Assembly: GCA_964384105.1 (NCBI GenBank)
Contig: CAYLJV010000004.1
Coordinates: forward strand, 64,001 to 128,000
Length of the DNA stretch: 64,000 nucleotides
Source: Candidatus Hadarchaeota archaeon
Lineage (GTDB): Archaea > Hadarchaeota > Hadarchaeia > Hadarchaeales > JAGGTB01
Direction: 5' to 3'
Part shown: positions 1 through 64,000 of the stretch, one piece after another
How the letters are laid out: each line of letters begins with the position of its first letter
How positions within the stretch are numbered: the stretch's first letter is position 1
Position numbers and translations under genes: made by a program
Notes under the pieces: model-generated
Database searches by the model: none
What the model was told of the DNA's origin: nothing
Seen by the model: the letters and a program-made list of their open reading frames with translations, nothing else

Positions 1-1768
1 CTACAGGGAGGCTTCTGTATTAGATGTTAAAATTTCTCCAGGAGTGTATGATATATGGGAGAACGTTCATGAATCAGATGGTGATGATTCTTATCCTCAT
101 TATGCCGGATCTAAGTATTGTGAAATCAAGGCAATAGGGGAAGATGAGTGGTACTACAGTTTCGAAGATCTTGATCCCAGATACAATCGTTATCCAGATA
201 ATGACCGAAATGAACCAACGCTACATGTAAAAAGACTGGATAATGGGGATGTGCGCGTAACATTTGTAAGGTATGACGGAGGTTATACCGCCGATATATG
301 GTTTGAAGATGAGCTGCTTTGGGAGGGTGTTGGAAGTCATGTTGAGCCTTATAGTTTAAGTGAGACAATAAGAAACCCGGCTCGCTTAGTTCATATAGAG
401 GTTACTGATCCGGCTATTAATGCTCATTTTGAAGAGCAGTATCGTCCCGTACAGTTAGACCAAGAAATTTCTGAGCAAACTGAAGTCGAAGAGAGTGAAT
501 CACCGGTAGCAGATGCAGGTGGACCTTATTCTTTATATGCGGGAGAGTCTATTGAGCTGGATGGAACTGAAAGTTACGATCCCGATGGTTCTATTCAAAG
601 TTATTCTTGGGAGATAATTAGTGGCCCCGGAAGTCTCTCTGATGCAGACACGAGTACGCCGGTTTATACCGCTCCAGAGGTGATCTCAGATGAGACCATA
701 GTAAATGTAGGCTTAACTGTAACAGATAATAACGGTCAAATTGGTTTGGATAACACTACTATTACTGTCTATCCTGAGTCTGAGTGGGAGTATAGAAAGA
801 AAATCACTATAAATCCTGATTATGTGGATTCTGAACTAACGAATTTCCCAATGCTATTCCATATTATCGATGATAAAGACGTTGGAAAAAATGCTCAGAG
901 TGATGGTGATGATATTATGTTTACAAATTCTGACGGTATAACTAGACTAGATCATGAGATAGAAAGTTATTCTGTTTCAGGTAATAAGGCTGAACTCTGG
1001 GCGTGGATAAGAATTCCGACATTATATTCAAGCGATAATACGGTTATTTATATGTACTACGGAAATGATACGACCTCCAATCAGGAGGATGTTGAAGGGG
1101 TTTGGGAATCTTCTGCAGAGTTAGTTTATCATTTTAATGAAGAGTCTGGAAATCCCTCTGATTCCACAGGGAATAATTCTGGAGTAATCGAAGGTGGAGT
1201 TACTCAAGGAGCTTCTGGTAAGATTCAGAACGCATATGAATTTAATGGTTCAGATTCATGGGTTAGGGTTTTCGATGATCCTTCAATCGATTTAACTTCT
1301 CCTTTTTCAATTTACGCTTGGATAAACGTGGATGATGGAACTGGCGATCGAAACATTTGTCAGAAGGGGGATAGCTATGCTATGTGGGAAATAAGAAGTG
1401 GGGGCTTCCCATATAATGTTATAAGAAATGGTGGATGGCATACTGAATTTGAATGGACTGAGGATTCAAATTGGTTTGAAGGAGATTGGCACCAAATAAC
1501 TTTTGTATATTCAGGTTCTCGAGTGAGGAATTACCTTGATGGTTCGGAAGATGCTTCATATGGCTTTTCTGAAACTACCAACACAAATAATACTGATTTG
1601 GGGATTGGTGTTAACAACCCCTGGTTGGATTCTTGGTTTGATGGTAGAATAGACGAATTCAGAATTTATTCTGAAGAAAAATCTCCTGAATGGCTTTCGA
1701 CAGCATATAACAATCAAAATAACCCTTCGGCTTTTTACACAGTCGGAAGTGAAGAGGCTGTGCCTTAG
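1..1768 (+). CDS. Surface/adhesin-like protein with PKD-like, DUF2341 and LamG (ConA-like) domains; 5'-truncated by window edge
   Basis: Frame open from base 2 upstream of the GTG at 44; PVADAGGPY..LDGTESYDPDG PKD motif, DGDDIMFT..LDHEIE..WIRIP..IYMYYGN DUF2341, FDGRIDEFRIY LamG. Confidence 0.8.
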   Translation, partial: YREASVLDVKISPGVYDIWENVHESDGDDSYPHYAGSKYCEIKAIGEDEWYYSFEDLDPRYNRYPDNDRNEPTLHVKRLDNGDVRVTFVRYDGGYTADIWFEDELLWEGVGSHVEPYSLSETIRNPARLVHIEVTDPAINAHFEEQYRPVQLDQEISEQTEVEESESPVADAGGPYSLYAGESIELDGTESYDPDGSIQSYSWEIISGPGSLSDADTSTPVYTAPEVISDETIVNVGLTVTDNNGQIGLDNTTITVYPESEWEYRKKITINPDYVDSELTNFPMLFHIIDDKDVGKNAQSDGDDIMFTNSDGITRLDHEIESYSVSGNKAELWAWIRIPTLYSSDNTVIYMYYGNDTTSNQEDVEGVWESSAELVYHFNEESGNPSDSTGNNSGVIEGGVTQGASGKIQNAYEFNGSDSWVRVFDDPSIDLTSPFSIYAWINVDDGTGDRNICQKGDSYAMWEIRSGGFPYNVIRNGGWHTEFEWTEDSNWFEGDWHQITFVYSGSRVRNYLDGSEDASYGFSETTNTNNTDLGIGVNNPWLDSWFDGRIDEFRIYSEEKSPEWLSTAYNNQNNPSAFYTVGSEEAVP

Positions 1769-1778
1769 GTGAAAAGAT

Positions 1779-2213
1779 ATGTTAGATCTAAAATTAAGTA
1801 AGAAAGGATTTTTTTCTATAGATGCTCTTTTTGCGATTATACTATTAATTCTGGTTATGGGTACCTTAGTAAATCTTTATCAAGGGCGGGCAGAGGTGGT
1901 TGAAAGTTCGAGGAGTAAGTTTGAGGGACGGATGATAAGCGAAAAGTTAGCTGCTGCTGTTAATTCAGTCTATGCTACGGGGGAACCTTTAGATTTGCGG
2001 TTAAAGTTGCCCGATAATATAGTCGGAAATAATTATTCCATCCGATTTATTCAGGAAAATAGAAAAATAGCGGTGGAATTGTTGAGTGGAAGTCAAATAT
2101 CTGACTATACTGGTGCATCTGTAGTTTACGGAGAAGTTACTGTTGAGAATCTAGATTTTTCTGAACAGATATTAGTATATTGGGAAAATGATGAGATAGT
2201 AGTAGGAAATTAA
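1779..2213 (+). CDS. Class III signal peptide (minor pilin-like) protein
   Basis: KKG|FFSIDALFAII hydrophobic N-terminus; AGGTGA SD; pilus locus context. Confidence 0.75.
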   Translation: MLDLKLSKKGFFSIDALFAIILLILVMGTLVNLYQGRAEVVESSRSKFEGRMISEKLAAAVNSVYATGEPLDLRLKLPDNIVGNNYSIRFIQENRKIAVELLSGSQISDYTGASVVYGEVTVENLDFSEQILVYWENDEIVVGN

Positions 2214-2282
2214 GCGATGTCCCATTAACTTGGAACAGCAATTTTAACTTTATAAACTAAATAAAACTTTGGTTAGAATCAA

Positions 2283-3050
2283 ATGGAAAAAGAAGATTCA
2301 AGATTATTGCGGTTTTTCAAGAAAATTGGAGGCACTATTTTCGGTTTAAAGAAACTCCCTAAAACTATGAAAGAAATAAGGATGGAAAGTAAACCTAAAA
2401 ATATTTATTCGAGGTCAAAAGAAAGAAAAATACCTAATTTTCTTAATGATTTTTTCCGAAAGAGGCACGCTGGCTGGCCGGAATACGTAATTTTAAAAGC
2501 TCAGATTGCTATAATACTCCTTTTTGGAATTTCGACTACGGTTGTTCTTTTTGATAGCTCTTTGCTGATTTTTGGCCCTATAATGATTATTTTGACTATC
2601 TATCTGATTCTGATAGCAAAATCAGAACTTAAAAAGGCTTTCATTTGCGATTTTTCCGCCTATAGAAGCTTTATAGGTATTTGTGTCAGTCTAGCATGGG
2701 GTGCTGTTTTCCTTTTAGAGTATTTTCCCCCTATTTTTTCAAGTAATCTACTCAGAATTTTATTTCCCATTGTGATTGTAATCCTTGGTGCCGTCTTTGC
2801 TTTTGTAGCGTTTAGGGTAAGATACGGTAGAGACTATACATATGGTATTATTCAGGATTTAAAGGGCGAAAAAGCTAAAGTGAAAATTGGTTACGATCTT
2901 CGAAGCAATGTGAAGCAAGGTATTTATTTCCTAGATTCGTATGTCCCTGTTTCGAAAGGTGATGTTGTCGAAGTGAAGGTTGATCGTTCTACTTTGGGTT
3001 TGAGAGGATCTAAAGCCGAGGCGATTGTCGAAAGGATTGAAAAGAAATAA
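2283..3050 (+). CDS. DUF2101-like membrane protein of archaeal pilus loci
   Basis: Four TM helices; YGRDYTYG and YDLRSNVK motifs. Confidence 0.7.
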   Translation: MEKEDSRLLRFFKKIGGTIFGLKKLPKTMKEIRMESKPKNIYSRSKERKIPNFLNDFFRKRHAGWPEYVILKAQIAIILLFGISTTVVLFDSSLLIFGPIMIILTIYLILIAKSELKKAFICDFSAYRSFIGICVSLAWGAVFLLEYFPPIFSSNLLRILFPIVIVILGAVFAFVAFRVRYGRDYTYGIIQDLKGEKAKVKIGYDLRSNVKQGIYFLDSYVPVSKGDVVEVKVDRSTLGLRGSKAEAIVERIEKK

Positions 3051-3056
3051 TTACTC

Positions 3057-4181
3057 TCACGCTATTCCGCCTACTAGATTTATAATCCACCAGTAAATAT
3101 CCCCATAGAAAATAGCTATTGGGACCCCTATAGCGAAAGATGGGGCAAAAGGTAACCCTTCTTTGATTCTTATATGGTTCTCTATTTTTTCTTCTTTAAC
3201 TCCTTTTTTAAGCAATTCAACTTGTTCGTCTGAAACTCCTGCTGCTAAATTACTGTCGGCCAATGTCTTGTCAAATTGTGGTTTTAACTGAAAGTTTTTG
3301 GGATTCTCGAATATCCTTTTAACTGAACTCACGAGTCCTGGGCTTTTATATCTCCTTATTTCATCGTTCTTCTCGTAGATTGTCTCAGCCGGAATCATTC
3401 CTTCCTTCAATTCATTTATAGGAATTTCACTTTGGAGGACGTGTTTGTTGATTACCTTAACTGAGTTTATGATGAATCTAAATCCGAATACTACCACGAA
3501 AGATATTGCCAAGAATTGAAGTATATCTAACGAATGTAAATAAGCGCCGTATCCAGTCAAACCTAGTGCTATTGGAATTCTAATTTGAAAGGGTATTCGA
3601 TAAACTACTAAAATTATAACTAAAACTATCAGAATTTGTGCAATTTGACCCAAATCAAAATAGTTGGTTACTTTAGATCCTAGTATAGATCCTCCTGTCA
3701 ATACAAAAGGTGTTATCAAAATTTCTGGAAAAGCTTCCCTAATAGGTTCAGTAACCTTTCTTCCTATTCCTGGCGTTCGGAGTGATTTTACTATTACATA
3801 TCCGATTAGGACTGGAGCAAGGCAGATAATTCCGTTTAGAAGTATTGTTAGAATGAACGGGTAAGGAGCAGACATGTAAGGTGCATTGTACCCCCCCAGT
3901 AGCGCTCCGAGGGCTGCGTAAAGTTTTACATCCCCCCCGGCCCACCCCCCTATAATCCACATTAGGTAACCTATCCCGAATGTTACTCCAGCCCCGATTC
4001 CACCTGTAACAGCTAATAAAAAATTCTGTTGATAGATACCATATCCGAGATAAAGTGCTATACCTGCTATTATCATTGGAAAAGTCAGCTTGTTCGGGAT
4101 TATTCTTTCCTTTAAGTCGGTATAATTTGCTATAAAAACAGTAGCCAACGCTAATACTGCAACGATTTGGTAGAATACCAT
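3057..4181 (-). CDS. eppA: EppA-like prepilin peptidase (A24 family)
   Basis: YTDLKERIIPN, GGDVKL catalytic Asp motifs, C-terminal LPFAP; extra TM segments (374 aa). Confidence 0.85.
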   Translation of the reverse strand: MVFYQIVAVLALATVFIANYTDLKERIIPNKLTFPMIIAGIALYLGYGIYQQNFLLAVTGGIGAGVTFGIGYLMWIIGGWAGGDVKLYAALGALLGGYNAPYMSAPYPFILTILLNGIICLAPVLIGYVIVKSLRTPGIGRKVTEPIREAFPEILITPFVLTGGSILGSKVTNYFDLGQIAQILIVLVIILVVYRIPFQIRIPIALGLTGYGAYLHSLDILQFLAISFVVVFGFRFIINSVKVINKHVLQSEIPINELKEGMIPAETIYEKNDEIRRYKSPGLVSSVKRIFENPKNFQLKPQFDKTLADSNLAAGVSDEQVELLKKGVKEEKIENHIRIKEGLPFAPSFAIGVPIAIFYGDIYWWIINLVGGIA

Positions 4182-4238
4182 ACTTATCGTTATTAATAAA
4201 AAGTTAATTTATAAATAAATTGTCAGAAATTGGTCAAC

Positions 4239-4409
4239 CTATTTTAAGTCCTTAATAAGATTGTCTCTTATTCCATCGATTTTACTTTCCATTTCAGGCC
4301 CGAGGGAGTCGAAGATTTCGAAAGTAACCGTCACGATACCGGCGATCACTGATAAAGCTACCGCTACCATTAATAAATATTCAATCGCTCCTTGTCCTTT
4401 TTCGTCCAT
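4239..4409 (-). CDS. Small class III signal peptide pilin, 56 aa (not in ORF track)
   Basis: Translated by hand: MDEKG|QGAIEYLLMVAVALSVIAGIVTVTFEIFDSLGPEMESKIDGIRDNLIKDLK*; GAGGATG upstream. Confidence 0.85.
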   Translation of the reverse strand: MDEKGQGAIEYLLMVAVALSVIAGIVTVTFEIFDSLGPEMESKIDGIRDNLIKDLK

Positions 4410-4466
4410 TTTTTACATCCTCTTGTTTCAGTACAAAATAATCTCAGTGAGACTCCATTTGTACGT

Positions 4467-4643
4467 TTAATCTGATAATATGTTCTCTAGGAGTTGATTT
4501 TCTTTTTCTTTTGCTGCGTTTTCCCCAGACTCTGCAAGATCCCTTACATAAATGAAAGCTATTACAATCACTGCTAGTACTCCTGCAAGTATGAGTAGGT
4601 ATTCTGTGGCTCCTTGAGCTTTTTCATCTTTCAAAATTTCCAT
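4467..4643 (-). CDS. Small class III signal peptide pilin
   Basis: MEILKDEKA|QGATEYLLILAGV; ATG at 4643 follows GGAGGTGA SD (track start 4667 is too long). Confidence 0.85.
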   Translation of the reverse strand: MEILKDEKAQGATEYLLILAGVLAVIVIAFIYVRDLAESGENAAKEKENQLLENILSD

Positions 4644-4955
4644 TTTAGTCTCACCTCCACTCATCAAGTAGGTGTAGATATAAATAATCTCCTATTAAAG
4701 TTTATTTTAAGGGATATTAAAATCTATTCCGAACTTTTAGTACTTATTTTTAGTTCTTTTTTAATACAAAGCCCTAGAATTAATCTTTTATAATATATTT
4801 TCGACTAGATTTTCTTGTTTTTGTCTTGCTACGTTTTCCACTGATTTTGCAAGATCCCTCACGTAGGTTACGGCGATTATAATCACTGCTAGTACTCCTG
4901 CAAGTATGAGTAGGTATTCTGTGGCTCCTTGAGCTTTTTCATCTTTCAAAATTTC
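4566..4955. repeat. 75-bp identical direct repeat (4566-4640 and 4881-4955) in the 5' halves of two pilin genes
   Basis: aatcactgctagtactcc...tcaaaatttc matches base for base. Confidence 0.9.
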
Positions 4956-4973
4956 TACTATTTCTTCTGACAT
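4788..4973 (-). CDS. Small class III signal peptide pilin, paralog of 4467..4643
   Basis: KA|QGATEYLLILAGVLAVI identical N-terminal helix. Confidence 0.85.
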   Translation of the reverse strand: MSEEIVEILKDEKAQGATEYLLILAGVLAVIIIAVTYVRDLAKSVENVARQKQENLVENIL

Positions 4974-5025
4974 GTGTTCCTCTGTTCAAGGGTCTAAATT
5001 AACTATTAAAGTTTTTTGTTCAGCA

Positions 5026-6003
5026 TCAAAGAAACAATGTATCAACAAGAATCCGCGAAGCGAAAAAAACACCAATAGCTACACCCATAAATGGCACAGA
5101 ATATGTAAGACCTTTTGATAATTTTCCATATCTGATTACCCCGACTGCTGCACCAGTAATTGCTGCTTGTATTAATATGTAAATTGGGATGATTATGTCT
5201 ATATTGCTTGGTAAGCCTCCTTGTGTGGAAGACCCGAATAACCCAATTCCACCTACACCTCCACCAGTAGTCTCGGTCATTGCAGTTCCTATATTAAGAA
5301 CCATCCCAGAGATAAGTGGAGCAGCAAATAATGCTGCTGCTAATAGGAATAGGACCTGTTGCATAGTTGCTGCTTGCCTTTCTCGTTGGATAGATTGAGT
5401 CTCTCTTATATCTTCTGAAACTGCTTCTAATACGTCTGCTATTGTGGCCCCTCGTTCCATACCTTCTTCTATTAGGAAGAAGGCACGCTCATAGAGTTCT
5501 GATCGCGTTTTTCTAGCCATAGAGATCATTGCCCTCTGCATTGTTCGACCTCTTCTTACTTGAGCAAGCATAAGCTCGATCTCTTCGGAGAGAGCTCCGT
5601 GTTCAGATCCTGCAACATCTTCTAAAGCTCCTTCCAAACTTACTCCTGCCTTTAGTGAGGCGGAGATCTGCCTTAATGCATCAGGTAGGGCATTTTCTAA
5701 TTCAGAGGTTCTTCTTTGAATTAGGTAGATCGGAACTATCATTGTTAGACTAGCTAGAGTTCCGTACAATGCTATTATCGCATATACTATATCAGGCAGT
5801 AAAGGAAAATTGAATACAAAAGAAATTCCAAAAATGGCTCCTCCAGCTATTAGACTTATCATTATTGAGATACCACAATATTCCGATCCAGAAAGAGCGA
5901 TATTGGTCGCTCTCAATTTGTTATTAACATCCTCTAAAAATCTCTGAGGGAGGGCTTTCTGAGCTAATATGTCCATTACTCTAAGTATAGACATTTTATA
6001 CAC
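5026..6003 (-). CDS. Type IV pilus membrane platform protein (TadC/T2SSF family)
   Basis: LPDALRQISASLKAG..GALSEE T2SSF domain, TM helices. Confidence 0.85.
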   Translation of the reverse strand: MYKMSILRVMDILAQKALPQRFLEDVNNKLRATNIALSGSEYCGISIMISLIAGGAIFGISFVFNFPLLPDIVYAIIALYGTLASLTMIVPIYLIQRRTSELENALPDALRQISASLKAGVSLEGALEDVAGSEHGALSEEIELMLAQVRRGRTMQRAMISMARKTRSELYERAFFLIEEGMERGATIADVLEAVSEDIRETQSIQRERQAATMQQVLFLLAAALFAAPLISGMVLNIGTAMTETTGGGVGGIGLFGSSTQGGLPSNIDIIIPIYILIQAAITGAAVGVIRYGKLSKGLTYSVPFMGVAIGVFFASRILVDTLFL

Positions 6004-7144
6004 TCGGCTCCATTCTTTTGAAGATTATGATTAAGTAGATAAGCATAACTGGTATGAATACGAGAAATACCATATTTAGTAAAGCTGGGGGAAATAGACC
6101 TCCTCCGATAAAACCTGTTATTATCATTACCACTATCAGCATTGGTGGCATAACAGCTGCAGCAAACATGTATATCATAGACATCATATTCAATGATTGT
6201 GTGTAGTTTCTCAAATTCATCCTCATCGTGAAAGCAGCTTCGTCAGCCAGTATATTCAAAGTTCTAGAGATGTTACCACCAGTTCTTAATGTTCTTTGAA
6301 TTTGTCTTATGGCTCTCGTCAGAAAGTCTGATTTGACTCGATCTCTCATTCTGTTTAGGGCATCGGCCATAGATTCTCCTCGTCTCATGTCAGTTATAGC
6401 TCTGGCAAATTCCTCTGAAAGAGCGCCATATCTTGATCTACTAACTGAGGTCATTGCTTCGGGGAGGCCAATACCAGAAGAAAGTTGAGTAGCTAGATGC
6501 CTTAAAGCGTATGGAATTTCTTGATTTATTTCATTTGAACGTTTTCCTATTTTCTGTTTTGGATAGAATCTTCCGATACCCAGTGGCATTATAAAACTGA
6601 TTATACCTGCCAGAAATGCTATTAGTATTGAACCAATCATAACCCCTGTTAATATAAGTACTACTATGCCTGCGATAGATCCAATTCCAAGTAACATACC
6701 GATGTAATGCTCGGCAGGGATTTTTATATATGCCTTATCCAAATCTTCTTCTAATTCCGAGAAAAATCCACTCAATTTACTTGATGGTTTTTTGAAAGGC
6801 TGAAAGAAAAAATCTGCAAATCTCTCAGAAAGCGGCCTTTCTAGATCCCTACTTCGCTTCTCCCATTCTTTTTCCTCCCTTTCTTCCAACTCCATCTCTT
6901 TTTCTAGCATTTCCTCTATTTTTTGATCTTCTTCTTCGAGTTCTTGTAGTTCATGCAATCTTTCCGAGAGGCTTCCTCCCTCCCTCTTTATAGTCGGTTC
7001 TTTTTTTACTAAATCTCTTATTCTTACAGGAGTGGATGATGTTATCTCCCCCGCTTTTCGCACACTTTCGCCAATTCTACGGAAGAACGCTCTTAATCTT
7101 CCGTTTTTATTTTCTCCTTCCATATTTCTCACGAGAATAAACAA
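5996..7144 (-). CDS. Type IV pilus membrane platform protein (TadB/TadC, T2SSF family)
   Basis: IPYALRHLATQLSSG..YGALSEEF; likely start ATG 7123. Confidence 0.85.
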   Translation of the reverse strand: MFILVRNMEGENKNGRLRAFFRRIGESVRKAGEITSSTPVRIRDLVKKEPTIKREGGSLSERLHELQELEEEDQKIEEMLEKEMELEEREEKEWEKRSRDLERPLSERFADFFFQPFKKPSSKLSGFFSELEEDLDKAYIKIPAEHYIGMLLGIGSIAGIVVLILTGVMIGSILIAFLAGIISFIMPLGIGRFYPKQKIGKRSNEINQEIPYALRHLATQLSSGIGLPEAMTSVSRSRYGALSEEFARAITDMRRGESMADALNRMRDRVKSDFLTRAIRQIQRTLRTGGNISRTLNILADEAAFTMRMNLRNYTQSLNMMSMIYMFAAAVMPPMLIVVMIITGFIGGGLFPPALLNMVFLVFIPVMLIYLIIIFKRMEPSV

Positions 7145-7152
7145 ATTGCTAA

Positions 7153-8775
7153 CTAGGATGTAATTCTTTCCATAAATTTCTGAGGATCTTTGTAGTATTG
7201 ATGAATCACTTTACCCACTTTTTCAATGTCTCTAATTTCTTCTTCTTTCATCCACTCTAATATTGCCGCCCTTCTCTTGATTTCTTTTTCTATATCTCTT
7301 CCTCCGACTCCGGCGAAATCGGCTATCGATTTCTTTATTGTGCTTGGCACTCCTGTGGATTCTAATGTATCTTTTTTAGGATCCCATTTATATACTCGAC
7401 TTAACTGTGGTTTTCCATTTTCCATACCAGATACTTCAGCGATTTCGGTTATTCTTCGAGTACTTCCTTCTCCATGTCTCTGAATTCTCTGTTGCATTAC
7501 TATGGCGTCTAAAGCAGAAATCATCATTTCTGGCACGCTCATAGGTTCTTCTGTTAATCTTGTGATGGTTTCCATAGCATTGTTGGAGTGTATAGTTCCC
7601 ATACAGCCGTCATGTCCTGTGTTCATACCAGTAAACATTGTTCTGGCCTCCGGTCCTCTAACCTCGCCTACAACTATTCTATCAGGTCTCATTCTCAGTG
7701 CGTTTTTTACTAGGTCATCCATGGTTATTTCTCCTCTTCCTTCGACGTTTGGTAGCCGTGTTTCAAGCCTAATCCAGTGTTCGTGAGGTAAATTAAGTTC
7801 TGCTGTATCCTCTATTGATATTATTCGCTCCCTTTGGGGAACAAAAGCGGAAATGGCGTTCATTGTAGTGGTTTTCCCACAAGCGGTACCCCCTGCAAAG
7901 AGTATATTTGAAGGGGATACACCGTAACCTTCAGTAGCTAACCAGAGGAATGCAGCTACGTCTGAATTTAAACTACCGTAATTAATAAGATCTATTATTG
8001 TTAATGGATCCCTTCTGAACTTTCTTATAGATAGGGTGGGTCCATCCAGCGAGATAGGTGGGATAGTGGCATTTACACGACTGCCATCTGGTAATATGGC
8101 ATCGAGTAGAGGGTTTTGCTGGTCAATTCTACGACCGACATGCCTTGCGATTTTTTCGATTTGCCTGAGGAGTTCGTCTTCGTCTTTGAATATCACATTA
8201 GTGATGCACATTCCATAGTCCCGATGGTAAACGTAAGTTGGTTTCTTTGTGGAGGGAACTAGGATATCTTCGAGATCGTCGTCTTCAAGGAATATATCCA
8301 GAAGACCGAATCCGATCATATCTCTTACAATCATCCGGGCCATTTGGTTCAGTTTTTCATCGGTAATGTTTTTTGATAGCCCGCCTTGTTTGAACATTTC
8401 TTTAATTTTATCTAAGAAGATGTTTTCTCTTTCTTGATAGTCCTTAATGTTTCTTGGATCAATATCTATTCGATCAATAGCTCTTTCTCTAACCTCTTCC
8501 ATCAACTCTCTCTCAGCTTTTGATAGCTCAGGAAGTTTTACCTCATAATAAGCTTGATCTACATTTGTGCTGTAAATATCAAAATTTTCGCTACTTTTCA
8601 GCTTTTCTTCTAGTTCTATATCTCTATCCGTTTCTGTTCGTTCCTCTATTAGCTCTGCAGGTTTACTTTTTGAGACACTTAACCCAGACATGCTGGAGGA
8701 CATACTTTGAGAATTGGGATTCCCGTTTTGTTTTCTAAGTTCTTTTTCAATTTCTTTTCTATCTTTAGGCACCAT
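7153..8775 (-). CDS. Pilus assembly ATPase (CpaF/TadA/VirB11 family)
   Basis: Walker A GGTACGKTT, SIEDTAEL Asp box, LRMRPDRIVVGEVRG, TGH..GTIH His box. Confidence 0.95.
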   Translation of the reverse strand: MVPKDRKEIEKELRKQNGNPNSQSMSSSMSGLSVSKSKPAELIEERTETDRDIELEEKLKSSENFDIYSTNVDQAYYEVKLPELSKAERELMEEVRERAIDRIDIDPRNIKDYQERENIFLDKIKEMFKQGGLSKNITDEKLNQMARMIVRDMIGFGLLDIFLEDDDLEDILVPSTKKPTYVYHRDYGMCITNVIFKDEDELLRQIEKIARHVGRRIDQQNPLLDAILPDGSRVNATIPPISLDGPTLSIRKFRRDPLTIIDLINYGSLNSDVAAFLWLATEGYGVSPSNILFAGGTACGKTTTMNAISAFVPQRERIISIEDTAELNLPHEHWIRLETRLPNVEGRGEITMDDLVKNALRMRPDRIVVGEVRGPEARTMFTGMNTGHDGCMGTIHSNNAMETITRLTEEPMSVPEMMISALDAIVMQQRIQRHGEGSTRRITEIAEVSGMENGKPQLSRVYKWDPKKDTLESTGVPSTIKKSIADFAGVGGRDIEKEIKRRAAILEWMKEEEIRDIEKVGKVIHQYYKDPQKFMERITS

Positions 8776-8860
8776 TAGCCCTCCTTATGGGTCTTATCTT
8801 CTTTCTTAGTTATAATATTGGTTATAGACTGATGATTTAGAGCGAACAACATTTTTTCTA

Positions 8861-9973
8861 TCATCTATTATTTGGAGAGATCCCAAAAGCGATGTATTTT
8901 TTGGCTTTTTCAAGCTTTTTTATATGCTCTTTAGTTTCTTTTACCAGTCTTTCAACAATTTCAAAATAGCTATCGGGGGTACTACCTTTCCAGGAACTTT
9001 CGATTAGAGGTCTCTCTGTCAGAGAAAGTAATTTTTTATAAACATCTAAAACTAGGTTTTCTTTTTCCATTAGTTCTGTGAGTATATCCTCTTCATCTTT
9101 CATCTTTATTTTGAAATCTTCTAATTCAGAGTCGTCAACGTATTGGTTGAGTTCCATCTCACCGAGATTCCTACTAACTTTTTCTAACAAAGATTTATGT
9201 TCTGCTGTATTCTTTGCGAGTTCGAATAAAATTTCACTGTGTTTATCTACTTTTTTATAAGCTCTCCAAAGTCTAGAGAGCATAAGTTGAGATTCTGACC
9301 AAGCGTAGCCAATGAATGTTTGAAGAACGTCCAAATTGACTTTTTCTGCTTCTTCTTCTAGTTCAGATTCTCTAATAGTTTCTACTTGTTCTATCAAATC
9401 GGCTCCTTCCTTGGCTCCTTTTATGGCATTATCCAACTTTTCCTTTTCTTTTTCCGGAATTTCCAATTTTTTTAGATTTTCCAATTGCTCACGAATATCT
9501 TCGATCTTGTTTTTTAAATCCCGACTAAGTAGCAGATTTAAGAATTCGTTCCTTTCTTTTATCCATTTGTGTTCGGCTACCTGTAAGATTGCATCGGCGA
9601 GTACTGCATATTGAGATTTCGGTTCTCCGCCCTTCTGAAAGTATCGGTCAGCCCCTAAGTTCAATGCCTTCATTGCAGCTTCTTCTTTACCTTTCCCGGT
9701 AAGTATTATGAATGGAATATCATTGTTCTTTTCCCTAAGTGTTCTTAAAAGGTCAATTCCGTTCATTTCGGGCATTTTATAGTCTGAAACTATTATTTGA
9801 AATTCTTCATTTTCTAGAAGTTCGAGTCCCTCTTCAGCTGACGTTGCAGTTTCTATGTCAAGCTTCTCGTCCTGTTTTTCTAGAAATATTTTTGCTTGTT
9901 CGGTTATATCCGGTTCATCATCTATGAATAATACTCTTATCTGCTTTGAACCGCCCGCTTTTGAATCATTCAT
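8861..9973 (-). CDS. Response regulator: receiver + degenerate HisKA + helical ferritin-like C-terminal domain
   Basis: IDDE..SDYKMP..TGKG receiver; LLSRDLKNK pseudo H-box; C-terminal helices with EH motifs. Confidence 0.75.
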   Translation of the reverse strand: MNDSKAGGSKQIRVLFIDDEPDITEQAKIFLEKQDEKLDIETATSAEEGLELLENEEFQIIVSDYKMPEMNGIDLLRTLREKNNDIPFIILTGKGKEEAAMKALNLGADRYFQKGGEPKSQYAVLADAILQVAEHKWIKERNEFLNLLLSRDLKNKIEDIREQLENLKKLEIPEKEKEKLDNAIKGAKEGADLIEQVETIRESELEEEAEKVNLDVLQTFIGYAWSESQLMLSRLWRAYKKVDKHSEILFELAKNTAEHKSLLEKVSRNLGEMELNQYVDDSELEDFKIKMKDEEDILTELMEKENLVLDVYKKLLSLTERPLIESSWKGSTPDSYFEIVERLVKETKEHIKKLEKAKKYIAFGISPNNR

Positions 9974-10344
9974 CCTTCTTTCACCAATCTGACTTTAACT
10001 ATGAAGTGCATTCTTTTTAATTTGATAGATTACTTGTTATCAGTACTATTTGTAAGCATTAGAACCGCTTCAATCTTTAATAAATCAACCAATATTAATT
10101 TTCGGTCTATTAAAAAATAGCAAATCCGACAGGATTTTCGATTACTTTCCGAGTGTCATGGTTACTAATTTATTGATTTACTGTACAATTACTCTTCATT
10201 TGCCAAGTTTAATACCTATTTATTAGATAGAACTTTTCGTGAGTGATAAATTCTCAGACTGGATAGTGTAGGACTGCTAGAAAAGACAAGTATTGACTGA
10301 AGTTGTTGAGCTTTTTGGAACTCTATGTATTTGGAGGTTAGAGT

Positions 10345-10980
10345 TCATTCTTCCTGAGGTATGAGAAGCTTTCCCGTGCCGTCCCAGACGGTAGTTGCGT
10401 AGAACAGTACCTCGCCGGCCTGTTGATGTACTATAAGGGTGCCCCCAAAATCTCCCGCAGGATAGGAGTAAACATAATAGGGGTGCAACAAGCTGACGTC
10501 TTCTTTTTGGATAGTTCTCTCACTATAATCCAGTTCGGCAATCTTTTCATCCATAAGTTCGATCCCATCTTCCAACCGAAAGTTTTCAATCTCGCTGTAG
10601 CTTGACTTGTATGCTTTCTTTAGTTGATTGGTCTCATAATCCAGCCTAAATATAGCTATTTTCACTTCTTCGTCAGTGTTAGAGGATAGTACTACAATTG
10701 CCTCTGCCTTACTTGGATCAAACACACCAACGCTGTAAGGATGGATATAGATCAAGGCTGTTGTTTTGCTTTCCTGAGTCACATACTCGGCTTCCTCTAG
10801 GTCCCTTACCTCTTCCCAAATATGTTCTGCATTATCGACTGAAGGTCCCTCGGGAGTCGTATAAATTCGGATGGTAGGTTTTGTATGTTCTCCTTCCTGG
10901 TCACCCAAAAAAGATAGCGTGAATACTAGCCCTGAGATTATGAAGAGTGCTATTGCTATCAGTATGATTTTGTTTTTCAT
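10345..10980 (-). CDS. Hypothetical membrane-anchored/secreted protein
   Basis: N-terminal hydrophobic anchor, 211-aa ORF. Confidence 0.65.
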   Translation of the reverse strand: MKNKIILIAIALFIISGLVFTLSFLGDQEGEHTKPTIRIYTTPEGPSVDNAEHIWEEVRDLEEAEYVTQESKTTALIYIHPYSVGVFDPSKAEAIVVLSSNTDEEVKIAIFRLDYETNQLKKAYKSSYSEIENFRLEDGIELMDEKIAELDYSERTIQKEDVSLLHPYYVYSYPAGDFGGTLIVHQQAGEVLFYATTVWDGTGKLLIPQEE

Positions 10981-11271
10981 TTCTCTATATTGAGATTTTG
11001 TCTTTGGAATTATTTATATTCAGTTTATGATGAATTATTTTGATATACAAACTGGCCCAAATTTAAGAGTGTCTAAAAATCTCCATTTTTTGTTCCTAGG
11101 ATAATTCGAGGGTAGTAGAAAGTTTCTAGAGGGGAGGAAGAAATTACTTTTTTAAATAGCTGAAATAATAAAGATAAGGACTGAAATTGGAGTAGGAGAA
11201 ACTCATAAATTTGTAGTTAACTGGGTTAAAGACTAAATAAACAGGAAAGAATGTTAAGTAGGTGTTGAGAT

Positions 11272-11541
11272 ATGGATTTAGAAGTTAAGGTTATGATGGT
11301 ATTCGTAGTCTTTTCGGTGATAATAGGAGTAATATCAGGAATTGCAGAACTAACAGGCTATCAAGGATTTTTATTGGCTTTAGTCTTCTTCTACGTTTCT
11401 TATAGAGTGGCACCTAGGGTATTCAAGGATCAAGAGGGTATCGAGGACCTCAGCAGAGGAGATATACTAAAGACGGCGGTAATACCTTATTGGTTCCTTT
11501 GGCTAGTACTCTGGACGCTGACATATACCTTAACATTGTGA
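11272..11541 (+). CDS. Small three-TM membrane protein (DUF5379/EMC6-like archaeal family)
   Basis: PYWFLWLVLWTLTYTL C-terminus, 3 TM. Confidence 0.6.
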   Translation: MDLEVKVMMVFVVFSVIIGVISGIAELTGYQGFLLALVFFYVSYRVAPRVFKDQEGIEDLSRGDILKTAVIPYWFLWLVLWTLTYTLTL

Positions 11542-11621
11542 AAATATTTGTATGGGCGTTGGACCAAAGTCTTTTTAGCTAATTTTTGGGCTTCTTTGAT
11601 AGAGAAACAGGAGCTGATTGA

Positions 11622-13211
11622 TTGGATTATATAGAGCATCCTCTGATAAAAGAGAATTCTATCGAAGCCCGAGTTTATCAACAGGTGATATTCGATTCTG
11701 TGAGGAAAGAAAACTCCTTAGTTGTTCTTCCAACTGGCTTAGGAAAGACTCAAATAGCCATAATGTTAGCTGCACAAAGAATTACGAACTTCCCTGACCT
11801 TGATGTCTTAATGATGGCACCCACTAGACCACTAGTTCTTCAACACAGAGAAACCTTTAGCGGATTGATGACCCTGGCTTCTGACGATTTTAGTGTTGTA
11901 ACTGGAAGGATATCTCCTCAGGAACGAAAGAGTGTCTGGAATAAAGGAAAGGTGTTTTTTGCTACACCTCAGACTGTCGAGAGAGATATCGTTTCTGGAA
12001 GAGTTTCTTTAGACAATTTTTCACTATTGATTTTCGATGAGGCTCACAGAGCAGTTGGAGATTATCCCTATGGATTCATAGCTGAGAGTTACGAATCCGA
12101 GGCGGAAGAACCTCTCATACTTGGCCTTACTGCTTCTCCAGGGGGTACTTCTGAGAGAATAAAGAAAGTGAAAGAAAATTTGTGTATACGTAATGTAGAA
12201 GTTCGGTCGGATGAAGACTCTACAGTAAAACCTTATGTCCAGCCAGTGGAGCTGGAGAGAGTACTTCTGGATCTGCCTGAACCTGTTGCAAAGATAAAGA
12301 AATTCCTCGAAAAGCAACTGAAGGATCATTTGAAAGAGTTAAAGAAGATGGGATTTCTTGATTCCATTCAAAATGTTGGAAAGAAGGACTTATTGGATGT
12401 TCAAAAGAAGATCAAAAAAGGTCAGAAGGAGATGGGGCCCTCCCCACCTAGGCGATTCTTCACTGGGATGATGGAGCAGGCTGCATCCTTTAGGCTATCT
12501 CACTGTATCGAGCTGCTGGAATCTCAGGGCTTGAACTCTCTGAAAAACTATCTGGATAAAATTTCGAACCAGGTAAATAAGCAGGGTGCTTCTAAATCCT
12601 TGAAATTACTTTTACGGGATCCTAGAATGAAGAAAGTAATCAATTTGGTGGAGAGCTCCGCTGGCAGAGTAGAAAATCCGAAGTTGGAAAAGGCGAAGCA
12701 GATAATCATGAAACAAGTAACTGAGAAGCCGAATTCAAGGATAATTTTATTTGCTCACTATAGAGATTCTGCCAGCCAGCTTGTAGATTCATTCGAAGAT
12801 TTGAACGGTGTTCGACCGGTTAAGTTCATTGGACAGGCCGATCGAGGTGAAGAAAGCGGTTTAAGTCAGAAGGAACAGGAAAATATTTTAGAAAAATTTA
12901 GAGAGGGGTTTTACAACCTCCTTGTTTCCACAGCTGTGGGTGAAGAAGGCCTCGATATACCAGGGGTCGACCTGGCAATTTTCTATGAGGCGGTACCCAG
13001 TGAGATTAGGAGCATACAGAGGAGGGGTAGAACCGGTCGAAAAAGACCTGGTCGGGTGGTAGTTTTGTTGATGAAAGGAACCCGTGACGAGGCCTTTTAT
13101 TGGTCCGCATATCATAAGGAAAAGAGGATGAAGGAGACGCTCAGAGAGATGAAAAAAGGTGGAGATAAAGATAAACAACAGAAGTCGCTTGAGAGTTTTG
13201 AGGGGAATTAG
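11622..13211 (+). CDS. hef: Hef/FANCM-like SF2 helicase (helicase half of split Hef)
   Basis: LPTGLGKT, DEAH, TASPG, QRRGRTGR; ends with PIP-like QKSLESF. Confidence 0.92.
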   Translation: MDYIEHPLIKENSIEARVYQQVIFDSVRKENSLVVLPTGLGKTQIAIMLAAQRITNFPDLDVLMMAPTRPLVLQHRETFSGLMTLASDDFSVVTGRISPQERKSVWNKGKVFFATPQTVERDIVSGRVSLDNFSLLIFDEAHRAVGDYPYGFIAESYESEAEEPLILGLTASPGGTSERIKKVKENLCIRNVEVRSDEDSTVKPYVQPVELERVLLDLPEPVAKIKKFLEKQLKDHLKELKKMGFLDSIQNVGKKDLLDVQKKIKKGQKEMGPSPPRRFFTGMMEQAASFRLSHCIELLESQGLNSLKNYLDKISNQVNKQGASKSLKLLLRDPRMKKVINLVESSAGRVENPKLEKAKQIIMKQVTEKPNSRIILFAHYRDSASQLVDSFEDLNGVRPVKFIGQADRGEESGLSQKEQENILEKFREGFYNLLVSTAVGEEGLDIPGVDLAIFYEAVPSEIRSIQRRGRTGRKRPGRVVVLLMKGTRDEAFYWSAYHKEKRMKETLREMKKGGDKDKQQKSLESFEGN

Positions 13212-13865
13212 TTGAAGGTAATCGTAGATCATCGTGAAGCTTCTTCGAGAGTGATAAGGGAAATTTACCGTCTCGATTTGGAAGTGGATATGCAACAGTT
13301 AGAAGTCGGAGATTATATTCTCAGCGAAAGGGTTGGAGTTGAGAGAAAAACGGTTCGAGACTTTTTGCAGTCTCTGATCGATGGAAGACTATTGGGACAG
13401 TCTAGAGATTTAGCGGAGTCTTTTGAACGCCCCTTAATGATTATAGAGGGAAACGGTCTATATACGGAGAGAAATATTCACCCAAATGCCATAAGAGGTG
13501 CTCTTGCCTGTATAACCGTTGATTATCACATACCAACTATTTTCACTGAAGACGAAACGGAAACTGCTCAGATAATTGCTTCTATAGCAGGTAGAGAGCA
13601 AAAGGATCGGAAGAGTGACATACCAATCCGCTGTCAAAGAAAGGTGCTTTCGCTGCCAGAGTTACAGCGGTTTGTGGTCGAGGGTTTACCAGGCGTTTCA
13701 GCAGTTCTAACAAAGCGTCTTTTGAATCATTTTGGCTCTGTTGAGAAAGTTATGGATGCTTCTAAGGATGAGTTAAAAGAAGTTCATGGAATCGGAGAAG
13801 AAAAGGCGAAAGAGATCAGAAGGATTTTGGAAGCTGAATATGTGGAAGAGGGAACAGAGCATTAG
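13212..13865 (+). CDS. ERCC4/XPF nuclease with HhH motifs (nuclease half of split Hef)
   Basis: VDHRE, GDY, ERKT motif, LPGVS and VHGIG HhH; GAGGGG SD before TTG. Confidence 0.92.
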   Translation: MKVIVDHREASSRVIREIYRLDLEVDMQQLEVGDYILSERVGVERKTVRDFLQSLIDGRLLGQSRDLAESFERPLMIIEGNGLYTERNIHPNAIRGALACITVDYHIPTIFTEDETETAQIIASIAGREQKDRKSDIPIRCQRKVLSLPELQRFVVEGLPGVSAVLTKRLLNHFGSVEKVMDASKDELKEVHGIGEEKAKEIRRILEAEYVEEGTEH

Positions 13866-13868
13866 AAA

Positions 13869-14513
13869 TTATTTCTGTCCGTAATCTTTGGAATACATCT
13901 TCGTCATTTTTTCTACGTCATCTTTGCTCAGCTTATGTGGTGATCCTAAAAGTTTGGAAAAAACATGGATCTTGGCGCTCTTCTCAGTTATCTCAGCTAC
14001 CTTTAGCGCCTCTTTCATGTCTTCTCCAACAGCTACCACTCCGTGGTTGGCTAGGAGTACGGCTTTTTTGTTGCCGAGTGCACTCATAGCAGAGTCAGCT
14101 AAATCCTTAGTACCGGGTAATTTGTATTCAGCCGTTTCTACACTTCCACCTACTATCTGAACCATATCCTCGACAATTGGGGGAATATCCTTTCTGCTGC
14201 AAGCTACAGCACTTGCGAAGGTAGAATGAGTGTGAACAATAGCGTTCACGTCTTTTCTCGATTTATATATCTTAGTATGAAGTTGATATTCGGTTGAGGG
14301 TTTTCTTTTTCCTTCTTTTATTTCACCGGCGAGATTCAGGATTACTATGTCTTCCTCGCCTACTTCCGTATAATCTATTCCAGAAGGGGTTATGGCGATT
14401 TTTTCCGGTTCTTTTTCAAGTCTGTGGCTTAGATTTCCCCAAGTACCTGCTACTAATCCTCTTTCGTAAATCTTTATTCCAGATTTTACCAATTCTTTCT
14501 TTTCGTTTACCAT
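13869..14513 (-). CDS. Class II aldolase/adducin family (fuculose-1-phosphate aldolase-like)
   Basis: GNLS, TPSG, PSTEYQLH, VHTHS, LANHG. Confidence 0.9.
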   Translation of the reverse strand: MVNEKKELVKSGIKIYERGLVAGTWGNLSHRLEKEPEKIAITPSGIDYTEVGEEDIVILNLAGEIKEGKRKPSTEYQLHTKIYKSRKDVNAIVHTHSTFASAVACSRKDIPPIVEDMVQIVGGSVETAEYKLPGTKDLADSAMSALGNKKAVLLANHGVVAVGEDMKEALKVAEITEKSAKIHVFSKLLGSPHKLSKDDVEKMTKMYSKDYGQK

Positions 14514-14529
14514 GTCTCTTCCTTCAAAA

Positions 14530-15687
14530 TTAGAGAGAAGATACTGCTTTTTCTAGTCTTGCTAGGGCCTCTTCGATGTTTTCTACGGAGTTTGCGTAAC
14601 TCATTCGGATATGCCCTTCCCCAGCTGGTCCAAAGGCACTGCCGGGGGTTGTTGCTACTCCCGCTTCTTTGAGTAGGTGTTTGCAAAGGTCCATAGATTT
14701 CATCCCTAGGTCTTCAATGTTAGGAAATACATAGAATGCACCATCTGGTTTTACACAGTTAATACCGGCTATAGAATTCAGACCATCGACTATAACGTCT
14801 CTTCGTTTCTTGTATTCTCCAACCATTTTACTAACGCAGTCCTGAGACCCTTCTAAAGCGGTTACACCCGCATACTGGGCGAATGAGGTGGGACAAGTTG
14901 TGGAATTTTGTTGGATTTTAATCATTTCTGAAATAATATCTTTATCTGCCGCAGTGTAGCCCAATCTCCATCCGGTCATGGAGTAAGTCTTGGAAAAACC
15001 ATTAATGTATATGGTCCGATCTCTGTGTTCTTCGAATGAAGCAATACTGACTATATCATTATCATAGCTTATTTCATCGTAGACTTCGTCGGTTAGTATC
15101 CAGAGGTCGTGATCCGAGGCGAGGTCTGCTAGAGCTTTGAGATCTCTCTTTTCTAATACTGCTCCGGTTGGATTGTTTGGGTAATTAAGTAGTATCAGTT
15201 TAGTTTTCGAAGATATTTTCTCTTTCACATCTTCTGCTTTCAGTCTGTATCCCTCTTCTTCACTAGCTTCGACAAATACTGGTTTTGCGTTTATTATCCT
15301 TGTCATTCCTTCGTAGGTCCAGCATGGGGTTGGTAATATTACCTCATCATCTGGGTCTAGTGTGACTGTCATAGAAGAAAATAGGGATTTTTTTGCTCCT
15401 GGAGTGACTATTATTTCCTCGGGACTCCTATCTATTCCCTTTTCACTTATTTTTTTGGAGATAGCTTTTCGGAGTTTCGGTATTCCCGCACTCGAGGTGT
15501 ATCCTATCTTACCTTCGTCAAGAGCTTTTTTTGCACTTTCTTTAATGTGTTCAGGGGTATCAAAATCAGGTTGACCCACTTCTAAATGTACGATATCTTT
15601 TCCGTCCGCTTCTAGTTTATTTGCCAGTGAAAGTATTTCAAGAGTGCCAGAACCGGGCACATCTTTCATACGATTTGCTATTCTAAT
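14530..15687 (-). CDS. PLP-dependent class I/II aminotransferase (aspartate aminotransferase-like); probable ATT start at 15687 (first ATG 15669)
   Basis: GQPDF, NYPNNPTG, DEVY, SKTYSMTGWRLG. Confidence 0.9.
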   Translation of the reverse strand: MRIANRMKDVPGSGTLEILSLANKLEADGKDIVHLEVGQPDFDTPEHIKESAKKALDEGKIGYTSSAGIPKLRKAISKKISEKGIDRSPEEIIVTPGAKKSLFSSMTVTLDPDDEVILPTPCWTYEGMTRIINAKPVFVEASEEEGYRLKAEDVKEKISSKTKLILLNYPNNPTGAVLEKRDLKALADLASDHDLWILTDEVYDEISYDNDIVSIASFEEHRDRTIYINGFSKTYSMTGWRLGYTAADKDIISEMIKIQQNSTTCPTSFAQYAGVTALEGSQDCVSKMVGEYKKRRDVIVDGLNSIAGINCVKPDGAFYVFPNIEDLGMKSMDLCKHLLKEAGVATTPGSAFGPAGEGHIRMSYANSVENIEEALARLEKAVSSL

Positions 15688-15740
15688 CTTAATCTCCCGC
15701 TAAAGTTTTACGATTGTATGTATAAGTTTTCTTCGATTAT

Positions 15741-17321
15741 ATGCATTGGGCAGATCAGGTTGCAGAGGAACTCAAAAACAGGCCAAAGGAAGACCATGTC
15801 GTAGCTAGCGGTATCTCGATTTCGGGTAATATCCATATTGGTCATTCTAATGACGTGTTTATTGCTGATGCGATTAGACGGGCCTTAGGGGAAATAGATG
15901 TTGAGGCTCAGGCGTTGTGGTATGCGGACGATTTTGATCCAATGCGGAGGGTCCCGTGGCCACTTTCCGAGGAGGATTACAAGGAGTATTTAGGCATGCC
16001 ATATGTGGATATTCCCTCTCCTGACCCCGACTACGAGAGCTTTGTAGATTATTTTGAGAAGCCATTCCTAGAATCTCTGGACGATTTTGGGATAAAGGTA
16101 GATATCTATTCTTCATACGAGATCTATCAGAGTGGAAAACTAGTCGATCAGATCAGAACTTCATTGGAAAATTCTGAAAAGATTCGAGTTATCCTTAATA
16201 AGTTCAGATCTAACAACCTCCCGAAAGATTGGCTCCCTTACGATGCAGTCTGTGAGAACTGCGGTAGGATAGCTACCACTCGAGCTTACGATTGGGAGGG
16301 CAATTACGTTTATTATGTCTGTGAAGGCGCGGATTATGTGGAAGGATGTGGATATGAGGGAAAAGCGGATTATACTAAAGGTGAGGGTAAGCTAACCTGG
16401 CGTGTTGAGTGGCCGGCCCGCTGGAAGATGTTGGGGGTTACTTGTGAACCCTTTGGCAAAGACCACGCTGCCGCTGGTGGTAGCTATGATACAGGGAAGT
16501 TAATTGCGAAGGAAGTCTTTGACTATAAACCACCTGAGCCGATTCCTTACGAGTGGATAAGTATGAAAGGTAAGCCACTTTCCTCTTCTAAGGGACGGGT
16601 CTTTACTTTGAAGGAGTGGCTGGAGGTCGCTGACCCAGAATTACTCAGGTACTTTATCTTTAGAAGCAAGGCTATGAAGGCGAAGGATTTCGATCCGGGC
16701 CTTCCTCTTCTTGAACTCTATAAGGAGTATAGGCAATTGGAGAAGGTTTACTTTGGAAAGGATGAGGCCAAGGAGAGTCGAGAAGAGCAGTTGAACAGAA
16801 TATATGAACTCTCTCAGGTCGAGGATGTTCCTAAGAAGTATCCTCAGAGAATTCCTTTCAGTTTGGCTACTATAATGATCCAAGTGGCTAGAGATTCGGA
16901 CCATGTCATCAGGATACTCAAGAGGAAGGGTGTTCTTGAGAATCCTACGAATTGGGAAATTAAACAAGCGGAGGAGCGGCTCGAGAGGGCTGAGAATTGG
17001 GTGGAGAAGTACGCTCCAGATAATGTACGATTGGAGATACTGAAAGAAGTTAGCGAAGAAATAAAGGAGAATCTTTCGCCAAAACAAAAAGAATGTCTTT
17101 CTTCTTTGGCTAAGGATCTTTCAGAGAGGGATTATGGCCCTGAAGAAATTCATAATAGGGTGTATGAAACCGCTCGAGAGAATGATTTAAAACCTGTTAA
17201 ACTCTTTCAAGCTATTTACAAAGTATTGTTGGGCCAAAAGTATGGTCCACGGGTAGGAAACTTCCTTACAGCTCTTGAGGACGAATTTGTTATTGAAAGA
17301 TTCAATAATGCCGCAAACTGA
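15741..17321 (+). CDS. lysS: Class I lysyl-tRNA synthetase
   Basis: MHWAD, HIGH, EPFGKDH, LSSSKG, GPR motifs. Confidence 0.97.
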   Translation: MHWADQVAEELKNRPKEDHVVASGISISGNIHIGHSNDVFIADAIRRALGEIDVEAQALWYADDFDPMRRVPWPLSEEDYKEYLGMPYVDIPSPDPDYESFVDYFEKPFLESLDDFGIKVDIYSSYEIYQSGKLVDQIRTSLENSEKIRVILNKFRSNNLPKDWLPYDAVCENCGRIATTRAYDWEGNYVYYVCEGADYVEGCGYEGKADYTKGEGKLTWRVEWPARWKMLGVTCEPFGKDHAAAGGSYDTGKLIAKEVFDYKPPEPIPYEWISMKGKPLSSSKGRVFTLKEWLEVADPELLRYFIFRSKAMKAKDFDPGLPLLELYKEYRQLEKVYFGKDEAKESREEQLNRIYELSQVEDVPKKYPQRIPFSLATIMIQVARDSDHVIRILKRKGVLENPTNWEIKQAEERLERAENWVEKYAPDNVRLEILKEVSEEIKENLSPKQKECLSSLAKDLSERDYGPEEIHNRVYETARENDLKPVKLFQAIYKVLLGQKYGPRVGNFLTALEDEFVIERFNNAAN

Positions 17322-17350
17322 CTTTTTTAAAACTTAATTTTATTCGATTA

Positions 17351-17563
17351 TTAAGGTTCTGAACCGAAAAGTTGTTCTACCAGAGATTTATCTTTAGGTT
17401 TCGTTTTCTCCCTTTCTGCTTCTTTGTCTACTTTGCCCTTTTTTATTATGATACCTTTGCAGTTTCTACAACGGAAGAATTCGTTGTTTCCTACATCGGC
17501 CCCTAGATACTTTAGGGAATCGTGCTCACAGTCCTTGTCTCCGGCTACACTATAAAATGTCAT
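17351..17563 (-). CDS. Small putative zinc-binding protein
   Basis: CEH and CRNC pairs, 70 aa. Confidence 0.6.
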   Translation of the reverse strand: MTFYSVAGDKDCEHDSLKYLGADVGNNEFFRCRNCKGIIIKKGKVDKEAEREKTKPKDKSLVEQLFGSEP

Positions 17564-17663
17564 TTCACTTTTAGCTGTCTTTTTGGTAACAAGTAAACTT
17601 TTTGGGTGTTTTAACTTTTTGGATGTTTTATGATAGATACGGCTTTGCTGATTGGTAAAGATT

Positions 17664-17816
17664 CTAGGAATTCTCTTCCGATATTTTGTCTATCAGAAAC
17701 AAAATGGGGCTAAAAAATAACGCAACTAGAATCAACAGTATTTTCACCGGTTTTGGAACATATCCTTGGTCGAGCATGTCATAGAGTCGATCTATCTCTT
17801 CGTCTCTAGTCGTCAT
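17664..17816 (-). CDS. Small single-TM protein, 50 aa (not in ORF track)
   Basis: MTTRDEEIDRLYDMLDQGYVPKPVKILLILVALFFSPILFLIDKISEENS*; GGTGA and TTTATATA upstream. Confidence 0.55.
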   Translation of the reverse strand: MTTRDEEIDRLYDMLDQGYVPKPVKILLILVALFFSPILFLIDKISEENS

Positions 17817-17955
17817 TGTCAGTGGACTTTCACCAATAAGTTATATAAAATTGTTTTTACCAACGCTCTTTCAAATTGTCAATGGTTTATATTTAAAAGC
17901 AGTGTTAGAGCTTTAAGAGAATAAAAATTAAACTATAGTTTTGTGAGGAAATTAG

Positions 17956-19140
17956 ATGAACATTTTGATTTGGATAGGAATCGCCGCCGCAGTCCTATGG
18001 ATTTTCATAATAATTTTGGATCGATTGTATGATTTGGAGTCCAAAGGTATCTCAGTAGCTCCGGGAATGGTTACTTGGCGTACCCAGCATGGTCTCGGTT
18101 TCATTGACAGGATAGCTAAGGCTGGAAAAGGTCTTTGGAAAGTTTTTGGATATCTTGGAGGTAGTATAGGGGGTATCCTCATGGCAGTAATGTTTGCCTT
18201 GCTGATCCTCAATACTGTTATGTTGTATACAGTGGGGGCACCGCCGGGTACGGGAGGTGCAGGTGTTAGGTTTGCCATACCAGGGCTCACGATACCTCTT
18301 CTAGCGGGGATAATCGGTCTCGCTACCGTATTGATTGTTCACGAACCGGCTCACGGCATTGTTCTCAGAAAACTTGGTATGAAGACTAAATCAACGGGTT
18401 TGGCACTCTTTTTACTCATCCCTGGAGCTTTTGTTGAGGAGGACGAAGAGGAGTTCAAAAAAGTATCTGTTTCGAAAAGGATTCAGGTGGCGGGGGCTGG
18501 GTCTTTTGCTAACTTAATATTGGCGATGGGTTGTTTCCTGATTGTACTAACTCTCATTTCACCTTTATCTGGTCTATACATAACCAATGCAGTTGAGAAT
18601 CAACCAGCTGCGATGGCGGGTTTGCCTGATGGGTCTCGTTTGGTGGGAATAGACGACACTCAGATCGAGGATTACTCGGATCTTCAGAATTTTATGGAAA
18701 ACGCTTACCCAGGTCAGGAGATTGTCTTAAGGACCACGGAGAACCAATATCTTGTAACTCTTGCGAGTGATAATGGTGAACCGCATATTGGAATTGAGTT
18801 CATAGCGGCGACTTCGATCTCTAAAGGCACATTGATGAGGCCAGTCGGAATATATTCAGTGGCAATTAGCGAGATATTGATGAATCCGATAGTGAATCAA
18901 TATACTTACGATAGTCCCATCCCTTGGTCTATCTTAGAATTGCTCAAATGGATATTTACTTTGAATCTTTTGGTTGGGCTCTTTAACCTTCTGCCGCTCA
19001 AACCACTCGATGGGGGGCACATAGTGCAGGGTCTTTCTGAAAAGATCGCGTCTAAGTCGAATGCAAGCAGGATAGCTAATGGGATCAGTAGTATAACCTT
19101 GATAGTTATTTTGTTGAATTTCCTCCCAGCTCTCACGTGA
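17956..19140 (+). CDS. Site-2 protease (M50) with PDZ domain
   Basis: HEPAH, GAFVE, AGAGSFAN, NLLPLKPLDGG. Confidence 0.93.
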   Translation: MNILIWIGIAAAVLWIFIIILDRLYDLESKGISVAPGMVTWRTQHGLGFIDRIAKAGKGLWKVFGYLGGSIGGILMAVMFALLILNTVMLYTVGAPPGTGGAGVRFAIPGLTIPLLAGIIGLATVLIVHEPAHGIVLRKLGMKTKSTGLALFLLIPGAFVEEDEEEFKKVSVSKRIQVAGAGSFANLILAMGCFLIVLTLISPLSGLYITNAVENQPAAMAGLPDGSRLVGIDDTQIEDYSDLQNFMENAYPGQEIVLRTTENQYLVTLASDNGEPHIGIEFIAATSISKGTLMRPVGIYSVAISEILMNPIVNQYTYDSPIPWSILELLKWIFTLNLLVGLFNLLPLKPLDGGHIVQGLSEKIASKSNASRIANGISSITLIVILLNFLPALT

Positions 19141-19361
19141 TAACGATGGACGATATCGAGGTCAACGTTAGAATTGTTTCGGACGAAGGCTCTGGAACTT
19201 ACAAACTGGGTTCTGGGTCAAGTATTAGAGACCTGCTCGAAAGTCTCGACAGAAATCCTGAGACCGTAGTGGTTAAGCGGAACGATAAGATAGTTCCCGA
19301 GGAAGAAGAATTGGAGAGCGGAGATGAAATAGTGGTAGTACCCGTGGTTTCGGGTGGTTAG
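19137..19361 (+). CDS. Ubiquitin-like sulfur carrier (SAMP2/MoaD/ThiS family)
   Basis: Beta-grasp size, C-terminal VSGG, adjacent to ncsA. Confidence 0.9.
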   Translation: MITMDDIEVNVRIVSDEGSGTYKLGSGSSIRDLLESLDRNPETVVVKRNDKIVPEEEELESGDEIVVVPVVSGG

Positions 19362-20321
19362 TTGAAGGAGTGCAGTTTTTGCGGGAGACGGGCCGTTTAC
19401 AATCACAGGACCGCTGGCGTTTATAGATGCGACAGATGCTTTTCCAAAAATATAGAGAAAAGATTTCGTCGGACTGTTAATAAATACGACCTCGTGGAAC
19501 CCGGCGACAGAGTCATAGCAGGAGTTTCAGGTGGAAGTGACAGTGTTGTCAATCTGAAGTTACTTGCCGATTACTCTAATTATCGTGATATCGAAGTTGT
19601 TTCTTTGACCATAGATGAGGGAATAGAAGGATATCGAGACGAGAGTATTCCGATCGCTAGAGAAAATTCGGAGAATTTAGGTATAGAACACGTCGTCGTA
19701 GGGTTTGAGGGGGTTTTCGGCGAGAATCTGGACGAATTGGCGAGAATTTCAGAGGAAATAAGCGGACCCGATCCGTGCACGCTCTGTGGAATTCTACGCA
19801 GATCCCTCCTCAACCAAGCTTCTCGCGAATTGAATGGGGATAGATTAGCTATCGCCCACAATCTCGACGATGAGGTCCAGACAATCATGTTGAATTACAT
19901 AAGAGGGGACCTTTCAAGGCTCAAGAGAATAGGCCCAAAGACCGAAGCACAGGAAGGTTTCGTTCCGAGAATCAAGCCGTTGAGAGAAATAACCGAGAAA
20001 GAAGCCGCGATCTATGGGATGTTGAAGGGTCTAAAGATCCATGTGGCGACCTGTTCTTATGTGGGGGGTATGAGAAGCGAGGTTCGGGACTTTATTAATA
20101 AGTTGGAAGAAAACCACCCCACCACAAAATTTAGGATATTGAGAATGTTTGATGAAATGAATCCCCATTTACCTTCTGAATCGAAAGATTTTGAGTTAGA
20201 ACGTTGCGAAATATGTGGCGAGCCCGCTACAGGTGGTTTGTGCAGGGCATGTGAACTGTTAGAACGACTTGGTATAGAAAGAAGGAAAAAAGTCTTATTT
20301 CCGACTAAAGACAAAGGGTAA
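19362..20321 (+). CDS. ncsA: tRNA 2-thiolation protein NcsA/TtuA/Ctu1
   Basis: SGGSDS PP-loop, CTLCGILRR, N- and C-terminal CxxC zinc fingers. Confidence 0.9.
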   Translation: MKECSFCGRRAVYNHRTAGVYRCDRCFSKNIEKRFRRTVNKYDLVEPGDRVIAGVSGGSDSVVNLKLLADYSNYRDIEVVSLTIDEGIEGYRDESIPIARENSENLGIEHVVVGFEGVFGENLDELARISEEISGPDPCTLCGILRRSLLNQASRELNGDRLAIAHNLDDEVQTIMLNYIRGDLSRLKRIGPKTEAQEGFVPRIKPLREITEKEAAIYGMLKGLKIHVATCSYVGGMRSEVRDFINKLEENHPTTKFRILRMFDEMNPHLPSESKDFELERCEICGEPATGGLCRACELLERLGIERRKKVLFPTKDKG

Positions 20322-20324
20322 CAC

Positions 20325-20641
20325 TGGTGGCGAGCTAGGCCGGGGAGCTAGCGGTTCCCTATACGAAAATCCGCTATATGTCGGGCCGAAGCTCTGGGGC
20401 GGCGTTCGGAACCACACGTCGGCTCGACTCGGAGCGTAGACGCCTCGTCCTGTTGGGTCGCTGGTGGCGGACTCTCAACCGGAGGGTTGAGACGAACCGC
20501 CTTCGCCTGCTGAATCCGGTCAGGGACGGAAGTCCGCAGCTGTAGGCAGGACAGTTGGCGCTTGCAGGGTCGCGGGGCCGAGCTACCGACCGAGTGTCAG
20601 GCGTGTGGGGAAGGCGTCCACCCAGAGCCCGTTCGCCACCA
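20325..20641 (+). ncRNA. ffs: Archaeal signal recognition particle (7S) RNA
   Basis: Terminal helix tggtggcga/tcgccacca, Alu-like 5' domain, helix 6 GGAG loop, helix 8 CAGG-GAC-GGAA-GTC; ~316 nt. Confidence 0.93.
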
Positions 20642-20731
20642 TATTAATCCTGGTTTAGAGCATTGTCGAAAAATCAATATTTAATATTAATGAATGTTTA
20701 AGTTGAGGAAAAAGAAAAATAACTTGCAGAT

Positions 20732-20821
20732 GCCGGGGTGGCCCAGTCTGGTAACGGCGCTGGCTTGCTAAGCCAGTTGCGCGAGAGCGCTTCCTGGGTT
20801 CAAATCCCAGCCCCGGCGCCA
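20732..20821 (+). tRNA. tRNA-Ser(GCT), CCA encoded
   Basis: gccgggg/ccccggc acceptor, anticodon arm ctggc-tt-GCT-aa-gccag, long variable arm, GTTCAAATC. Confidence 0.96.
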
Positions 20822-20894
20822 TTTCTTTTGTGCGAAGTGAATAAGGAAATTGTAGCGTTTTGATAATTCTAGTATTAAGATTCTTGATATTGAG

Positions 20895-21160
20895 AAGGAA
20901 GGCCGGGGACGTTACCTCTTTCGCGGGCAGGTTGTTGCCTATACTCTTTTATGTCGGTCGCCAACCGACTACAGTGCCTGCCGGCGCGCCCGGGACCCTC
21001 TGAACCACAAAGTGGTTCTCCAAGTCACCGCTTGGCTGTTTGAACAAGGAGTGAGAAATCTGCCAGCGGGACTTTTAATCCGCCGGTGTTGAAAATATAG
21101 TTCCTCAAGAGAAAAGTCAACGACCGACGGGAGCATGAAAGGATAGTCCTTTAATCAATT
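20895..21160 (-). ncRNA. Unassigned GC-rich multi-hairpin structured RNA candidate
   Basis: At least six helices, G-U pairs only on minus strand, TTTATATA box at 21193-21186. Confidence 0.55.
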
Positions 21161-21184
21161 TATTCTGGTTTTACCTCCTTAACA

Positions 21185-21220
21185 GTATATAAACTATATA
21201 CTTCTATGTTCTATAACATA
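21185..21220. promoter_or_regulatory. Two adjacent inverted repeats overlapping a TATA box (putative operator)
   Basis: gtatata-aac-tatatac (21185-21201) and tatgtt-ctat-aacata (21205-21220). Confidence 0.45.
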
Positions 21221-21330
21221 TTTATATTCCCGGATTTTTTTAAAAAAAACGGAATCATCGATTGCGAATAGGTGAGATGAATCGGGAACATAAACGAAGA
21301 GACTCATTTTGGAGGGCTCTTAATTCTGGA

Positions 21331-21681
21331 CTATAAATTGTTTTGGCGCATTTTCAAGAACTCGGACCATTCATTGGGTTTTATTCCTGCTATCCTCTTC
21401 GCTTCTTTTCTAATGGCTTGTTCTCCTCGTGTTTCAAGTATGTATTCAATCCACTCTGATTTTCTATGATTTTTCAAAAATTCTTTTAGATCCTCCAATT
21501 CCAGAGTATCTATTTTTTCGAGTGTATTTTCTGAGTCATCTTTTACCGAAGCGGGGGACTCGTAGTCTTTTTTTATCAATTCTTCGATGTATTTTGAAAT
21601 GTTTGAGTGATCCTTTTTAAGCCGCTTGATTAGTTTTTCCGACAATTTAATCTCTAGGCGGATTTTGCTGTCTTTGCACAT
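21331..21681 (-). CDS. Ribbon-helix-helix (CopG-like) domain protein
   Basis: IRLEIKLSEKLIKRLKK..NISKYIEELIKKD pattern. Confidence 0.55.
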   Translation of the reverse strand: MCKDSKIRLEIKLSEKLIKRLKKDHSNISKYIEELIKKDYESPASVKDDSENTLEKIDTLELEDLKEFLKNHRKSEWIEYILETRGEQAIRKEAKRIAGIKPNEWSEFLKMRQNNL

Positions 21682-21797
21682 CGTTGATATCTCTTCCGTT
21701 AGTAGTAAAAATAGATAGGGGGAGTAAAAATTTAAGGAACTCGATCTGTTCTTTTTCGTGAACCGTTCAATTTTCTGATAAGTACCGATACAAATTT

Positions 21798-21861
21798 AAA
21801 AGAGGAGCCCCGGAAGCCAGAAGAAAAGGGGGATCGGGAGGTGACTTCTCACTTCCGAGGC
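21798..21861 (-). terminator. 3'-UTR stem-loop plus U tract, loop contains anti-SD TCACCTCC
   Basis: Minus strand gcctcggaagt/gcttccggggc stem followed by tcctctttt. Confidence 0.6.
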
Positions 21862-21881
21862 ATTAGTATTAGATCAAGTGA

Positions 21882-22883
21882 TTATGGGCCACCTGTATCT
21901 TCAGGAATTCCCGCATCCTCTGGGGGCCCAGCATTTTCTGAATTGTTTTCATTGTTATCTTCCGTTGATCCTGCGTTATCTGGAATGTTTCCGAAGGAGT
22001 TCTCTGATGGTCCCATGTTCCCTGGTACATCAAGGTTCTCGAGGAAATCTCTGATATTATCCATGTTTATTTCTCGGTCCTTCAGGATGTTTCGAATGAT
22101 TCCTGGGGGTAGTGTTTTTTCCTTTAAGAAGTTCTCGAGATCTTCGGTTGGGATATTTCTGTTTTCCAGTATCTCTTTGAGTATTCCTGGTGGTAGTTCC
22201 TTACCCTCCAAGAAGTTCAATAGGTTCTCGTAATGTATTTCACGATTTTCTAAAACTTGCTTCATAATACCCGGTGGCACGAAATTGTTCTCTATCATTC
22301 TTTTGACGTTTTCCCAAGCGTTGTCCATTTCTTGGATTTTTTGTTTCAGTATTCCTGGTGGTATTTCCCCTTCACCGAATGCATTTTCGATATTCTCTAG
22401 GACTCTTTCCTGTACTCTGCTGCGAATCATGGCCCTTTCAATCGCCTGCTTAGCTTGAGGTGAGACTTTGTTCTCTAGATTCTCTAAAACTCTAATGTGG
22501 TTTTGTACTGCTTCTCTTGCTCTCTGGATCCCCTTACCATTATTAGCGAATCCTGCAGCTTTTCCTATCCGGTCTCCTGCTTCGCTAAGCAAGTTAGCGT
22601 GATTGTTAGAGATTCCTCCTGAGGCTACATTTTTGTATTCTTGAATTCGTTCTTGAGCTCTATCTAAATGCCAGTTTGGATTATCGGAATTTGCTAATTC
22701 CTTTATTCGTTCTCCGGCCATTTCCAATCCATAAAGTGGACTTTCCGGATTCTGATCAGCAAAGGAATCTACTGCTACAGGAGTTCCGACTGCTCCGCCG
22801 GCAACCGCTACGATTGCAACAACTGCCGCTGCGGTGACCACTCCTGCTTGTCCTAAGTTTAACATTTTTTCTTTCACCTCCAT
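21882..22883 (-). CDS. Membrane-anchored DUF5667-like protein with PPG-ILK repeats and acidic tail
   Basis: PESPLYGLEMAGERI motif; four PPGI(L/M/I) repeats; N-terminal GQAG plus hydrophobic helix. Confidence 0.7.
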   Translation of the reverse strand: MEVKEKMLNLGQAGVVTAAAVVAIVAVAGGAVGTPVAVDSFADQNPESPLYGLEMAGERIKELANSDNPNWHLDRAQERIQEYKNVASGGISNNHANLLSEAGDRIGKAAGFANNGKGIQRAREAVQNHIRVLENLENKVSPQAKQAIERAMIRSRVQERVLENIENAFGEGEIPPGILKQKIQEMDNAWENVKRMIENNFVPPGIMKQVLENREIHYENLLNFLEGKELPPGILKEILENRNIPTEDLENFLKEKTLPPGIIRNILKDREINMDNIRDFLENLDVPGNMGPSENSFGNIPDNAGSTEDNNENNSENAGPPEDAGIPEDTGGP

Positions 22884-23200
22884 GATTTTTCTTAATCTTT
22901 TGGTAAATCCATGTCCAGGACCTTATTTAAATAATCTCCAACAACCGTTCATCTTGTGATTTTATTCCCTATTAGGAAGTACAATTTTATCCTAAAATCC
23001 AAATAGAGATTTTAAAACGTTCATTTTTCAGATAAAAGCTTAATTAAAACTTTAAATTCTAATCAGAAGAATTTACCAAAAATCGTTATAGGTCCCTTAA
23101 GTGGTCGGTTCTTGTTGGATGTGTTTTGTGATTGTTCGGAATTTGAGTAGAAAATGATAGTTTTGGCGAAAAGTAAGAATGGTCGAATGCGATAAGTTGA

Positions 23201-23536
23201 TTATTTTACCATAGTTAAGAACATTTTGAATTTTTCTTCGGCTTTAAGTGAATGAGGTTCGCTTGAGGGTATTACCGTGCTTTCTCCCGATTTTAGTTCC
23301 AGATCCTTTCCTGAGATAGTAACTTTTGCCTTTCCTTCTAGAATCTGTAGTAGGGCTTCGTATGGGGCTGTATGTTCACTAACTGTTTGTCCTTCGTCAA
23401 AAGCGAAGAGGGTTAGAGTTCCTGTTTCTCGATCTACTAATGTTTTGCTTACGATAGAACCTTCTTGGTATTCTATAAGCTCCCCTATTTTGAAGATTTT
23501 GCCGGATATTTCTCTTAGTAAGCTATTTTCACTCAT
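23201..23536 (-). CDS. Cupin domain protein
   Basis: FAFDEGQTVSEHTAP..PHSLKA. Confidence 0.88.
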   Translation of the reverse strand: MSENSLLREISGKIFKIGELIEYQEGSIVSKTLVDRETGTLTLFAFDEGQTVSEHTAPYEALLQILEGKAKVTISGKDLELKSGESTVIPSSEPHSLKAEEKFKMFLTMVK

Positions 23537-23618
23537 GGACCCTGCTCCATATACGATTTATGGCTTATTACTGATAGGTAAAAAGAGTTTTTGGTCTTGT
23601 TTCCAAAAAATTTCACAA

Positions 23619-25502
23619 TCAAGTTTCTGAGTCTTGAACTTTTGGCTTATTTAGCTGTACTTCAAATCTGGATCCACCTAGTTCCGATTCTTTAAAGTTT
23701 ATAGTTCCATTGTAACTCTCAATTATCTTTTTTACTAGGGCTAATCCAATTCCTGAGCCGGCCGTTTCTCCACATTTGAATCCTTTGTCAAAGATTCTAT
23801 CTTTTATACCGTCAGGGATTCCTTTACCATCGTCCTCTATTACGACCATGCATTGTTCTGGTGATCTTTTTGTAGAGATTTTGATTATTTCACAATCTGC
23901 ATGCTTGATTGAGTTTTCTACAAGGTTGGAGAATAGCTCCTCTAATAGTGGACCTGCTAAAATTTCGCAGTCTTTATTATCATATTTAATCTTTGTACCT
24001 TCATCATCGGCTTGATCTTCATATTTCTGGACAACTCTTCTTATTACTGAAGAAACATCAATTTTGTCGACTTTGCTTTTGTCTACTTTTCGAAGAGTTC
24101 TAATTTTCTCTATGAGGTTGTTACCCTCCCTGCTCGCCTTTCGAGCTTTTTTAACGTATTCCTCTGCCCCCTCAGGTAAATCGAAATTTCTTAACAGCTC
24201 GTGATATCCTTCGATGATCTGAATTTTATTCTTGAGATCATGTCTTAGAAGCGAATGAAGGAATTCTTCCTTTTCCTTTGTTTTTCTTTTCTCCGAAGCA
24301 ATTAACGCCTTTTCATAATTGGATATGAGGTTTGATTTCATGGAATCGAGTTTCTGAATCTTTTTACGTTTTTTGCCAAGCAATGCGGCTGTTATGATTA
24401 TTGGAACTGCCAGACCACCTACAAAGAAGGATACAACTAGGGGGAGAGCATTCGATAAGAAGGAAAACCCACGGAAGTAGATTACAGTCAAAACCGCAAA
24501 AATTGAGATGCCAAAGATCCATGAAGCCAAACTAAATTTTAACATACGTCTTGCGTAGGTCCACTGAGAAGTTAGTAGTTCCTCGAGTTTTCCTTTCGTT
24601 GCTTTTAATCTATTTTTTATATCCTCTGGGTTACTTTTCCTTATTTCTTCAGACTCTAAGTTTCCTATCTCTCTATGTTCCTCTATTATCTCTTTTTTGG
24701 GACTTTCTGAGAGTTGTTGCTCAAGTATTTTTTCTATTTTCTTATTTTCTGTGATATCTTGAGCTAACAAAAGAGTCTCGTCTGATCCTAATATTACCTG
24801 CTTAAATAAAATGAATTGAGCATCTTTCTTTTCCTTGGGGGTTATCTTGATTTCTTTTTGTTCACTGTTGGGATTTCCGGATATTACTTCAAATTCTTTA
24901 TTTTGAATTTCTTTCTTGTTTTTGTTTGAAGGATTGTTTTCAAGCCAGCTATACAAGTTTCCTAAATCTTCTGTTCCCAAACCCAGCATTTCATCCATTT
25001 TTGAGTTGAAGATTTTTACATTATCTTTTGATCCGCATATCACTATTCCTATTTCAGCGTTTTCGATTGTTTTTCTGTATCTTTTTTCTGATTTTTGGAT
25101 TTCTTTTTGGGCTCGATGTCTTTCTACTGCCTGAAATATTGCATGTTTTAATTCTCCGTATTGTGCCTTTTGGTCTCCGCCTTTCTGGATATATTGATCG
25201 GCTCCGAGATTGAGGGCTTTCATCGCTACCTCTTCCCGACCTTTTCCGGTGAAGATGATGAATGGGATATTGCTGTTTTTTTCCTTCCTTAAGATTCTCA
25301 GAAATTCAAGGCCGTCAATCTCGGACATTTGATAGTCAGATATTATAGCGTCGTATCTTTCATTTTTTAGAAGCTCTAAACTTTTTTCCACGGAGCTCTC
25401 AGTTTCTACATTTATTTCCTTCTCTCCTTTTTCTATGTACAGCTTTGCTTGTTCCAGTAAATCTGGTTCGTCGTCTACAAAAAGTACTCTCAATCTAACC
25501 AA
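23619..25502 (-). CDS. Hybrid sensor kinase: REC-PAS-2TM-HisKA-HATPase
   Basis: VDDE/SDYQM receiver, LRHDLKNK H-box, NLVENSIKH, DDGKG, GSGIGL. Confidence 0.9.
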   Translation of the reverse strand: MVRLRVLFVDDEPDLLEQAKLYIEKGEKEINVETESSVEKSLELLKNERYDAIISDYQMSEIDGLEFLRILRKEKNSNIPFIIFTGKGREEVAMKALNLGADQYIQKGGDQKAQYGELKHAIFQAVERHRAQKEIQKSEKRYRKTIENAEIGIVICGSKDNVKIFNSKMDEMLGLGTEDLGNLYSWLENNPSNKNKKEIQNKEFEVISGNPNSEQKEIKITPKEKKDAQFILFKQVILGSDETLLLAQDITENKKIEKILEQQLSESPKKEIIEEHREIGNLESEEIRKSNPEDIKNRLKATKGKLEELLTSQWTYARRMLKFSLASWIFGISIFAVLTVIYFRGFSFLSNALPLVVSFFVGGLAVPIIITAALLGKKRKKIQKLDSMKSNLISNYEKALIASEKRKTKEKEEFLHSLLRHDLKNKIQIIEGYHELLRNFDLPEGAEEYVKKARKASREGNNLIEKIRTLRKVDKSKVDKIDVSSVIRRVVQKYEDQADDEGTKIKYDNKDCEILAGPLLEELFSNLVENSIKHADCEIIKISTKRSPEQCMVVIEDDGKGIPDGIKDRIFDKGFKCGETAGSGIGLALVKKIIESYNGTINFKESELGGSRFEVQLNKPKVQDSET

Positions 25503-25613
25503 TGAATGGTTTTAGTATTATTGAGTTATTAATTTCATTATCTCGAAGCAGCTACAGAGTTATTTTTGGGGGAAGAGCTCTTGATAACTGCTGATTGGAA
25601 TTATATTTGAATA

Positions 25614-26276
25614 TTACTTGTTTTTCAGCTTTATAGATAACCAACTTATCAGAGTCACCAGCAGAGCTGTAACAACGGAGAACAATAATTTTCCTTTCAA
25701 CCCTCCGGATTCTCTAATGAAGGAGATCATATCGTATATGCCTGCGCCGATGTAGTAAGCAGGAAATGCTAATATTATCGGCAAAAGTTTACATAACAGA
25801 TTTTTCCGATTTTGAGATGCTAGGTAACCATTGAGATATATCATAGGCCCAGAAAATAGAAGGAACAACCAGAGTGATCCGGTGAAATTTTCATAGATTA
25901 ATATATGTCCAAAGTCCGGTGTTAGTCCACCAGGATTTGATGTTACTCCAATTATAGGAAGGATGATAAATATTCCAATTGTTCCAATTATCGTTATAAT
26001 AAATCCGAGAGATAGAATTAACTGAGCACGAGATTCCTCTCTTTTGATGATTCTATTCAAGGGGTAAAATAAAATTAGTACTGAGGCTATCGAGCCTACG
26101 AAAAATTGTCTTAGCGGCTCCTCGAGGATGTAACTTGGCGCATTTTGTGGCGAGTTTAACTTTATCCACCCATAGCTCAGTAGGAGGTAGATAGAGCTTA
26201 TAACCACTGCTATTAGTAAAGAGATGATTACTATCCTAGATTTCAAAATGGTTTGACTTTCTTTTTGATTTTTCAT
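25614..26276 (-). CDS. Hypothetical multi-pass membrane protein
   Basis: About six hydrophobic helices. Confidence 0.65.
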   Translation of the reverse strand: MKNQKESQTILKSRIVIISLLIAVVISSIYLLLSYGWIKLNSPQNAPSYILEEPLRQFFVGSIASVLILFYPLNRIIKREESRAQLILSLGFIITIIGTIGIFIILPIIGVTSNPGGLTPDFGHILIYENFTGSLWLFLLFSGPMIYLNGYLASQNRKNLLCKLLPIILAFPAYYIGAGIYDMISFIRESGGLKGKLLFSVVTALLVTLISWLSIKLKNK

Positions 26277-26440
26277 TTTCTCAGTTTGTTATTTTTTAGA
26301 TATCTAAAGTGCGGAAGTGGTATTTGAAGGTTGGTGTTTTCTTTTTTAAGGGAAGTTATTTTTACTTTTTGTTTCGTCTTGGATACAAAGTTTATAATCA
26401 GAGTTCTTCATAAACTTCGTAGAATAGTAGGTGAACATAA

Positions 26441-27742
26441 ATGCCAACTTCCTCTAAGCGAGTTTTCGGTTTTGTTATAGTGCTGATACTTGCTTCTGCC
26501 TTGACTGTGGGGTATGCTTTAGATAGTTATCTTATTTCAGAAGATAGTGATGAGATAAGTAAGGCTCAATTCCTATATTCTAACTTTTCGAGAGAGGAAG
26601 AGCCAAATGTTACAGAAGAGGTACTCTCTGAATTAGTCGGCGGAAATAATCAATTCGTTTTCGATTTGTACCAAGAAATTTTGGATGAAGATGGTAATCT
26701 TTTCTATTCGCCGTACAGTATTTCTTTAGCATTAGCCATGACTTATGCAGGGGCGAGAGGCGAGACCGAAGGGCAGATGTCAGATGTTCTCAATTTCACC
26801 TTATCTCAAAACGATTTACATCCCGCTTTCAATGCGCTAGACCAACAGTTGACTGGTAAGGAAAAACCCGAAAATTTCGAACTAAATATCGCAAATGCTT
26901 TTTGGGGCCAAGAAAATTACCATTTTGAGGAAGCTTATTTGGATACCCTTGCCAGGAATTACGGAGCGGGTATTGGCATTCTTGATTTTATGGGGGAACC
27001 AGAGGAAAGTCGAGAAATTATAAATGAGTGGGTTGAAGCTAAAACTGAAAATAAAATTGAGGATCTGCTTCCAAAAGGTTCGATTAGTCCCGCAACTAGG
27101 GCAGTTCTTACAAATGCTATATACTTCCTTGCTAAGTGGCAGAACCCCTTTCAAGAATCGAACACAGAGGATGGAAAGTTTACTCTCTTGAATGGTGAAG
27201 AAGTTAACGTGCCGATGATGTTTCAATCGAGTAAATTTAGATATGCTGAGGGAGGCTCATACAAAGCAGTTGAGTTACAATATAATGTGGAAGATATGTC
27301 CATGTTAGTTGTATTGCCGGAAAGAGGCTCGTTCTCGGATTTTGAAAAGTCTCTTAATAGCGACTGGCTAGGCGACATTATTAGCAATTTGGAAACTAAA
27401 GAGGTAGAGCTCAAGATGCCAAAATTTGAGTTCGAAAAAAGTTTGAACCTGTCAAAGACTCTCATCAAGATGGGTATGCCAGTTGCCTTCAGTCCTGACG
27501 CTGATTTTTCAGGGATTACAGGGGATAGATCTTTGTTAATAGACGAAGTATTTCACAAAGCGTTTGTATCTGTAGATGAAAAGGGAACAGAAGCTGCGGC
27601 TGCTACCGCTGTTGTTATGAGAGAGACTTCGGTTATGCCTACCGTTGAGCTATCGTTAGATAGTCCATTCATTTTCATGATACGAGACAATGAGACGGGT
27701 ACTATCCTCTTTGCTGGACGGGTTCTGAATCCAAATGCGTAA
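26441..27742 (+). CDS. Secreted/anchored serpin (inhibitory-type hinge)
   Basis: NLFYSPYSI, NAIYFLAKW, EKGTEAAAAT hinge, DSPFIFMIRD..ILFAGRV. Confidence 0.95.
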   Translation: MPTSSKRVFGFVIVLILASALTVGYALDSYLISEDSDEISKAQFLYSNFSREEEPNVTEEVLSELVGGNNQFVFDLYQEILDEDGNLFYSPYSISLALAMTYAGARGETEGQMSDVLNFTLSQNDLHPAFNALDQQLTGKEKPENFELNIANAFWGQENYHFEEAYLDTLARNYGAGIGILDFMGEPEESREIINEWVEAKTENKIEDLLPKGSISPATRAVLTNAIYFLAKWQNPFQESNTEDGKFTLLNGEEVNVPMMFQSSKFRYAEGGSYKAVELQYNVEDMSMLVVLPERGSFSDFEKSLNSDWLGDIISNLETKEVELKMPKFEFEKSLNLSKTLIKMGMPVAFSPDADFSGITGDRSLLIDEVFHKAFVSVDEKGTEAAAATAVVMRETSVMPTVELSLDSPFIFMIRDNETGTILFAGRVLNPNA

Positions 27743-27825
27743 TTATGCGGAGTTTTGCTAATTTAGGACTGAACCCCGGGATTTAAAGGGAAGAAGAACG
27801 TTTAAGGACAAAACGGAGAAACAAA

Positions 27826-27954
27826 ATGCCATGGGAAAAAGCATCTAAATTTTACAGGCAAAGAAAAAAAGAGGCTTACAGTCGTATCAGGCAGGAAGAC
27901 CTTTTCCAAGAGTTCAAGGAGTTTATTGACTGGAGAACCAATCAGGCAATGTGA
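27826..27954 (+). CDS. Possible 42-aa microprotein or gene remnant
   Basis: GGAG SD then MPWEKASKFYRQRKKEAYSRIRQEDLFQEFKEFIDWRTNQAM*. Confidence 0.3.
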   Translation: MPWEKASKFYRQRKKEAYSRIRQEDLFQEFKEFIDWRTNQAM

Positions 27955-28041
27955 TGATTAATTGTTCTTTTCTGTTTAGAATGCTATTGTTACTGTTAGA
28001 AAATTACTTCTAATTTTGTTTTTGATTTGCATATATTGTTC

Positions 28042-29718
28042 TCAAAAGTTTTTATTTGCTTTTTTGTCCTTTTGAATGGCTTTGTAGACGCTGTAACCCC
28101 CACTAAGATTTGAGGCCTCGTATCCCTTTTGGGTTAGCATCCTGTTTGCTATATATGATCTCAAACCGATTCCACAATAACTCACAATTTTCTTGTCTTC
28201 TGGTATCTCGTCAATCCTGTTCCTGAGCTCGTGTAGGGGAATGTGGATCGAATTTTCGATCTGTCCCTCTTTTAACTCTGATTGCTTTCTAACGTCCAAA
28301 ATAGTAGTGTTTTCTTTATCTAAAGAATCTAGATCGTGCCAGTGAACTATGTCCATCATATCGTTGATTATGTTCCCAGCCACGTAACCTGCCATGTTAA
28401 CGGGATCCTTTGCTGCAGAATATGGTGGTGCATAGGCTAGTTCAAGTTCCTGCAGGTCGAATACAGTCTTTTCGAACCTTATTGCGTTTGCTAAAACATC
28501 TATTCGTTTGTCTACTCCCTCTTTTCCTACTATCTGAGCTCCGTATAGTCTTCCATTTCTCGGATCAAAGATTACTTTTATAGTCATCTTTTTCGCGCCG
28601 GGATAGTAGCCGACGTGAGATCTGGATATTGTGAAAGATTTTTCGTAGTTGATACCTTTCCTTTTGAGTGTTTTTTCGTTCATTCCAGTGGACGCTACTG
28701 TTAGGTCAAAAACTTTTGTTATGAACGTTCCTTGAGTGCCTTTGTATTTTTCTTTCTGTCCGGCGATATTATTGGCTACAATTCGCCCCTGTTTATTCGC
28801 AGGGCCTGCCAAGGGAATATAGCAAGGTTCTCCATCAACTTTGTGTTTTATCTCAATAGCGTCACCTATAGCGTAAATATCGGGATCGGAGGTCTCTAAA
28901 TATTCGTTTACTTTAATTCCTCTTACTTCTCCTATTTCTAAACCTGCCTTCTCGGCGAGTTCAGTTTCTGGCCTGACCCCTATTGCCAGGATTATAATGT
29001 CGGATTTCAGTTTTTTACCGCTCTCCAGAACTACTTTCGATTCTCCGTCTTCCCTTTTGAAAGATTTAACTCCATCTTCGAGGTGAAGATCTATGTCTTT
29101 TTCCCTAAGATGGTTGTGTATTTTGACTGCCATGTCGTAGTCCAATGGGGGCATAACTTGGTCCATCATCTCTACTAAAGAAACGTTTAAACCGGCATTT
29201 TTGAGATTCTCTGTCATCTCTAGGCCAATGAACCCCCCTCCTACCACTACAGCTTTTTGAACCTTCTCCGATTCTACAAGTTTCTTGATAGAATCAGTAT
29301 CAGGTATATCTCTGAGAGTAAAGAGGTTATCAACTTCATCTATTCCTTCGATAGGTGGCTTTAATGGCTCAGCTCCCGGGGAAAGGACGAGTTTATCGTA
29401 ATCTTCGAAATAAGTTTTATTGTTTTTTAGATCCTTGACTTTTACTTTCTTTTTCTCCGGGTCTATGTCTACTACTTCATTGTTGACTCTTACATCAACG
29501 TTGAACCGGGTTTCTATCGATTTGGGTGTTCGGATTATCAGGTTTTCTCTATTCTCAATTTTATTTCCAATATAGTAAGGGAGACCACAATTTGCGAAAG
29601 AGACGTATTCTCCTTTTTCAAATATTATTATCTCAGCGTTTTCTTTCAATCTTCTTAGACGCGCTGCTGCGGTGGCCCCGCCTGCGACTCCACCAACGAT
29701 CAGAATCTTCTCAGACAT
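28042..29718 (-). CDS. cdr: CoA-disulfide reductase/NADH oxidase with C-terminal rhodanese domain
   Basis: GGVAGG, SFANCGLPY, YAPPYS, CGIGLRS rhodanese; likely start MSEKILIVGG at 29718. Confidence 0.9.
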   Translation of the reverse strand: MSEKILIVGGVAGGATAAARLRRLKENAEIIIFEKGEYVSFANCGLPYYIGNKIENRENLIIRTPKSIETRFNVDVRVNNEVVDIDPEKKKVKVKDLKNNKTYFEDYDKLVLSPGAEPLKPPIEGIDEVDNLFTLRDIPDTDSIKKLVESEKVQKAVVVGGGFIGLEMTENLKNAGLNVSLVEMMDQVMPPLDYDMAVKIHNHLREKDIDLHLEDGVKSFKREDGESKVVLESGKKLKSDIIILAIGVRPETELAEKAGLEIGEVRGIKVNEYLETSDPDIYAIGDAIEIKHKVDGEPCYIPLAGPANKQGRIVANNIAGQKEKYKGTQGTFITKVFDLTVASTGMNEKTLKRKGINYEKSFTISRSHVGYYPGAKKMTIKVIFDPRNGRLYGAQIVGKEGVDKRIDVLANAIRFEKTVFDLQELELAYAPPYSAAKDPVNMAGYVAGNIINDMMDIVHWHDLDSLDKENTTILDVRKQSELKEGQIENSIHIPLHELRNRIDEIPEDKKIVSYCGIGLRSYIANRMLTQKGYEASNLSGGYSVYKAIQKDKKANKNF

Positions 29719-29893
29719 TTTTCTCACTAGAAGCCTAAGATTGGGCATCCTTTTTTCTGAAGCAGATGTTCCCACTCTTATGCTTATATTCGAATATTCT
29801 AATCTTTTAATATATACTTTTTGTTTTTAACGAGCTTTCCGTGAATTGGAGATAGTAATTCGTAAAGAATAGTATAGCGAGTTTCAGTTCTTT

Positions 29894-30745
29894 CTATTTA
29901 CTTAAAACTCCTAAAGAACAGTAGCCTACGACTTGCCCGGTTGGTCCGGCAGTGTCCCCACTGGTAGCGTATTTGAATAATTCTGCTTTGTTTGCCCCCA
30001 GCTCTTTAGAAGCAACGATCATGGCAGCCACGGGTCCATAACCACAGACGCTCATATTTTTCCTTGAAACCGTTTCGAGGAGCCCTTTCCAGTCGAGATT
30101 TTTTATTTTCTCTATAGCTTCCCGGTCCTTTGATTCGGCCATTCGTTGAGGTTCGTAGTGGGTGAGGTCGGTGGAGGCGATAATTAGAATTTCTTCTCCT
30201 TCGATAATTTCTCCGATTGCTTCCCCTAGGTCCCTGCTTGTTTCGGTGCTTTGCTTTTTCATACAGATTGGAACTATGGTGAAGTCTTCGTCGAATAAGT
30301 ATTGCAAAAATGGGAGTTGAACTTCCAGAGAGTGTTCGTTTAAGTGAGCGGAGGAATCAAGCTCTGCGGTCTCCGATTCTTCCAGAATTTTGTCCCTGAG
30401 ACTGTCGTCGATTTCGATTTGTCCTAAAGGCGTTTCCCACAGGTCCGAAGAATCGACTGAAACTTCAGGTCCCATTCCCGAGTGATTCGGTCCTATGATT
30501 ATAACTGAGTCTGGTTTTCCGTCTTCTGCCAGTTTCGAAAATCCGTGAGCGGCAACCGGCCCTGAATAGGGGTAGCCGGCGTGGGGTGATACCAGTCCTA
30601 TTATCTCTCTGGGACCCTTTTGGACCTCTGGAATGGGTCCCGGTCCATGTTCGTGTTTGAAACAGTCCTCTATCTGAGCGGTTAGATTAGACTTGGAACC
30701 ACCGTAAAAACGACCAGCGACAGCGGGATATCTTATATCTGGCAT
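29894..30745 (-). CDS. MEMO1 family protein (AmmeMemoRadiSam protein B)
   Basis: RYPAVAGRFY, PHAGYPYSG, EHSLEVQLPFLQ, STDLTHY, SVCG. Confidence 0.92.
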   Translation of the reverse strand: MPDIRYPAVAGRFYGGSKSNLTAQIEDCFKHEHGPGPIPEVQKGPREIIGLVSPHAGYPYSGPVAAHGFSKLAEDGKPDSVIIIGPNHSGMGPEVSVDSSDLWETPLGQIEIDDSLRDKILEESETAELDSSAHLNEHSLEVQLPFLQYLFDEDFTIVPICMKKQSTETSRDLGEAIGEIIEGEEILIIASTDLTHYEPQRMAESKDREAIEKIKNLDWKGLLETVSRKNMSVCGYGPVAAMIVASKELGANKAELFKYATSGDTAGPTGQVVGYCSLGVLSK

Positions 30746-30933
30746 GTGAATCCCCATCCTTTGCAAGCTTGGTAATCATTTATTACTATTTCCTATTCAA
30801 GTTTTCTCAGTATTTTTTAGCTATCTACGGCCAGTTGGTTGAGTGAAATAAGTTCGACGATTTGTTCTAAATATGAGTTATCTGTTAGACCTGAAATAAA
30901 AGAAAGTAAAAAGAAGAAGAGATAGGGGAATAT

Positions 30934-31701
30934 TTATTCTATCGCTGATTTTGTTTCTGGTAGTATCTGGCCGCCGTCTACGATGATGGTCTGGCCGGTA
31001 ATGTAGGATGCCTCGTCGGAGGCTAGGAATGCCATTGCGTGGCCGATATCTTCTGGTTCACCCATTCGTTTCATTGGTATTGACTCCGCCTGATCCTCGA
31101 TGTGGCCCTCTAACTGCTCCTTGTAACCTTCTGTGAGAATATTTCCTGGCTCGACGCCGTTCACGTTAATATTGTACTGGGCGAGTTCCAAGCCTGCAGC
31201 TTTTATGAAACCGTTTATTCCAGCCTTGCTCGCGGCGTAGTGGGCTAGTTTGGGGTAAGCGGTTCTGGGCCCGGTTATAGAGGAAGTTATGACAATTTTT
31301 CCATAATTCTGCTCGATCATGTAGGGGAGTACCGCTTTAACGCTCAGGAATGTTCCCTTCAAGTTAATATCGAGAACCTTATCCCAGTCCTCCTCCGTCA
31401 TCTCCTGGAGGCTGACCTCGGGGTAAATCCCAACATTATTACACAGAATATCCACACTACCGTACTCCTCGTTGCAAGTACTCGCCGCTTCTTCCATATC
31501 TTCCATTTTTGTGACATTCGCCTGAATGTAAGTTGCCTCGTATCCCTCATCTTCTATCTCTTCAGCCGTCTTCCTCGCCAACTCTTCTTCCAAATCTACC
31601 GCCAGAACTTTCGCTCCTTCCCTTGCAAAAACCTTAGCAATACCACGACCAATACCTCTACCAGCACCAGTCACGATAGCACTCTTGTCCTTGAGTCTAA
31701 T
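30934..31701 (-). CDS. SDR family oxidoreductase (FabG-like); probable ATT start at 31701
   Basis: TGAGRGIG, YAASK; upstream in-frame RLKDKSAIV after GAGGTGA SD. Confidence 0.9.
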   Translation of the reverse strand: MRLKDKSAIVTGAGRGIGRGIAKVFAREGAKVLAVDLEEELARKTAEEIEDEGYEATYIQANVTKMEDMEEAASTCNEEYGSVDILCNNVGIYPEVSLQEMTEEDWDKVLDINLKGTFLSVKAVLPYMIEQNYGKIVITSSITGPRTAYPKLAHYAASKAGINGFIKAAGLELAQYNINVNGVEPGNILTEGYKEQLEGHIEDQAESIPMKRMGEPEDIGHAMAFLASDEASYITGQTIIVDGGQILPETKSAIE

Positions 31702-31813
31702 CTAAATCACCTCTCGGTTATTAAAATCTCGAAATCTTATAAAAATTGTTTCAATACTTGCTTTTATTTAAGTAGAATAAACTAACTATTTGGAGCTGGA
31801 CCGATCATATATT

Positions 31814-31887
31814 GGGCCCGTGGTCTAGTTGGCTATGACGTCGCCTTTACGAGGCGAAAATCGAGGGTTCGAATCCCTCCGGGCCCA
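31814..31887 (+). tRNA. tRNA-Val(TAC)
   Basis: gggcccg/cgggccc acceptor, tcgcc-tt-TAC-ga-ggcga anticodon arm, GTTCGAATC; CCA not encoded. Confidence 0.96.
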
Positions 31888-32070
31888 CTCCAACCTTTTA
31901 CTTCCTCCGATCGCAAAACGTTGACGAAAATATTCATCTCTCTCTGGCGAAAGATCGATGTATTGGTTGGCTCAGTTGGCTTACCTTACTCGTGAAAAAA
32001 CCGAATCAATAAGGATAAAATCCTTATGTCTTAGACCATCTTTTCTACCATAGAAGGAAGAGGGGATATT

Positions 32071-33246
32071 ATGGCTAAAGTAGAATATTTCAAAGCTAAG
32101 GACATAATGGGTGAAAAATTACCCCACGCAGAACCCAACGATACCGTTTCTGACGTAATCGGGCTTATGATGAAGTATAATCTAGAAGAAGTTCCTGTAG
32201 TCCAAGATGGCCAAGTGGTCGGGGTGTTAAGCGACACTCTGTTCACAGAACGAAGAAATCTGTCGTTTTCTACAAAGCTCGAAAATGTCATTCACAGAGG
32301 ACCAAGCGTTGACGAAGATGACTCGATAGTTGATGTCAGTGAGTTGTTGCTTTCTTCCGACTATCGTGGCGTACCTGTGACTTCAAAATCAGGGGTCTAC
32401 ATAGGCTTTTTGACTAGAAAAAACCTAACAGAGGTCATACCCAAACTGGGTGAACTGAAAAAAACAATGGTAAAAGAATTTATGACCCCTTCACCCGCAA
32501 CTATCCAAAGTCATGAGGATATCACCAAGGCGAAGGCATTGATGGAAGAATACGATGTGAGAGTTCTACCGGTTGTAGACAAGCGCGGCAAGCTTCTTGG
32601 CATGGTTGGTATAAAGGACTTCATGGAAGAGGGATTCTGGCCGATGAAGTCGAGGATGAGTAGACAAGAAAAAGGAGATAGAACGGGTGAGAGAGAGTCA
32701 CAAGAGATAGAAGTCCAGAGCATAATGTCTGAACCGCCTATCACCACTGACCCCGATTCAACGATACACGATGCTGCGGAGAAAATGATCGAGCACGATA
32801 TATCCACTCTTGTCGTCACTAAAAATGATGAAATAATCGGAGTATTAACCCGATACGACTTGATAGAGATTCTCGCCAGTTTCAGAGAGAAAAAAGAGGT
32901 CTACGTACAGATAAATGGAGTGGAAGAAGGGGGGCCTGAGGTTTACGATCAGATGTATGATCTTATTCAAGGCTTTTTGGAAAAAATCAACAAAGTCCTC
33001 AAACCCTTAGTTTTGAACGTTCACGTCGTTTCTCATCGAAAAGAGGGTACCCAGAGAAAGTATAGTGTAAGATTGCGTCTATCCACAGACCACGGAATGC
33101 TTTACGCCAAAGAAATCGATTGGAACATGATGAAAGCTCTTGATGATGCTCTCGATAGTTTGAAAAAGAGGATCTTCCAAAAGAAGGAGAAAAGAATCGA
33201 TAGACGAATGCATCCAAAATATCAGAAGCACCAATCAGAAAATTAG
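32071..33246 (+). CDS. Four-CBS-domain protein with C-terminal HPF/RaiA-like domain (archaeal Hib-type ribosome hibernation factor)
   Basis: Two CBS pairs then YSVRLRLSTDHGMLYAKEIDWNMMKALDDALDSLKKRI HPF-like fold pattern. Confidence 0.75.
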   Translation: MAKVEYFKAKDIMGEKLPHAEPNDTVSDVIGLMMKYNLEEVPVVQDGQVVGVLSDTLFTERRNLSFSTKLENVIHRGPSVDEDDSIVDVSELLLSSDYRGVPVTSKSGVYIGFLTRKNLTEVIPKLGELKKTMVKEFMTPSPATIQSHEDITKAKALMEEYDVRVLPVVDKRGKLLGMVGIKDFMEEGFWPMKSRMSRQEKGDRTGERESQEIEVQSIMSEPPITTDPDSTIHDAAEKMIEHDISTLVVTKNDEIIGVLTRYDLIEILASFREKKEVYVQINGVEEGGPEVYDQMYDLIQGFLEKINKVLKPLVLNVHVVSHRKEGTQRKYSVRLRLSTDHGMLYAKEIDWNMMKALDDALDSLKKRIFQKKEKRIDRRMHPKYQKHQSEN

Positions 33247-33768
33247 CAAGAAATTTCATAAAAAGACTAAAATTTATCTTTTTTTATTTTGATCGTAATT
33301 TCAAAAAAAAATCACCAATTCTTTTAGTAGTGATTTCGAGCAATTTAGTAAATTGCTTCTTTACTCTTTACTTGTATTATTTGAAAAAAGAATACTATAT
33401 ATCTACCTAAAAACCTGGAGAACATAATTTTATGTTATTTTAGAATTCTAAGCAAGATATTGCTACAGAGAGAGTAAGATTTTTCAAGTTACTGAAATCC
33501 CCAATATAAATGATAGTAGCTATAACGATTGGAGCGATATTTGGATTTAATATCGGTCACCAATAATTTGAGAATGAATTCGAATTGACTGTAATCATTC
33601 TAAACAGTTTCGAATTAAAAAATTTCACCGACTATTGTTACGGGTTACAGGAGAAATAGGTAAACTATTGCCGTTTCTAACATAAGAAAAATGGACTTAC
33701 GATATTAGTAATTCAAAAATAAAAAAAGAAAGAGAAGTTAGTTTTCGATTTTATCTTGCTTTAGATTC

Positions 33769-34110
33769 CTAATCGGAGACATTCCATAAAGGTGAGTAGT
33801 TATCGTCTCCCGGGGCTGCATGCCACGCACCTGGGCTTCCTGCACCGTTTCCGTTAGTGGCATTAATGGGTACGGATATGAAGATGTCGCCTGGTCCATG
33901 TTGACCCGCTTTACCGGGTAGTATGGAGTAATCTCCACCATAAATCGGGAACGTATTAGGGTTGTGCATCCCCACCGTTTCGTTCAATACTGGGCAAACG
34001 AATACATCCACCTTCTCTGGTTGATCTGCCGCCGCTGTGGGAGCTGCTGCCGAAGCCATTAACAGGCCGAAAGCAAATACGGATAGCAAAGCTATTATTT
34101 TTCCTCTCAA
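33769..34110 (-). CDS. Small secreted hypothetical protein
   Basis: Signal peptide ending AAA, GGAGGTGA SD before TTG. Confidence 0.7.
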   Translation of the reverse strand: MRGKIIALLSVFAFGLLMASAAAPTAAADQPEKVDVFVCPVLNETVGMHNPNTFPIYGGDYSILPGKAGQHGPGDIFISVPINATNGNGAGSPGAWHAAPGDDNYSPLWNVSD

Positions 34111-34141
34111 TTTTTCACCTCCCCTCTCCAGATAGTTAATC

Positions 34142-34259
34142 GGGATATGAGGCGTTTTAGAGAAAGTACTAATAGAACTACACCTGTTCGGGACATAGTT
34201 TGTCTGATATTTTTAGTTTCAATCAGATAATGCCTATCAAAAGCGGTTCCTCATATCCC
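34142..34259. other. ~120-nt stem-loop element closed by an 11-bp perfect inverted repeat (structured leader or MITE-like)
   Basis: gggatatgagg (34142-34152) / cctcatatccc (34249-34259), inner tctgat/atcaga. Confidence 0.5.
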
Positions 34260-34471
34260 CTGGATTAGATGATATCAACCTAAGATAAAAAGAGATAAGA
34301 AGTGATACTAAGTAGCCAAGCTACATTTTCAAGTTCAAAAATAAAGTGTATGTAGTTCCTAAACTTAACCTACAAATTCATAGATACAAAATAAGGCTTA
34401 GATAACAATTACTAGAAAATTGATAAAATTTTTAGGACACTATTATCAATAGAGGTTTAGATTAAACATGG

Positions 34472-34756
34472 GTGCGGGGAGATGACTCTTTGGTTAGATG
34501 TAAGTGCCAAATAATTTCTGATATTTTGAAAACAATAAAAAGAGAAAAAAACTGCAAGAAAACCAGAGTTATCAGATTTGCTAACCTAGACTGGAATATG
34601 GCAGATAAATATCTTGGTTTTTTACTTGAGAATAATTATCTAGAAACCTACGAGGACGGAAGAAGAGGAAATGAAAGCTACGGAATTACCGAAGAGGGAA
34701 GAGAGTTGTTAAAAACAGTTAACAAAGTAAAAAATATGTGCGAAGACTTAGGATAG
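34472..34756 (+). CDS. Winged helix-turn-helix transcription regulator
   Basis: KTRVIRFANL..KYLGFL..YGITEEGRELL archaeal wHTH pattern. Confidence 0.8.
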   Translation: MRGDDSLVRCKCQIISDILKTIKREKNCKKTRVIRFANLDWNMADKYLGFLLENNYLETYEDGRRGNESYGITEEGRELLKTVNKVKNMCEDLG

Positions 34757-34865
34757 GCATTTTCTTTAACTCAATAAAAGAACCTCTAAAATCGATTAAA
34801 TCCTTAATCAAGGTTTATCGAAAAAGTAAAAAATTGTTTCTCGATTAATTAGATAGGGCGTATTT

Positions 34866-35198
34866 TTGGCTGAAAAGTTAGAGGGGAAAGTCAAATTCTT
34901 CAACCAAAAGAAGAATTATGGTTTTATTATCCCTGAAGATGGTGGGGATGATGTTTTCTTTAGAGGTAGAGACGTTAAAAGAGGATGGATTAAAGACGGA
35001 GATAATGTAGGATTTAGAAGAGAACAAGCAAAAAGAAATCCAAGAGGCCGAAATGTTATAAAAAAGAAAAGCTTCAGAGAGCGTCTATCTGAGGGAATAA
35101 GTATCCCGAGTGCAATTAAAACAAAATGGGCTATCCTACCCTTTGTGATCATAGTGATTGGATTTTTTATATGGCATTTTTCCCTATTTCATCAATAA
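34866..35198 (+). CDS. Cold-shock domain protein with C-terminal TM helix
   Basis: GKVKFFNQKKNYGFI (RNP1), DVFF (RNP2), C-terminal hydrophobic helix. Confidence 0.8.
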   Translation: MAEKLEGKVKFFNQKKNYGFIIPEDGGDDVFFRGRDVKRGWIKDGDNVGFRREQAKRNPRGRNVIKKKSFRERLSEGISIPSAIKTKWAILPFVIIVIGFFIWHFSLFHQ

Positions 35199-35244
35199 GG
35201 ATTCTTCCATACTAGTGATAAGTCTACAAATTCATGAACAAAAT

Positions 35245-35586
35245 TTGGAGTGGGAAGCTTTAGTTTTCACCATTGTATTTTTCATTGGTATTCTGATTAC
35301 CGTGCCACGAAAGAAGAAGAAAAAATCCAAGGTGAGAATTCGCGATATGGTGGTAGAGGAAGGGGCAGAAGTGAGAGTACGTACACCTCGAAAGAAGGAA
35401 CGTTATTTTAGATTATCCAGAAATATTTCAAAAGGGGTTACGATATCTGGTGGAGTAATCGCTTTAGTGGGTTTTATATTGGGATTAGCATTTTTGAAAT
35501 ATGGTCTCTTGGCCTTAGGTATTGGTTCCGCTTTGCTAGGTTCAGGATTAGGTCTTTATATTTTTAGACCTTTAAGGCATTCTTAA
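35245..35586 (+). CDS. Hypothetical small membrane protein (3 TM, basic loop)
   Basis: Likely TTG start at 35245 (MEWEALVF); track ORF 35158..35586. Confidence 0.55.
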   Translation: MEWEALVFTIVFFIGILITVPRKKKKKSKVRIRDMVVEEGAEVRVRTPRKKERYFRLSRNISKGVTISGGVIALVGFILGLAFLKYGLLALGIGSALLGSGLGLYIFRPLRHS

Positions 35587-35660
35587 ATTCAAAAATTTAA
35601 CCTATTTAATCTAAAGACGTATAATTTTGCATTATTAGACATAATTAAAATTTATAACTT

Positions 35661-35966
35661 TTAGATCAATTCCGTTATGTTGTAAAATAACTTGTCGATA
35701 AGAATTCCGTAGAAGAAAATATTAATTATAGTTATCAGTGCCATGACAATTTTAAATTTGAGCTTTGAAATTTTGTGCCTAAATATTTTCATACCTAGAA
35801 CAGAGCCAACGGCACCACCTATTAAAGAAACAAAGAAGAGTTTTTTCTGCGATATCCTCCACAAATTATGTCGGGACTTATACTTATCCACACCCATCAG
35901 TAAAAATGAGAGCAAGTTCATTGTGGAAAGATAAATTATGAAGATTTTCGCTATTATGTTCATCAA
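35661..35966 (-). CDS. DUF1294 (YsdA-like) membrane protein
   Basis: LMGVDKYKS..WRISQKKL..GG..G..GMKIFRHK. Confidence 0.88.
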   Translation of the reverse strand: MMNIIAKIFIIYLSTMNLLSFLLMGVDKYKSRHNLWRISQKKLFFVSLIGGAVGSVLGMKIFRHKISKLKFKIVMALITIINIFFYGILIDKLFYNITELI

Positions 35967-36035
35967 ACTACAACATGCATACTTTTACTAGAATTTTATT
36001 AATTCTTCTCGCAGAGATAAAAACCTAAGATCCCC

Positions 36036-36175
36036 CTAAAATCGCTTCAATTCTTGTTCCAAAGATAATTTACCCATTATATTTGCTCTTAGTGTCGTAA
36101 ATCTTCCTTCATAGGCTTTTTTCACGCACAAAATTAGTATCTCTATAAAAAAAGCTAAAATTCTAACTTTCTTAT
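36036..36175. repeat. Diverged ~140-bp intergenic repeat, copy 1
   Basis: ctaaaatcgcttca..ttgttcca..atttacccat..ctctataaaaaaagctaaaatt blocks shared with 37725-37863. Confidence 0.75.
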
Positions 36176-36442
36176 GAAATGGTTAATTGACTTGGACAAA
36201 ATAGTACTTTAGAGTATGATTCGATGGGTTTCCGGTTTAATGGATATCCTTAGCATCCTTGTAACATAAATCAAAGCAATTTGATAAGTTTTGATATTAG
36301 AAATAGATAAAAATAAAAAAGTCGGTGAGTTTATTGGAAGAAAAATTTAGAATTTTCAGAGTGGATTAAATCAAAGTTTTCAGGTTCACCTTCGGTTGTG
36401 GAACTTGAAGAAATCCTCCTGAAAATGTCTAAATCGAGGATT

Positions 36443-37393
36443 TTACATTTCTAAACGTTTTCGAACTTCGAACCATTCTGTATCTCCCTGGAAAAGCCCA
36501 GAGAACATGCCGGCAGTTTCGCACATCCCACATTTTTCGCATATTGGTTTTCTTCTGGAGTTGCTACTTCCAATAAAACATGGTGTTTTCCTTTCTCCTT
36601 TATGATCCAAGGATAGGAAGGCCCAACTTGGACAATTTTTTGTCCAATAATTTGTTCCAAGAAGATCCAATTGTTTATCCGTATTGTAAGATTTGTACGG
36701 GTATTTTCTTTTTAATTTTTTAATTTTCTTTATTATAGCATCTCTCTTTTTTCCATACGGAATCCATAGTTCGTCCTCATGGGAAAAGGGAGTATGAAAC
36801 TGGAAATTTATCATATCAACTATACATTCCCACTCTTCAAAAACTTCTTCAATGCATTGATAGTTCAACGAGTTTATCGTATAATTTATAATGAGATTTG
36901 AGTCACCACTGAAGTTTTCAACGTTTCTTTTTATTCTATTATAGATTTCTTGCCCTCGAATTTTATTATGTATTTCTTCATTTCCATCAATTGAGATATA
37001 ATACTCGGATTGTCCGAAATCCTTTAGCGGTAGAGTCCCATTAGTAACGATATCAAAACTTACCCCTTTCTCGTTGAAAAGTTCTATTATTTCCGGGCGT
37101 AGCAAAGGCTCGCCACCAGTTAAAGCGACCTGAATTATATTGTTTCCTATGAATTTCTCTTCGATAATATCTTCAAATTGCTTCTTAGAGAGTTCCTCCC
37201 CCTCAGCATAACTTTCTCGCCAATAACAGTGTTTACAATTAAGATTACACCTATTTGTAATGTCATAGACACCATAAAAGGGAACTTTTTGCCCGATTTT
37301 TGTTTGAAAATATTTTAGAAGAGTTAAAAAGTCCCTCTTGATTCCCTTCGGGCTAGACAAACTAGAAAATAATGCCCCTAATACTTCTTTCAT
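36443..37393 (-). CDS. Radical SAM protein
   Basis: CNLNCKHC, TGGEPLL, C-terminal Cys cluster. Confidence 0.9.
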   Translation of the reverse strand: MKEVLGALFSSLSSPKGIKRDFLTLLKYFQTKIGQKVPFYGVYDITNRCNLNCKHCYWRESYAEGEELSKKQFEDIIEEKFIGNNIIQVALTGGEPLLRPEIIELFNEKGVSFDIVTNGTLPLKDFGQSEYYISIDGNEEIHNKIRGQEIYNRIKRNVENFSGDSNLIINYTINSLNYQCIEEVFEEWECIVDMINFQFHTPFSHEDELWIPYGKKRDAIIKKIKKLKRKYPYKSYNTDKQLDLLGTNYWTKNCPSWAFLSLDHKGERKTPCFIGSSNSRRKPICEKCGMCETAGMFSGLFQGDTEWFEVRKRLEM

Positions 37394-37724
37394 TCAGTAT
37401 TTTCCTCCTGCTAAGATTACTATGAGTGTTTAATTTTTCCGTCTTTGGGTGGGGGCTTGTTAAAGTTATAGCTTGATTGGGGAGTATTAACCACAAAGTA
37501 ACTTGCGATCATTGATAAAGAGTTTATTCGGATTGAGATGGGAGTATAAGTTGTTTTGAGATGGAGTCTAAAAAAAGCACAGTGACAGTGGCGGGATTTC
37601 CATGACGACAGGGTTGGGAAAAAGTTAGGGTAAGACTTCAGAAACTGTTATTTTTTGTTACAGGTGCACACAAAACACATATCTGATGTATTTACTAAAA
37701 TCTTAAAACTAGACCAAAAAACTT

Positions 37725-37863
37725 CTAAAATCGCTTCATTTATTGTTCCATTCTCTATTTACCCATCAGAATAGTAATTGAATGGTCTTAGCATTCTTGG
37801 CTGGTGCTTTTTCTAACCCGAAATAGAGAACTCTATAAAAAAGCTAAAATTTAGCTTTTTTAT
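37725..37863. repeat. Diverged ~140-bp intergenic repeat, copy 2, ending in a perfect 14-bp palindrome
   Basis: Same blocks and spacing as copy 1; ataaaaaagctaaa-a-tttagcttttttat at 37835-37863. Confidence 0.75.
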
Positions 37864-37993
37864 CATTTTACGTTTTTTACCTTAGATTTTAGGGTATCGA
37901 AGGAAGTTGAGCGTACTCAATCGAGCATTTTGGGATTCTTGTTTGGAACAAATTTTATTTGGACAGGAACGATAAATGTAAAACTATATAGCG

Positions 37994-39247
37994 GTGTTAT
38001 ACTCTAAATTAGAAAGTGGAATGGAATTAATATATAAGATAGCTCTGACCGTGGTTGGTTTATTCATAGTTTTAATTTTTCTTGGATACTATGGGATTGG
38101 GGAAAATAATCAGATGAAAGAAGTTAAAATAGGTGAAATTCCCGAAATAGATAAGAACGTTCCAGAGGTTACCCAGACAGCAACTTTTGCTTTAGGTTGT
38201 TTTTGGGGCCCGGACGCAAAATTCGGGGCGCAAAGAGGAGTCATAACTACCGAAGTGGGCTATGCCGGAGGTTCAACCCAAAATCCTACATATCAAAATT
38301 TGGGAGACCATACGGAAACTATACAAATAGACTATAATCCAACTGAAATTAATTATCGAGAGTTAATCGATGTATTTTGGAACAGTCACGTTTCTACCTA
38401 CCCTCGAAAAAGACAGTATATGTCGATAATATTCTATCACGACGAAGAACAGAGAGGAATCGCCATAGAATCCAAATTAGAAATAGAAAAGGAATTAGAG
38501 GAAAATGTGATAACGGAAATCGTTCCTTATTCTCATTTCTATCCTGCAGAGGACTATCATCAAAAATACCATCTTCGGCGATATGAGGACTTTTTCGTTG
38601 CCTTTGAAAACATCTATCCAGAGTCCAAGAAACTAATAGAATCCACAGCTGTTGCACGCACTAACGGCTACTTGATGGGACACGGAAAAATAGAATCATT
38701 GAAGGATCTCGAAAAGTTGGGTTTGAATCCTGAGGGCCAGAAAAGGCTCTGTGAGATATGGAGTTCGGCTAGTAATGAAAAAACAACCGTTTGTAACGAG
38801 GTATCTAACCCCCAAGAGGAATCAAACGACGAAGAATTGAGAGAAAAACTGACTCCATTACAGTATGAGGTTACTCAAAACAATAGAACAGAACCAGCTT
38901 TCAATAATGAGTATTGGAACAATAAGGCGGAGGGGGTATATGTCGATATTGTTTCCGGAGAACCTCTGTTTAGTTCCAATGATAAATTTCAGTCGGGCAC
39001 GGGATGGCCTAGTTTCACTAAACCACTAGAACCAAAAAATATCATTGAGAAAAAAGATTCTAGCCACGGAATGACTAGGACAGAGGTCCGTAGCAAAAAT
39101 GCTGATTTTCACCTTGGTCATGTCTTTGAAGATGGCCCCCAACCTACGGGTAGGAGATATTGCATAAACTCGGCAGCCTTAAAATTCATTCCAAAAGAGG
39201 ACTTGGAAAAAGAAGGTTATGAAGAATATACAGAATTATTCGAGTAA
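37994..39247 (+). CDS. msrAB: Membrane-anchored MsrA-MsrB methionine sulfoxide reductase fusion
   Basis: [13 protein letters not shown] (MsrA); GTGWPSF, HLGHVF, RYCINS (MsrB); N-terminal TM; likely start ATG 38021. Confidence 0.93.
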
Positions 39248-39478
39248 TCTTCCGATGAATCAAATTTTCTCTTTTTCAGAGTTATTACTTCGTCCATGGA
39301 AGTACGTATGTGGATCGAGGTTTAATCACTAAGGATAGATATATTCCTTTATTTTTCCTGTAATGTTAATTGAGAGATTTTAGAAGAATTATTTATTTTG
39401 TAAAATTTGAGATTCTAAATTTGACCGTCTGATTGGGTGAAAAAAATGATATAAATTAAAACAACGATATAAATTGAC

Positions 39479-39976
39479 TTGTGGGGAAATTTTTTGAATA
39501 TCAGTCTATCCAATAATCCTAAAAAAGCAACTGTGTTTATAGTTGTATTTGCTCTCTATATTTTTTTCAACACAAATGTAGTTTTTGGTCATTCTCCAAC
39601 TGGCATGGATCTTGAATACGACGAGATGAATGAAACACTAGAAGTCAATATTATACATACAGTAGAAGATCCCGAAGACCACTATATCGAAAGAGTAGAA
39701 ATAATGAAGAATGGAGAATTATTTGCCTCCGAGGATTATGCTAGTCAACCTTCGAATTCATCTTTTTCCTATAGCTACGAGATATCAGCAAGTACAAACG
39801 ATGTTATACAAGTAGATGCTATCTGTAACAGATTCGGTAGCATATCAAAATCTATAAGTCCTTCTGAGAACGGCCCTAACGAAACAGAAAACAATGGTAT
39901 TCCTTGGTTACCGGTAGGCGGGATAGTAATATTAGTAATTATCATAGTGGCTGTAGTTATTTACAAACGTAGCTAG
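39479..39976 (+). CDS. Secreted, C-terminally anchored superoxide-reductase-like (Ig-fold) protein
   Basis: HSP, H..EDHYI, CNRFG resemble SOR ligand motifs; signal peptide and C-terminal TM. Confidence 0.55.
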   Translation: MWGNFLNISLSNNPKKATVFIVVFALYIFFNTNVVFGHSPTGMDLEYDEMNETLEVNIIHTVEDPEDHYIERVEIMKNGELFASEDYASQPSNSSFSYSYEISASTNDVIQVDAICNRFGSISKSISPSENGPNETENNGIPWLPVGGIVILVIIIVAVVIYKRS

Positions 39977-39987
39977 ATGATGGAAAA

Positions 39988-40230
39988 TCAGAATGGATTA
40001 CCATAAGCAGTGATAGAGAATATAGCATGGAAGAATACCGAACCAAAGAAAATATACCAGTAATAACAATGCGCTTGGTAAAATTTCTGATAAATAGAGT
40101 ATTTCTGTAACTTTCTGAATCTTTCGGCTCCCATCAAACATCTGCAGGAGAGAACAACTAGTGCCATACTAACAAGATTTATTATCCCTAGGATATAGGA
40201 TAATTTCGCAGCTAAAAGTAAATCGACCAT
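39988..40230 (-). CDS. Small two-TM protein with CRC and two His (possible heme ligand)
   Basis: SCRC, FYQAHCYYW, SVFFHA. Confidence 0.6.
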   Translation of the reverse strand: MVDLLLAAKLSYILGIINLVSMALVVLSCRCLMGAERFRKLQKYSIYQKFYQAHCYYWYIFFGSVFFHAIFSITAYGNPF

Positions 40231-40361
40231 TAATACTATATTGATATCTGTATCGTAAAAAATTATTTCGGATTACAAGAAATATTTTTAAAAAATTCAC
40301 GAAGATGGATGGGAACGAATCCGCGATGAAAATTAGGAAAAAGCTTATAATTTAAATGTCA

Positions 40362-40742
40362 TTACTCTTTTTTCTTGAAGAAAAGCCAGTTTTTTGGATT
40401 CTCGTCAGGTTGAAATCTAATTAGGACATAGTTTCCATCTAATTTTTCCCCACGTATTTCGATAATGATCTCATCTTCCTTCCACTTGATAGGATTGTAT
40501 GTTCCTTGATCCCATAGTTCGACCGTCCCCGCTCCGTATTGGCCTTCTTCTATCTCACCTTCGAAGAAAGCGTAGTCCAGAGGATGATCCTCGGTTTGAA
40601 TCGCGAGTCTCTTGTCCGATGGTTTTTTGGAGGGACCTTTAGGTATCGCCCAACTTTTCAGGACCCCTTCCTTCTCCAATCTTAAGTCATAGTGGAGGGT
40701 TGAAGCGTCATGTTTTTGAATCGAATATTTGAGTTCTGCCAT
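40362..40742 (-). CDS. Stand-alone LigD 3'-phosphoesterase domain protein
   Basis: [41 protein letters not shown]. Confidence 0.93.
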
Positions 40743-40871
40743 TGTATCTTAAAGCTCTGTTTGTTTAACATATCTATTTGATTTTTCTTTATGAATAGAT
40801 GCTAGCAGGTATTCTTACAGAAATTTATTTGAAAAAAGAAACTAATTCCTAAGAAGGGAGGTGAATACTAT

Positions 40872-42062
40872 ATGAAAAATTCTAAAATTACCCTAGAGAT
40901 TTCCCCAGGCGTTCATTGGGTAGGAGTTAAGGACTGGGATCGAAGAATGTTCGACCGTTTGATTCCATTGCCGAATGGTACTTCTTATAACTCCTATCTT
41001 ATCCAGGGAAATGAAAAGACTGTTCTTGTAGATACGGTAAACCCAGGTTTTGAGGGTGAGTTAGAGGAGAAAGTTCGGCAAATCGTGGACCCTTCGGAAA
41101 TTGACTATATAGTGATGAATCATGCTGAACCGGATCACGCGAATGCTATTTTACATATGTTGTCGTTGACGAATGGCGGTAAAGTACTGATGACGGAGAG
41201 AGGTAAGGAACTAGCCCAGGAACTTCACAATATAACGGAGGATAAGATTAAAGCTGTGGAAGATGGTGAAACACTTGATCTAGGTGGGAAAACCCTAAAG
41301 TTTATTCACGCACCGTGGCTTCACTGGCCCGAGACAATGTTTACTTTCTACGAGGAAAAGGGTGTGTTGTTTCCGTGTGACTTCTTTGGAAGTCATTATG
41401 CCACTAGCAAATTCTTTGATGAACAGCTGGGAGACGAGCTCTTGAACCATGCTAGGACTTACTATGGTGAGATAATGATGCCTTTCAGCAAAATGGTAAA
41501 GCAGGCTCTCGATAAAATCGAGAGTCTTGATATCAGTATTATAGCACCCAGTCACGGTCCGATGTATAAAAATCCAGAGACAATCATTGAAGCCTATGAA
41601 AGTTGGTCAAAAGGCGAGGTCAAGAAAAAAGTTCTCGTTATCTACATATCTATGTGGGGTAGTACCGAAAAGATGGCAAATGCAGTGGTGGATGCTATAA
41701 CTTCAGAGGGCGTGGATGCTGTACCTCTTAACATGGCGACCAGTGATCTCAGCAAGATAGCTGCAGAAATAGTTGATAGTTCAGGGATAATAATAGGGAC
41801 ACCTACTGTTCTTGGCGGATCTCATCCCATGATCCATCATGTTGCATATCTGGCTAGAAAGTTAAGCCCGCCGACTAAATTTGTAGGAGTGATTGAGTCG
41901 TACGGTTGGTCTGGAGGTGCTACTAAACAACTCTCGGAACTTCTTGGAAATCTGGACGCTGAAACCGTGGGTGCTGTAGAGGTTTTGGGTTCACCAAAAG
42001 AAGAAGATTTAGAGAAAATAGCCGATTTAGGACGAGATATTGCTAAAAAGGTCAAAGAATAA
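40872..42062 (+). CDS. fprA: Flavodiiron protein (A-type flavoprotein)
   Basis: GTSYNSY, NHAEPDH, HWPE, APSHG, SMWGSTE flavodoxin loop. Confidence 0.95.
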   Translation: MKNSKITLEISPGVHWVGVKDWDRRMFDRLIPLPNGTSYNSYLIQGNEKTVLVDTVNPGFEGELEEKVRQIVDPSEIDYIVMNHAEPDHANAILHMLSLTNGGKVLMTERGKELAQELHNITEDKIKAVEDGETLDLGGKTLKFIHAPWLHWPETMFTFYEEKGVLFPCDFFGSHYATSKFFDEQLGDELLNHARTYYGEIMMPFSKMVKQALDKIESLDISIIAPSHGPMYKNPETIIEAYESWSKGEVKKKVLVIYISMWGSTEKMANAVVDAITSEGVDAVPLNMATSDLSKIAAEIVDSSGIIIGTPTVLGGSHPMIHHVAYLARKLSPPTKFVGVIESYGWSGGATKQLSELLGNLDAETVGAVEVLGSPKEEDLEKIADLGRDIAKKVKE

Positions 42063-42162
42063 GAGCGATTCCGCTTTAAATGGAGTTGAATTTGGAAATT
42101 TATTTCCTTCTTTATTATTTTTTTAAGGAGGATTTCCATTTTTTCTTTTTTTATGGCTGGAT

Positions 42163-42396
42163 TTACTCGCCTGTTACAATGCTGGTAGTTGTTTTATTGA
42201 CCCCATCAATTTCCCTTATTTTTTCGATAACTTCTCCTGTGATCGTAGACATATCCTCTGCCTCGACTTGAAGAATTACGTCAAACGAACCAGTAACCAT
42301 ATGCGCTTTTTTTACTCCCTTTACCTTTTTTGTTTTCTCGAAAACTTCTCTGAGTTGCCCAATATCCGTCTTTATCAATACAAAACCTGAAACCAT
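42163..42396 (-). CDS. Stand-alone Lrp/AsnC ligand-binding (RAM) domain
   Basis: VTGSFDVI..IREIDGVNKTTT. Confidence 0.88.
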   Translation of the reverse strand: MVSGFVLIKTDIGQLREVFEKTKKVKGVKKAHMVTGSFDVILQVEAEDMSTITGEVIEKIREIDGVNKTTTSIVTGE

Positions 42397-42491
42397 ATAT
42401 TCAACCTCATCTTCTCTTTTCCTTGTAATGCTTTTTAACTTACTCTCTTTCTACGATGTTTTAGTAGTTAAAGGGGGCAGGGACCTTGTGT

Positions 42492-42617
42492 CTACTTCTT
42501 GAGATGCCCAGTTCCACCGCATGCGGAGCATATTAGGGGGAGAATCGTACCTTTTTGTATATTTTTAGCTGGGAGTGTCCCCTTTCCACTACATCGGTCA
42601 CAAAGTTTTTTACTCAT
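42492..42617 (-). CDS. 41-aa DnaJ-type zinc-finger microprotein (not in ORF track)
   Basis: MSKKLCDRCSGKGTLPAKNIQKGTILPLICSACGGTGHLKK*: two CxxCxGxG motifs. Confidence 0.8.
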   Translation of the reverse strand: MSKKLCDRCSGKGTLPAKNIQKGTILPLICSACGGTGHLKK

Positions 42618-42745
42618 ATTCATTTCTTTACGGATTTAGATTATACTTATTAAAGCTAATCAATCCAGTATTCAAACTAATTTTTTCGAAAGTTCTGTCG
42701 GTGTGAATAAAAAGGTGGGCGACCATATTTGTTTCTAGATTCGAG

Positions 42746-44053
42746 ATGAAGACCTCTATTGCTTTTATATTGATCGGCGTTATTGTTGTGGCAGTTTTCG
42801 GTAGTTATCTAGCTTTTGAAGGTGAATTGTTAACTGAAGATTCGGAGAATGAGCATATAATAGTCACCGAAAATTCTGTAGTTGTATCTAGCCTTGACAA
42901 AGAACTAATAGGTCAGAGAATTGAACAGGGAAAGAATTTTCTTCTTGAGATGGAACACGAAAATTTACATGGTTTTTATAGATTCTACTATCCTTTTGAA
43001 GATAGATTTGGTAGAGAATTAGTAACTGCTTATTCGGCCTCGATAGTTTATACTCTTTTATATTACAACAACTATTTTCGAGAAAATGAATCAATTTTGA
43101 GAAAATTGCCTGAATGGGTGGGCTTCATAACTTCGATGCAAAATTTAGAAAAAGATAGCAGGGCATTTGGGGCTTTTCACGATTCTTATAATTTATTTGT
43201 CCAGGCAAAAGAAAATACTTTTGGAGTAGGAACTAGCGCATTATCTATTTTTACTTTACTTGAACTTTATGAGCAGACTGATAATCTTCAGTATCTGAAA
43301 TCAGCTAGGATGGCAGGAGATTGGTTGATCGCTATGCAGAATCCCGATGGTTCTATGACCTCTTCAGTCAGGAGGGGACCTGATGGAGAGTGGAGTAGCG
43401 ATAATTTAGAATCCCTTCTTTATCAAGGGCAAGTTTTATCCTCTCTTTCGAGGCTTTACGGAATTACCGATGAAGAAAAATACTACAAGGCGGCTAGTAA
43501 AATTGCTGGTAGTTTTTTAGAAAAATATGAAAGAGCTGAGGGATATATCAGAGGAGATTACAGAGATGAAAATCCGATATCGAACTCGTGGGTAGTTATG
43601 TCCTTAATTGATTTTTACAGAGCTAGTGGAAATGAAAGGTGCAAGAAGGTAATTCTCGAATTGAGCGGTTTAGTTTTGCAAGACCAAATTGAGGACAAGT
43701 GGGACTCTCGTAATTTTGGAAGGTGGAGTGGGACAATTTATACAAGCGGTAATGGCTGGATGACAGAGGTAATGACGGAAACTTATCGGTTTTGTTTGGA
43801 AGAAGGCGAAGAAAATTGTGAGAAATATAGAGAGTCTGTTGTCAAGGGAGTGAGGTGGCTTATTCAATATACTTATTCCGAAGAGCATAGAAATCTATCT
43901 GATATTTCGGAAAGGGCTGTAGGGAGCCTCGTTCGATCTATGAAGAAAAGCGAAGTGAGGACTGATTCTGTGTGTCATGCTTTGAATAGTTACATTAGAA
44001 TTTGGGACTATTTGGAGGATGGGATTTTAATTTCGATTCCTGGAGATGATTAA
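42746..44053 (+). CDS. Secreted alpha/alpha toroid (six-hairpin glycosidase/prenyltransferase-like) protein
   Basis: N-terminal TM, WLIAMQNPDGS QW-like motif, repeated LY..T....Y...A helical hairpins. Confidence 0.65.
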   Translation: MKTSIAFILIGVIVVAVFGSYLAFEGELLTEDSENEHIIVTENSVVVSSLDKELIGQRIEQGKNFLLEMEHENLHGFYRFYYPFEDRFGRELVTAYSASIVYTLLYYNNYFRENESILRKLPEWVGFITSMQNLEKDSRAFGAFHDSYNLFVQAKENTFGVGTSALSIFTLLELYEQTDNLQYLKSARMAGDWLIAMQNPDGSMTSSVRRGPDGEWSSDNLESLLYQGQVLSSLSRLYGITDEEKYYKAASKIAGSFLEKYERAEGYIRGDYRDENPISNSWVVMSLIDFYRASGNERCKKVILELSGLVLQDQIEDKWDSRNFGRWSGTIYTSGNGWMTEVMTETYRFCLEEGEENCEKYRESVVKGVRWLIQYTYSEEHRNLSDISERAVGSLVRSMKKSEVRTDSVCHALNSYIRIWDYLEDGILISIPGDD

Positions 44054-44116
44054 AAATCAATCTAGGAAATTGCTCTGACTATTAATTAAGAACTTTTGAA
44101 AAAATCGGTTTTTTAT

Positions 44117-44662
44117 TTAGCTTACTGTTTTAAGCTCGTCTATAATCCTGTTGAAGTTTGAATTTTTCCAATCTCTCAATTCGTCGGTTTTGTAACCGTG
44201 TTCTGAAGTCAACTGAGTTAAAATTTCTCTGAAGTTTACTATTATGAATTTGAAAACATCTTTGCTTATTTTTAGAGTTTTTGTTTTGAGAGCTAAATAG
44301 CCGGCTAAGTCAATCACGCTGGGGTATATATTGAATATATCTTTTTCCGGACTTTCCGGGAAGTAAGCTTCGAATATTTTCCATTTTCTTTTTATTATTT
44401 TTGGATCGGTTTCTTCTTTGAGAAAATCTAGACAGTAATGAAGGTCCATTATTTCTAATCCTAATTCTCCAAAATCATAATATGCAATACTTCTGTTCTC
44501 AATGTCCATCCATGCTCTTCTATTGAAATCGTGATTCTGAAATATGAAATCTTTTTCCTTAGGAAAGGAAGTTAATATCTCAATATTTTCTATTGAATCG
44601 CTTAGTTTTCCCCATTCTAGGAATCTCTCTACCCATTTTTCATGAGTTTTCCATTCTGGCAT
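44117..44662 (-). CDS. Hypothetical protein, putative metal-dependent hydrolase
   Basis: MPEWKTH, NHDF, LHYCLD spaced His/Asp motifs. Confidence 0.55.
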   Translation of the reverse strand: MPEWKTHEKWVERFLEWGKLSDSIENIEILTSFPKEKDFIFQNHDFNRRAWMDIENRSIAYYDFGELGLEIMDLHYCLDFLKEETDPKIIKRKWKIFEAYFPESPEKDIFNIYPSVIDLAGYLALKTKTLKISKDVFKFIIVNFREILTQLTSEHGYKTDELRDWKNSNFNRIIDELKTVS

Positions 44663-44796
44663 ATTAGTAAACTGGGTTTAGGTAGGCTAAAAAGACTAGG
44701 CAGTTCATTAATTCATTTTTTTGAAATATGTGGATTAGATTGATCTAGATTAACAAAATTATATTATTGGCGATTGTTCGAAATAAAACTGTTTTA

Positions 44797-44898
44797 AGGG
44801 CGGTTTCCTTGACTTGGATGGAGGTGAGTCAACATCGGAGGAAACAGCCGACGAAACCCCCTCAGTTGGTTCTTTTCAGCATTGTCTTCGCCGCCCTC
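44797..44898 (-). ncRNA. GC-rich three-way-junction RNA candidate with anti-SD loops
   Basis: Minus strand ggtttc/gaaacc, gtcgg/ccgat, ttgac/gtcaa enclosing TCACCTCC. Confidence 0.45.
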
Positions 44899-44927
44899 TG
44901 TTTTTAGATTTTCTTTGTGATCATTTA

Positions 44928-45113
44928 TTAAGGTGTTCTGCTAGTAAGAGGTCCTCCGGTTTCCCATTTACTATTGCTGAATTCTTTGTTTTCTTCGTAG
45001 CAGTCCTTATGCGCTGAAATGATTTCCTCGTCTACTTCATCGAACACTACTTTTCGATCATTTTTCCAAAGATTTTCTCCGCATATATCACATTTTTTTT
45101 CTTTACTCATCAC
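44928..45113 (-). CDS. Small zinc-finger protein
   Basis: CDIC and HKDC pairs. Confidence 0.65.
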   Translation of the reverse strand: MMSKEKKCDICGENLWKNDRKVVFDEVDEEIISAHKDCYEENKEFSNSKWETGGPLTSRTP

Positions 45114-45287
45114 AGCTAAATGAATGGAATTTGGGTAATTAATATAATGCTATTTATAAGGGGGATGTTGCGATTCGCGGATTAATCCATTATTCATTTA
45201 TAAAGAGACGTTTTATTTTTCTATGGATGTGGCTCTGGAAAGCTATCCTCTTTAAGTATAAACTAAACATTAGAAAGAGAGAAGAAG

Positions 45288-46229
45288 ATGACGTACAGAA
45301 TTGCTGTATCGAATCAGAAGGGAGGAGTTGGTAAGACAACTATTTGTCTTCATCTAGCTGTTGCTGTTGCTAATAAGGGAAGAAAAGTTTTGATAGTTGA
45401 TCTTGATCCTTCTGGTTATCTATCTGAGCATTTAGGCTTAGATCAGTATTATGAAGAGAATCAAAACAGTCTCGCTTATCATTTAGTTGAGGGTCCCCGT
45501 GAAAACCCCGAGGGGGCTATTTTGAAAACGGGGGAGGGGATTGATGTGGTTCCCTCAGACTATGATATGCGGGGTGTAGAGGATAGACTGAGTGCAAAGA
45601 GAAATCGGGAAATGCGGTTGAAATTTTTCCTAGACCAGATAGACGATAAGTATGATTATACTTTTGTGGATTCGCCACCTTCTGTGGGAATACTTTACGA
45701 TAATGCCATACTTGCCTGCGAAAAGGTGGTCATACCGATTAAGGATGAGGATATGAGTATTGTTTCTATCCACAGAGCTTTGGACGAGATCGATGAGATA
45801 GAAAAAGCATTTGGAACTACTATAGAAATTCTTGCTATCGTCCCGAATCTGGTTAGGCCCGATGGAGTGGCTAATTCCACTCTGGAACGGTTGAGAAGTA
45901 CAGAGGGTCTGAAAGAATTTTTAACCCCTTTCGAAATCAGGCAGAGAGTTGCCATTAGAAGAGCTATGAGTAATAGAACTACGTTGTTTAAACACAAACC
46001 ATCGTGTGACCAAACGGAAAATTTTGAAAAGTTGGCAGAACTAGTAATATCTAGATGTGAGGAAGCGGTGGATTACCAAGAATTGGCTAGTCAGAATATT
46101 TCCGATATAAAGAGCAAGTCTAAAGAGTTTGACCTGGATTACGGAAAGTTACTGGATGTAGAGAAAGAGAACAAAGACAGAAAGACACTCAAGAGTTGGC
46201 TAGAAAGTAAAATCAAGGGGGAAAAATAG
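45288..46229 (+). CDS. parA: ParA/Soj family ATPase with C-terminal extension
   Basis: QKGGVGKTT deviant Walker A, VDLDP, DSPP. Confidence 0.92.
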   Translation: MTYRIAVSNQKGGVGKTTICLHLAVAVANKGRKVLIVDLDPSGYLSEHLGLDQYYEENQNSLAYHLVEGPRENPEGAILKTGEGIDVVPSDYDMRGVEDRLSAKRNREMRLKFFLDQIDDKYDYTFVDSPPSVGILYDNAILACEKVVIPIKDEDMSIVSIHRALDEIDEIEKAFGTTIEILAIVPNLVRPDGVANSTLERLRSTEGLKEFLTPFEIRQRVAIRRAMSNRTTLFKHKPSCDQTENFEKLAELVISRCEEAVDYQELASQNISDIKSKSKEFDLDYGKLLDVEKENKDRKTLKSWLESKIKGEK

Positions 46230-46635
46230 ATGCCAGAAGAGATAAATCTAGAAGAGATGAAGAAAGTTGAGCAGAAGAAGTAAAATTAGCGAAGATGAAG
46301 CTAATAAGCTAGCTAATCGTTTAGTTAAGAGGCTCAGCGGTGAAAAGGAAACAAAGAAGGAAAGATTAAGACTTGGGGACCGACTTGGAAGGGATGATAA
46401 GGAATCGGAAAGTGGTTCTTCAGTGGAAGAGAACAAGAAGGTCTCTGATTTCTTCAATGAGTTCGAAAAATTGACAGGCAGATATCCAGAATTAAAAAAC
46501 GTCAAGGTAAGTCAGTTAAAACAAGTTATTTCCCAAGTAGGCATGAAACATCCAAAAGAAGTCGCTGATATGTTGAGAGAGAGTGAATATAAATCTGAGC
46601 TACGTGAGATGAAGGATAAGTGGATTACTCACTAA
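46230..46635 (+). CDS. Putative ParA partner protein; apparent +1 frameshift near 46263 or TTG start at 46267
   Basis: ATG 46230 with GGGGG SD gives MPEEINLEEMKK, main ORF continues in +1 frame. Confidence 0.55.
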
Positions 46636-46651
46636 ATGAGTTTACTTGGTT

Positions 46652-48046
46652 TTATAGAATTTCGATAAACCTTATTTTCTGACTTTTTGTAAAGGACCAA
46701 TCAGTCTCTGTGAATTCAGCCCCTACTGCCAGGTCTCCGGGATAGAGACCACCAGTGCTTTCTAAAACAAGCCAATTTTGATCATCTTTATTCCAATATG
46801 TGTAGGATAATGTAGTGCCGTAGTAAACGTCTATTGCTTTCATTATTTCCTCTGTCCTATTTTTGTCTCCTATGTATATCGAAGTAAAAGCGTGGTTTTC
46901 GGTAAGGATTATCCGGACTTCTCCGTCGATTGCTTCGATCATACTGGCCAGTAGGATGGAATGATCCTCACAATCCCCACCTTTTATGTTTAGAGTTTCT
47001 TCAGCTTGGGACCAGTAATCTTCTCCTGGTTCGTCTTCTATATAGTCTATTTCTTTTCTTACCCAATCGAAAAGAGCACAGATTTTATAGATATTATATC
47101 CCTCACCGTAACTTTCTGTTATCTCGCTTGCTTTTTCAGATATTAATTTAGAATCAGGATCTACCAAACCATCAATTTTGTTGAAGTAGAAGTACTCCGC
47201 TTGTATGTACTCCATCTGAATGTCATCTTCTAGTTCTTTGAAAGCGTAGCTATTCGGATCCACCCATTTTGTGCCAAAGTCGTACCACTCTTGTCTTCTG
47301 TCTCGTGCCAACAGAGATATGCCAAATTTAACCTCGTATTCTCCTGGTTGTTCTGGCCCTCCAAATGATAGTAAACCCAAGTTTTGTTCCTTTCCGGGTT
47401 CGACTGTGAAGCCTACTTCTTTTGAATGCCAATGTTCATCTTCCATCCATTCTCCGCTTACACCAACTTTGTATACAAATATTGGATTTTCGCCCCTGTT
47501 TTTTACAGTGACATCTACAACGCCACCTCGCTTTACATAAAAACGATGTCGAGCCCATTCTAATGAGAAGGCATATCCCGGGGGGAAATTAGAGTCTACT
47601 GATGGAGGTTCCTCATAATTATTTGGATCGTAATCCGGGACGGCAGGTGCCTCGCTGTTACTGTAGGTTATGTTTGGGATTTTCGCTTCGATCTCTCTTG
47701 TAGAGTTTCCTACTGATATTGTATGAAAACCGGCCTCTGTGAACTCTTTTTTGAAAGTGTATTCTTTCTCTTCCTTTCCACTAAGAAAGAGTTCTTCAGT
47801 ATGTTCTATTTTTCCATCAATTTTCAGTATGAGATTGTAGAAACCATTTTCATCGCCAATATTTTTAATCCTAAATGAGATTGTGGTTTGTTTATTTAGC
47901 TCGGTAGGTGTAGGTGTTATTTCTAGATCGGCTATTGTGAACTCTGCAGGTGATTTCTTTTCTGTATTGTAATATTGGAGTATAATAAGCGATGTCAAAA
48001 CAACAAGGATGATGATAGCTATACTTATTTTGGTGGAATTTTTTAT
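46652..48046 (-). CDS. Membrane-anchored CARDB/Ig-fold plus transglutaminase-like domain protein; probable ATA start
   Basis: GGDCEDHSILL, NHAF triad; upstream in-frame KNSTKISIAIIILVV completes the anchor. Confidence 0.8.
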   Translation of the reverse strand: MKNSTKISIAIIILVVLTSLIILQYYNTEKKSPAEFTIADLEITPTPTELNKQTTISFRIKNIGDENGFYNLILKIDGKIEHTEELFLSGKEEKEYTFKKEFTEAGFHTISVGNSTREIEAKIPNITYSNSEAPAVPDYDPNNYEEPPSVDSNFPPGYAFSLEWARHRFYVKRGGVVDVTVKNRGENPIFVYKVGVSGEWMEDEHWHSKEVGFTVEPGKEQNLGLLSFGGPEQPGEYEVKFGISLLARDRRQEWYDFGTKWVDPNSYAFKELEDDIQMEYIQAEYFYFNKIDGLVDPDSKLISEKASEITESYGEGYNIYKICALFDWVRKEIDYIEDEPGEDYWSQAEETLNIKGGDCEDHSILLASMIEAIDGEVRIILTENHAFTSIYIGDKNRTEEIMKAIDVYYGTTLSYTYWNKDDQNWLVLESTGGLYPGDLAVGAEFTETDWSFTKSQKIRFIEIL

Positions 48047-48224
48047 TTTGACACCTTTTTTAGAATATTTTGACTTCAGAGTTATCTTGTTTGTGCAGAT
48101 TTTTAAATAATAGATAGTTCTCAGTTGCTTAGCTGTGGTTTTGTGGTGTGAACTCCCATGTTTCTAACGTTTTTCCTTATTTATTATTTAATTAATAGGA
48201 GATCCAAATAATAGCACGGATTCT

Positions 48225-48545
48225 ATGAGCAAGGATTTAGAAATAGATACAAAGGAAGGTATAGAATTTTTAGAGAAGTATGATGGGGTACGAGAAGGAT
48301 AAGAAAATTTCAGTTAAAGAAATACTTGGCCTTTCGGGAAAAACTGTAGAGAATTGATAGATGAAACGGAACAGAACTGGAACAAATCCCGAAGGGAGAG
48401 GGGGTTCTCAACTGAACATCAGATTGGCAGATTCAAAAAATGGTTAGAAAAGAGAGTTATAGCGATCATACTATTTCCAATCCTTCGGGAGGGGTCCGAA
48501 CTTTCTATAACTTCAACAAGTTTTACTAAACTCAAGCAGGCTTAA
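48225..48545 (+). pseudogene. Degraded N-terminal (core-binding) part of an archaeal tyrosine integrase
   Basis: Fragments across stop/frameshifts: LKKYLAF, RELIDETE..SRRERG..FKKWL, YSDHTI..GGVRTFYNFN. Confidence 0.5.
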
Positions 48546-48894
48546 TTCGAGGAATAGTGCAAAGCCAGAAACTCAAGTTATGGCTATTGATTGTAAGAAG
48601 ATGAGAAAAATATACAATTCTACCAATTCAAAACGAAACAAATCACTCTTATTATTCCTTTATTCCTGTATCAGACAGGGCAATCATCAAGTCAAATATC
48701 CGAGCTGTATTACGGTGATGTGAGTCCAGAGTTAAAAAAGAAAAAATACCCCTTAAAGATTTCATACATCGAGCGTAAAGGTTCTGGACTAAGTTCTTGC
48801 ACTTTCTTAGGTGCTGACGCGATTGAGGCTTTAAAATATTATCACGACAAGCAACCCGAAAGACATATATAACAACTTTTCTTTCTTGAAATCT

Positions 48895-48953
48895 GGCGAT
48901 GAGGTCCGCCTTGACCATTTGGTCTGAACTGTCCGTTAGGCTGATGACTTCTG
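48895..48953 (+). promoter_or_regulatory. Fluoride (crcB-motif) riboswitch
   Basis: GGCGATGAGGTCCGCC...AACTGTCC..GGCTGATGACTTCTG consensus, GAGGTC/GACTTC pseudoknot; TATATAA at 48866-48872. Confidence 0.9.
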
Positions 48954-48976
48954 TGAATTGAAAGGAAGTTTCAGCC

Positions 48977-49072
48977 ATGTTCAAAATATACCCGTATGAA
49001 AAAAGAAGAGATCCCAATACAAGAACTATTCTAACATTTCTCACCAATAAGGGGGTCAAAACTTGCTTTTAG
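48977..49072 (+). CDS. Putative 31-aa leader uORF overlapping the antiporter start
   Basis: AAAGGAAG SD, MFKIYPYEKRRDPNTRTILTFLTNKGVKTCF*. Confidence 0.4.
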   Translation: MFKIYPYEKRRDPNTRTILTFLTNKGVKTCF

Positions 49073-50655
49073 GCATATTGCTCATCCTAGCAGTAGGTTT
49101 TCTACTCGGAGAGTTAGCCGGACGATTGGGGTTACCTAAGTTGATAGGTATGTTGTTCGGCGGAATACTCATAGGACCAAACGTTCTAGATCTCTTGACT
49201 GAACCGATATATGCAGTATCAAACGAGATAAGATTGTTCGTTCTTTTAGTGATCCTATTCAAAGCAGGACTCGGTCTTGATAAGGAGAAATTGATGGCTC
49301 AGGGTAGCGTTGCATTGAGGCTTGGGTCCATCCCCTGTATTTTGGAAACGTTCGTTGTTGCCGCCACCACCAGGTGGTTGCTAGGGTGGGGTTGGATATA
49401 CTGTTTCTTACTAGGATGGATCATCTGCGCGGCCTCTCCCGCCGTGATAGTTCCAATGATGCTGAAGTTGAAGTCAAAAGGATGGGGTTCAGAAAAAGGG
49501 ATACCCGACCTGATACTTGCAGGAGGTACCTTGAGTGATGCTGTAGCGGTAACAATGTTCGGCATCACGACTGCCTGGATAGTCGGTAACGGTCAAAACG
49601 CATGGCTACAATTAGGAAACATTCCGTTCAAGATCATCATGGGAATCGTTTTAGGATATGTTGCTGGACGGTTAGCTTTGTTGGTCATCGATAGGGCAAA
49701 GCTGACAGGAGAGGTCATACCCGAGCTAATAATAAGTCTTGGTATAGGTATCCTTCTACTTGTTGGCGAAGCATACCTACCTTACTCGGATTATCTAGCT
49801 ATAATGGTCATGGGTTTTGTTATATTAGACAGGGATACTGTGCTTGCTAGAAGGTTGAGGCGTGAAGTCGACAAGGTGTGGCAGGTGGGGGAAATATTCC
49901 TATTTGTACTGATAGGTGCAGCGGTAGATATACATGTAATATCTTCAACCGGTCTTACCGGTTTAGCAATAATCGGCATCGGTTTGATCGTTGGAAGGAC
50001 TTTGGGTATATGGGTGTCCACTTGGCGTTCTATAATAAATTTTAAGGAGAGAATATTCATGATCATAGGTCAAACTCCTAAGGCAACAGTTCAAGCTGCC
50101 ATAGGTGGAATACCTCTGACTCTAGGTATGATGCATGGGGAATATATACTAGCCATCGCTGTACTATCCATAATCATCACCGCTCCTTTAGGGGCTTTTG
50201 GAACAGAGTATTTTACACCAAAATTCCTCAAAAAGGGTGAAGTAGATCCGACTAAAGTTACGGTGAAAGAGGATTATAAGTTTCTTGTCGCGATGGATGG
50301 TTCTCGTGCATCAAGCAAAGCTTTGAAGGAAGCAGCCCGTATAGCTAGGCAGGTAGATGCAGAGTTGATAATCGTCAACATCTTTAACAAGATCGACAAG
50401 AAGCTCTCATCCGAGAGGATAGAAAGTGAACTCGAAGTAGTTGAAGATATCGACCATGAGTTTTTGATGTATGAAGGAGATTGTGCAGAATGTATAGTTA
50501 AGACCGCCCTGGCTTATGACGTAGACTCCTTGTATATGGGTAAAACCGGTAACTCTTCAGGCAACAATACATTGATCGGTAGAGTCAGTAAGGAGGTGGT
50601 TGAGAAGTCTCCCATACCAGTGATACTGGTGGAGGATGATTCAGATGATGAATGA
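49063..50655 (+). CDS. Cation:proton antiporter (NHA/SLC9B-like) fused to universal stress protein domain
   Basis: ASPAVIVPMM, PKATVQAAIG; C-terminal LVAMDGS..GRVSKEVVEKSPIPVILV USP. Confidence 0.9.
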   Translation: MLLGILLILAVGFLLGELAGRLGLPKLIGMLFGGILIGPNVLDLLTEPIYAVSNEIRLFVLLVILFKAGLGLDKEKLMAQGSVALRLGSIPCILETFVVAATTRWLLGWGWIYCFLLGWIICAASPAVIVPMMLKLKSKGWGSEKGIPDLILAGGTLSDAVAVTMFGITTAWIVGNGQNAWLQLGNIPFKIIMGIVLGYVAGRLALLVIDRAKLTGEVIPELIISLGIGILLLVGEAYLPYSDYLAIMVMGFVILDRDTVLARRLRREVDKVWQVGEIFLFVLIGAAVDIHVISSTGLTGLAIIGIGLIVGRTLGIWVSTWRSIINFKERIFMIIGQTPKATVQAAIGGIPLTLGMMHGEYILAIAVLSIIITAPLGAFGTEYFTPKFLKKGEVDPTKVTVKEDYKFLVAMDGSRASSKALKEAARIARQVDAELIIVNIFNKIDKKLSSERIESELEVVEDIDHEFLMYEGDCAECIVKTALAYDVDSLYMGKTGNSSGNNTLIGRVSKEVVEKSPIPVILVEDDSDDE

Positions 50656-50749
50656 TACTTATACCGTACTGAAAACCTTGGCAGAGGTTATAGTAGATTC
50701 CGAGCGATCTACTTGCTGGAAATGTATCAAAAAAAGGATTTTTTTCTCT

Positions 50750-51100
50750 CAATATCTAAAGTCGTACTCTTTTTTGATCAGCTCTCTGACCACATTCTGG
50801 TTGTCAGCTCGTTCGTGAAGTTTCCAGATGCCTTGAACCTTTTTAAAATCTTCAAGATAATATGGCTCTTCAAACATCTAATGATTTAACTATTCTTACG
50901 AGCATACGCCAATATAATCATCCGACCACAATACCATATATCAGCCAAGCTCCAGCGTCCAATGAGAATGTATCAGGATAAGGAGGTTCCATGCTCTACG
51001 CACTCAAAAACTCGATTCTTATTCCCACTGAGATTCCCAAACCCATGACAAAGGGAACAACGAGTCAGGTCTTTTATCATACTATCTGTTGGGAAATATC
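50750..51100 (-). pseudogene. Possible degraded gene fragments
   Basis: Stop-interrupted hydrophobic frame (LVVPFVMGLGISVG..AWLIYGIVVG) and short ORF MFEEPYYLEDF. Confidence 0.25.
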
Positions 51101-51307
51101 CCCATAACTGATATTTAAGAGCTATTGCTAAATTAATTGGAATTAAGGTTTATTCTTAGAAACACCCCCGTTAACACCCAGAAACTCAAAAGACAAACAG
51201 AACCAACATGAAAATAAATCTCAGGAAGGGCTAGATGAGAGTTATGTTTTGTGAACAAGTTGCTTTTCCAAATCGGAAATAAAAATAAGGAAAAGAGGGT
51301 TTCTCTA

Positions 51308-51595
51308 CTATTCTTTTATGGCTTTTATTAGTTCATCAATTTTCATAGCTCGCATCGTTTCGAGCTGTATAGATCCTCTGGATCCGATTTCTACCGATAT
51401 TTTTGCCATGGTTTCGGCGTCCGGGACTTCTAATACATTTACGAAGTCATATTGGCCAAAGACAATATATTGATTTTTAACTTCTCCACCCATCTTTTCT
51501 ATCTCATCGTTGACTTCTTTTATCCTATCTGGATTCTTCTTCAGAGTTTTTCTTCCCTCATCTGTTAACCGACTAAGAACAATATAAGTAGTCAA
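51308..51595 (-). CDS. GYD domain protein
   Basis: FGQYDFV motif; TTG start after GGAGGTGA. Confidence 0.9.
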   Translation of the reverse strand: MTTYIVLSRLTDEGRKTLKKNPDRIKEVNDEIEKMGGEVKNQYIVFGQYDFVNVLEVPDAETMAKISVEIGSRGSIQLETMRAMKIDELIKAIKE

Positions 51596-51790
51596 TCTTT
51601 TCACCTCCGTAGTAGTTTAGGCGGTTCAGTTTGTTAATTCTAATCTTTTTGATTGGACAGGAGAAAAACAAAAAGAAGTTAGATATATGGTGTTTTTTCT
51701 GTGAAAAACAATTTACTAGCATAGATAGGAGATTATGTTGGTCGGAACAGATTAAAACTTCAATAAGGTGTAAATCTATTCATAGGTATT

Positions 51791-53734
51791 ATGATGAAGA
51801 GAGGAGGAAAAAAGAAGAGAGACAGTGGAGCATCTTATGACAAAAGCCTTCTTACTGATCACGATATTTACCTTTTTAAAGAAGGAAATCACTTTAAGCT
51901 CTACGAAAAGTTAGGTTCCCAACTGATTTCCGATAGCGAAGGCGAAGGAGCTTATTTTGCGGTTTGGGCCCCCAATGCTTCCGAAATATCGGTCATTGGC
52001 GATTTTAATGGTTGGAACAGTGGGAAAAATCCTTTAGAGAAAAGAAGTGATGATTCAGGGATTTGGGAAGGTTTTATTCCTGGTATTAGCCAGGGGGAGG
52101 TATACAAATATCACATAAAATCTGGGAACGGGAATTATGAGGTTGATAAGGCCGACCCATTTGCTTTCCGCAATGAAGAACCCCCAAAAACCGCTTCGGT
52201 AGTTTGGGATCTTGATTACGATTGGGATGATAAAGAATGGATGAAAAAGCGGTCTGACTTTAATTCGCTTAATTCTCCTATCTCCGTTTACGAAATTCAC
52301 CTCGGTTCTTGGAAACGAGTTTCAGGAGAAGGAAATCGATATCTTAACTATCGGGAATTTGCTCCAGAACTCGTGAGCCACTTAGATGAAACAGGCTTTA
52401 CCCACGTGGAGTTTATGCCGTTACTCGAACATCCTTTTTATGGATCTTGGGGATACCAGGCTACGGGATATTTTTCACCCACTAGTCGGTATGGAGATCC
52501 GGAAGATCTGATGTATCTAATTGATTACCTTCATCAACATGATATTGGGGTGATTATGGATTGGGTTCCGTCTCATTTTCCTGCTGATGAGCACGGACTT
52601 AGTTACTTTGACGGGTCTCATCTTTACGAATACGAGGATCCCAGGAAGGGGTATCATCCCGATTGGAATAGCTATATTTTCGATTATGGGCGGGAAGGAG
52701 TAAGAAACTTCCTTATTAGTAGCGCGTTATTTTGGCTGGATAGATACCATCTGGATGGCTTGAGAATTGATGGAGTTGCCTCAATGTTGTATTTGGATTA
52801 TTCTAGACGCTCTGGTGAGTGGATTCCTAATAGGTATGGAGGAAGAGAGAACCTCGAAGCCATCGATTTTTTGAAAAGTCTGAACAGAGAAGCCTTCAAA
52901 AAGTTTCCTGATATTCAGATGGTAGCTGAGGAGTCCACAGCATGGCCTATGGTTACTAGGCCAACTTCAGTTGGTGGACTTGGGTTTAGCATGAAGTGGA
53001 ATATGGGTTGGATGCATGATACGTTAGACTATTTTTCTAAGGACCCAATTTATAGAAAGTTCCATCAGAACGAGTTAACCTTTAGCTTTTACTATGCATT
53101 TGACGAGAACTTTATTCTCTCCCTTTCCCACGACGAGGTGGTTCATGGAAAGGGTTCTCTTCTCGATAAGATGTCGGGGGATGATTGGCAAAAATTTGCT
53201 AATCTCCGTCTTTTATTAGGTTATATGTTTGCACATCCCGGGAAGAAATTGCTGTTCATGGGTGCCGAGTTTGGCCAGTGGGACGAATGGGATCATGATA
53301 AAAGTCTAGATTGGCATCTCGCACAATACGATCGGCATAGAGCTATTCAGAATTGGGTGAAGGACTTAAATGACTTTTACAGAAAGGAGCCAATTATGCA
53401 TGAGAATGATTTCAAGCATAAAGGATTTGAATGGATAAGTTCTGATTTTGAGAACAGTGTTTTATCTTTTTTGAGGAAAGATAATAAATCTAATTATATG
53501 TTGTCAGTCTGCAACTTTACCCCGGTTCCTCGAGAAAATTATCGAGTAGGAGTTCCTCTGGAGGGTAAATGGAAAGAGGTTCTAAATAGTGATGCTGAGG
53601 ATTACGGTGGGTCGGGATATGGGAATTTCGGTGGTCTTGAGACGGCTCCTGTCTCGATGCACGGTAGGGAAAAATCCCTTTCTTTGACACTTCCTCCTTT
53701 AGGCATAGTTTTCTTCAGTGGACCAAAACGATAG
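51791..53734 (+). CDS. glgB: 1,4-alpha-glucan branching enzyme (GH13)
   Basis: [45 protein letters not shown]. Confidence 0.96.
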
Positions 53735-53944
53735 ATTAGAATATTGGTGACGAAAGTTGTGGGTTCCGGAGTTGAATCCTTTTTTAGAAAGTTGTTGTGG
53801 AAGTATTTTACTTGATGGAAAAAGATTATTTTCTTTACTGAGAAAAAGTGAATGGAGTTAATACGTGTTGCGAGGAAATGTGAAAGGGTATCAAAATTTA
53901 CGAATTAACCCCAAAATCATTGTATATTATGAAAAGGGAGAACT

Positions 53945-56368
53945 ATGAGCCAGGAGATCTGTATCCATGGTCATTTCTACCAGCCTCCTAGGGAGAATCC
54001 ATGGTTGGAAGAGGTTGAATTTCAGGATTCTGCTAAACCCTACCATGATTGGAATGAGAGAATAACTGATGAATGCTATGCTCCGAATACTGCGTCAAGA
54101 ATTTTGGATTCAGAAAGGCGGATAATTGATGTTGTTGATAACTATTCAAGAATGAGTTTCAATTTTGGTCCAACTCTTCTTTCGTGGATGGAGGATCACG
54201 CTCCTGATGTTTATCAGAGTATTCTTGAATCTGATAAAGAGAGTCAAGAAAAATTTTCAGGACATGGATCTGCTATTGCTCAGGCCTATAATCATATGAT
54301 AATGCCCCTTGCTAACGAGAAAGATAAGAGAACTCAGGTGGTCTGGGGTTTAAGAGATTTTAAAGAGAGATTTGAAAGAGACCCGGAGGGTATGTGGCTT
54401 CCAGAAACCGCTGTAGATCTGGAGACTTTGGATATAATGGCAGAGTACGGAATTAAATTTACAATACTTGCCCCCAGACAGGCTAAGAGAGTCAGAAAGA
54501 TTGGGGAAGAAGAGTGGAAGGATGTTAGTGAAGAAAAGGTCGATCCGAGAAGACCATATTTATGTAATCTGAAATCGGGAAGAAGTATTGTCATATTTTT
54601 CTATAATGGTCCTATATCAAAGGATGTGGGTTTTGGAGACCTTATCCACAATGGTGAAAAATTTGCCGAAAGGTTAATCGGGTCCTTTTCTGAAGGAGAT
54701 ACCGACTCCCAAATTGTGAATATAGCTACCGATGGAGAGACATATGGACACCACCACAGGTTTGGGGATATGACGCTGGCTAGATGCTTGTATAAGATCG
54801 AATCTAGCGACAATGCGGAACTTACTGTCTATGGAAAATATTTGGAGGAAAATCCTCCGGAGTACGAGGTTGAAATCTTTGAAAATACTTCATGGAGTTG
54901 TGTACACGGTGTAGAAAGATGGAAAGATGATTGTGGATGCAACTCGGGTTCAAATCCCGATTGGAATCAAAAATGGAGAAAACCTTTGCGTAAGGCAATG
55001 AACCAGCTTAGAGATTCGCTTGCTTCTATTTATGAAAAGAATGCCGATTATTTCCTGAAGGATCCGTGGGAAGCTAGAAATGACTACATAGATGTTGTCT
55101 TGGACCGTTCTTCGGAAAATGTGAGAGCTTATCTTTCTAAACATTCGAAGAAGGATTTATCTCCTGAAGAAACTGTGAAGGTTCTTAAACTACTAGAGAT
55201 GCAAAGAAATTCCATGTTGATGTTTACTAGTTGCGGCTGGTTCTTCGATGAAATTTCGGGAGAAGAAGCTGTGCAAGTGATGCGTTATGCAGCCCGGGCA
55301 ATGCAGTTAGCTCAGGACCTTAATGGAAGTAATCTGGAATCGGAATATCTAAAGATTCTAGAGCAAGCACCCAGCAATGTTCAGAAGTATAAGAATGGAG
55401 TAGAGGTTTTTGAAGATTTGGTTAAATCAAGTGTTGTTGATTTTCCACGTGTATGTGCTCACTATGCTGTGTCCTCGCTTTTCGAGGATTACCCAGATAA
55501 AACTGTGATTGATTGCTTCAATTTAGACAGGGAAATATATGAATTGGAGAATGTGGGGGATCAGAAGCTTGCTGTGGGGAAAGTGGGCGTGAGATCCAAT
55601 ATTACTTGGGAGGAGCGGTCGTTGGCCTTTGCGGTACTATATATGGGAGACCATAACATAATCGGTGGAGTTCTCGAGAACTTTGAGAATGAGTACTTTG
55701 AGGAGATCAAAGGGAGAGTAAAAAAATCATTTCAGAAAAGTAATATTTCTGAGACATTTCATGTGATAGATGAGAACTTTGGAGAAAACAATTACTCATT
55801 ATGGCATCTCTTTAGAGATGAGCAAAGAAAGGTCCTCAAACAGATATTAGAGCCTAAAATTAAAGAAACGGAAAAGATTCTCCACGAGCGATACCAGGAT
55901 TTTTATCCGACGATAAGAGCGATAAGAGAAATCCAATATCCCATGCCAAAGATTATCAAAAGGATTGGGGATTTTGTCCTCAACTTGGATTTAAGGAATT
56001 TGCTGAGAAGAGAAGATTTGGATTTAGGAGAGCTTCAGGAACTTGTTGTTGAAATTAAAATCGGATCTTTTGAGGTGGATAAAACTATGATTGGCTATGA
56101 AGCTACGAGAAAAGTTAATGAATTGATGGATAAACTTTCTCAAAATCCAGAGGATACATATATTCTAAAGAAAGTTGAGAATATTCTCGAGATTTTATTG
56201 GACTTGGACCTAGATTTGAACTTTTGGAAAGCTCAGAATGCTTATTTCTCTGTAGGGAAAGCAATTTACCATAAAATGAAAGATAGAGCTGATCAGGATA
56301 AAGATGCTGAAAGGTGGATAGAAACTTTTGATAAATTAGGAAATTATCTGAACGTGAAAATATCATGA
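53945..56368 (+). CDS. GH57 family glycoside hydrolase with DUF3536
   Basis: HGHFYQPPRENPW, WLPETA, DGETYGHH, MFTSCGWFFDE. Confidence 0.92.
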   Translation: MSQEICIHGHFYQPPRENPWLEEVEFQDSAKPYHDWNERITDECYAPNTASRILDSERRIIDVVDNYSRMSFNFGPTLLSWMEDHAPDVYQSILESDKESQEKFSGHGSAIAQAYNHMIMPLANEKDKRTQVVWGLRDFKERFERDPEGMWLPETAVDLETLDIMAEYGIKFTILAPRQAKRVRKIGEEEWKDVSEEKVDPRRPYLCNLKSGRSIVIFFYNGPISKDVGFGDLIHNGEKFAERLIGSFSEGDTDSQIVNIATDGETYGHHHRFGDMTLARCLYKIESSDNAELTVYGKYLEENPPEYEVEIFENTSWSCVHGVERWKDDCGCNSGSNPDWNQKWRKPLRKAMNQLRDSLASIYEKNADYFLKDPWEARNDYIDVVLDRSSENVRAYLSKHSKKDLSPEETVKVLKLLEMQRNSMLMFTSCGWFFDEISGEEAVQVMRYAARAMQLAQDLNGSNLESEYLKILEQAPSNVQKYKNGVEVFEDLVKSSVVDFPRVCAHYAVSSLFEDYPDKTVIDCFNLDREIYELENVGDQKLAVGKVGVRSNITWEERSLAFAVLYMGDHNIIGGVLENFENEYFEEIKGRVKKSFQKSNISETFHVIDENFGENNYSLWHLFRDEQRKVLKQILEPKIKETEKILHERYQDFYPTIRAIREIQYPMPKIIKRIGDFVLNLDLRNLLRREDLDLGELQELVVEIKIGSFEVDKTMIGYEATRKVNELMDKLSQNPEDTYILKKVENILEILLDLDLDLNFWKAQNAYFSVGKAIYHKMKDRADQDKDAERWIETFDKLGNYLNVKIS

Positions 56369-56488
56369 ATACGTTTCCAAACTTTGATCATAGTCTGCGA
56401 TTTGATTCTTCTTTTATGTTAACTGGGAAGACTTTTGAATCGAAAAAAACTGCTTTCCTTGAGAGTTTCTTTCAGGAGTTGGTTTAAA

Positions 56489-57988
56489 TTGAATAAGAGA
56501 GGAAGCGGAGTACTACTTCACATATCTTCTCTTCCTTCACCTTTTGGTATCGGGGATCTGGGGCCATCCGCATACGAATTCGCCGATATTTTGGGCCATA
56601 CTTTACAGAGTTTCTGGCAGATATTGCCTTTGAATCCAACTACCTCGGATGGAAATCCTTATCATGGTGAGTCTTCGTTCGCAGGAAATCCGGATCTCAT
56701 TAGCCCAGAACTCCTTTTGGAGCGTGGGTTGATTGATGAAGGTGATATGAATGACCCTCCTCATTTTCCAGAAAATGAAGTAGTCTACTCCAAAGTTTCA
56801 TCTTACAAAAAACAATTGCTTGAGATAGCATACGAAAATTTCTTGGAAAATGGAAAGAACGAAGCGTTCGAAAATTTTTGTGCAAGTAATTCTTGGTGGC
56901 TTGATGACTATGTTTTGTTTTCGGCTCTAAAGGATCACTATGATGGGGCTTCTTGGAAGGATTGGCCTCCGGATATTAGAGATAGGGAGAAATCCTCCAT
57001 AGAAAAATATAGAAAAGGACTTGAAAGGGAAATTGAGAGGAAAAAGTTTTTTCAATATATCTTCTTCGATCAGTGGTTTTCGCTTAAGGATTATTGCAAT
57101 AAAAACGGAATTAAGATATTCGGCGACCTCCCGGTCTACCTGAACTACGAAAGTGCAGATGTTTGGAAAAATCCTGAGCTTTTCAAACTGGATGAAGAAA
57201 AGAGATTGAAGGTTTATTCTGGTGTTCCACCCGATGATTTTAGTGACACAGGACAATTGTGGAGACATCCGATATATCGCTGGGATAAATTGAAAGAACA
57301 GGATTATGCTTGGTGGTTTAAGCGTTTGGATCATAAGTTAGAGCTTTATGATCTTTTGAGGATAGATCATTTTCGGGGCTATGTGGCCTACTGGGAGGTT
57401 CCAGCAGGAGAGAATACAGCAGCTAGTGGGAACTGGGTTGATGGTCCGGCTTTGGATCTGTTTCCAAAACTGATAGATAGATACCCAAATATGCCAATTA
57501 TTGTAGAGGACCTTGGTGAGATTACTCCAGATGTTATAGAGATTAGAGACAGATTTGATTTTCCTGGAATGGAAGTTTTGTTATTCGCTTTTGGTGAAGA
57601 TTTTCCTACGAATCCTCACCTACCACATAACCACAAAAAAAATAGCTTAGCTTGCACGGGGACTCACGATAATAATACTGTGATTGGCTGGTTTGAGAAT
57701 GAGGCAGGGCAGAATGAGAAGGAGAGATTATTTGAGTATCTTGGCTATAGGGTTCCTACCGAAGAAATTCATTGGTCATTCATTCGTCTGGCAATGATGT
57801 CGGTAGCGAATCTCGCGAGTTTTCCTATTCAAGATATACTTGGGTTGGGGGAAGAGTCTCGTATGAATAATCCTGCCGGATCAAAGAAGAATTGGCGTTG
57901 GCGACTTTCCGCAGAACAGATGGAGAGTTTTCCGAAGGAAAGGTTAAGGAATATTACTTCTACTTATGGTAGGTCAAGAGAAGCTTGA
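56489..57988 (+). CDS. malQ: 4-alpha-glucanotransferase (amylomaltase, GH77)
   Basis: RGSGVLLHISSLP, GVPPDDFS, RIDHFRG, EDLG, THDN; likely TTG start 56489. Confidence 0.95.
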   Translation: MNKRGSGVLLHISSLPSPFGIGDLGPSAYEFADILGHTLQSFWQILPLNPTTSDGNPYHGESSFAGNPDLISPELLLERGLIDEGDMNDPPHFPENEVVYSKVSSYKKQLLEIAYENFLENGKNEAFENFCASNSWWLDDYVLFSALKDHYDGASWKDWPPDIRDREKSSIEKYRKGLEREIERKKFFQYIFFDQWFSLKDYCNKNGIKIFGDLPVYLNYESADVWKNPELFKLDEEKRLKVYSGVPPDDFSDTGQLWRHPIYRWDKLKEQDYAWWFKRLDHKLELYDLLRIDHFRGYVAYWEVPAGENTAASGNWVDGPALDLFPKLIDRYPNMPIIVEDLGEITPDVIEIRDRFDFPGMEVLLFAFGEDFPTNPHLPHNHKKNSLACTGTHDNNTVIGWFENEAGQNEKERLFEYLGYRVPTEEIHWSFIRLAMMSVANLASFPIQDILGLGEESRMNNPAGSKKNWRWRLSAEQMESFPKERLRNITSTYGRSREA

Positions 57989-58011
57989 TTTGAAGTCCTA
58001 GTTTTACCGAT

Positions 58012-58824
58012 TCAGTCCAGAAATAGAGTTATTGGTACCCTCGTTTTCTCTCTTAGCTCTTCGACTTCGTTTTCTAGTCTCCATTTGTAAGAGGATTTAT
58101 TTTTACTAATGCTTTCATAGTTTTTTCTTAAACTAGGGTAATTTTTATCGATAGTTTCCATTATGATTCTTTTTTTACTTCTCCAATTTATGTCTTCTAT
58201 CTGAAGTTCTTCAATGAACCCTTCCGTTCTTTTTAGTATTTCCTCGAGTTTGGTTATACTTTCGAAATAGGGCCCAATATGAACGTAGCAATCTATTCCA
58301 CTTTTCGAAAGTTCTTCCAACGCGCTCAGCCGGTCTTGTATTCTGGGGGCACTGGGTTCCCAGATTTCTCTATCTTTTTCGTTTAGAAAGTTTATTGTAA
58401 AGCCTACACAGATTCTATTTTTATTGAAATCATTTAGTATATCCAAGTCTCGAAGTATGAGATCACTTTTTGTTAAGATATTTACGGAGAATTTGGAATT
58501 AGCTAGCCTCTTTAGGATTTTTCTAGTAATCCTGTAATTTTCTTCTGCTGGCTGATATGGATCCGTCACAGAGGATAAAAGTATTGAACCTTTCCTTTTT
58601 TTCCTCAAATCTTTTTCTAAGATCTCTTTTGCGTTCTCTTTAACGTCTACGAAATTTCCCCAGGACTCATCGTGGTCGGTATACTGCGTCATAAATGTTG
58701 CATAGCAGTACTTGCATCCGTGTTCGCAGCCCGTGTAGGGGTTTATCGAGTAGTCTACTCCATATATACCCGAATTTGACATTATAGACTTACAAGCGAT
58801 TTCGTTGATTTCCATATTCCTCAT
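58012..58824 (-). CDS. Spore-photoproduct-lyase-like radical SAM protein
   Basis: NPYTGCEHGCKYCYA, SSVTDPYQP, LTKS. Confidence 0.88.
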   Translation of the reverse strand: MRNMEINEIACKSIMSNSGIYGVDYSINPYTGCEHGCKYCYATFMTQYTDHDESWGNFVDVKENAKEILEKDLRKKRKGSILLSSVTDPYQPAEENYRITRKILKRLANSKFSVNILTKSDLILRDLDILNDFNKNRICVGFTINFLNEKDREIWEPSAPRIQDRLSALEELSKSGIDCYVHIGPYFESITKLEEILKRTEGFIEELQIEDINWRSKKRIIMETIDKNYPSLRKNYESISKNKSSYKWRLENEVEELREKTRVPITLFLD

Positions 58825-58827
58825 CTA

Positions 58828-60174
58828 CTAAAAGAAATTCTCAATTCTTTGTTGAATCTTTCTTTCATTGAGCAACTCCGAAACAGACAACCATTCGGTG
58901 TAGTCTAAGTCCATCTTTTCGTCCAGATAGGAAAAGACCTGACTTTTTGTTTCAAACTTTCTCGGATCAGTCCTCAGTGCATTTCTTACTGATTCTCTTA
59001 CATTCCATACCCCTACGGGAAGTATGTATCCTGGGTGAGCCTCTCTTAACACTATCGCTCCAGCTTGTCTTCTTTTTTCATTCAATTTTTCTGCGACGGC
59101 GAGTCTGGCCGAGTAATAACATCCCCCTAACGAAGCATATTCCGTTCTACCATTCCAGTATTCATGGTCGCCGAAGATTACAATTCTATTGCTGCTTGGA
59201 TTCCAAGTGGTTTCTGGATAGAATGCCTCGATAAGTTCATATCGCCATACCGTAGGTGTAAATATTATCACCCATTGGTTATCTAGGTAATTGGTTGTAT
59301 AGACTTCGTATTCATCAATTGGTCGAAAGTTCTTCACTTTCTCTCTTAGATTTTTACCAATCATATCGTCCACTGCGGTTATACTCCAGCGGGTGGGTAC
59401 AAATTTCCTATTTCCTTCCAATCCTGTCCCACCAACCATAAAGATATCTTGAATTCGGGATATTCGAACACCACTCTCGTAGAGTTTCATAACTCCTGGT
59501 TCCGATTTTAGATCTGTGTCGTAGAATATTTTTTCTAAAATGTGATCACTGCTCATAGATCCCAATTCAAATCTTTTGATTCCTGCAGACGGCCCGTAAG
59601 GTTGGGACCTCCCGTCTAATCTGAATGATTCTGAGAGCTTTTTGCTAAATTGAATTTCGACTTCTGCAGGATTTTTAGCTAAGGCTATATGTCTTGTTCT
59701 TTCAACTTCTCTATCCATCTTGTCCGAGATTTTGATGTCTTCTTTGAGTCGTTTCTTTCCTCTCGCTAGGCTACTCCTGAAACTGATTATGTCATCTATT
59801 TCGGTTTTTCCAAACCACTTTTCAGGTGTTGAGAGTATCGAAGTATCACCTTTTTCTGGAGGCACAAGAGGGCCAACATTTACTTTTGGATATCCATACC
59901 TTCCTATGAATACAGAGGGAGGCGAGTTACCATCTAAAAAATCCGTATCGAGATTCTTCGTCCTTTTTCCATCTACCCTCGAGTAATATTTTGCTAGAAT
60001 GGGACATCTGGATTTCCCGCATAGCTTTTTGGTTCCCCTACACTTTAGGCAAACTGGTCTAGCTTTTGGATCTATTTTTGGAGCAATTTCCCTAGAGAAA
60101 GTCTTTAGGTTGTTTTCTTTTCCTTTCTTCGACTTTTTCTGGCTTATATACTTCTTAGGTGTTTTTCCAGGCAT
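58828..60174 (-). CDS. nreA: Nre family PCNA-interacting DNA repair protein
   Basis: CLKCRG..LCGKSRCP, PTRWSITAVDD, GGCYYSARLAV, C-terminal PIP box QQRIENFF. Confidence 0.93.
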   Translation of the reverse strand: MPGKTPKKYISQKKSKKGKENNLKTFSREIAPKIDPKARPVCLKCRGTKKLCGKSRCPILAKYYSRVDGKRTKNLDTDFLDGNSPPSVFIGRYGYPKVNVGPLVPPEKGDTSILSTPEKWFGKTEIDDIISFRSSLARGKKRLKEDIKISDKMDREVERTRHIALAKNPAEVEIQFSKKLSESFRLDGRSQPYGPSAGIKRFELGSMSSDHILEKIFYDTDLKSEPGVMKLYESGVRISRIQDIFMVGGTGLEGNRKFVPTRWSITAVDDMIGKNLREKVKNFRPIDEYEVYTTNYLDNQWVIIFTPTVWRYELIEAFYPETTWNPSSNRIVIFGDHEYWNGRTEYASLGGCYYSARLAVAEKLNEKRRQAGAIVLREAHPGYILPVGVWNVRESVRNALRTDPRKFETKSQVFSYLDEKMDLDYTEWLSVSELLNERKIQQRIENFF

Positions 60175-60267
60175 CTCGTTCTCTTAGTTTATTTTGTTTA
60201 GTACAAAGATTTAATTCTTGATTTGAGCTTGTAAATGGAGTTTATTTCCCTTTTACTTTTACCATTT

Positions 60268-61083
60268 TCAAAGTTCCTTCAGCTTGCTCTCTACAATTTC
60301 TGAGATCGGACTATAAACTTCACCGGCATCCTCTGGGGAATTTATGGGATGAGGATTTATCCTGTATTTTTCAGATTTTAATAGATCCAGTATCTTCCCG
60401 GTTTTAATTTCCATCCTATGTCCTGTCCATCTTTTTGATATCATTGAATGAGCTTTTGCGAATTTATTTCCATCACTAATGAAAGCACGTCCTGGTTCAA
60501 CTGTTAAAACGAGATCAGCATGTACAGGGATAGGCATGGCAATATCTGCGTAACTCTCTATGATGAGAATGTCTCGATCTTTGATTCTTTCGTATCTATC
60601 TTTAGTAGCTGGCAAGTGAATCTTGTTCATATATTCATTGAACTTTTCTGTTGTTGAGAATTTTTCTATGCGATCTGCGTTTCCTTGTAATGCTTTTAAA
60701 TCTTCAGGCGCTTTGATTCTAGAATTTAGTACTAGTGTCGTCTTATTTTCAGTATCAAATATTCTGTCAAGCACTATCGATTGTGTCTCACCGATCAGAC
60801 CGGACCCGCTTTCTATAACTGAATTCGGAATCCATAGTCTGTGAATTGGATTTATCTCTTCCTCTCTCTTTCCGGTTAATTCCGATAATATTTTGGCGTC
60901 ATGTCCGAATAACCTTCCTTTTTTGATACTTTCTGAAACAATCCGATTATCGTACCAATAGTTATTTCCAGCTAGAGGCTTAAACAGTTCAATTTCTTTC
61001 GTTTTCTTTAAGTTTTGATACAGGCCTGTAGTAGCCGTTGTTTTACCTGCGGATTCACAAAGTCCATTTATAAGTATTTTCAT
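60268..61083 (-). CDS. Archaeal predicted P-loop NTPase (dethiobiotin-synthase-like fold)
   Basis: ESAGKTT, FKPLAGNNYWYD, IIESYAD. Confidence 0.75.
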   Translation of the reverse strand: MKILINGLCESAGKTTATTGLYQNLKKTKEIELFKPLAGNNYWYDNRIVSESIKKGRLFGHDAKILSELTGKREEEINPIHRLWIPNSVIESGSGLIGETQSIVLDRIFDTENKTTLVLNSRIKAPEDLKALQGNADRIEKFSTTEKFNEYMNKIHLPATKDRYERIKDRDILIIESYADIAMPIPVHADLVLTVEPGRAFISDGNKFAKAHSMISKRWTGHRMEIKTGKILDLLKSEKYRINPHPINSPEDAGEVYSPISEIVESKLKEL

Positions 61084-61201
61084 TCTATAATTTGTTGGAA
61101 TAAGGATATTAAAGGTTCTTTTGCTCTTCCGAAGCTATTCATAAAAATTCAAAATTGTATATTTGATTAGAAGATGAATATTAAGTGGTTATGAGAGACG
61201 T

Positions 61202-61696
61202 ATGACTGAAAAAGAGGAAGTATTGGAATTAGAAGTTAGACGGTTTAAAATCTCCGATTTGGATAGAGTTTCTTCCATAGAGAAGGACAGTTTTCCAACT
61301 CCTTGGTCCAAAAGTATGTTTAGAAATATGCATAATAACAATCAGGCTGGTTTTAAAGTCGCCGTTTTAGGTTCGGAAGTGGTAGGTTATGTGATTTACA
61401 GAGTAGAGTTGTCGGTGAATCCTAGCGAAATAGGTTACGAAAAAATAGGGCATCTGCTTAATCTGGCAGTTAAGAAGGGGTATAGAAGACGGAATATTGG
61501 TTCTTCTTTGTTGAAAGAGACAGAGGAGTATTTTGGGAGAGAAGGCGCAGACGAGGTTTGGCTGGAAGCTAGAGAGGGGAACCAAGCCGCTAGGGAGTTT
61601 TATCTTAAAAAGGGTTTTAAGGACATGGGTGTGAGGAGAGCGTATTACCCGGATGGAACTAATGCAATCATAATGAGGAAGAAAATTGAGACTTAA
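61202..61696 (+). CDS. rimI: N-terminal acetyltransferase RimI/Ard1 (GNAT)
   Basis: IEKDSFPTPWS, NLAV..YRRRNIG, YYPDG. Confidence 0.9.
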   Translation: MTEKEEVLELEVRRFKISDLDRVSSIEKDSFPTPWSKSMFRNMHNNNQAGFKVAVLGSEVVGYVIYRVELSVNPSEIGYEKIGHLLNLAVKKGYRRRNIGSSLLKETEEYFGREGADEVWLEAREGNQAAREFYLKKGFKDMGVRRAYYPDGTNAIIMRKKIET

Positions 61697-61718
61697 TAAA
61701 CGACTTTACTTTCTTGTT

Positions 61719-61973
61719 TTAGATTTCTAGTTCATCTACTTCGATTACGAGGTCACAGTGGTCTTGGCCCATTATCTCTTCTATAATGCTTTTGACTCTC
61801 TTTGCGCTAGGTGCTTCCCACTCTTCGATGGCGATTCCGTTCTTTGAGGTAAGAATTCTCTTGAGTTTCACGTCTTTGTATTCCTCTAGTTTACCCATTA
61901 TCTCTTTCTTTCTCTCTTCGCTTAACTCCGGAAGTTTTTCTTCAAAGTGGATTTCTAAAATCTTTGCCATCAT
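61719..61973 (-). CDS. Small hypothetical protein (DUF4242-like)
   Basis: [10 protein letters not shown] motif, overlaps upstream gene. Confidence 0.55.
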
Positions 61974-62530
61974 TTCCCTCTCTTTATTTTGATCACTTCA
62001 TCAGCCAAGCAAAATTCTTCTCCAGAGATATGTCCGATCGAACCGAGTTTTTCTATATTAATCCGTCCATTTTTAAAGGCATTTTTTTCAACTTCTATGT
62101 TTACAATCTTTCCTACTAGAAAGTGGTGATCTCCGGTTTCAAAATCATCGTAATATTTGCATTCTATATTAACTGGAGATTCTTTTACACTTGGTGATTT
62201 GATCTTCTTGGATTCCTTTTCGGTTAATCCTATTTTTCGGAACTCACTTTCTCCTCGTTTAAGATTGATTTCTGTTTTAACACCTTTTTCCATCCAGTCT
62301 TTAGTTAAGGGGGCCACAACAAAGTCTCGGGTTTCTTTTGCGTTTAGGATAGTATCTTTACCTTTTCCAACTCCGATTCCCAGTAGCGGAGGAGAGAACG
62401 AGACTGGAGTAGCAAAACTGTAAGGGGCGATATTAGAATTCCCATCCTTGTCAATTGTGGATACGCAAACAGTGAGTCTTGGCCCAAGTAATTTATAGTA
62501 ACTTTTCTTGTCAATATCCATATGAATCAT
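61970..62530 (-). CDS. Flavin reductase family protein
   Basis: NIAPYSF, SPVNIEC, GDH. Confidence 0.9.
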
Positions 62531-62633
62531 CTCTTATTGGTTTCTTCTTCTTTATTATTTTTCGATATTTTCTGCTGTACTCAGGTTTCAAACTATTAAT
62601 TAGTGGGATTAGCTAATAGGCCCATTTGGTGGT

Positions 62634-63914
62634 TTGATGAGAAATGCTAAAAGGTCAGAGATTGTTCAGATTCGTTCTCCAATAAAGAAAGAGATAAAAC
62701 ATTTGGGTGGATCAGATCAACATTCTTTCTCTGAACTTTTGGAGCAGATTGCGAATAAAATGAATAAGTGGGGGTATAAACTGATTCATGTTACGAAGGC
62801 ATTTCGAGACGGTGATAAGACTTGTTCGGAAAGTTATTGGAAGAGGGATAAGATTAGGGGAGATATTAAGATTGTTTGGTTGTGCAGTTTAAGACTTGTT
62901 TTTGATAAGGGGTTTAAATTCGAATTGGATTTTGATGTGTGGTTTGAGTTCTCGAAGCTCCTCCAGGAGACGAGAGAGAAGATATACAGAGACGGTTTTC
63001 CTTATACTTCAAGGCCTTATGCAGAAAACTTTGGTAAGGAGGAAACGACCCGTATTTTAGAGAAGATTAGAAATTCAGTAAGACGCGTTTTAAGAGAGAA
63101 ATGTGATGGGTGGGGTGAACACGGTGTTATTGATAATGTAACTGACAGAAAATCGCAGGCTATTTGTCATCTTAAGAAAATCGGTCTTTCTTCTTTTCCA
63201 GAGTTCGACAAATTGAGAGAAACGTTGCGAGAGGTTGAAGAGATTCCCACTAGTGTGCTTGGAAATTCTCGAGAGGATATACTTGAAATCGTGGATAAAA
63301 AGAAGTGTGAGCTGATTCCTTTTTCAATAGATTCTCAATCTCTCGAGGGGTTCCTTGCTTTTTTTCTATGGTTCAGAAGTCCAGGAGGTGGGTTAGAATA
63401 TCAGCTTTATCGGTTCGTTCAGGAGAATTGGAACGACCTAGTTAAATTGAGTAGGATTGAAGAGGCTTTGCTTAGATTGGAGGTTTATGATTACGTCAAA
63501 GTCGAAGAGGTTCCATATGATTTAAGAAAAGAGCTCGAAAAAAGGGGGATTAAGAGATGTAAGAGGTTCTATGAATTAAAGAATCACGATGTTCTTAACA
63601 GGAGATTTTTTAGTGATACGAAAAGAAAAGCTCGTCTCGGTGCTTATCTTTCCCCGTTACCGAAGAAACGTTTAGTTAGACACCTCAATGCTCCAAACCA
63701 TATCGTTTTGAAAAATATTAGAAATCTTGTTAGGAGAAACTACCTCTTGGAGAAAAAAGTAAGGGATTTTAGTGGTAGAACTGTGAGGAAGATTAAACCT
63801 AAAAGGGGATTTGGTTCTCTTTCTGAATTGGATAGGGAAATCATGAAAAAATCTAAAAATTTTTACGAAGTGCAGAAGGATTTGCTCGACAAAATGCAAG
63901 GAGTAAGCTATTAG
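62634..63914 (+). CDS. Hypothetical basic protein with probable C-terminal winged-helix domains
   Basis: 426-aa ORF; IEEALLRLEVYDYV and IRNLVRRNYL wHTH-like helices. Confidence 0.6.
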   Translation: MMRNAKRSEIVQIRSPIKKEIKHLGGSDQHSFSELLEQIANKMNKWGYKLIHVTKAFRDGDKTCSESYWKRDKIRGDIKIVWLCSLRLVFDKGFKFELDFDVWFEFSKLLQETREKIYRDGFPYTSRPYAENFGKEETTRILEKIRNSVRRVLREKCDGWGEHGVIDNVTDRKSQAICHLKKIGLSSFPEFDKLRETLREVEEIPTSVLGNSREDILEIVDKKKCELIPFSIDSQSLEGFLAFFLWFRSPGGGLEYQLYRFVQENWNDLVKLSRIEEALLRLEVYDYVKVEEVPYDLRKELEKRGIKRCKRFYELKNHDVLNRRFFSDTKRKARLGAYLSPLPKKRLVRHLNAPNHIVLKNIRNLVRRNYLLEKKVRDFSGRTVRKIKPKRGFGSLSELDREIMKKSKNFYEVQKDLLDKMQGVSY

Positions 63915-64000
63915 ATAGGGATTATGCAGGATTGATTCACTTATTGAGAATATTTTCAAATTAATAGATATTACATTGAAATCTTTTTCTTGTAAGACGC

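Follow-up and report, generated by a model that had tools for sequence, protein, structure and literature searches.

Introduction

Small RNAs that carry anti-Shine-Dalgarno (anti-SD) sequences and occur as sets of siblings are known from the Firmicutes (csRNA1-5, the LhrC family and RsaE/RoxS); these are bacterial RNAs of approximately 90-150 nt with one to three simple hairpins. A different kind of intergenic multi-copy DNA is represented by ERIC/IRU, the pneumococcal BOX, RUP and SPRITE elements and the Correia elements of Neisseria, all of which are discrete repeats of 100-350 bp that fold as RNA and sometimes have promoter-like ends. The type I toxin-antitoxin repeats (Ibs/Sib, Ldr/Rdl) and the plasmid copy-control RNAs, finally, are modules of convergent sense and antisense RNAs. 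To our knowledge, archaea have yielded few large structured RNAs of obscure function, and uncultivated lineages with small genomes hardly any.

The locus described here lies in a 64,000-nt stretch of DNA (the window) from a 1.6-Mb Candidatus Hadarchaeota genome. The first-pass annotation had proposed a single, independently transcribed non-coding RNA gene within a cluster of stable-RNA genes. Our analysis supports a real, structured, RNA-like and non-coding feature that fits no described family. It is not a lone gene bound to the stable-RNA cluster, however: the genome has seven dispersed copies of a unit of about 350 bp, and this is one of them. The reading that we prefer, with a probability of roughly 0.45, is a new lineage-restricted family of structured small RNAs, independently expressed and trans-acting, each unit specifying an RNA of about 290-320 nt.

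Results

The unit and its seven copies

Copy A, at window positions 20896-21141, is one of seven diverged intergenic units of about 350 bp (copies A-G), all of which were found full-length in a search of the genome with nhmmer (E values from 8e-61 to 4e-16). Pairwise identity between copies is 49-77%. Copies B and D can be aligned over 347-355 bp with sharp ends, beyond which the sequences are not alignable, and the BLAST homology of A to B reaches approximately position 20864. The unit in copy A extends over window positions 20864-21180 and belongs to a seven-member, lineage-restricted family, the fold of which selection has kept on the window minus strand. The GC-rich island in AT-rich DNA noted previously, which adjoins tRNA-Ser, is plain to see, with a GC fraction of 0.60-0.63 across 20900-21050 vs 0.21-0.42 in the flanks, and all six helix words and the minus-strand TTTATATA (21193-21186) are located where the first-pass annotation had placed them. 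Copy A has the following parts (plus-strand coordinates, with the evidence for each part given last).

20855-20869, plus strand: degenerate inward BRE/TATA-like motif gcgttttgataattc; alignment of copies
20864-20895, minus strand: pyrimidine-rich 3' trailer, UUCCUUCUCAAU in copy A; BLAST homology to copy B
20894-20998, minus strand: 3' domain with P1 (20899-20908/20989-20998), P2 (20926-31/20977-82) and the P3 hairpin (20953-58/20964-69); match of 77 bits to covariance model R1, covariation
20911-20926, minus strand: near-invariant internal loop CCGCGAAAG(A)GGUAAC; invariant columns in seven of seven copies
21002-21018, minus strand: extra hairpin gaaccac-aaa-gtggttc in an insertion of about 25 nt; alignments, private to copy A
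21024-21072, minus strand: middle domain, helix 21024-36/21062-72 around the anti-SD-like loop; helix 2, 81% of cells paired
21045-21059, minus strand: anti-SD-like loop AUUUCUCACUCCUUG; likeness to the 16S 3' end
21080-21130, minus strand: 5' domain, helix 21080-87/21123-30 closing a loop of about 35 nt with UUCUCUUGAGGA; helix 1, 85.7% paired
21131-21172, minus strand: AU-rich leader with copy-specific hairpin 21138-43/21147-52; leader comparison and folds
21173-21180, minus strand: SD-like purine box AAGGAGGU; present in seven of seven copies, 30-60 nt 5' of the core
21186-21193, minus strand: TATA-like TTTATATA; named in the first-pass annotation

When read on the minus-strand RNA, positions 20855-20869 would be the U-tract end of the unit. 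The trailer reads CUCACYWUCYC in the other copies. The insertion site is empty in five of the six other copies; copy G has an unrelated insertion there. The internal loop of the 3' domain, GCGAAAGGGUAAC, is near-invariant across copies and includes a 13-nt unpaired motif that is invariant in all seven; a congeneric genome, G002, carries CACGAGAGGCAAC at this position. Covariance searches were carried out with two half models, R1 (3' domain) and R2 (5' and middle domains), the latter matching window positions 21024-21149 with 108.6 bits.

Common fold and covariation

The seven-copy alignment has a common fold of three hairpin domains, comprising 42 pairs in six helices, with 90.5% of the 294 cells paired. 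Covariation, which had been proposed as a check, revealed compensatory changes above those in shuffles: ten pairs are changed on both sides, vs 3.5±1.5 in the shuffles, none of which (0/500) reached ten. Controls with slid partners gave 2-6 both-side changes and 39-51% paired. Including the G002 sequence brings the paired fraction of the 3' domain to 92.4%, with nine double changes vs 3.0±1.3. The single-sequence fold of copy A is mildly better than shuffles, with z values of -1.97 (plus strand) and -2.80 (minus strand).

Two of the six helices originally proposed, ggcagg/cctgcc (P2) and gtcggt/accgac (P3), show compensatory changes in the alignment and stand. The other four do not belong to the common fold: gaaccac/gtggttc (21002-18) lies inside the insertion and aaagga/tccttt (21138-43/21147-52) in the poorly conserved leader, both private to copy A, while ccaag/cttgg (21020-24/21031-35) and ccagcgg/ccgccgg (21063-69/21080-86) are displaced by better supported pairings, namely of 21062-72 with 21024-36 and of 21080-87 with 21123-30.

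Coding potential

The earlier statement that the locus has no convincing open reading frame agrees with the comparison of the seven copies, among which the 55-codon minus-strand frame is not conserved. Its ATG is present in two of the seven copies, stop codons interrupt four of the six others (B, D, F and G), 17-73% of columns stay in frame, and the indels in the region are not in threes. A small protein, be it encoded by this frame, which is open in copy A, or as a brief leader peptide downstream of the SD-like box, which is present in all seven leaders, is hardly credible given these disruptions; moreover, no start codon at a conserved distance behind the box was seen in the leaders of the seven copies, and no conserved small open reading frame on either strand.

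Comparison with known RNA families

As anticipated in the first-pass annotation, no known RNA family could be recognised. Rfam 15, the models of which take in RNase P, SRP, riboswitches, ribozymes, introns, HEARO and the Hgc RNAs, gave no match covering the core, whether at gathering score or at E<=10, in a search comprising positions 20780-21300, the six other copies and the G002 match; no family appeared at more than one copy, and none can be said to match any copy. The only matches at gathering score in the window are the SRP RNA, two tRNAs and a fluoride riboswitch. Sub-threshold snoRNA and miRNA rows (E 0.96 to 6.5) were discarded as noise; they include plasmodium_snoR21 at window positions 21101-21246 (24.5 bits vs a gathering score of 90) and mir-306 over part of the 3' domain of copy F (19.4 of 52 bits).

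Several classes of RNA were considered and rejected individually. The archaeal RNase P RNA is located elsewhere (contig C3, 148469-148758, 219.8 bits). Judged by the neighbours of all seven copies, no copy adjoins or overlaps a tnpB or iscB gene, as would be expected of a guide (omega) RNA, and the sole PF07282 match over the cut-off is at positions 6807-7001 of contig C3. The RUGAUGA motif of box C/D sRNAs is absent from all seven units. By eye, the sequence next to the 3' strands of the closing helices, on their 3' side, is AUU, UAU, AAU, UUU, UUAAU or UCAAA in place of the ACA of box H/ACA sRNAs, and no K-turn consensus was seen in the seven-copy alignment either. The genome has no PF00078 (reverse transcriptase) match, which argues against a retron or group II intron RNA. 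A type I toxin-antitoxin module was rejected because there is no conserved open reading frame on either strand; the two share nothing but the inward promoter-like motifs at either end. A full-text literature search, judged from its listings and the openings of abstracts, contained no description of such an RNA.

The fold and the clearest promoter match are on opposite strands

Mismatches in the proposed helices had been reported to resolve as G-U pairs on the minus strand. This is borne out family-wide, with 30 G.U vs 2 A.C in the shared helices, whereas the plus strand in its own, independently predicted structure has 15 G.U and 19 A.C; the original strand call therefore holds for the fold. 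The minimum free energy of the minus strand is better by 14-22 kcal/mol in four of the seven copies and approximately equal to that of the plus strand in the other three (A, C and E). The invariant loop is purine-rich on the minus strand and pyrimidine-rich on the plus strand, and the solo 3' domain of G002 is in sense orientation between pstA-like and pstB-like genes.

The clearest promoter match of the unit is on the plus strand and points inward. Copies B, C, D, F and G have CGAAAA-nn-ATTTWAWT at a distance of 28-31 nt ahead of the first helix; words of this type are common to the promoters of EF-1alpha, tRNA-Val, tRNA-Tyr, tRNA-Leu and the SRP RNA, and the strict regular expression has only 13 matches in the genome. 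On the minus side, TATA-like words are irregular, with a spacing to the purine box of 0-36 nt among copies. Independent transcription from the TTTATATA box, starting near 21160, had been proposed; such a start would put the conserved SD-like box (21173-21180) between TATA and start, the distances of TATA-like words are irregular in the other copies, and the better match is on the plus strand. Because the distance from TTTATATA to the purine box varies among copies, its use as a promoter is something we can only infer. With a canonical BRE/TATA on the opposite strand in five of the seven copies, either strand may be transcribed, perhaps convergently.

The plus strand might thus be the functional one, as a stable RNA gene co-oriented with the SRP RNA and tRNA-Ser genes or as half of a convergent sense/antisense pair. 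Transcription from the BRE/TATA would begin a few bases upstream of GGGGCCGGG and stop at T-runs about 40 nt past the core. Apart from the constant spacing of the EF-1alpha/tRNA-type motif, this idea has on its side the T4-T7 runs after the core on the plus strand (six of seven copies), the A-rich unpaired columns on that strand, the shared direction with the adjoining tRNA in all three cases, and the equal stability of both strands in A, C and E. We consider it unlikely, nevertheless, since a plus-strand reading leaves 30 C.A or A.C mismatches vs 2 G.U in the shared helices, three of these mismatches being in key helices of the most divergent copy, since four of the seven copies fold worse by the 14-22 kcal/mol given above, and since the inward motif is degenerate in A and E and the invariant loop pyrimidine-rich.

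A module transcribed from both ends, of a kind undescribed in archaea, would yield a structured RNA and its perfect antisense from each of the seven loci, and could be an RNA-only mobile or addiction-like element or a regulator; we regard this as distinctly unlikely. Here, a strong tRNA/EF-1alpha-type promoter would drive the plus strand into the region of about 300 nt in which the minus-strand fold is under selection, and the module would have multiplied as DNA beside tRNA genes and into an operon of a congener. If it were a regulator, the mimics of the SD sequence and of the 16S 3' end would be clamped together until a factor binds the GCGAAAGGGUAAC loop.

The signs of expression are faint. 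A 221-nt contig from one metatranscriptome run (depth 2.3) matches 20918-20982 and from there on resembles another family member; coming from an RNA library, it is a weak hint of expression, with DNA carry-over possible. The four sequencing runs are represented by assembled contigs, which carry neither strand nor transcript ends, and uncovered parts have no meaning.

SD-like and anti-SD-like sequences

In the preferred reading of a trans-acting small RNA, the transcript would consist of the SD-like purine box at the 5' end, the AU-rich leader, the three hairpin domains and a pyrimidine-rich trailer able to pair back to the 5' box. The loop of the middle domain resembles the 3' end of 16S rRNA: a 9-mer matches at nine of nine positions in copies D and E and at eight of nine in B, C and G, and is partly inside a short stem in the alignment. 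In A and F this loop is degraded, and the best matches (6/9 and 7/9) are elsewhere in the core. The duplex of the SD-like box with the 16S tail has a predicted energy of -10.5 to -14.1 kcal/mol in all seven copies, a range to be read against the 10% of random 100-nt windows that reach -11. The leader box pairs with the trailer in the minimum-free-energy folds of B, D and F and partly in those of A and E. Cognate leader-trailer pairs are not significantly better than non-cognate ones (p=0.06), and a terminal helix is therefore not claimed.

These elements suggest a switch between two forms. In the closed form, the RNA would pair its own SD-like box with the pyrimidine-rich loop and trailer; in the open form, loop and trailer would instead engage the SD regions of mRNAs and hold back translation. 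The binding site for a protein or ligand would be the invariant loop. In G002, the pstB ribosome-binding site comes shortly after the solo 3' domain and trailer, an arrangement consistent with SD sequestration in cis. As a target in trans we considered an 18-nt perfect match of the 5'-domain loop in a redoxin gene (contig C6, 55636), and rejected it as being at chance level (E=0.045).

Genomic neighbourhood

There is no recurrent neighbouring gene family, as judged by a Pfam scan of the ten genes closest to each of copies A, B, C, E, F and G and by inspection of all seven loci by eye. The neighbours are unrelated (nitroreductase, wHTH, TenA, flavodoxin, TIM, tRNAs), which speaks against a cis-leader. 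The region of copies C and D contains additional TFB and TBP-like genes and what may be an integrase, named by eye only. A tRNA gene is found no more than 300 nt from three of the seven copies (P=0.015 vs random intergenic sites), and in all three the plus strand of the unit is co-oriented with that tRNA. Four of the seven are preceded by a same-strand gene, so that co-transcription is possible; B, E and G have no co-oriented gene upstream.

A cis-acting leader or riboswitch controlling a downstream gene would account for the arrangement in G002, where CUCACCUCCU stands after the 3' domain and the AAAGGAGGUG of the pstB-like gene some 65 nt further downstream, the layout of a translational switch. 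This layout is seen only in the G002 solo domain. In the genome under study neither orientation gives a consistent downstream gene, four of the seven copies face a convergent gene or tRNA, and no riboswitch family matches, making a cis-leader very improbable.

Distribution, and the possibility of a mobile repeat

With model R1 we searched 101 relatives, the nine genomes of the family and all 66 of the phylum, and obtained the seven known copies and one match of 40.6 bits in G002. The latter, a solo 3' domain in one congener, is the only find outside the genome itself; blastn of the element vs 40 relatives found nothing outside it. Apart from the known copies, R2 gave two marginal matches of about 20 bits (E 0.018 and 0.04) in the nine family genomes, which we treat as noise. 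Scanning for the exact motif gave four bacterial matches among genome contigs and none in metagenome or viral contigs; we count the four as chance matches, as R1 scores two of them at 15 and 16 bits and the other two are absent at E<=1. The relatives searched are fragmented MAGs, two of which break exactly at tRNA-Ser, and repeats may be unassembled in them.

At two syntenic sites the congeners are without the unit. The gap between tRNA-Thr and TIM, which holds copy G, is 521 nt long here vs approximately 120 nt in G002 and G003, and the region after tRNA-Ser differs in both of these genomes. Near-confinement to one genome and empty syntenic sites are as compatible with a repeat that spreads as with a family of genes. 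The main rival of our preferred reading is accordingly a non-autonomous, RNA-structured interspersed repeat of the MITE, ERIC or BOX type that has spread as DNA of about 350 bp, the fold serving its own spread or the stability of host transcripts running through it, with no dedicated function in trans.

We judge this rival to be somewhat unlikely. It would explain the discrete unit with sharp ends, the count of seven copies here vs none or one in each of the eight other family genomes and none in the rest of the 101 relatives, and the differences at the two syntenic sites. The association with tRNA genes, the setting of copies C and D, the position of four copies downstream of same-strand genes and the solo domain inside an operon in G002 also speak for it. 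Against it, copies as old as these (49-77% identity) are still paired by means of compensatory changes and G.U, and the unpaired 13-nt motif is invariant in all seven. In the two copies tested (B and D), the score for inverted repeats at the ends is not significantly above that of shuffles (p=0.07 and 0.21), and no target-site duplication was seen by eye. The genome, which is 90.2% complete, has no Y1 transposase or reverse transcriptase, and its single TnpB is far from every copy. An IS200/IS605-type PATE or REP element was rejected, there being no PF01797 match at E<=0.1 (the control was positive in seven of 14 genomes). As to a MITE, no related transposase turned up; in copies of this age, inverted repeats and duplications could have been erased.

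Discussion

The family combines a well-supported fold with mimics of both sides of the Shine-Dalgarno interaction and with an unpaired purine motif, the invariance of which hints at a specific partner. That one strand has the selected fold and the other the best promoter is a concrete puzzle. The narrow distribution, one genome and a fragment in a congener, limits the general reach of the finding.

Each of the described systems shares some of these features. TnpB/IscB omega RNAs, including HEARO, are likewise multi-copy, structured, about 200-300 nt long and found in variable regions, but none of our copies has tnpB or iscB beside it (the one TnpB is at about 7 kb on contig C3), and there is no match to HEARO or any other Rfam family. 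The Ibs/Sib and Ldr/Rdl repeats are also multi-copy units, of approximately 300-500 bp, with inward promoters at both ends and a structured RNA on one strand; here, a conserved small open reading frame is lacking on either strand, and the promoters are putative. ERIC, BOX and Correia elements resemble the unit in being multi-copy and intergenic, in folding as RNA and in varying between close relatives. They differ in that our unit has no significant terminal inverted repeats or target duplications, has more diverged copies (49-77%) and an archaeal host, and maintains its pairing with strand asymmetry. If it is a spreading element all the same, it would be a case of archaeal repeat DNA selected for its RNA structure.

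The sibling anti-SD sRNAs csRNA1-5, LhrC and RsaE have in common with the family the paralogous intergenic copies, the C/U-rich unpaired stretches complementary to SD sequences and the absence of an open reading frame. There are seven paralogues here, with the full seed (9/9) in two, 8/9 in three and none in the loops of A and F, so that, unlike in the bacterial siblings, the anti-SD loop is exact in just two of seven copies. The archaeal RNA would also differ in its length of about 300 nt, in its large conserved 3' domain with the invariant purine loop and in having an SD-like 5' box of its own. If it acts on translation, the family would be for archaea what the sibling anti-SD sRNAs are for bacteria, built on a much larger scaffold.

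Results

The element and its seven copies

The GC-rich island at 20895-21160 (GC 0.60-0.63, compared with 0.21-0.42 in the AT-rich spacer around it) begins 75 nt past a tRNA gene:

20328-20638, plus strand, archaeal SRP RNA (precedes tRNA-Ser)
20732-20821, plus strand, tRNA-Ser(GCT)

The first-pass annotation had proposed a minus-strand structured RNA of ~260 nt here, and its six inverted repeats and TTTATATA word all lie where it had placed them. It recognised no RNase P, riboswitch, ribozyme or intron motifs, and Rfam gave no match covering the element, either at the gathering score or at E≤10 on 521 bases around the island. Taken alone, the single-sequence fold of the window's copy shows only a modest gain over shuffles (z -1.97 for the plus strand, -2.80 for the minus strand). 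The window also holds a fluoride riboswitch (crcB motif) of this archaeal genome at 48886-48960, plus strand (42.6 bits; gathering score, 34). The SRP RNA starts 7 nt past the stop of an upstream 319-aa ORF (20322-20328), and its BRE/TATA-like word (ggaaaaaagtcttatttcc) therefore lies within that coding sequence.

The element was searched against 40 relatives, giving no match beyond its own genome and partial matches within it. By blastn and then an nhmmer profile, we found seven full-length copies in the whole source genome, with pairwise identities of 49-77%.

Copies of the element in the source genome (contig:positions)
A, C4:84896-85141, equal to window 20896-21141
B, C4:51001-51207
C, C3:120342-120563
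D, C3:117776-117986
E, C1:397610-397833
F, C1:135623-135836
G, C1:153780-154028, the most divergent (E 4e-16)

The repeat is a discrete unit: in all-against-all BLAST of the copies with 1-kb flanks, B-D homology covers 347-355 bp, reaching ~95 nt beyond the helix-bearing core on one side and 45 nt on the other, where it ends. Every copy is intergenic (7/7). The ten neighbours closest to the six copies other than D have no Pfam family in common; they include nitroreductase, a winged-helix protein, TenA, flavodoxin, triosephosphate isomerase (TIM) and DUF5667. Copies C and D lie inside a region adjoining tRNA-Leu(GAG) (C3:111.9-123.5 kb) with two TFB-like genes (311 and 317 aa) and a TBP-like gene (177 aa), all named by eye, a winged-helix gene matching PF14947, and a 372-aa ORF that by eye may be an integrase; a third TFB-like gene is on contig C6. 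Just past the tRNA-Thr adjoining copy G is a small-gene cluster (C1:151.3-153.2 kb) that looks toxin-antitoxin-like by eye only (RHH, RelE-like, HicA/HicB-like).

A conserved fold on the minus strand

The seven copies were aligned in the window's minus orientation, and RNAalifold gave a consensus of 42 pairs in six helices.

Consensus helices (RNAalifold; window coordinates, minus strand)
21080-87 with 21123-30, 5' hairpin
21024-36 with 21062-72, middle hairpin
20899-908 with 20989-98, P1 of the 3' domain
20926-31 with 20977-82, P2 of the 3' domain
20953-58 with 20964-69, P3 of the 3' domain

Of 294 cells, 90.5% are paired, compared with 39-51% when the 3' partners are slid. Ten pairs have changed on both sides, compared with 3.5±1.5 in shuffles (0/500 reach 10) and 2-6 with slid partners. 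Written in plus-strand letters, three copies have GGCAGG/CCUGCC as P2, whereas E has GACAGG/CCUGUC and G has GGUAGG/CCUACC. For P3, most copies have UCGG/CCGA, and G has UCAG/CUGA. An unpaired stretch of 13 bases in the 3' domain, GCGAAAG(A)GGUAAC, is identical in all seven. The six helices originally proposed survive in part. Two are the covarying P2 and P3, and two are displaced by pairings that the alignment supports. The remaining two occur in copy A alone: the hairpin at 21002-18 sits in an insertion absent from 5/6 other copies (copy G has an unrelated insertion there), and the 21138-52 hairpin is in the leader.

Read on the minus strand, the non-Watson-Crick cells of the shared helices comprise 30 G.U and 2 A.C, a count open to bias in that the structure had been predicted on this strand; on the plus strand the same 30 cells are C.A or A.C mismatches. 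An independently predicted plus-strand structure has 15 G.U and 19 A.C; its alifold energy is also worse (-38.4 compared with -46.5 kcal/mol). When copies are folded singly, those in which the minus strand is better, by 14-22 kcal/mol, are B, D, F and G; in A, C and E the two strands are about equal. Polymorphisms in unpaired columns are C/T-only in 20 cases and A/G-only in 12, so general mutation bias does not explain the G.U asymmetry. From the G.U excess and the folding energies, with mutation bias discounted, we conclude that the fold is selected on the minus strand, the strand first called.

That strand carries a 55-codon ORF in copy A, whose conservation in homologues would have pointed to a protein. 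Across the seven copies it is not conserved: only A and B have the ATG, B, D, F and G contain stops, and agreement with the frame of A is limited to 17-73% of columns. That the unit encodes a small protein is scarcely credible.

Shine-Dalgarno-like features

Every minus-strand leader contains a Shine-Dalgarno (SD)-like purine box, AAGGAGGU at 21180-21173 in A and GGGGGUGA, GGGAGGGAG and similar in other copies. Its duplex with the 16S 3' tail, read as GAUCACCUCCU, has an energy of -10.5 to -14.1 kcal/mol; random 100-nt windows reach -11 in 10% of cases. In none of these leaders is there a start codon at a spacing to the box that the copies conserve. We consider a cis-acting leader very improbable.

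The middle hairpin loop and stem have the sequence UUUCUCACCUCCUUG. D and E contain a 9-mer identical to the 16S tail, B, C and G one that matches it at 8/9 positions, and A and F a degraded version. The trailer past P1 is pyrimidine-rich (CUCACYWUCYC). Minimum-free-energy folds of whole units join the purine box to the trailer in B, D and F and, in part, in A and E; in C the box pairs with the middle loop. Cognate leader-trailer pairing was not significantly better than non-cognate (p=0.06), so we regard a closing helix as no more than possible. An 18-nt perfect match of the 5'-domain loop (window 21102-21119) to a redoxin-like gene (C6:55636-55653), considered as a trans target, has E=0.045 and was taken as chance.

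Promoters and expression

On the plus strand, CGAAAA-nn-ATTTWAWT stands 28-31 nt ahead of the first helix (GGGGCCGGG) in B, C, D, F and G, with degenerate forms of this BRE/TATA-like motif in A (20855-20869) and E. It is the promoter type of the genome's tRNA-Val, tRNA-Tyr and tRNA-Leu genes and SRP RNA. A strict regular expression matches only 13 times genome-wide, three times at copies and once 31 nt ahead of the ATG of a gene starting MAEKPHMNLAVIGHV, which we take to be EF-1alpha. Past the core, the plus strand has T4-T7 runs in 6/7 copies, and all three copies adjoining tRNA genes are co-oriented with the tRNA on that strand. On the minus side, every copy has TATA-like words at irregular spacing to the purine box (0 to 36 nt); B and D share another AGAAAAATTTTTAAC-like word further upstream, at a workable distance. 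Given these signals on both sides, the two strands may be transcribed convergently. A functional RNA from the plus strand, or a convergent pair of both, would fit these promoters; with the fold selected on the minus strand, we consider it unlikely. Of the remaining questions, the most interesting is this conflict between the strand of the selected fold and that of the best promoter.

In the one RNA library with related sequence, a 221-nt contig (depth 2.3) matches 20918-20982 with eight differences and then resembles another family member; it is a weak hint of expression and, as an assembled contig, strand-blind.

Genomic sites and distribution

The unit is absent from congeners at two syntenic sites. 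tRNA-Thr and TIM stand 521 nt apart here, with copy G between them, and ~120 nt apart in congeners G002 and G003, in both of which the DNA past tRNA-Ser is unrelated; the flank of tRNA-Ser varies within the genus. Past tRNA-Ser, G002 has an IS607-type serine recombinase-like gene (VAIYARVSTRKQ..., named by reading; L022, G002:C22, ~700-1100, minus strand). Three of the seven copies lie ≤300 nt from a tRNA gene (P=0.015 by comparison with random intergenic sets). ARAGORN also reports two tRNA-like genes with odd anticodons ('atag', 'cc') at C1:351151 and C1:581189, which may be intron-containing or atypical.

A classical mobile element is disfavoured by several results: copies B and D have no significant terminal inverted repeats, the genome has no Y1 transposase or reverse transcriptase, and its sole TnpB is distant from the copies. 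An RNA-structured interspersed repeat without dedicated function would agree with the dispersed units and their variable sites; we consider this possible, if rather unlikely.

A covariance model of the 3' domain (R1; 96 positions, 28 pairs) scores the seven copies at 77-106 bits and has one other match only, among 101 relatives, 9 family genomes and 66 phylum genomes; E-values are rough, from a shortened calibration, and the relatives are fragmented MAGs, two broken exactly at tRNA-Ser, in which repeats may be under-assembled. The match is:

G002:C102:2459-2553, sense orientation, solo 3' domain and trailer (R1, 40.6 bits)

It lies in a 230-nt spacer between the end of a pstA-like and the start of a pstB-like gene (named from translations), with CUCACCUCCU directly after it and AAAGGAGGUG ~65 nt later. 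Adding this sequence gave 92.4% paired cells and 9 double-changed pairs, compared with 3.0±1.3. A model of the 5' and middle domains (R2) found nothing credible beyond the source genome. Exact-motif scans gave four matches in bacterial species-representative genomes, held to be chance, and none in JGI metagenomes or viral contigs. The family is lineage-restricted. The broken contigs of two congeners (G001:C46 end, G006:C21 start) stop inside or right at tRNA-Ser, as expected if repeated DNA follows there too.

Discussion

The ~350-bp units form a new family with a three-hairpin fold, an invariant purine loop, no conserved ORF and no Rfam family. The finding is genuine and, as a family, new, with a narrow distribution; none of the titles and abstract openings listed in literature searches describes such an RNA.

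Our preferred reading, held tentatively (probability about 0.45 as a whole), is that the copies would be trans-acting small RNAs, each expressed independently. The pyrimidine-rich loop and trailer would base-pair either with the SD-like box of the same RNA or with ribosome-binding sites of mRNAs, the invariant loop would bind a partner, and the solo domain of G002 would be a cis form of SD sequestration. The nearest known things are functional analogies, not homologues: the sibling anti-SD sRNAs of Firmicutes, ERIC/BOX/Correia-type repeats, and type I toxin-antitoxin sense/antisense repeats.

Follow-up and report, generated by a model that had tools for sequence, protein, structure and literature searches.

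A fluoride riboswitch ahead of a cation:proton antiporter-USP fusion gene in an archaeon without a recognisable fluoride exporter

What does a fluoride riboswitch control in a cell that seems to have no fluoride exporter? Within the window, by which we mean the whole 64,000-nt stretch of archaeal DNA analysed here, a fluoride aptamer lies about 100 nt 5' of a single gene that joins a cation:proton antiporter to a universal stress protein (USP) domain. A sequence-only reading of this DNA had remarked that no crcB/Fluc or eriC/CLC-F gene is in the window, and the statement extends to the genome: profiles for CrcB (PF02537) and CLC (PF00654) each gave no match in the window or in the entire 1.62-Mb, 90.2%-complete source genome (G000), while in named genomes serving as positive controls they detected CrcB in 11 of 14 and CLC in 12 of 14. 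That fluoride riboswitches accompany Na+/H+ antiporters was already known and is in print; a 2024 review (PMC11139923) ranks these antiporters as the next-most common fluoride-riboswitch-associated class after exporters, cites Baker et al. 2012 for bacterial cases, and describes a contribution to pH homeostasis. Clostridioides difficile, for example, has one fluoride riboswitch ahead of an operon, CD0656-7, that combines a CLC with an NhaP-type antiporter (PMC11477304). The locus described here is this known pairing in a cell without a recognisable fluoride exporter. It shares gene family and RNA with the bacterial cases, but differs from them in its archaeal host and archaeal promoter, in the upstream open reading frame (uORF) of its expression platform and in its exporter-free, 90%-complete genome.

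The aptamer and its genomic setting

The RNA and its promoter comprise the following features:

48857–48872, + strand: candidate archaeal promoter, a BRE-like CGAAAGAC followed by the TATA box ATATATAA (48865–48872), from sequence and alignment
48886–48960, + strand: fluoride riboswitch aptamer (crcB motif, RF01734) by Rfam covariance model, with its functional core at 48895–48953
48913–48924, + strand: extra hairpin GACC-AUUU-GGUC between P1 and P2, which the Rfam model lacks

The RF01734 (Fluoride) model matches over its full length (positions 1–64 of 64); the score of 42.6 bits (E 1.9e-8) exceeds the gathering threshold of 34, and the range originally proposed, 48895–48953, brackets the core. 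Searching the whole source genome gave the same match, and no second copy. P1, which begins with GGCG at 48895, P2 and the pseudoknot strands are all present, the 3' pseudoknot strand GACUUCU occupying 48946–52, and every strongly conserved position of the model is matched. The complement of GACUUC reads GAGGUC in the window and in one orthologue (L004) and GAAGUC in three others (L005–L007), a G-to-A change by which a G-U pair becomes A-U; that these segments, in the P1 loop region and the 3' tail, are the pseudoknot partners is our assumption from the published aptamer structure. The window aptamer differs from the family in a 13-nt insertion that forms the additional hairpin. This hairpin lies outside the aptamer core and recurs in all five archaeal copies, with one pair altered on both strands (A-U to G-C). 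By covariance model the window aptamer is a genuine fluoride riboswitch RNA, and we infer that it responds to fluoride; the four orthologous aptamers score 43.2–47.6 bits, all above the Rfam cut-off. The TATA box noted in the sequence-only reading ends 22 nt before P1, within a block, AAAGA(Y)TTATAA, that is conserved across all five copies (alignment A1) and contains TTTATAA in the four related loci. An archaeal fluoride riboswitch has been cited from Thermococcus kodakarensis (by PMC8241225), and a relative of one of the cassette genomes (locus L112, related to G061) has the canonical archaeal layout, with the riboswitch directly 5' of crcB.

The four orthologous loci, L004–L007, belong to Thermoplasmata metagenome-assembled genomes outside the class of the source genome, and carry the cassette at 83–87% identity with unshared flanks; synteny between them and the window was absent beyond 48939–50680. 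Promoter, fluoride riboswitch, uORF and antiporter-USP gene appear to form a self-contained, horizontally mobile cassette. GC content was set aside as a sign of transfer, the contrast between the gene (0.43–0.45) and its surroundings (0.36–0.41) being too weak a signal. A suspected integrase remnant upstream (48318–48872) drew a blank in Pfam at E <= 0.05 and was dropped.

CrcB was found in none of the five archaeal genomes that bear the cassette. In the CLCs of the other four (G061–G064) the motifs are GREGP and GIFAP, and the CLC-F signatures GNNLI/GMGLI, GREGT/V and GEVTP (PMC11139923) are all missing. In four of the five genomes the cassette riboswitch is the sole fluoride riboswitch, G061 having a second one cut by a contig end. 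CrcB absence is a background condition of these archaeal lineages: none of 61 genomes around G000 has CrcB, with the cassette in G000 only, and around G061 it is missing from 49 of 61, of which 46 have neither CrcB nor the cassette. Replacement of CrcB by the cassette was considered, given that around G061 CrcB occurs in 0 of 3 cassette genomes and in 12 of 58 others, and was rejected because the counts are too low and the closest relatives have neither gene.

An NHA2-like antiporter with serine at the ion site

The coding part of the cassette and its 3' end are laid out as follows:

49063–50655, + strand: gene for the 530-aa cation:proton antiporter-USP fusion (P0001), with a TTG start (ORF, Pfam, PDB alignment)
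49099–50190, + strand: Na_H_Exchanger transmembrane domain, residues 13–376 (PF00999)
49534–49539, + strand: codons AGT GAT, Ser158-Asp159, opposite the NHA2 Asp-Asp pair (alignment to 7b4l and 7p1i)
50278–50631, + strand: USP domain, residues 406–523 (PF00582)
50739–50745, + strand: seven T in succession, some 85 nt past the stop codon, a candidate archaeal terminator read from the sequence; we take it to be one from general archaeal oligo-T termination

Both domains of the proposed fusion lie in this one reading frame, PF00999 with 130.1 bits (cut-off 26.2, E 1.2e-37) and PF00582 with 61 bits (cut-off 24, E 2.5e-16); the USP domain also matches the PDB entries 3loq and 1wjg. The closest solved structures are those of bison and human NHA2 (SLC9B2), which align with residues 3–393, a span of 391 residues, at E 1.2e-43 (7b4l) and 1.2e-42 (7p1i), PaNhaP (4cza) being a far weaker match (E 7e-9). 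The NHA/SLC9B signatures ASPAV and PKATVQA picked out earlier are indeed there, at 0-based offsets 123 and 338 of the protein, and query and NHA2 have SPAV and PKATVQAAIG in common. So is the departure from them, GGTLSDAV at offset 153: it stands opposite AGSFDDIL of NHA2, so that Ser158 takes the first position of the DD pair, and the TM5-equivalent helix carries Ser158-Asp159 in place of the Asp-Asp ion-binding pair. The second Asp of NHA2, which is strictly conserved, is kept here. Asp159, Glu95, Arg312 and Lys340 align with NHA2 D278, E214/215, R431/432 and the PKATVQ lysine, and each is at least 95% conserved in a set of 80 sequences made up of the query and 79 of 80 metagenome homologues (L052 was left out). 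By this alignment Glu95 and Arg312 would form the TM3 Glu–TM10 Arg pair, which has been described as NHA2-specific in a study that also gives NHA2 as electroneutral (PMC8850199). Mammalian NHA2 has a 14-helix architecture (PMC12072577), whereas residue 3 of the query already aligns with chain residue 116, and the N-terminal tail and extra helix of NHA2 therefore cannot fit; the query differs further in its C-terminal USP fusion. Its sequence places the gene product among the prokaryotic members of the NHA2/SLC9B-like cation:proton antiporter clade, whose counterpart in the CPA2 classification is the 'animal-NHA-like clade' of Masrati et al. 2018. The same work (PMC6181914) predicts electroneutrality for CPA2 members without an acidic residue at motif position 6. 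A lone carboxylate at the ion site, Asp159, makes electroneutral monovalent-cation/H+ exchange the probable activity of this protein. To our knowledge, serine at motif position 6 has never been characterised in any CPA.

The sequence-only reading had singled out the Ser-Asp motif as a possible speciality for fluoride, and here the homologues speak otherwise. All 27 USP-fused sequences (100%) have Ser in the first column of the ion pair and all 53 short ones (100%) have Asp, the USP-less sister clade reading DD in 51 of 53 and DN in 2; Ser-Asp is a trait of the entire USP-fused clade. RF01734 was found 35–264 nt upstream on the same strand in 47 of 80 metagenome homologues, before 14 of the 26 that read Ser-Asp or Ser-Asn and before 33 of the 53 that read Asp-Asp or Asp-Asn, hence at least as frequently in the Asp-Asp sister clade. 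Clade-wide occurrence and this equal or higher rate leave a special meaning of Ser-Asp unsupported. Our search for literature joining NHA2, SLC9B, CPA2 or NhaP with a fluoride riboswitch returned none. The source genome has a second PF00999 gene, which is without a riboswitch, and the riboswitch-linked antiporter would be an inducible extra copy beside it. As a separate lead, an Arthrospira preprint (10.1101/344416) reports a USP-bearing antiporter, possibly of the NHA2-like family, that is expressed more at pH 11.

An upstream reading frame between aptamer and start codon

Between the aptamer and the antiporter gene lies a short leader with these elements:

48939–48976, + strand: predicted OFF-state hairpin (fold prediction), in which the P2 3' strand and the pseudoknot strand GACUUCU face the Shine-Dalgarno region of the uORF, GGAAGUUUCAGCC
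48964–48968, + strand: GGAAG, putative ribosome-binding site of the uORF (sequence, alignment)
48977–49072, + strand: uORF of 31 codons (MFKIYPYEKRRDPNTRTILTFLTNKGVKTCF by translation), its UAG stop overlapping the start region of the antiporter
49051–49055, + strand: GGGGG, putative ribosome-binding site of the antiporter gene, 7 nt 5' of the TTG start (read from the sequence); GGAGG in the other four copies

The blocks AAAGGAAG and CCATG, directly 3' of the aptamer, do not vary across the five-sequence alignment (A1). The uORF frame is open in all five copies (27–31 codons) despite a 12-nt indel, which is a multiple of three, and in all five it ends TGC TTT TAG, overlapping the conserved TTG start region. 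A hairpin sequestering the uORF ribosome-binding site appears in the minimum-free-energy and centroid folds of the window leader as well as in the consensus fold of the five leaders. Its predicted stability is -17.1 kcal/mol in the window (z -4.0 against 300 mononucleotide shuffles) and -19.6, -10.6, -10.6 and -11.3 in the orthologues, with z from -2.0 to -4.6 across the five copies, although in L005–L007 it is weak, 3–14 of 300 shuffles folding equally well. The 3' strand of the hairpin varies in sequence among the copies with complementarity retained. The consensus fold, drawn from five closely related leaders, shows a compensatory change at one pair only, within the extra P1–P2 hairpin, and true covariation is nearly absent because the helix strands are each otherwise constrained, as aptamer or as ribosome-binding site. 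The consensus fold also pairs the P1 strands, over a long range, with the region of the main ribosome-binding site and TTG start; since every column of this pairing is invariant, it was discounted as evidence.

Since all five copies keep a uORF whose ribosome-binding site and start can pair with the 3' half of the aptamer, the arrangement suggests a translational ON switch. Bacterial homologues, by comparison, mostly have terminator-like platforms, a stem and U-run immediately 3' of the aptamer; the window has an apparently sequestered uORF overlapping the main start codon, and the expression platform of the cassette is possibly new.

A proposed path from fluoride to the pH gradient

The explanation we favour, somewhat more probable in our judgement than all others combined, is a fluoride-induced cation/H+ exchanger-USP cassette with a uORF-coupled translational switch and a role in setting the pH gradient. 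When fluoride is absent, the 3' half of the aptamer would pair with the uORF around its ribosome-binding site and start codon and so block it; once fluoride binds, the aptamer pseudoknot would capture the 3' strand and the uORF could be translated. Ribosomes terminating at its UAG, which overlaps the TTG start, may then open the antiporter message or re-initiate on it, and the USP domain would serve the antiporter as a regulatory module on the cytoplasmic side. In a cell with no exit route for fluoride, the pH gradient would fix the cytoplasmic level of F-, with [F-]in/[F-]ex = [H+]ex/[H+]in, following the pH logic of fluoride distribution given by Ji et al. 2014 (PMC4144673). An induced exchanger would reset both this gradient, which governs HF/F- distribution, and cytoplasmic pH. 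Sequence cannot give the direction of exchange, and we lean only slightly towards a net uptake of H+, through which fluoride could escape as HF, over H+ extrusion that corrects acidification. From the properties of named relatives, we take the habitat of the source organism to be one of high pH and high Na+. An electroneutral Na+/H+ exchanger there would run to Na+ uptake and H+ loss, so the H+-uptake version misfits unless K+ is carried.

How far do other readings account for the same locus? The exchanger might be as proposed but controlled through transcription or RNA stability instead of translation, with the uORF a chance open frame, as could arise in a short A/T-rich leader; we think this unlikely, if worth taking seriously. 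The terminators of most bacterial homologues would fit it, as would a uORF peptide weakly conserved among the copies, a second frame that is likewise open in the L005–L007 leaders, and a complete window leader fold no more stable than shuffles (z 0.32). Yet the window copy has no T-run between aptamer and start codon, and the invariant blocks after the aptamer, the frame-keeping indel, the stop-start overlap in every copy and a local hairpin stabler than shuffles all point the other way. A more radical doubt concerns the aptamer itself, which could be a relic or could have changed ligand through its extra hairpin, leaving an ordinary salt or pH antiporter unrelated to fluoride. Its insertion and a margin of only 8.6 bits over the gathering score invite that doubt, but an aptamer that matches at all strongly conserved positions, retains its pseudoknot complementarity, confines the insert to a covarying hairpin outside the core and is kept in five diverged copies, in a family so widely linked to the riboswitch, makes this the least credible of the readings we considered.

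The protein could instead be a fluoride exporter in its own right, working by F-/H+ exchange or by Na+- or other cation-coupled F- efflux, and so a third class for cells without Fluc and CLC-F. The exporter-poor cassette genomes, their mostly solitary riboswitch and an ion site whose charge is altered by the loss of one carboxylate would all suit it. It shares the regulatory RNA with Fluc and CLC-F, and presumably the trigger, but has no sequence kinship to either and a cation-type binding site in which the four conserved residues are maintained; no anion-binding feature was identified, and homologues with the canonical Asp-Asp cation site have the riboswitch as often. Missing CrcB is lineage background. 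The sequence-only reading had proposed asking whether Ser-Asp homologues co-occur with the riboswitch and with absence of Fluc/CLC-F. Two Ser-Asp loci (L026 and L044) have a CLC-F-signature gene immediately 3' of the antiporter, which, like the mixed C. difficile operon, favours a helper role over replacement. Among 90 same-strand flanking ORFs of the bacterial metagenome loci, immediate neighbours only, Voltage_CLC accounts for 2, and of the families represented at least twice none is CRCB. We consider fluoride export by this protein improbable. The earlier proposal had left export and relief of HF-driven acidification side by side, with the USP as regulatory module; the pH option with its USP module is the best reading, and the export option has nothing specific in its favour.

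The role of fluoride-riboswitch-controlled Na+/H+ antiporters has so far been described only in general terms. Across the 80 sampled loci, the antiporters that accompany the riboswitch are homologous to mammalian NHA2/SLC9B2, and the frequency of the linkage suggests a family largely devoted to fluoride response. Little is known of expression platforms in archaea, and the conserved uORF supplies a candidate for how a riboswitch exerts control there. Were the exporter reading true after all, the USP-fused Ser-Asp branch would be a third, unrecognised exporter class and the only fluoride defence of archaea without Fluc and CLC-F. The cassette archaea are a natural test case: with the exporter absent and the antiporter the sole recognisable fluoride-regulated gene, any protection would have to rest either on cation/H+ exchange by itself or on some unexpected kind of transport.

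The riboswitch, its gene and the antiporter family

The sequence-only reading placed a fluoride aptamer at 48895-48953, below a promoter box and ahead of a cation:proton antiporter fused to a USP domain. All three elements were recovered, the proposed aptamer coordinates bracketing the functional core of a match above the gathering score:

48865-48872, + strand: ATATATAA box, its 3' end 22 nt before stem P1
48886-48960, + strand: fluoride aptamer (Rfam RF01734), full length, 42.6 bits against a gathering score of 34, E 1.9e-8
49063-50655, + strand: antiporter-USP gene, the next long ORF on the strand, TTG start, 530 aa

Pfam assigned residues 13-376 of the encoded protein (P0001) to Na_H_Exchanger (E 1.2e-37) and residues 406-523 to Usp (E 2.5e-16); NCBIfam K+/H+ and CPA2 models matched at sub-threshold scores only. 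The nearest solved structures by sequence were bison and human NHA2/SLC9B2 (7b4l, E 1.2e-43; 7p1i, E 1.2e-42; query residues 3-393), with archaeal NhaP structures far behind in the same comparison (about 1e-8). The proposed NHA/SLC9B signatures held up as well: ASPAV and PKATVQAAIG are common to P0001 and NHA2, and GGTLSDAV aligns over AGSFDDIL of NHA2, so that, of the DD pair, the first Asp is replaced by Ser158 and the second is kept as Asp159. Glu95 and Arg312 align with a Glu-Arg pair that passages of one study call specific to NHA2, an exchanger shown there to be electroneutral (PMC8850199). P0001 differs from NHA2 in its start, which aligns at NHA2 residue ~116, and thus lacks the N-terminal extension. 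The part of Masrati et al. 2018 (PMC6181914) that bears on this recognises an 'animal-NHA-like' CPA2 clade, prokaryotes included, and argues that CPA2 members whose motif position 6 is not acidic should be electroneutral; on that framework, Ser-Asp would predict that Asp159 acts as carrier in a one-for-one exchange of cation and H+.

Of 7998 candidates scored in a search of a large protein collection with P0001, 5811 matched at E ≤ 1e-10, and both domains were present in 116 of the best 120. Named relatives were Halarsenatibacter, Alkalispirochaeta and Spirochaetaceae (54-57% identity) and cyanobacteria (43-45%). In a protein alignment of 20 sequences (A2), neither Ser158 nor Asp159 varies, and Ser-Asp occurs in all 15 of the commonest ion-site patterns, which account for 85 of 121 sequences. 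A metagenome scan with A2 yielded 575 relatives, of which the 80 most similar were kept, a sample biased towards query-like sequences. Twenty-six of these best 80 are USP-fused (Ser-type: 24 Ser-Asp, 2 Ser-Asn) and 53 are proteins of about 390-490 aa without USP (Asp-type: 51 Asp-Asp, 2 Asp-Asn); the motif region is missing from the remaining one, L052. Position 124 (window 49432-49434) is Glu (AESPAV) in 89% of 27 USP-fused Ser-type sequences and Val in 98% of Asp-type sequences; the query's own subclade has Ala, with Glu absent. Glu124 may be a relocated carboxylate making up for the lost Asp. To our knowledge, no Ser-Asp member has been characterised so far.

The Ser-Asp motif had been proposed as a mark of fluoride specificity, a proposal that the upstream regions do not support. 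RF01734 lies 35-264 nt upstream, on the same strand, at 47 of the best 80 metagenome loci (Rfam, gathering threshold), preceding 14/26 Ser-type and 33/53 Asp-type genes, or 14/24 and 33/52 when only loci with at least 150 nt of upstream sequence are counted. In a midpoint-rooted FastTree phylogeny of 143 rows (the query, every second of the 120 database matches, four archaeal copies and 78 metagenome loci, with L044 and L052 left out), the two types stand apart with support of 100 each, and riboswitch-positive loci are scattered across both. Association with fluoride thus characterises the prokaryotic NHA2-like family as a whole and is not peculiar to the Ser-Asp variant.

Three metagenome loci carry further elements. 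At L021, on a bacterial-type contig, a fluoride riboswitch (1007-1068) is followed by a 190-aa ORF (1052-1624; no Pfam match), a second fluoride riboswitch and the antiporter; at L022, an ORF 44% identical to it (1701-2327) also lies 5' of the antiporter. This ORF could encode an uncharacterised fluoride-regulated protein. An M-box (magnesium) riboswitch begins at most about 100 nt past both antiporter-USP genes (L021:3452-3535, L022:4157-4261), interrupted each time by the contig end. L071 has a second fluoride riboswitch (2976-3044) 3' of the antiporter gene and 5' of a 584-aa ORF (3290-5044).

An archaeal cassette with an upstream ORF

Orthologues of P0001 (83-87% identity) occur in four Thermoplasmata MAGs (L004-L007), all four with RF01734 upstream (43.2-47.6 bits). 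Their aptamers share with that of the window an extra hairpin between P1 and P2, in which one base pair is changed on both sides among copies. Similarity to the window is limited to 48939-50680, and the flanks outside it have nothing in common. The gene was found in 0 of 60 relatives of the source genome, from same genus to same order (E ≤ 1e-20), and among the 65 genomes of its class it is confined to the source genome (E ≤ 1e-40), which places the four MAGs outside that class. For a neighbouring gene at 51791-53734, a homologue with 67% identity occurs in a genome of the same order but in none of the four MAGs, which supports the contig being native to its host. In the FastTree phylogeny, the archaeal copies group together with support 100, as a single clade that sits among bacterial-type sequences. 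The simplest reading is that the complete cassette was transferred between archaeal lineages, with bacteria as its probable ultimate source; the direction of transfer is tentative.

Several other features of the window were recorded. Just 5' of the cassette, three overlapping open frames in different phases (75, 70 and 91 aa; 48318-48872, + strand) gave no Pfam match and may represent the remains of a gene at the point of insertion. Two neighbouring glycan-enzyme genes at 51791-56368 (+ strand; CBM48, alpha-amylase and Alpha-amylase_C; GH57 and DUF3536) look like a glycogen or alpha-glucan module. An archaeal SRP RNA (20328-20638; 190 bits) and two tRNAs (20732-20818 and 31814-31887), one with a long extra arm, have a G+C content of 0.61-0.68, far above the surrounding DNA.

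Aligned, the five leaders show a conserved TATA region, the aptamer, an invariant AAAGGAAG and then an invariant CCATG. From this conserved ATG, an upstream ORF (uORF) of 27-31 codons stays open in all five copies despite a 12-nt indel and always ends TGC TTT TAG, overlapping the antiporter gene's conserved TTG start. A GGGGG or GGAGG belonging to the antiporter gene itself lies 7 nt before this TTG; the uORF peptide is poorly conserved among copies. The 3' half of the aptamer (P2 3' strand and pseudoknot strand GACUUCU) is predicted to pair with GGAAGU and the next bases in a hairpin that reaches or covers the uORF ATG, present in both the single-sequence centroid fold and the consensus fold. 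Its energies in the five copies are -17.1, -19.6, -10.6, -10.6 and -11.3 kcal/mol (z, in the same order, -4.0, -4.6, -2.1, -2.0 and -2.6 against 300 mononucleotide shuffles), and its 3' strand varies with complementarity kept. From the conservation and the predicted fold we infer a translational ON switch that would work via the uORF. Bacterial homologues have terminator-like stems and U-runs, whereas in the archaeal cassette a uORF-sequestering hairpin is predicted.

Exporters and the role of the antiporter

Neither crcB/Fluc nor CLC had been seen in the window, and the absence extends to the source genome: no CRCB domain, Voltage_CLC domain or second fluoride riboswitch was found in the whole 1.62-Mb, 90.2%-complete assembly, of whose 12 contigs the window's is the fourth. 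Positive controls among 14 named genomes gave CRCB in 11, Voltage_CLC in 12 and the riboswitch in four. A further PF00999 gene lies on contig 2, and a riboswitch search of its locus found none. The original observation of an aptamer and antiporter-USP gene with exporters absent is confirmed in every respect.

CrcB was also found in 0 of 61 genomes searched around the source genome, in a small archaeal class of ~1-Mb genomes, and in 0 of the four Thermoplasmata MAGs; within the 61, a fluoride riboswitch scored above cut-off in the source genome only. All four MAGs have CLC genes, which read GREGP and GIFAP, with no CLC-F signatures. Among 61 genomes around one of these MAGs (G061), three have the cassette, 12 have CrcB, none has both and 46 have neither. 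Fluc absence is lineage background, and the cassette therefore cannot be shown to replace Fluc. The antiporter is the sole recognisable fluoride-regulated gene in the five cassette genomes. One of six crcB loci around G061, in an archaeal relative, has its own fluoride riboswitch (L112:1866-1936, - strand; 49 bits) immediately 5' of crcB, the canonical arrangement; the other five are without.

Next to the 80 metagenome antiporter genes lie 90 ORFs of 80 aa or more on the same strand; two of them are Voltage_CLC genes, and CRCB is not among the families matched there at least twice. Both Voltage_CLC genes, immediately 3' of the Ser-type antiporters of L026 and L044, have the motifs GREGT/V and GEVTP, CLC-F signatures according to passages of a 2024 review that also place Na+/H+ antiporters second only to exporters among riboswitch-associated classes and credit them with a part in pH homeostasis (PMC11139923). 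In C. difficile, by one published account, a single fluoride riboswitch heads an operon of CLC and an NhaP-type antiporter (PMC11477304). Given these adjoining CLC-F-type genes, the C. difficile operon and the pH-homeostasis role, we favour a helper function over replacement of the exporters.

The interpretation first proposed holds in part: the cassette is real, but the Ser-Asp motif is not fluoride-specific and fluoride export by P0001 itself is unlikely. The riboswitch-gene pairing is a known one, and such fusions or platforms may already be in print; the archaeal, horizontally mobile example is new, as, possibly, is the uORF-based platform.

When a cell lacks any fluoride exit pathway, [F-]in/[F-]ex is the same as [H+]ex/[H+]in, as set out in the relevant part of Ji et al. 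2014 (PMC4144673); the pH gradient then sets cytoplasmic fluoride, and it is on this variable that a cation/H+ exchanger induced by fluoride acts. Net H+ uptake by the exchanger would let HF leave and the fluoride load fall; alternatively, net H+ extrusion would correct acidification. The named relatives of P0001 are organisms that we take to be haloalkaliphiles, and at high pH hardly any acidification by HF is to be expected; for that reason we lean slightly towards H+ uptake, by which the antiporter would relieve the cell of fluoride.
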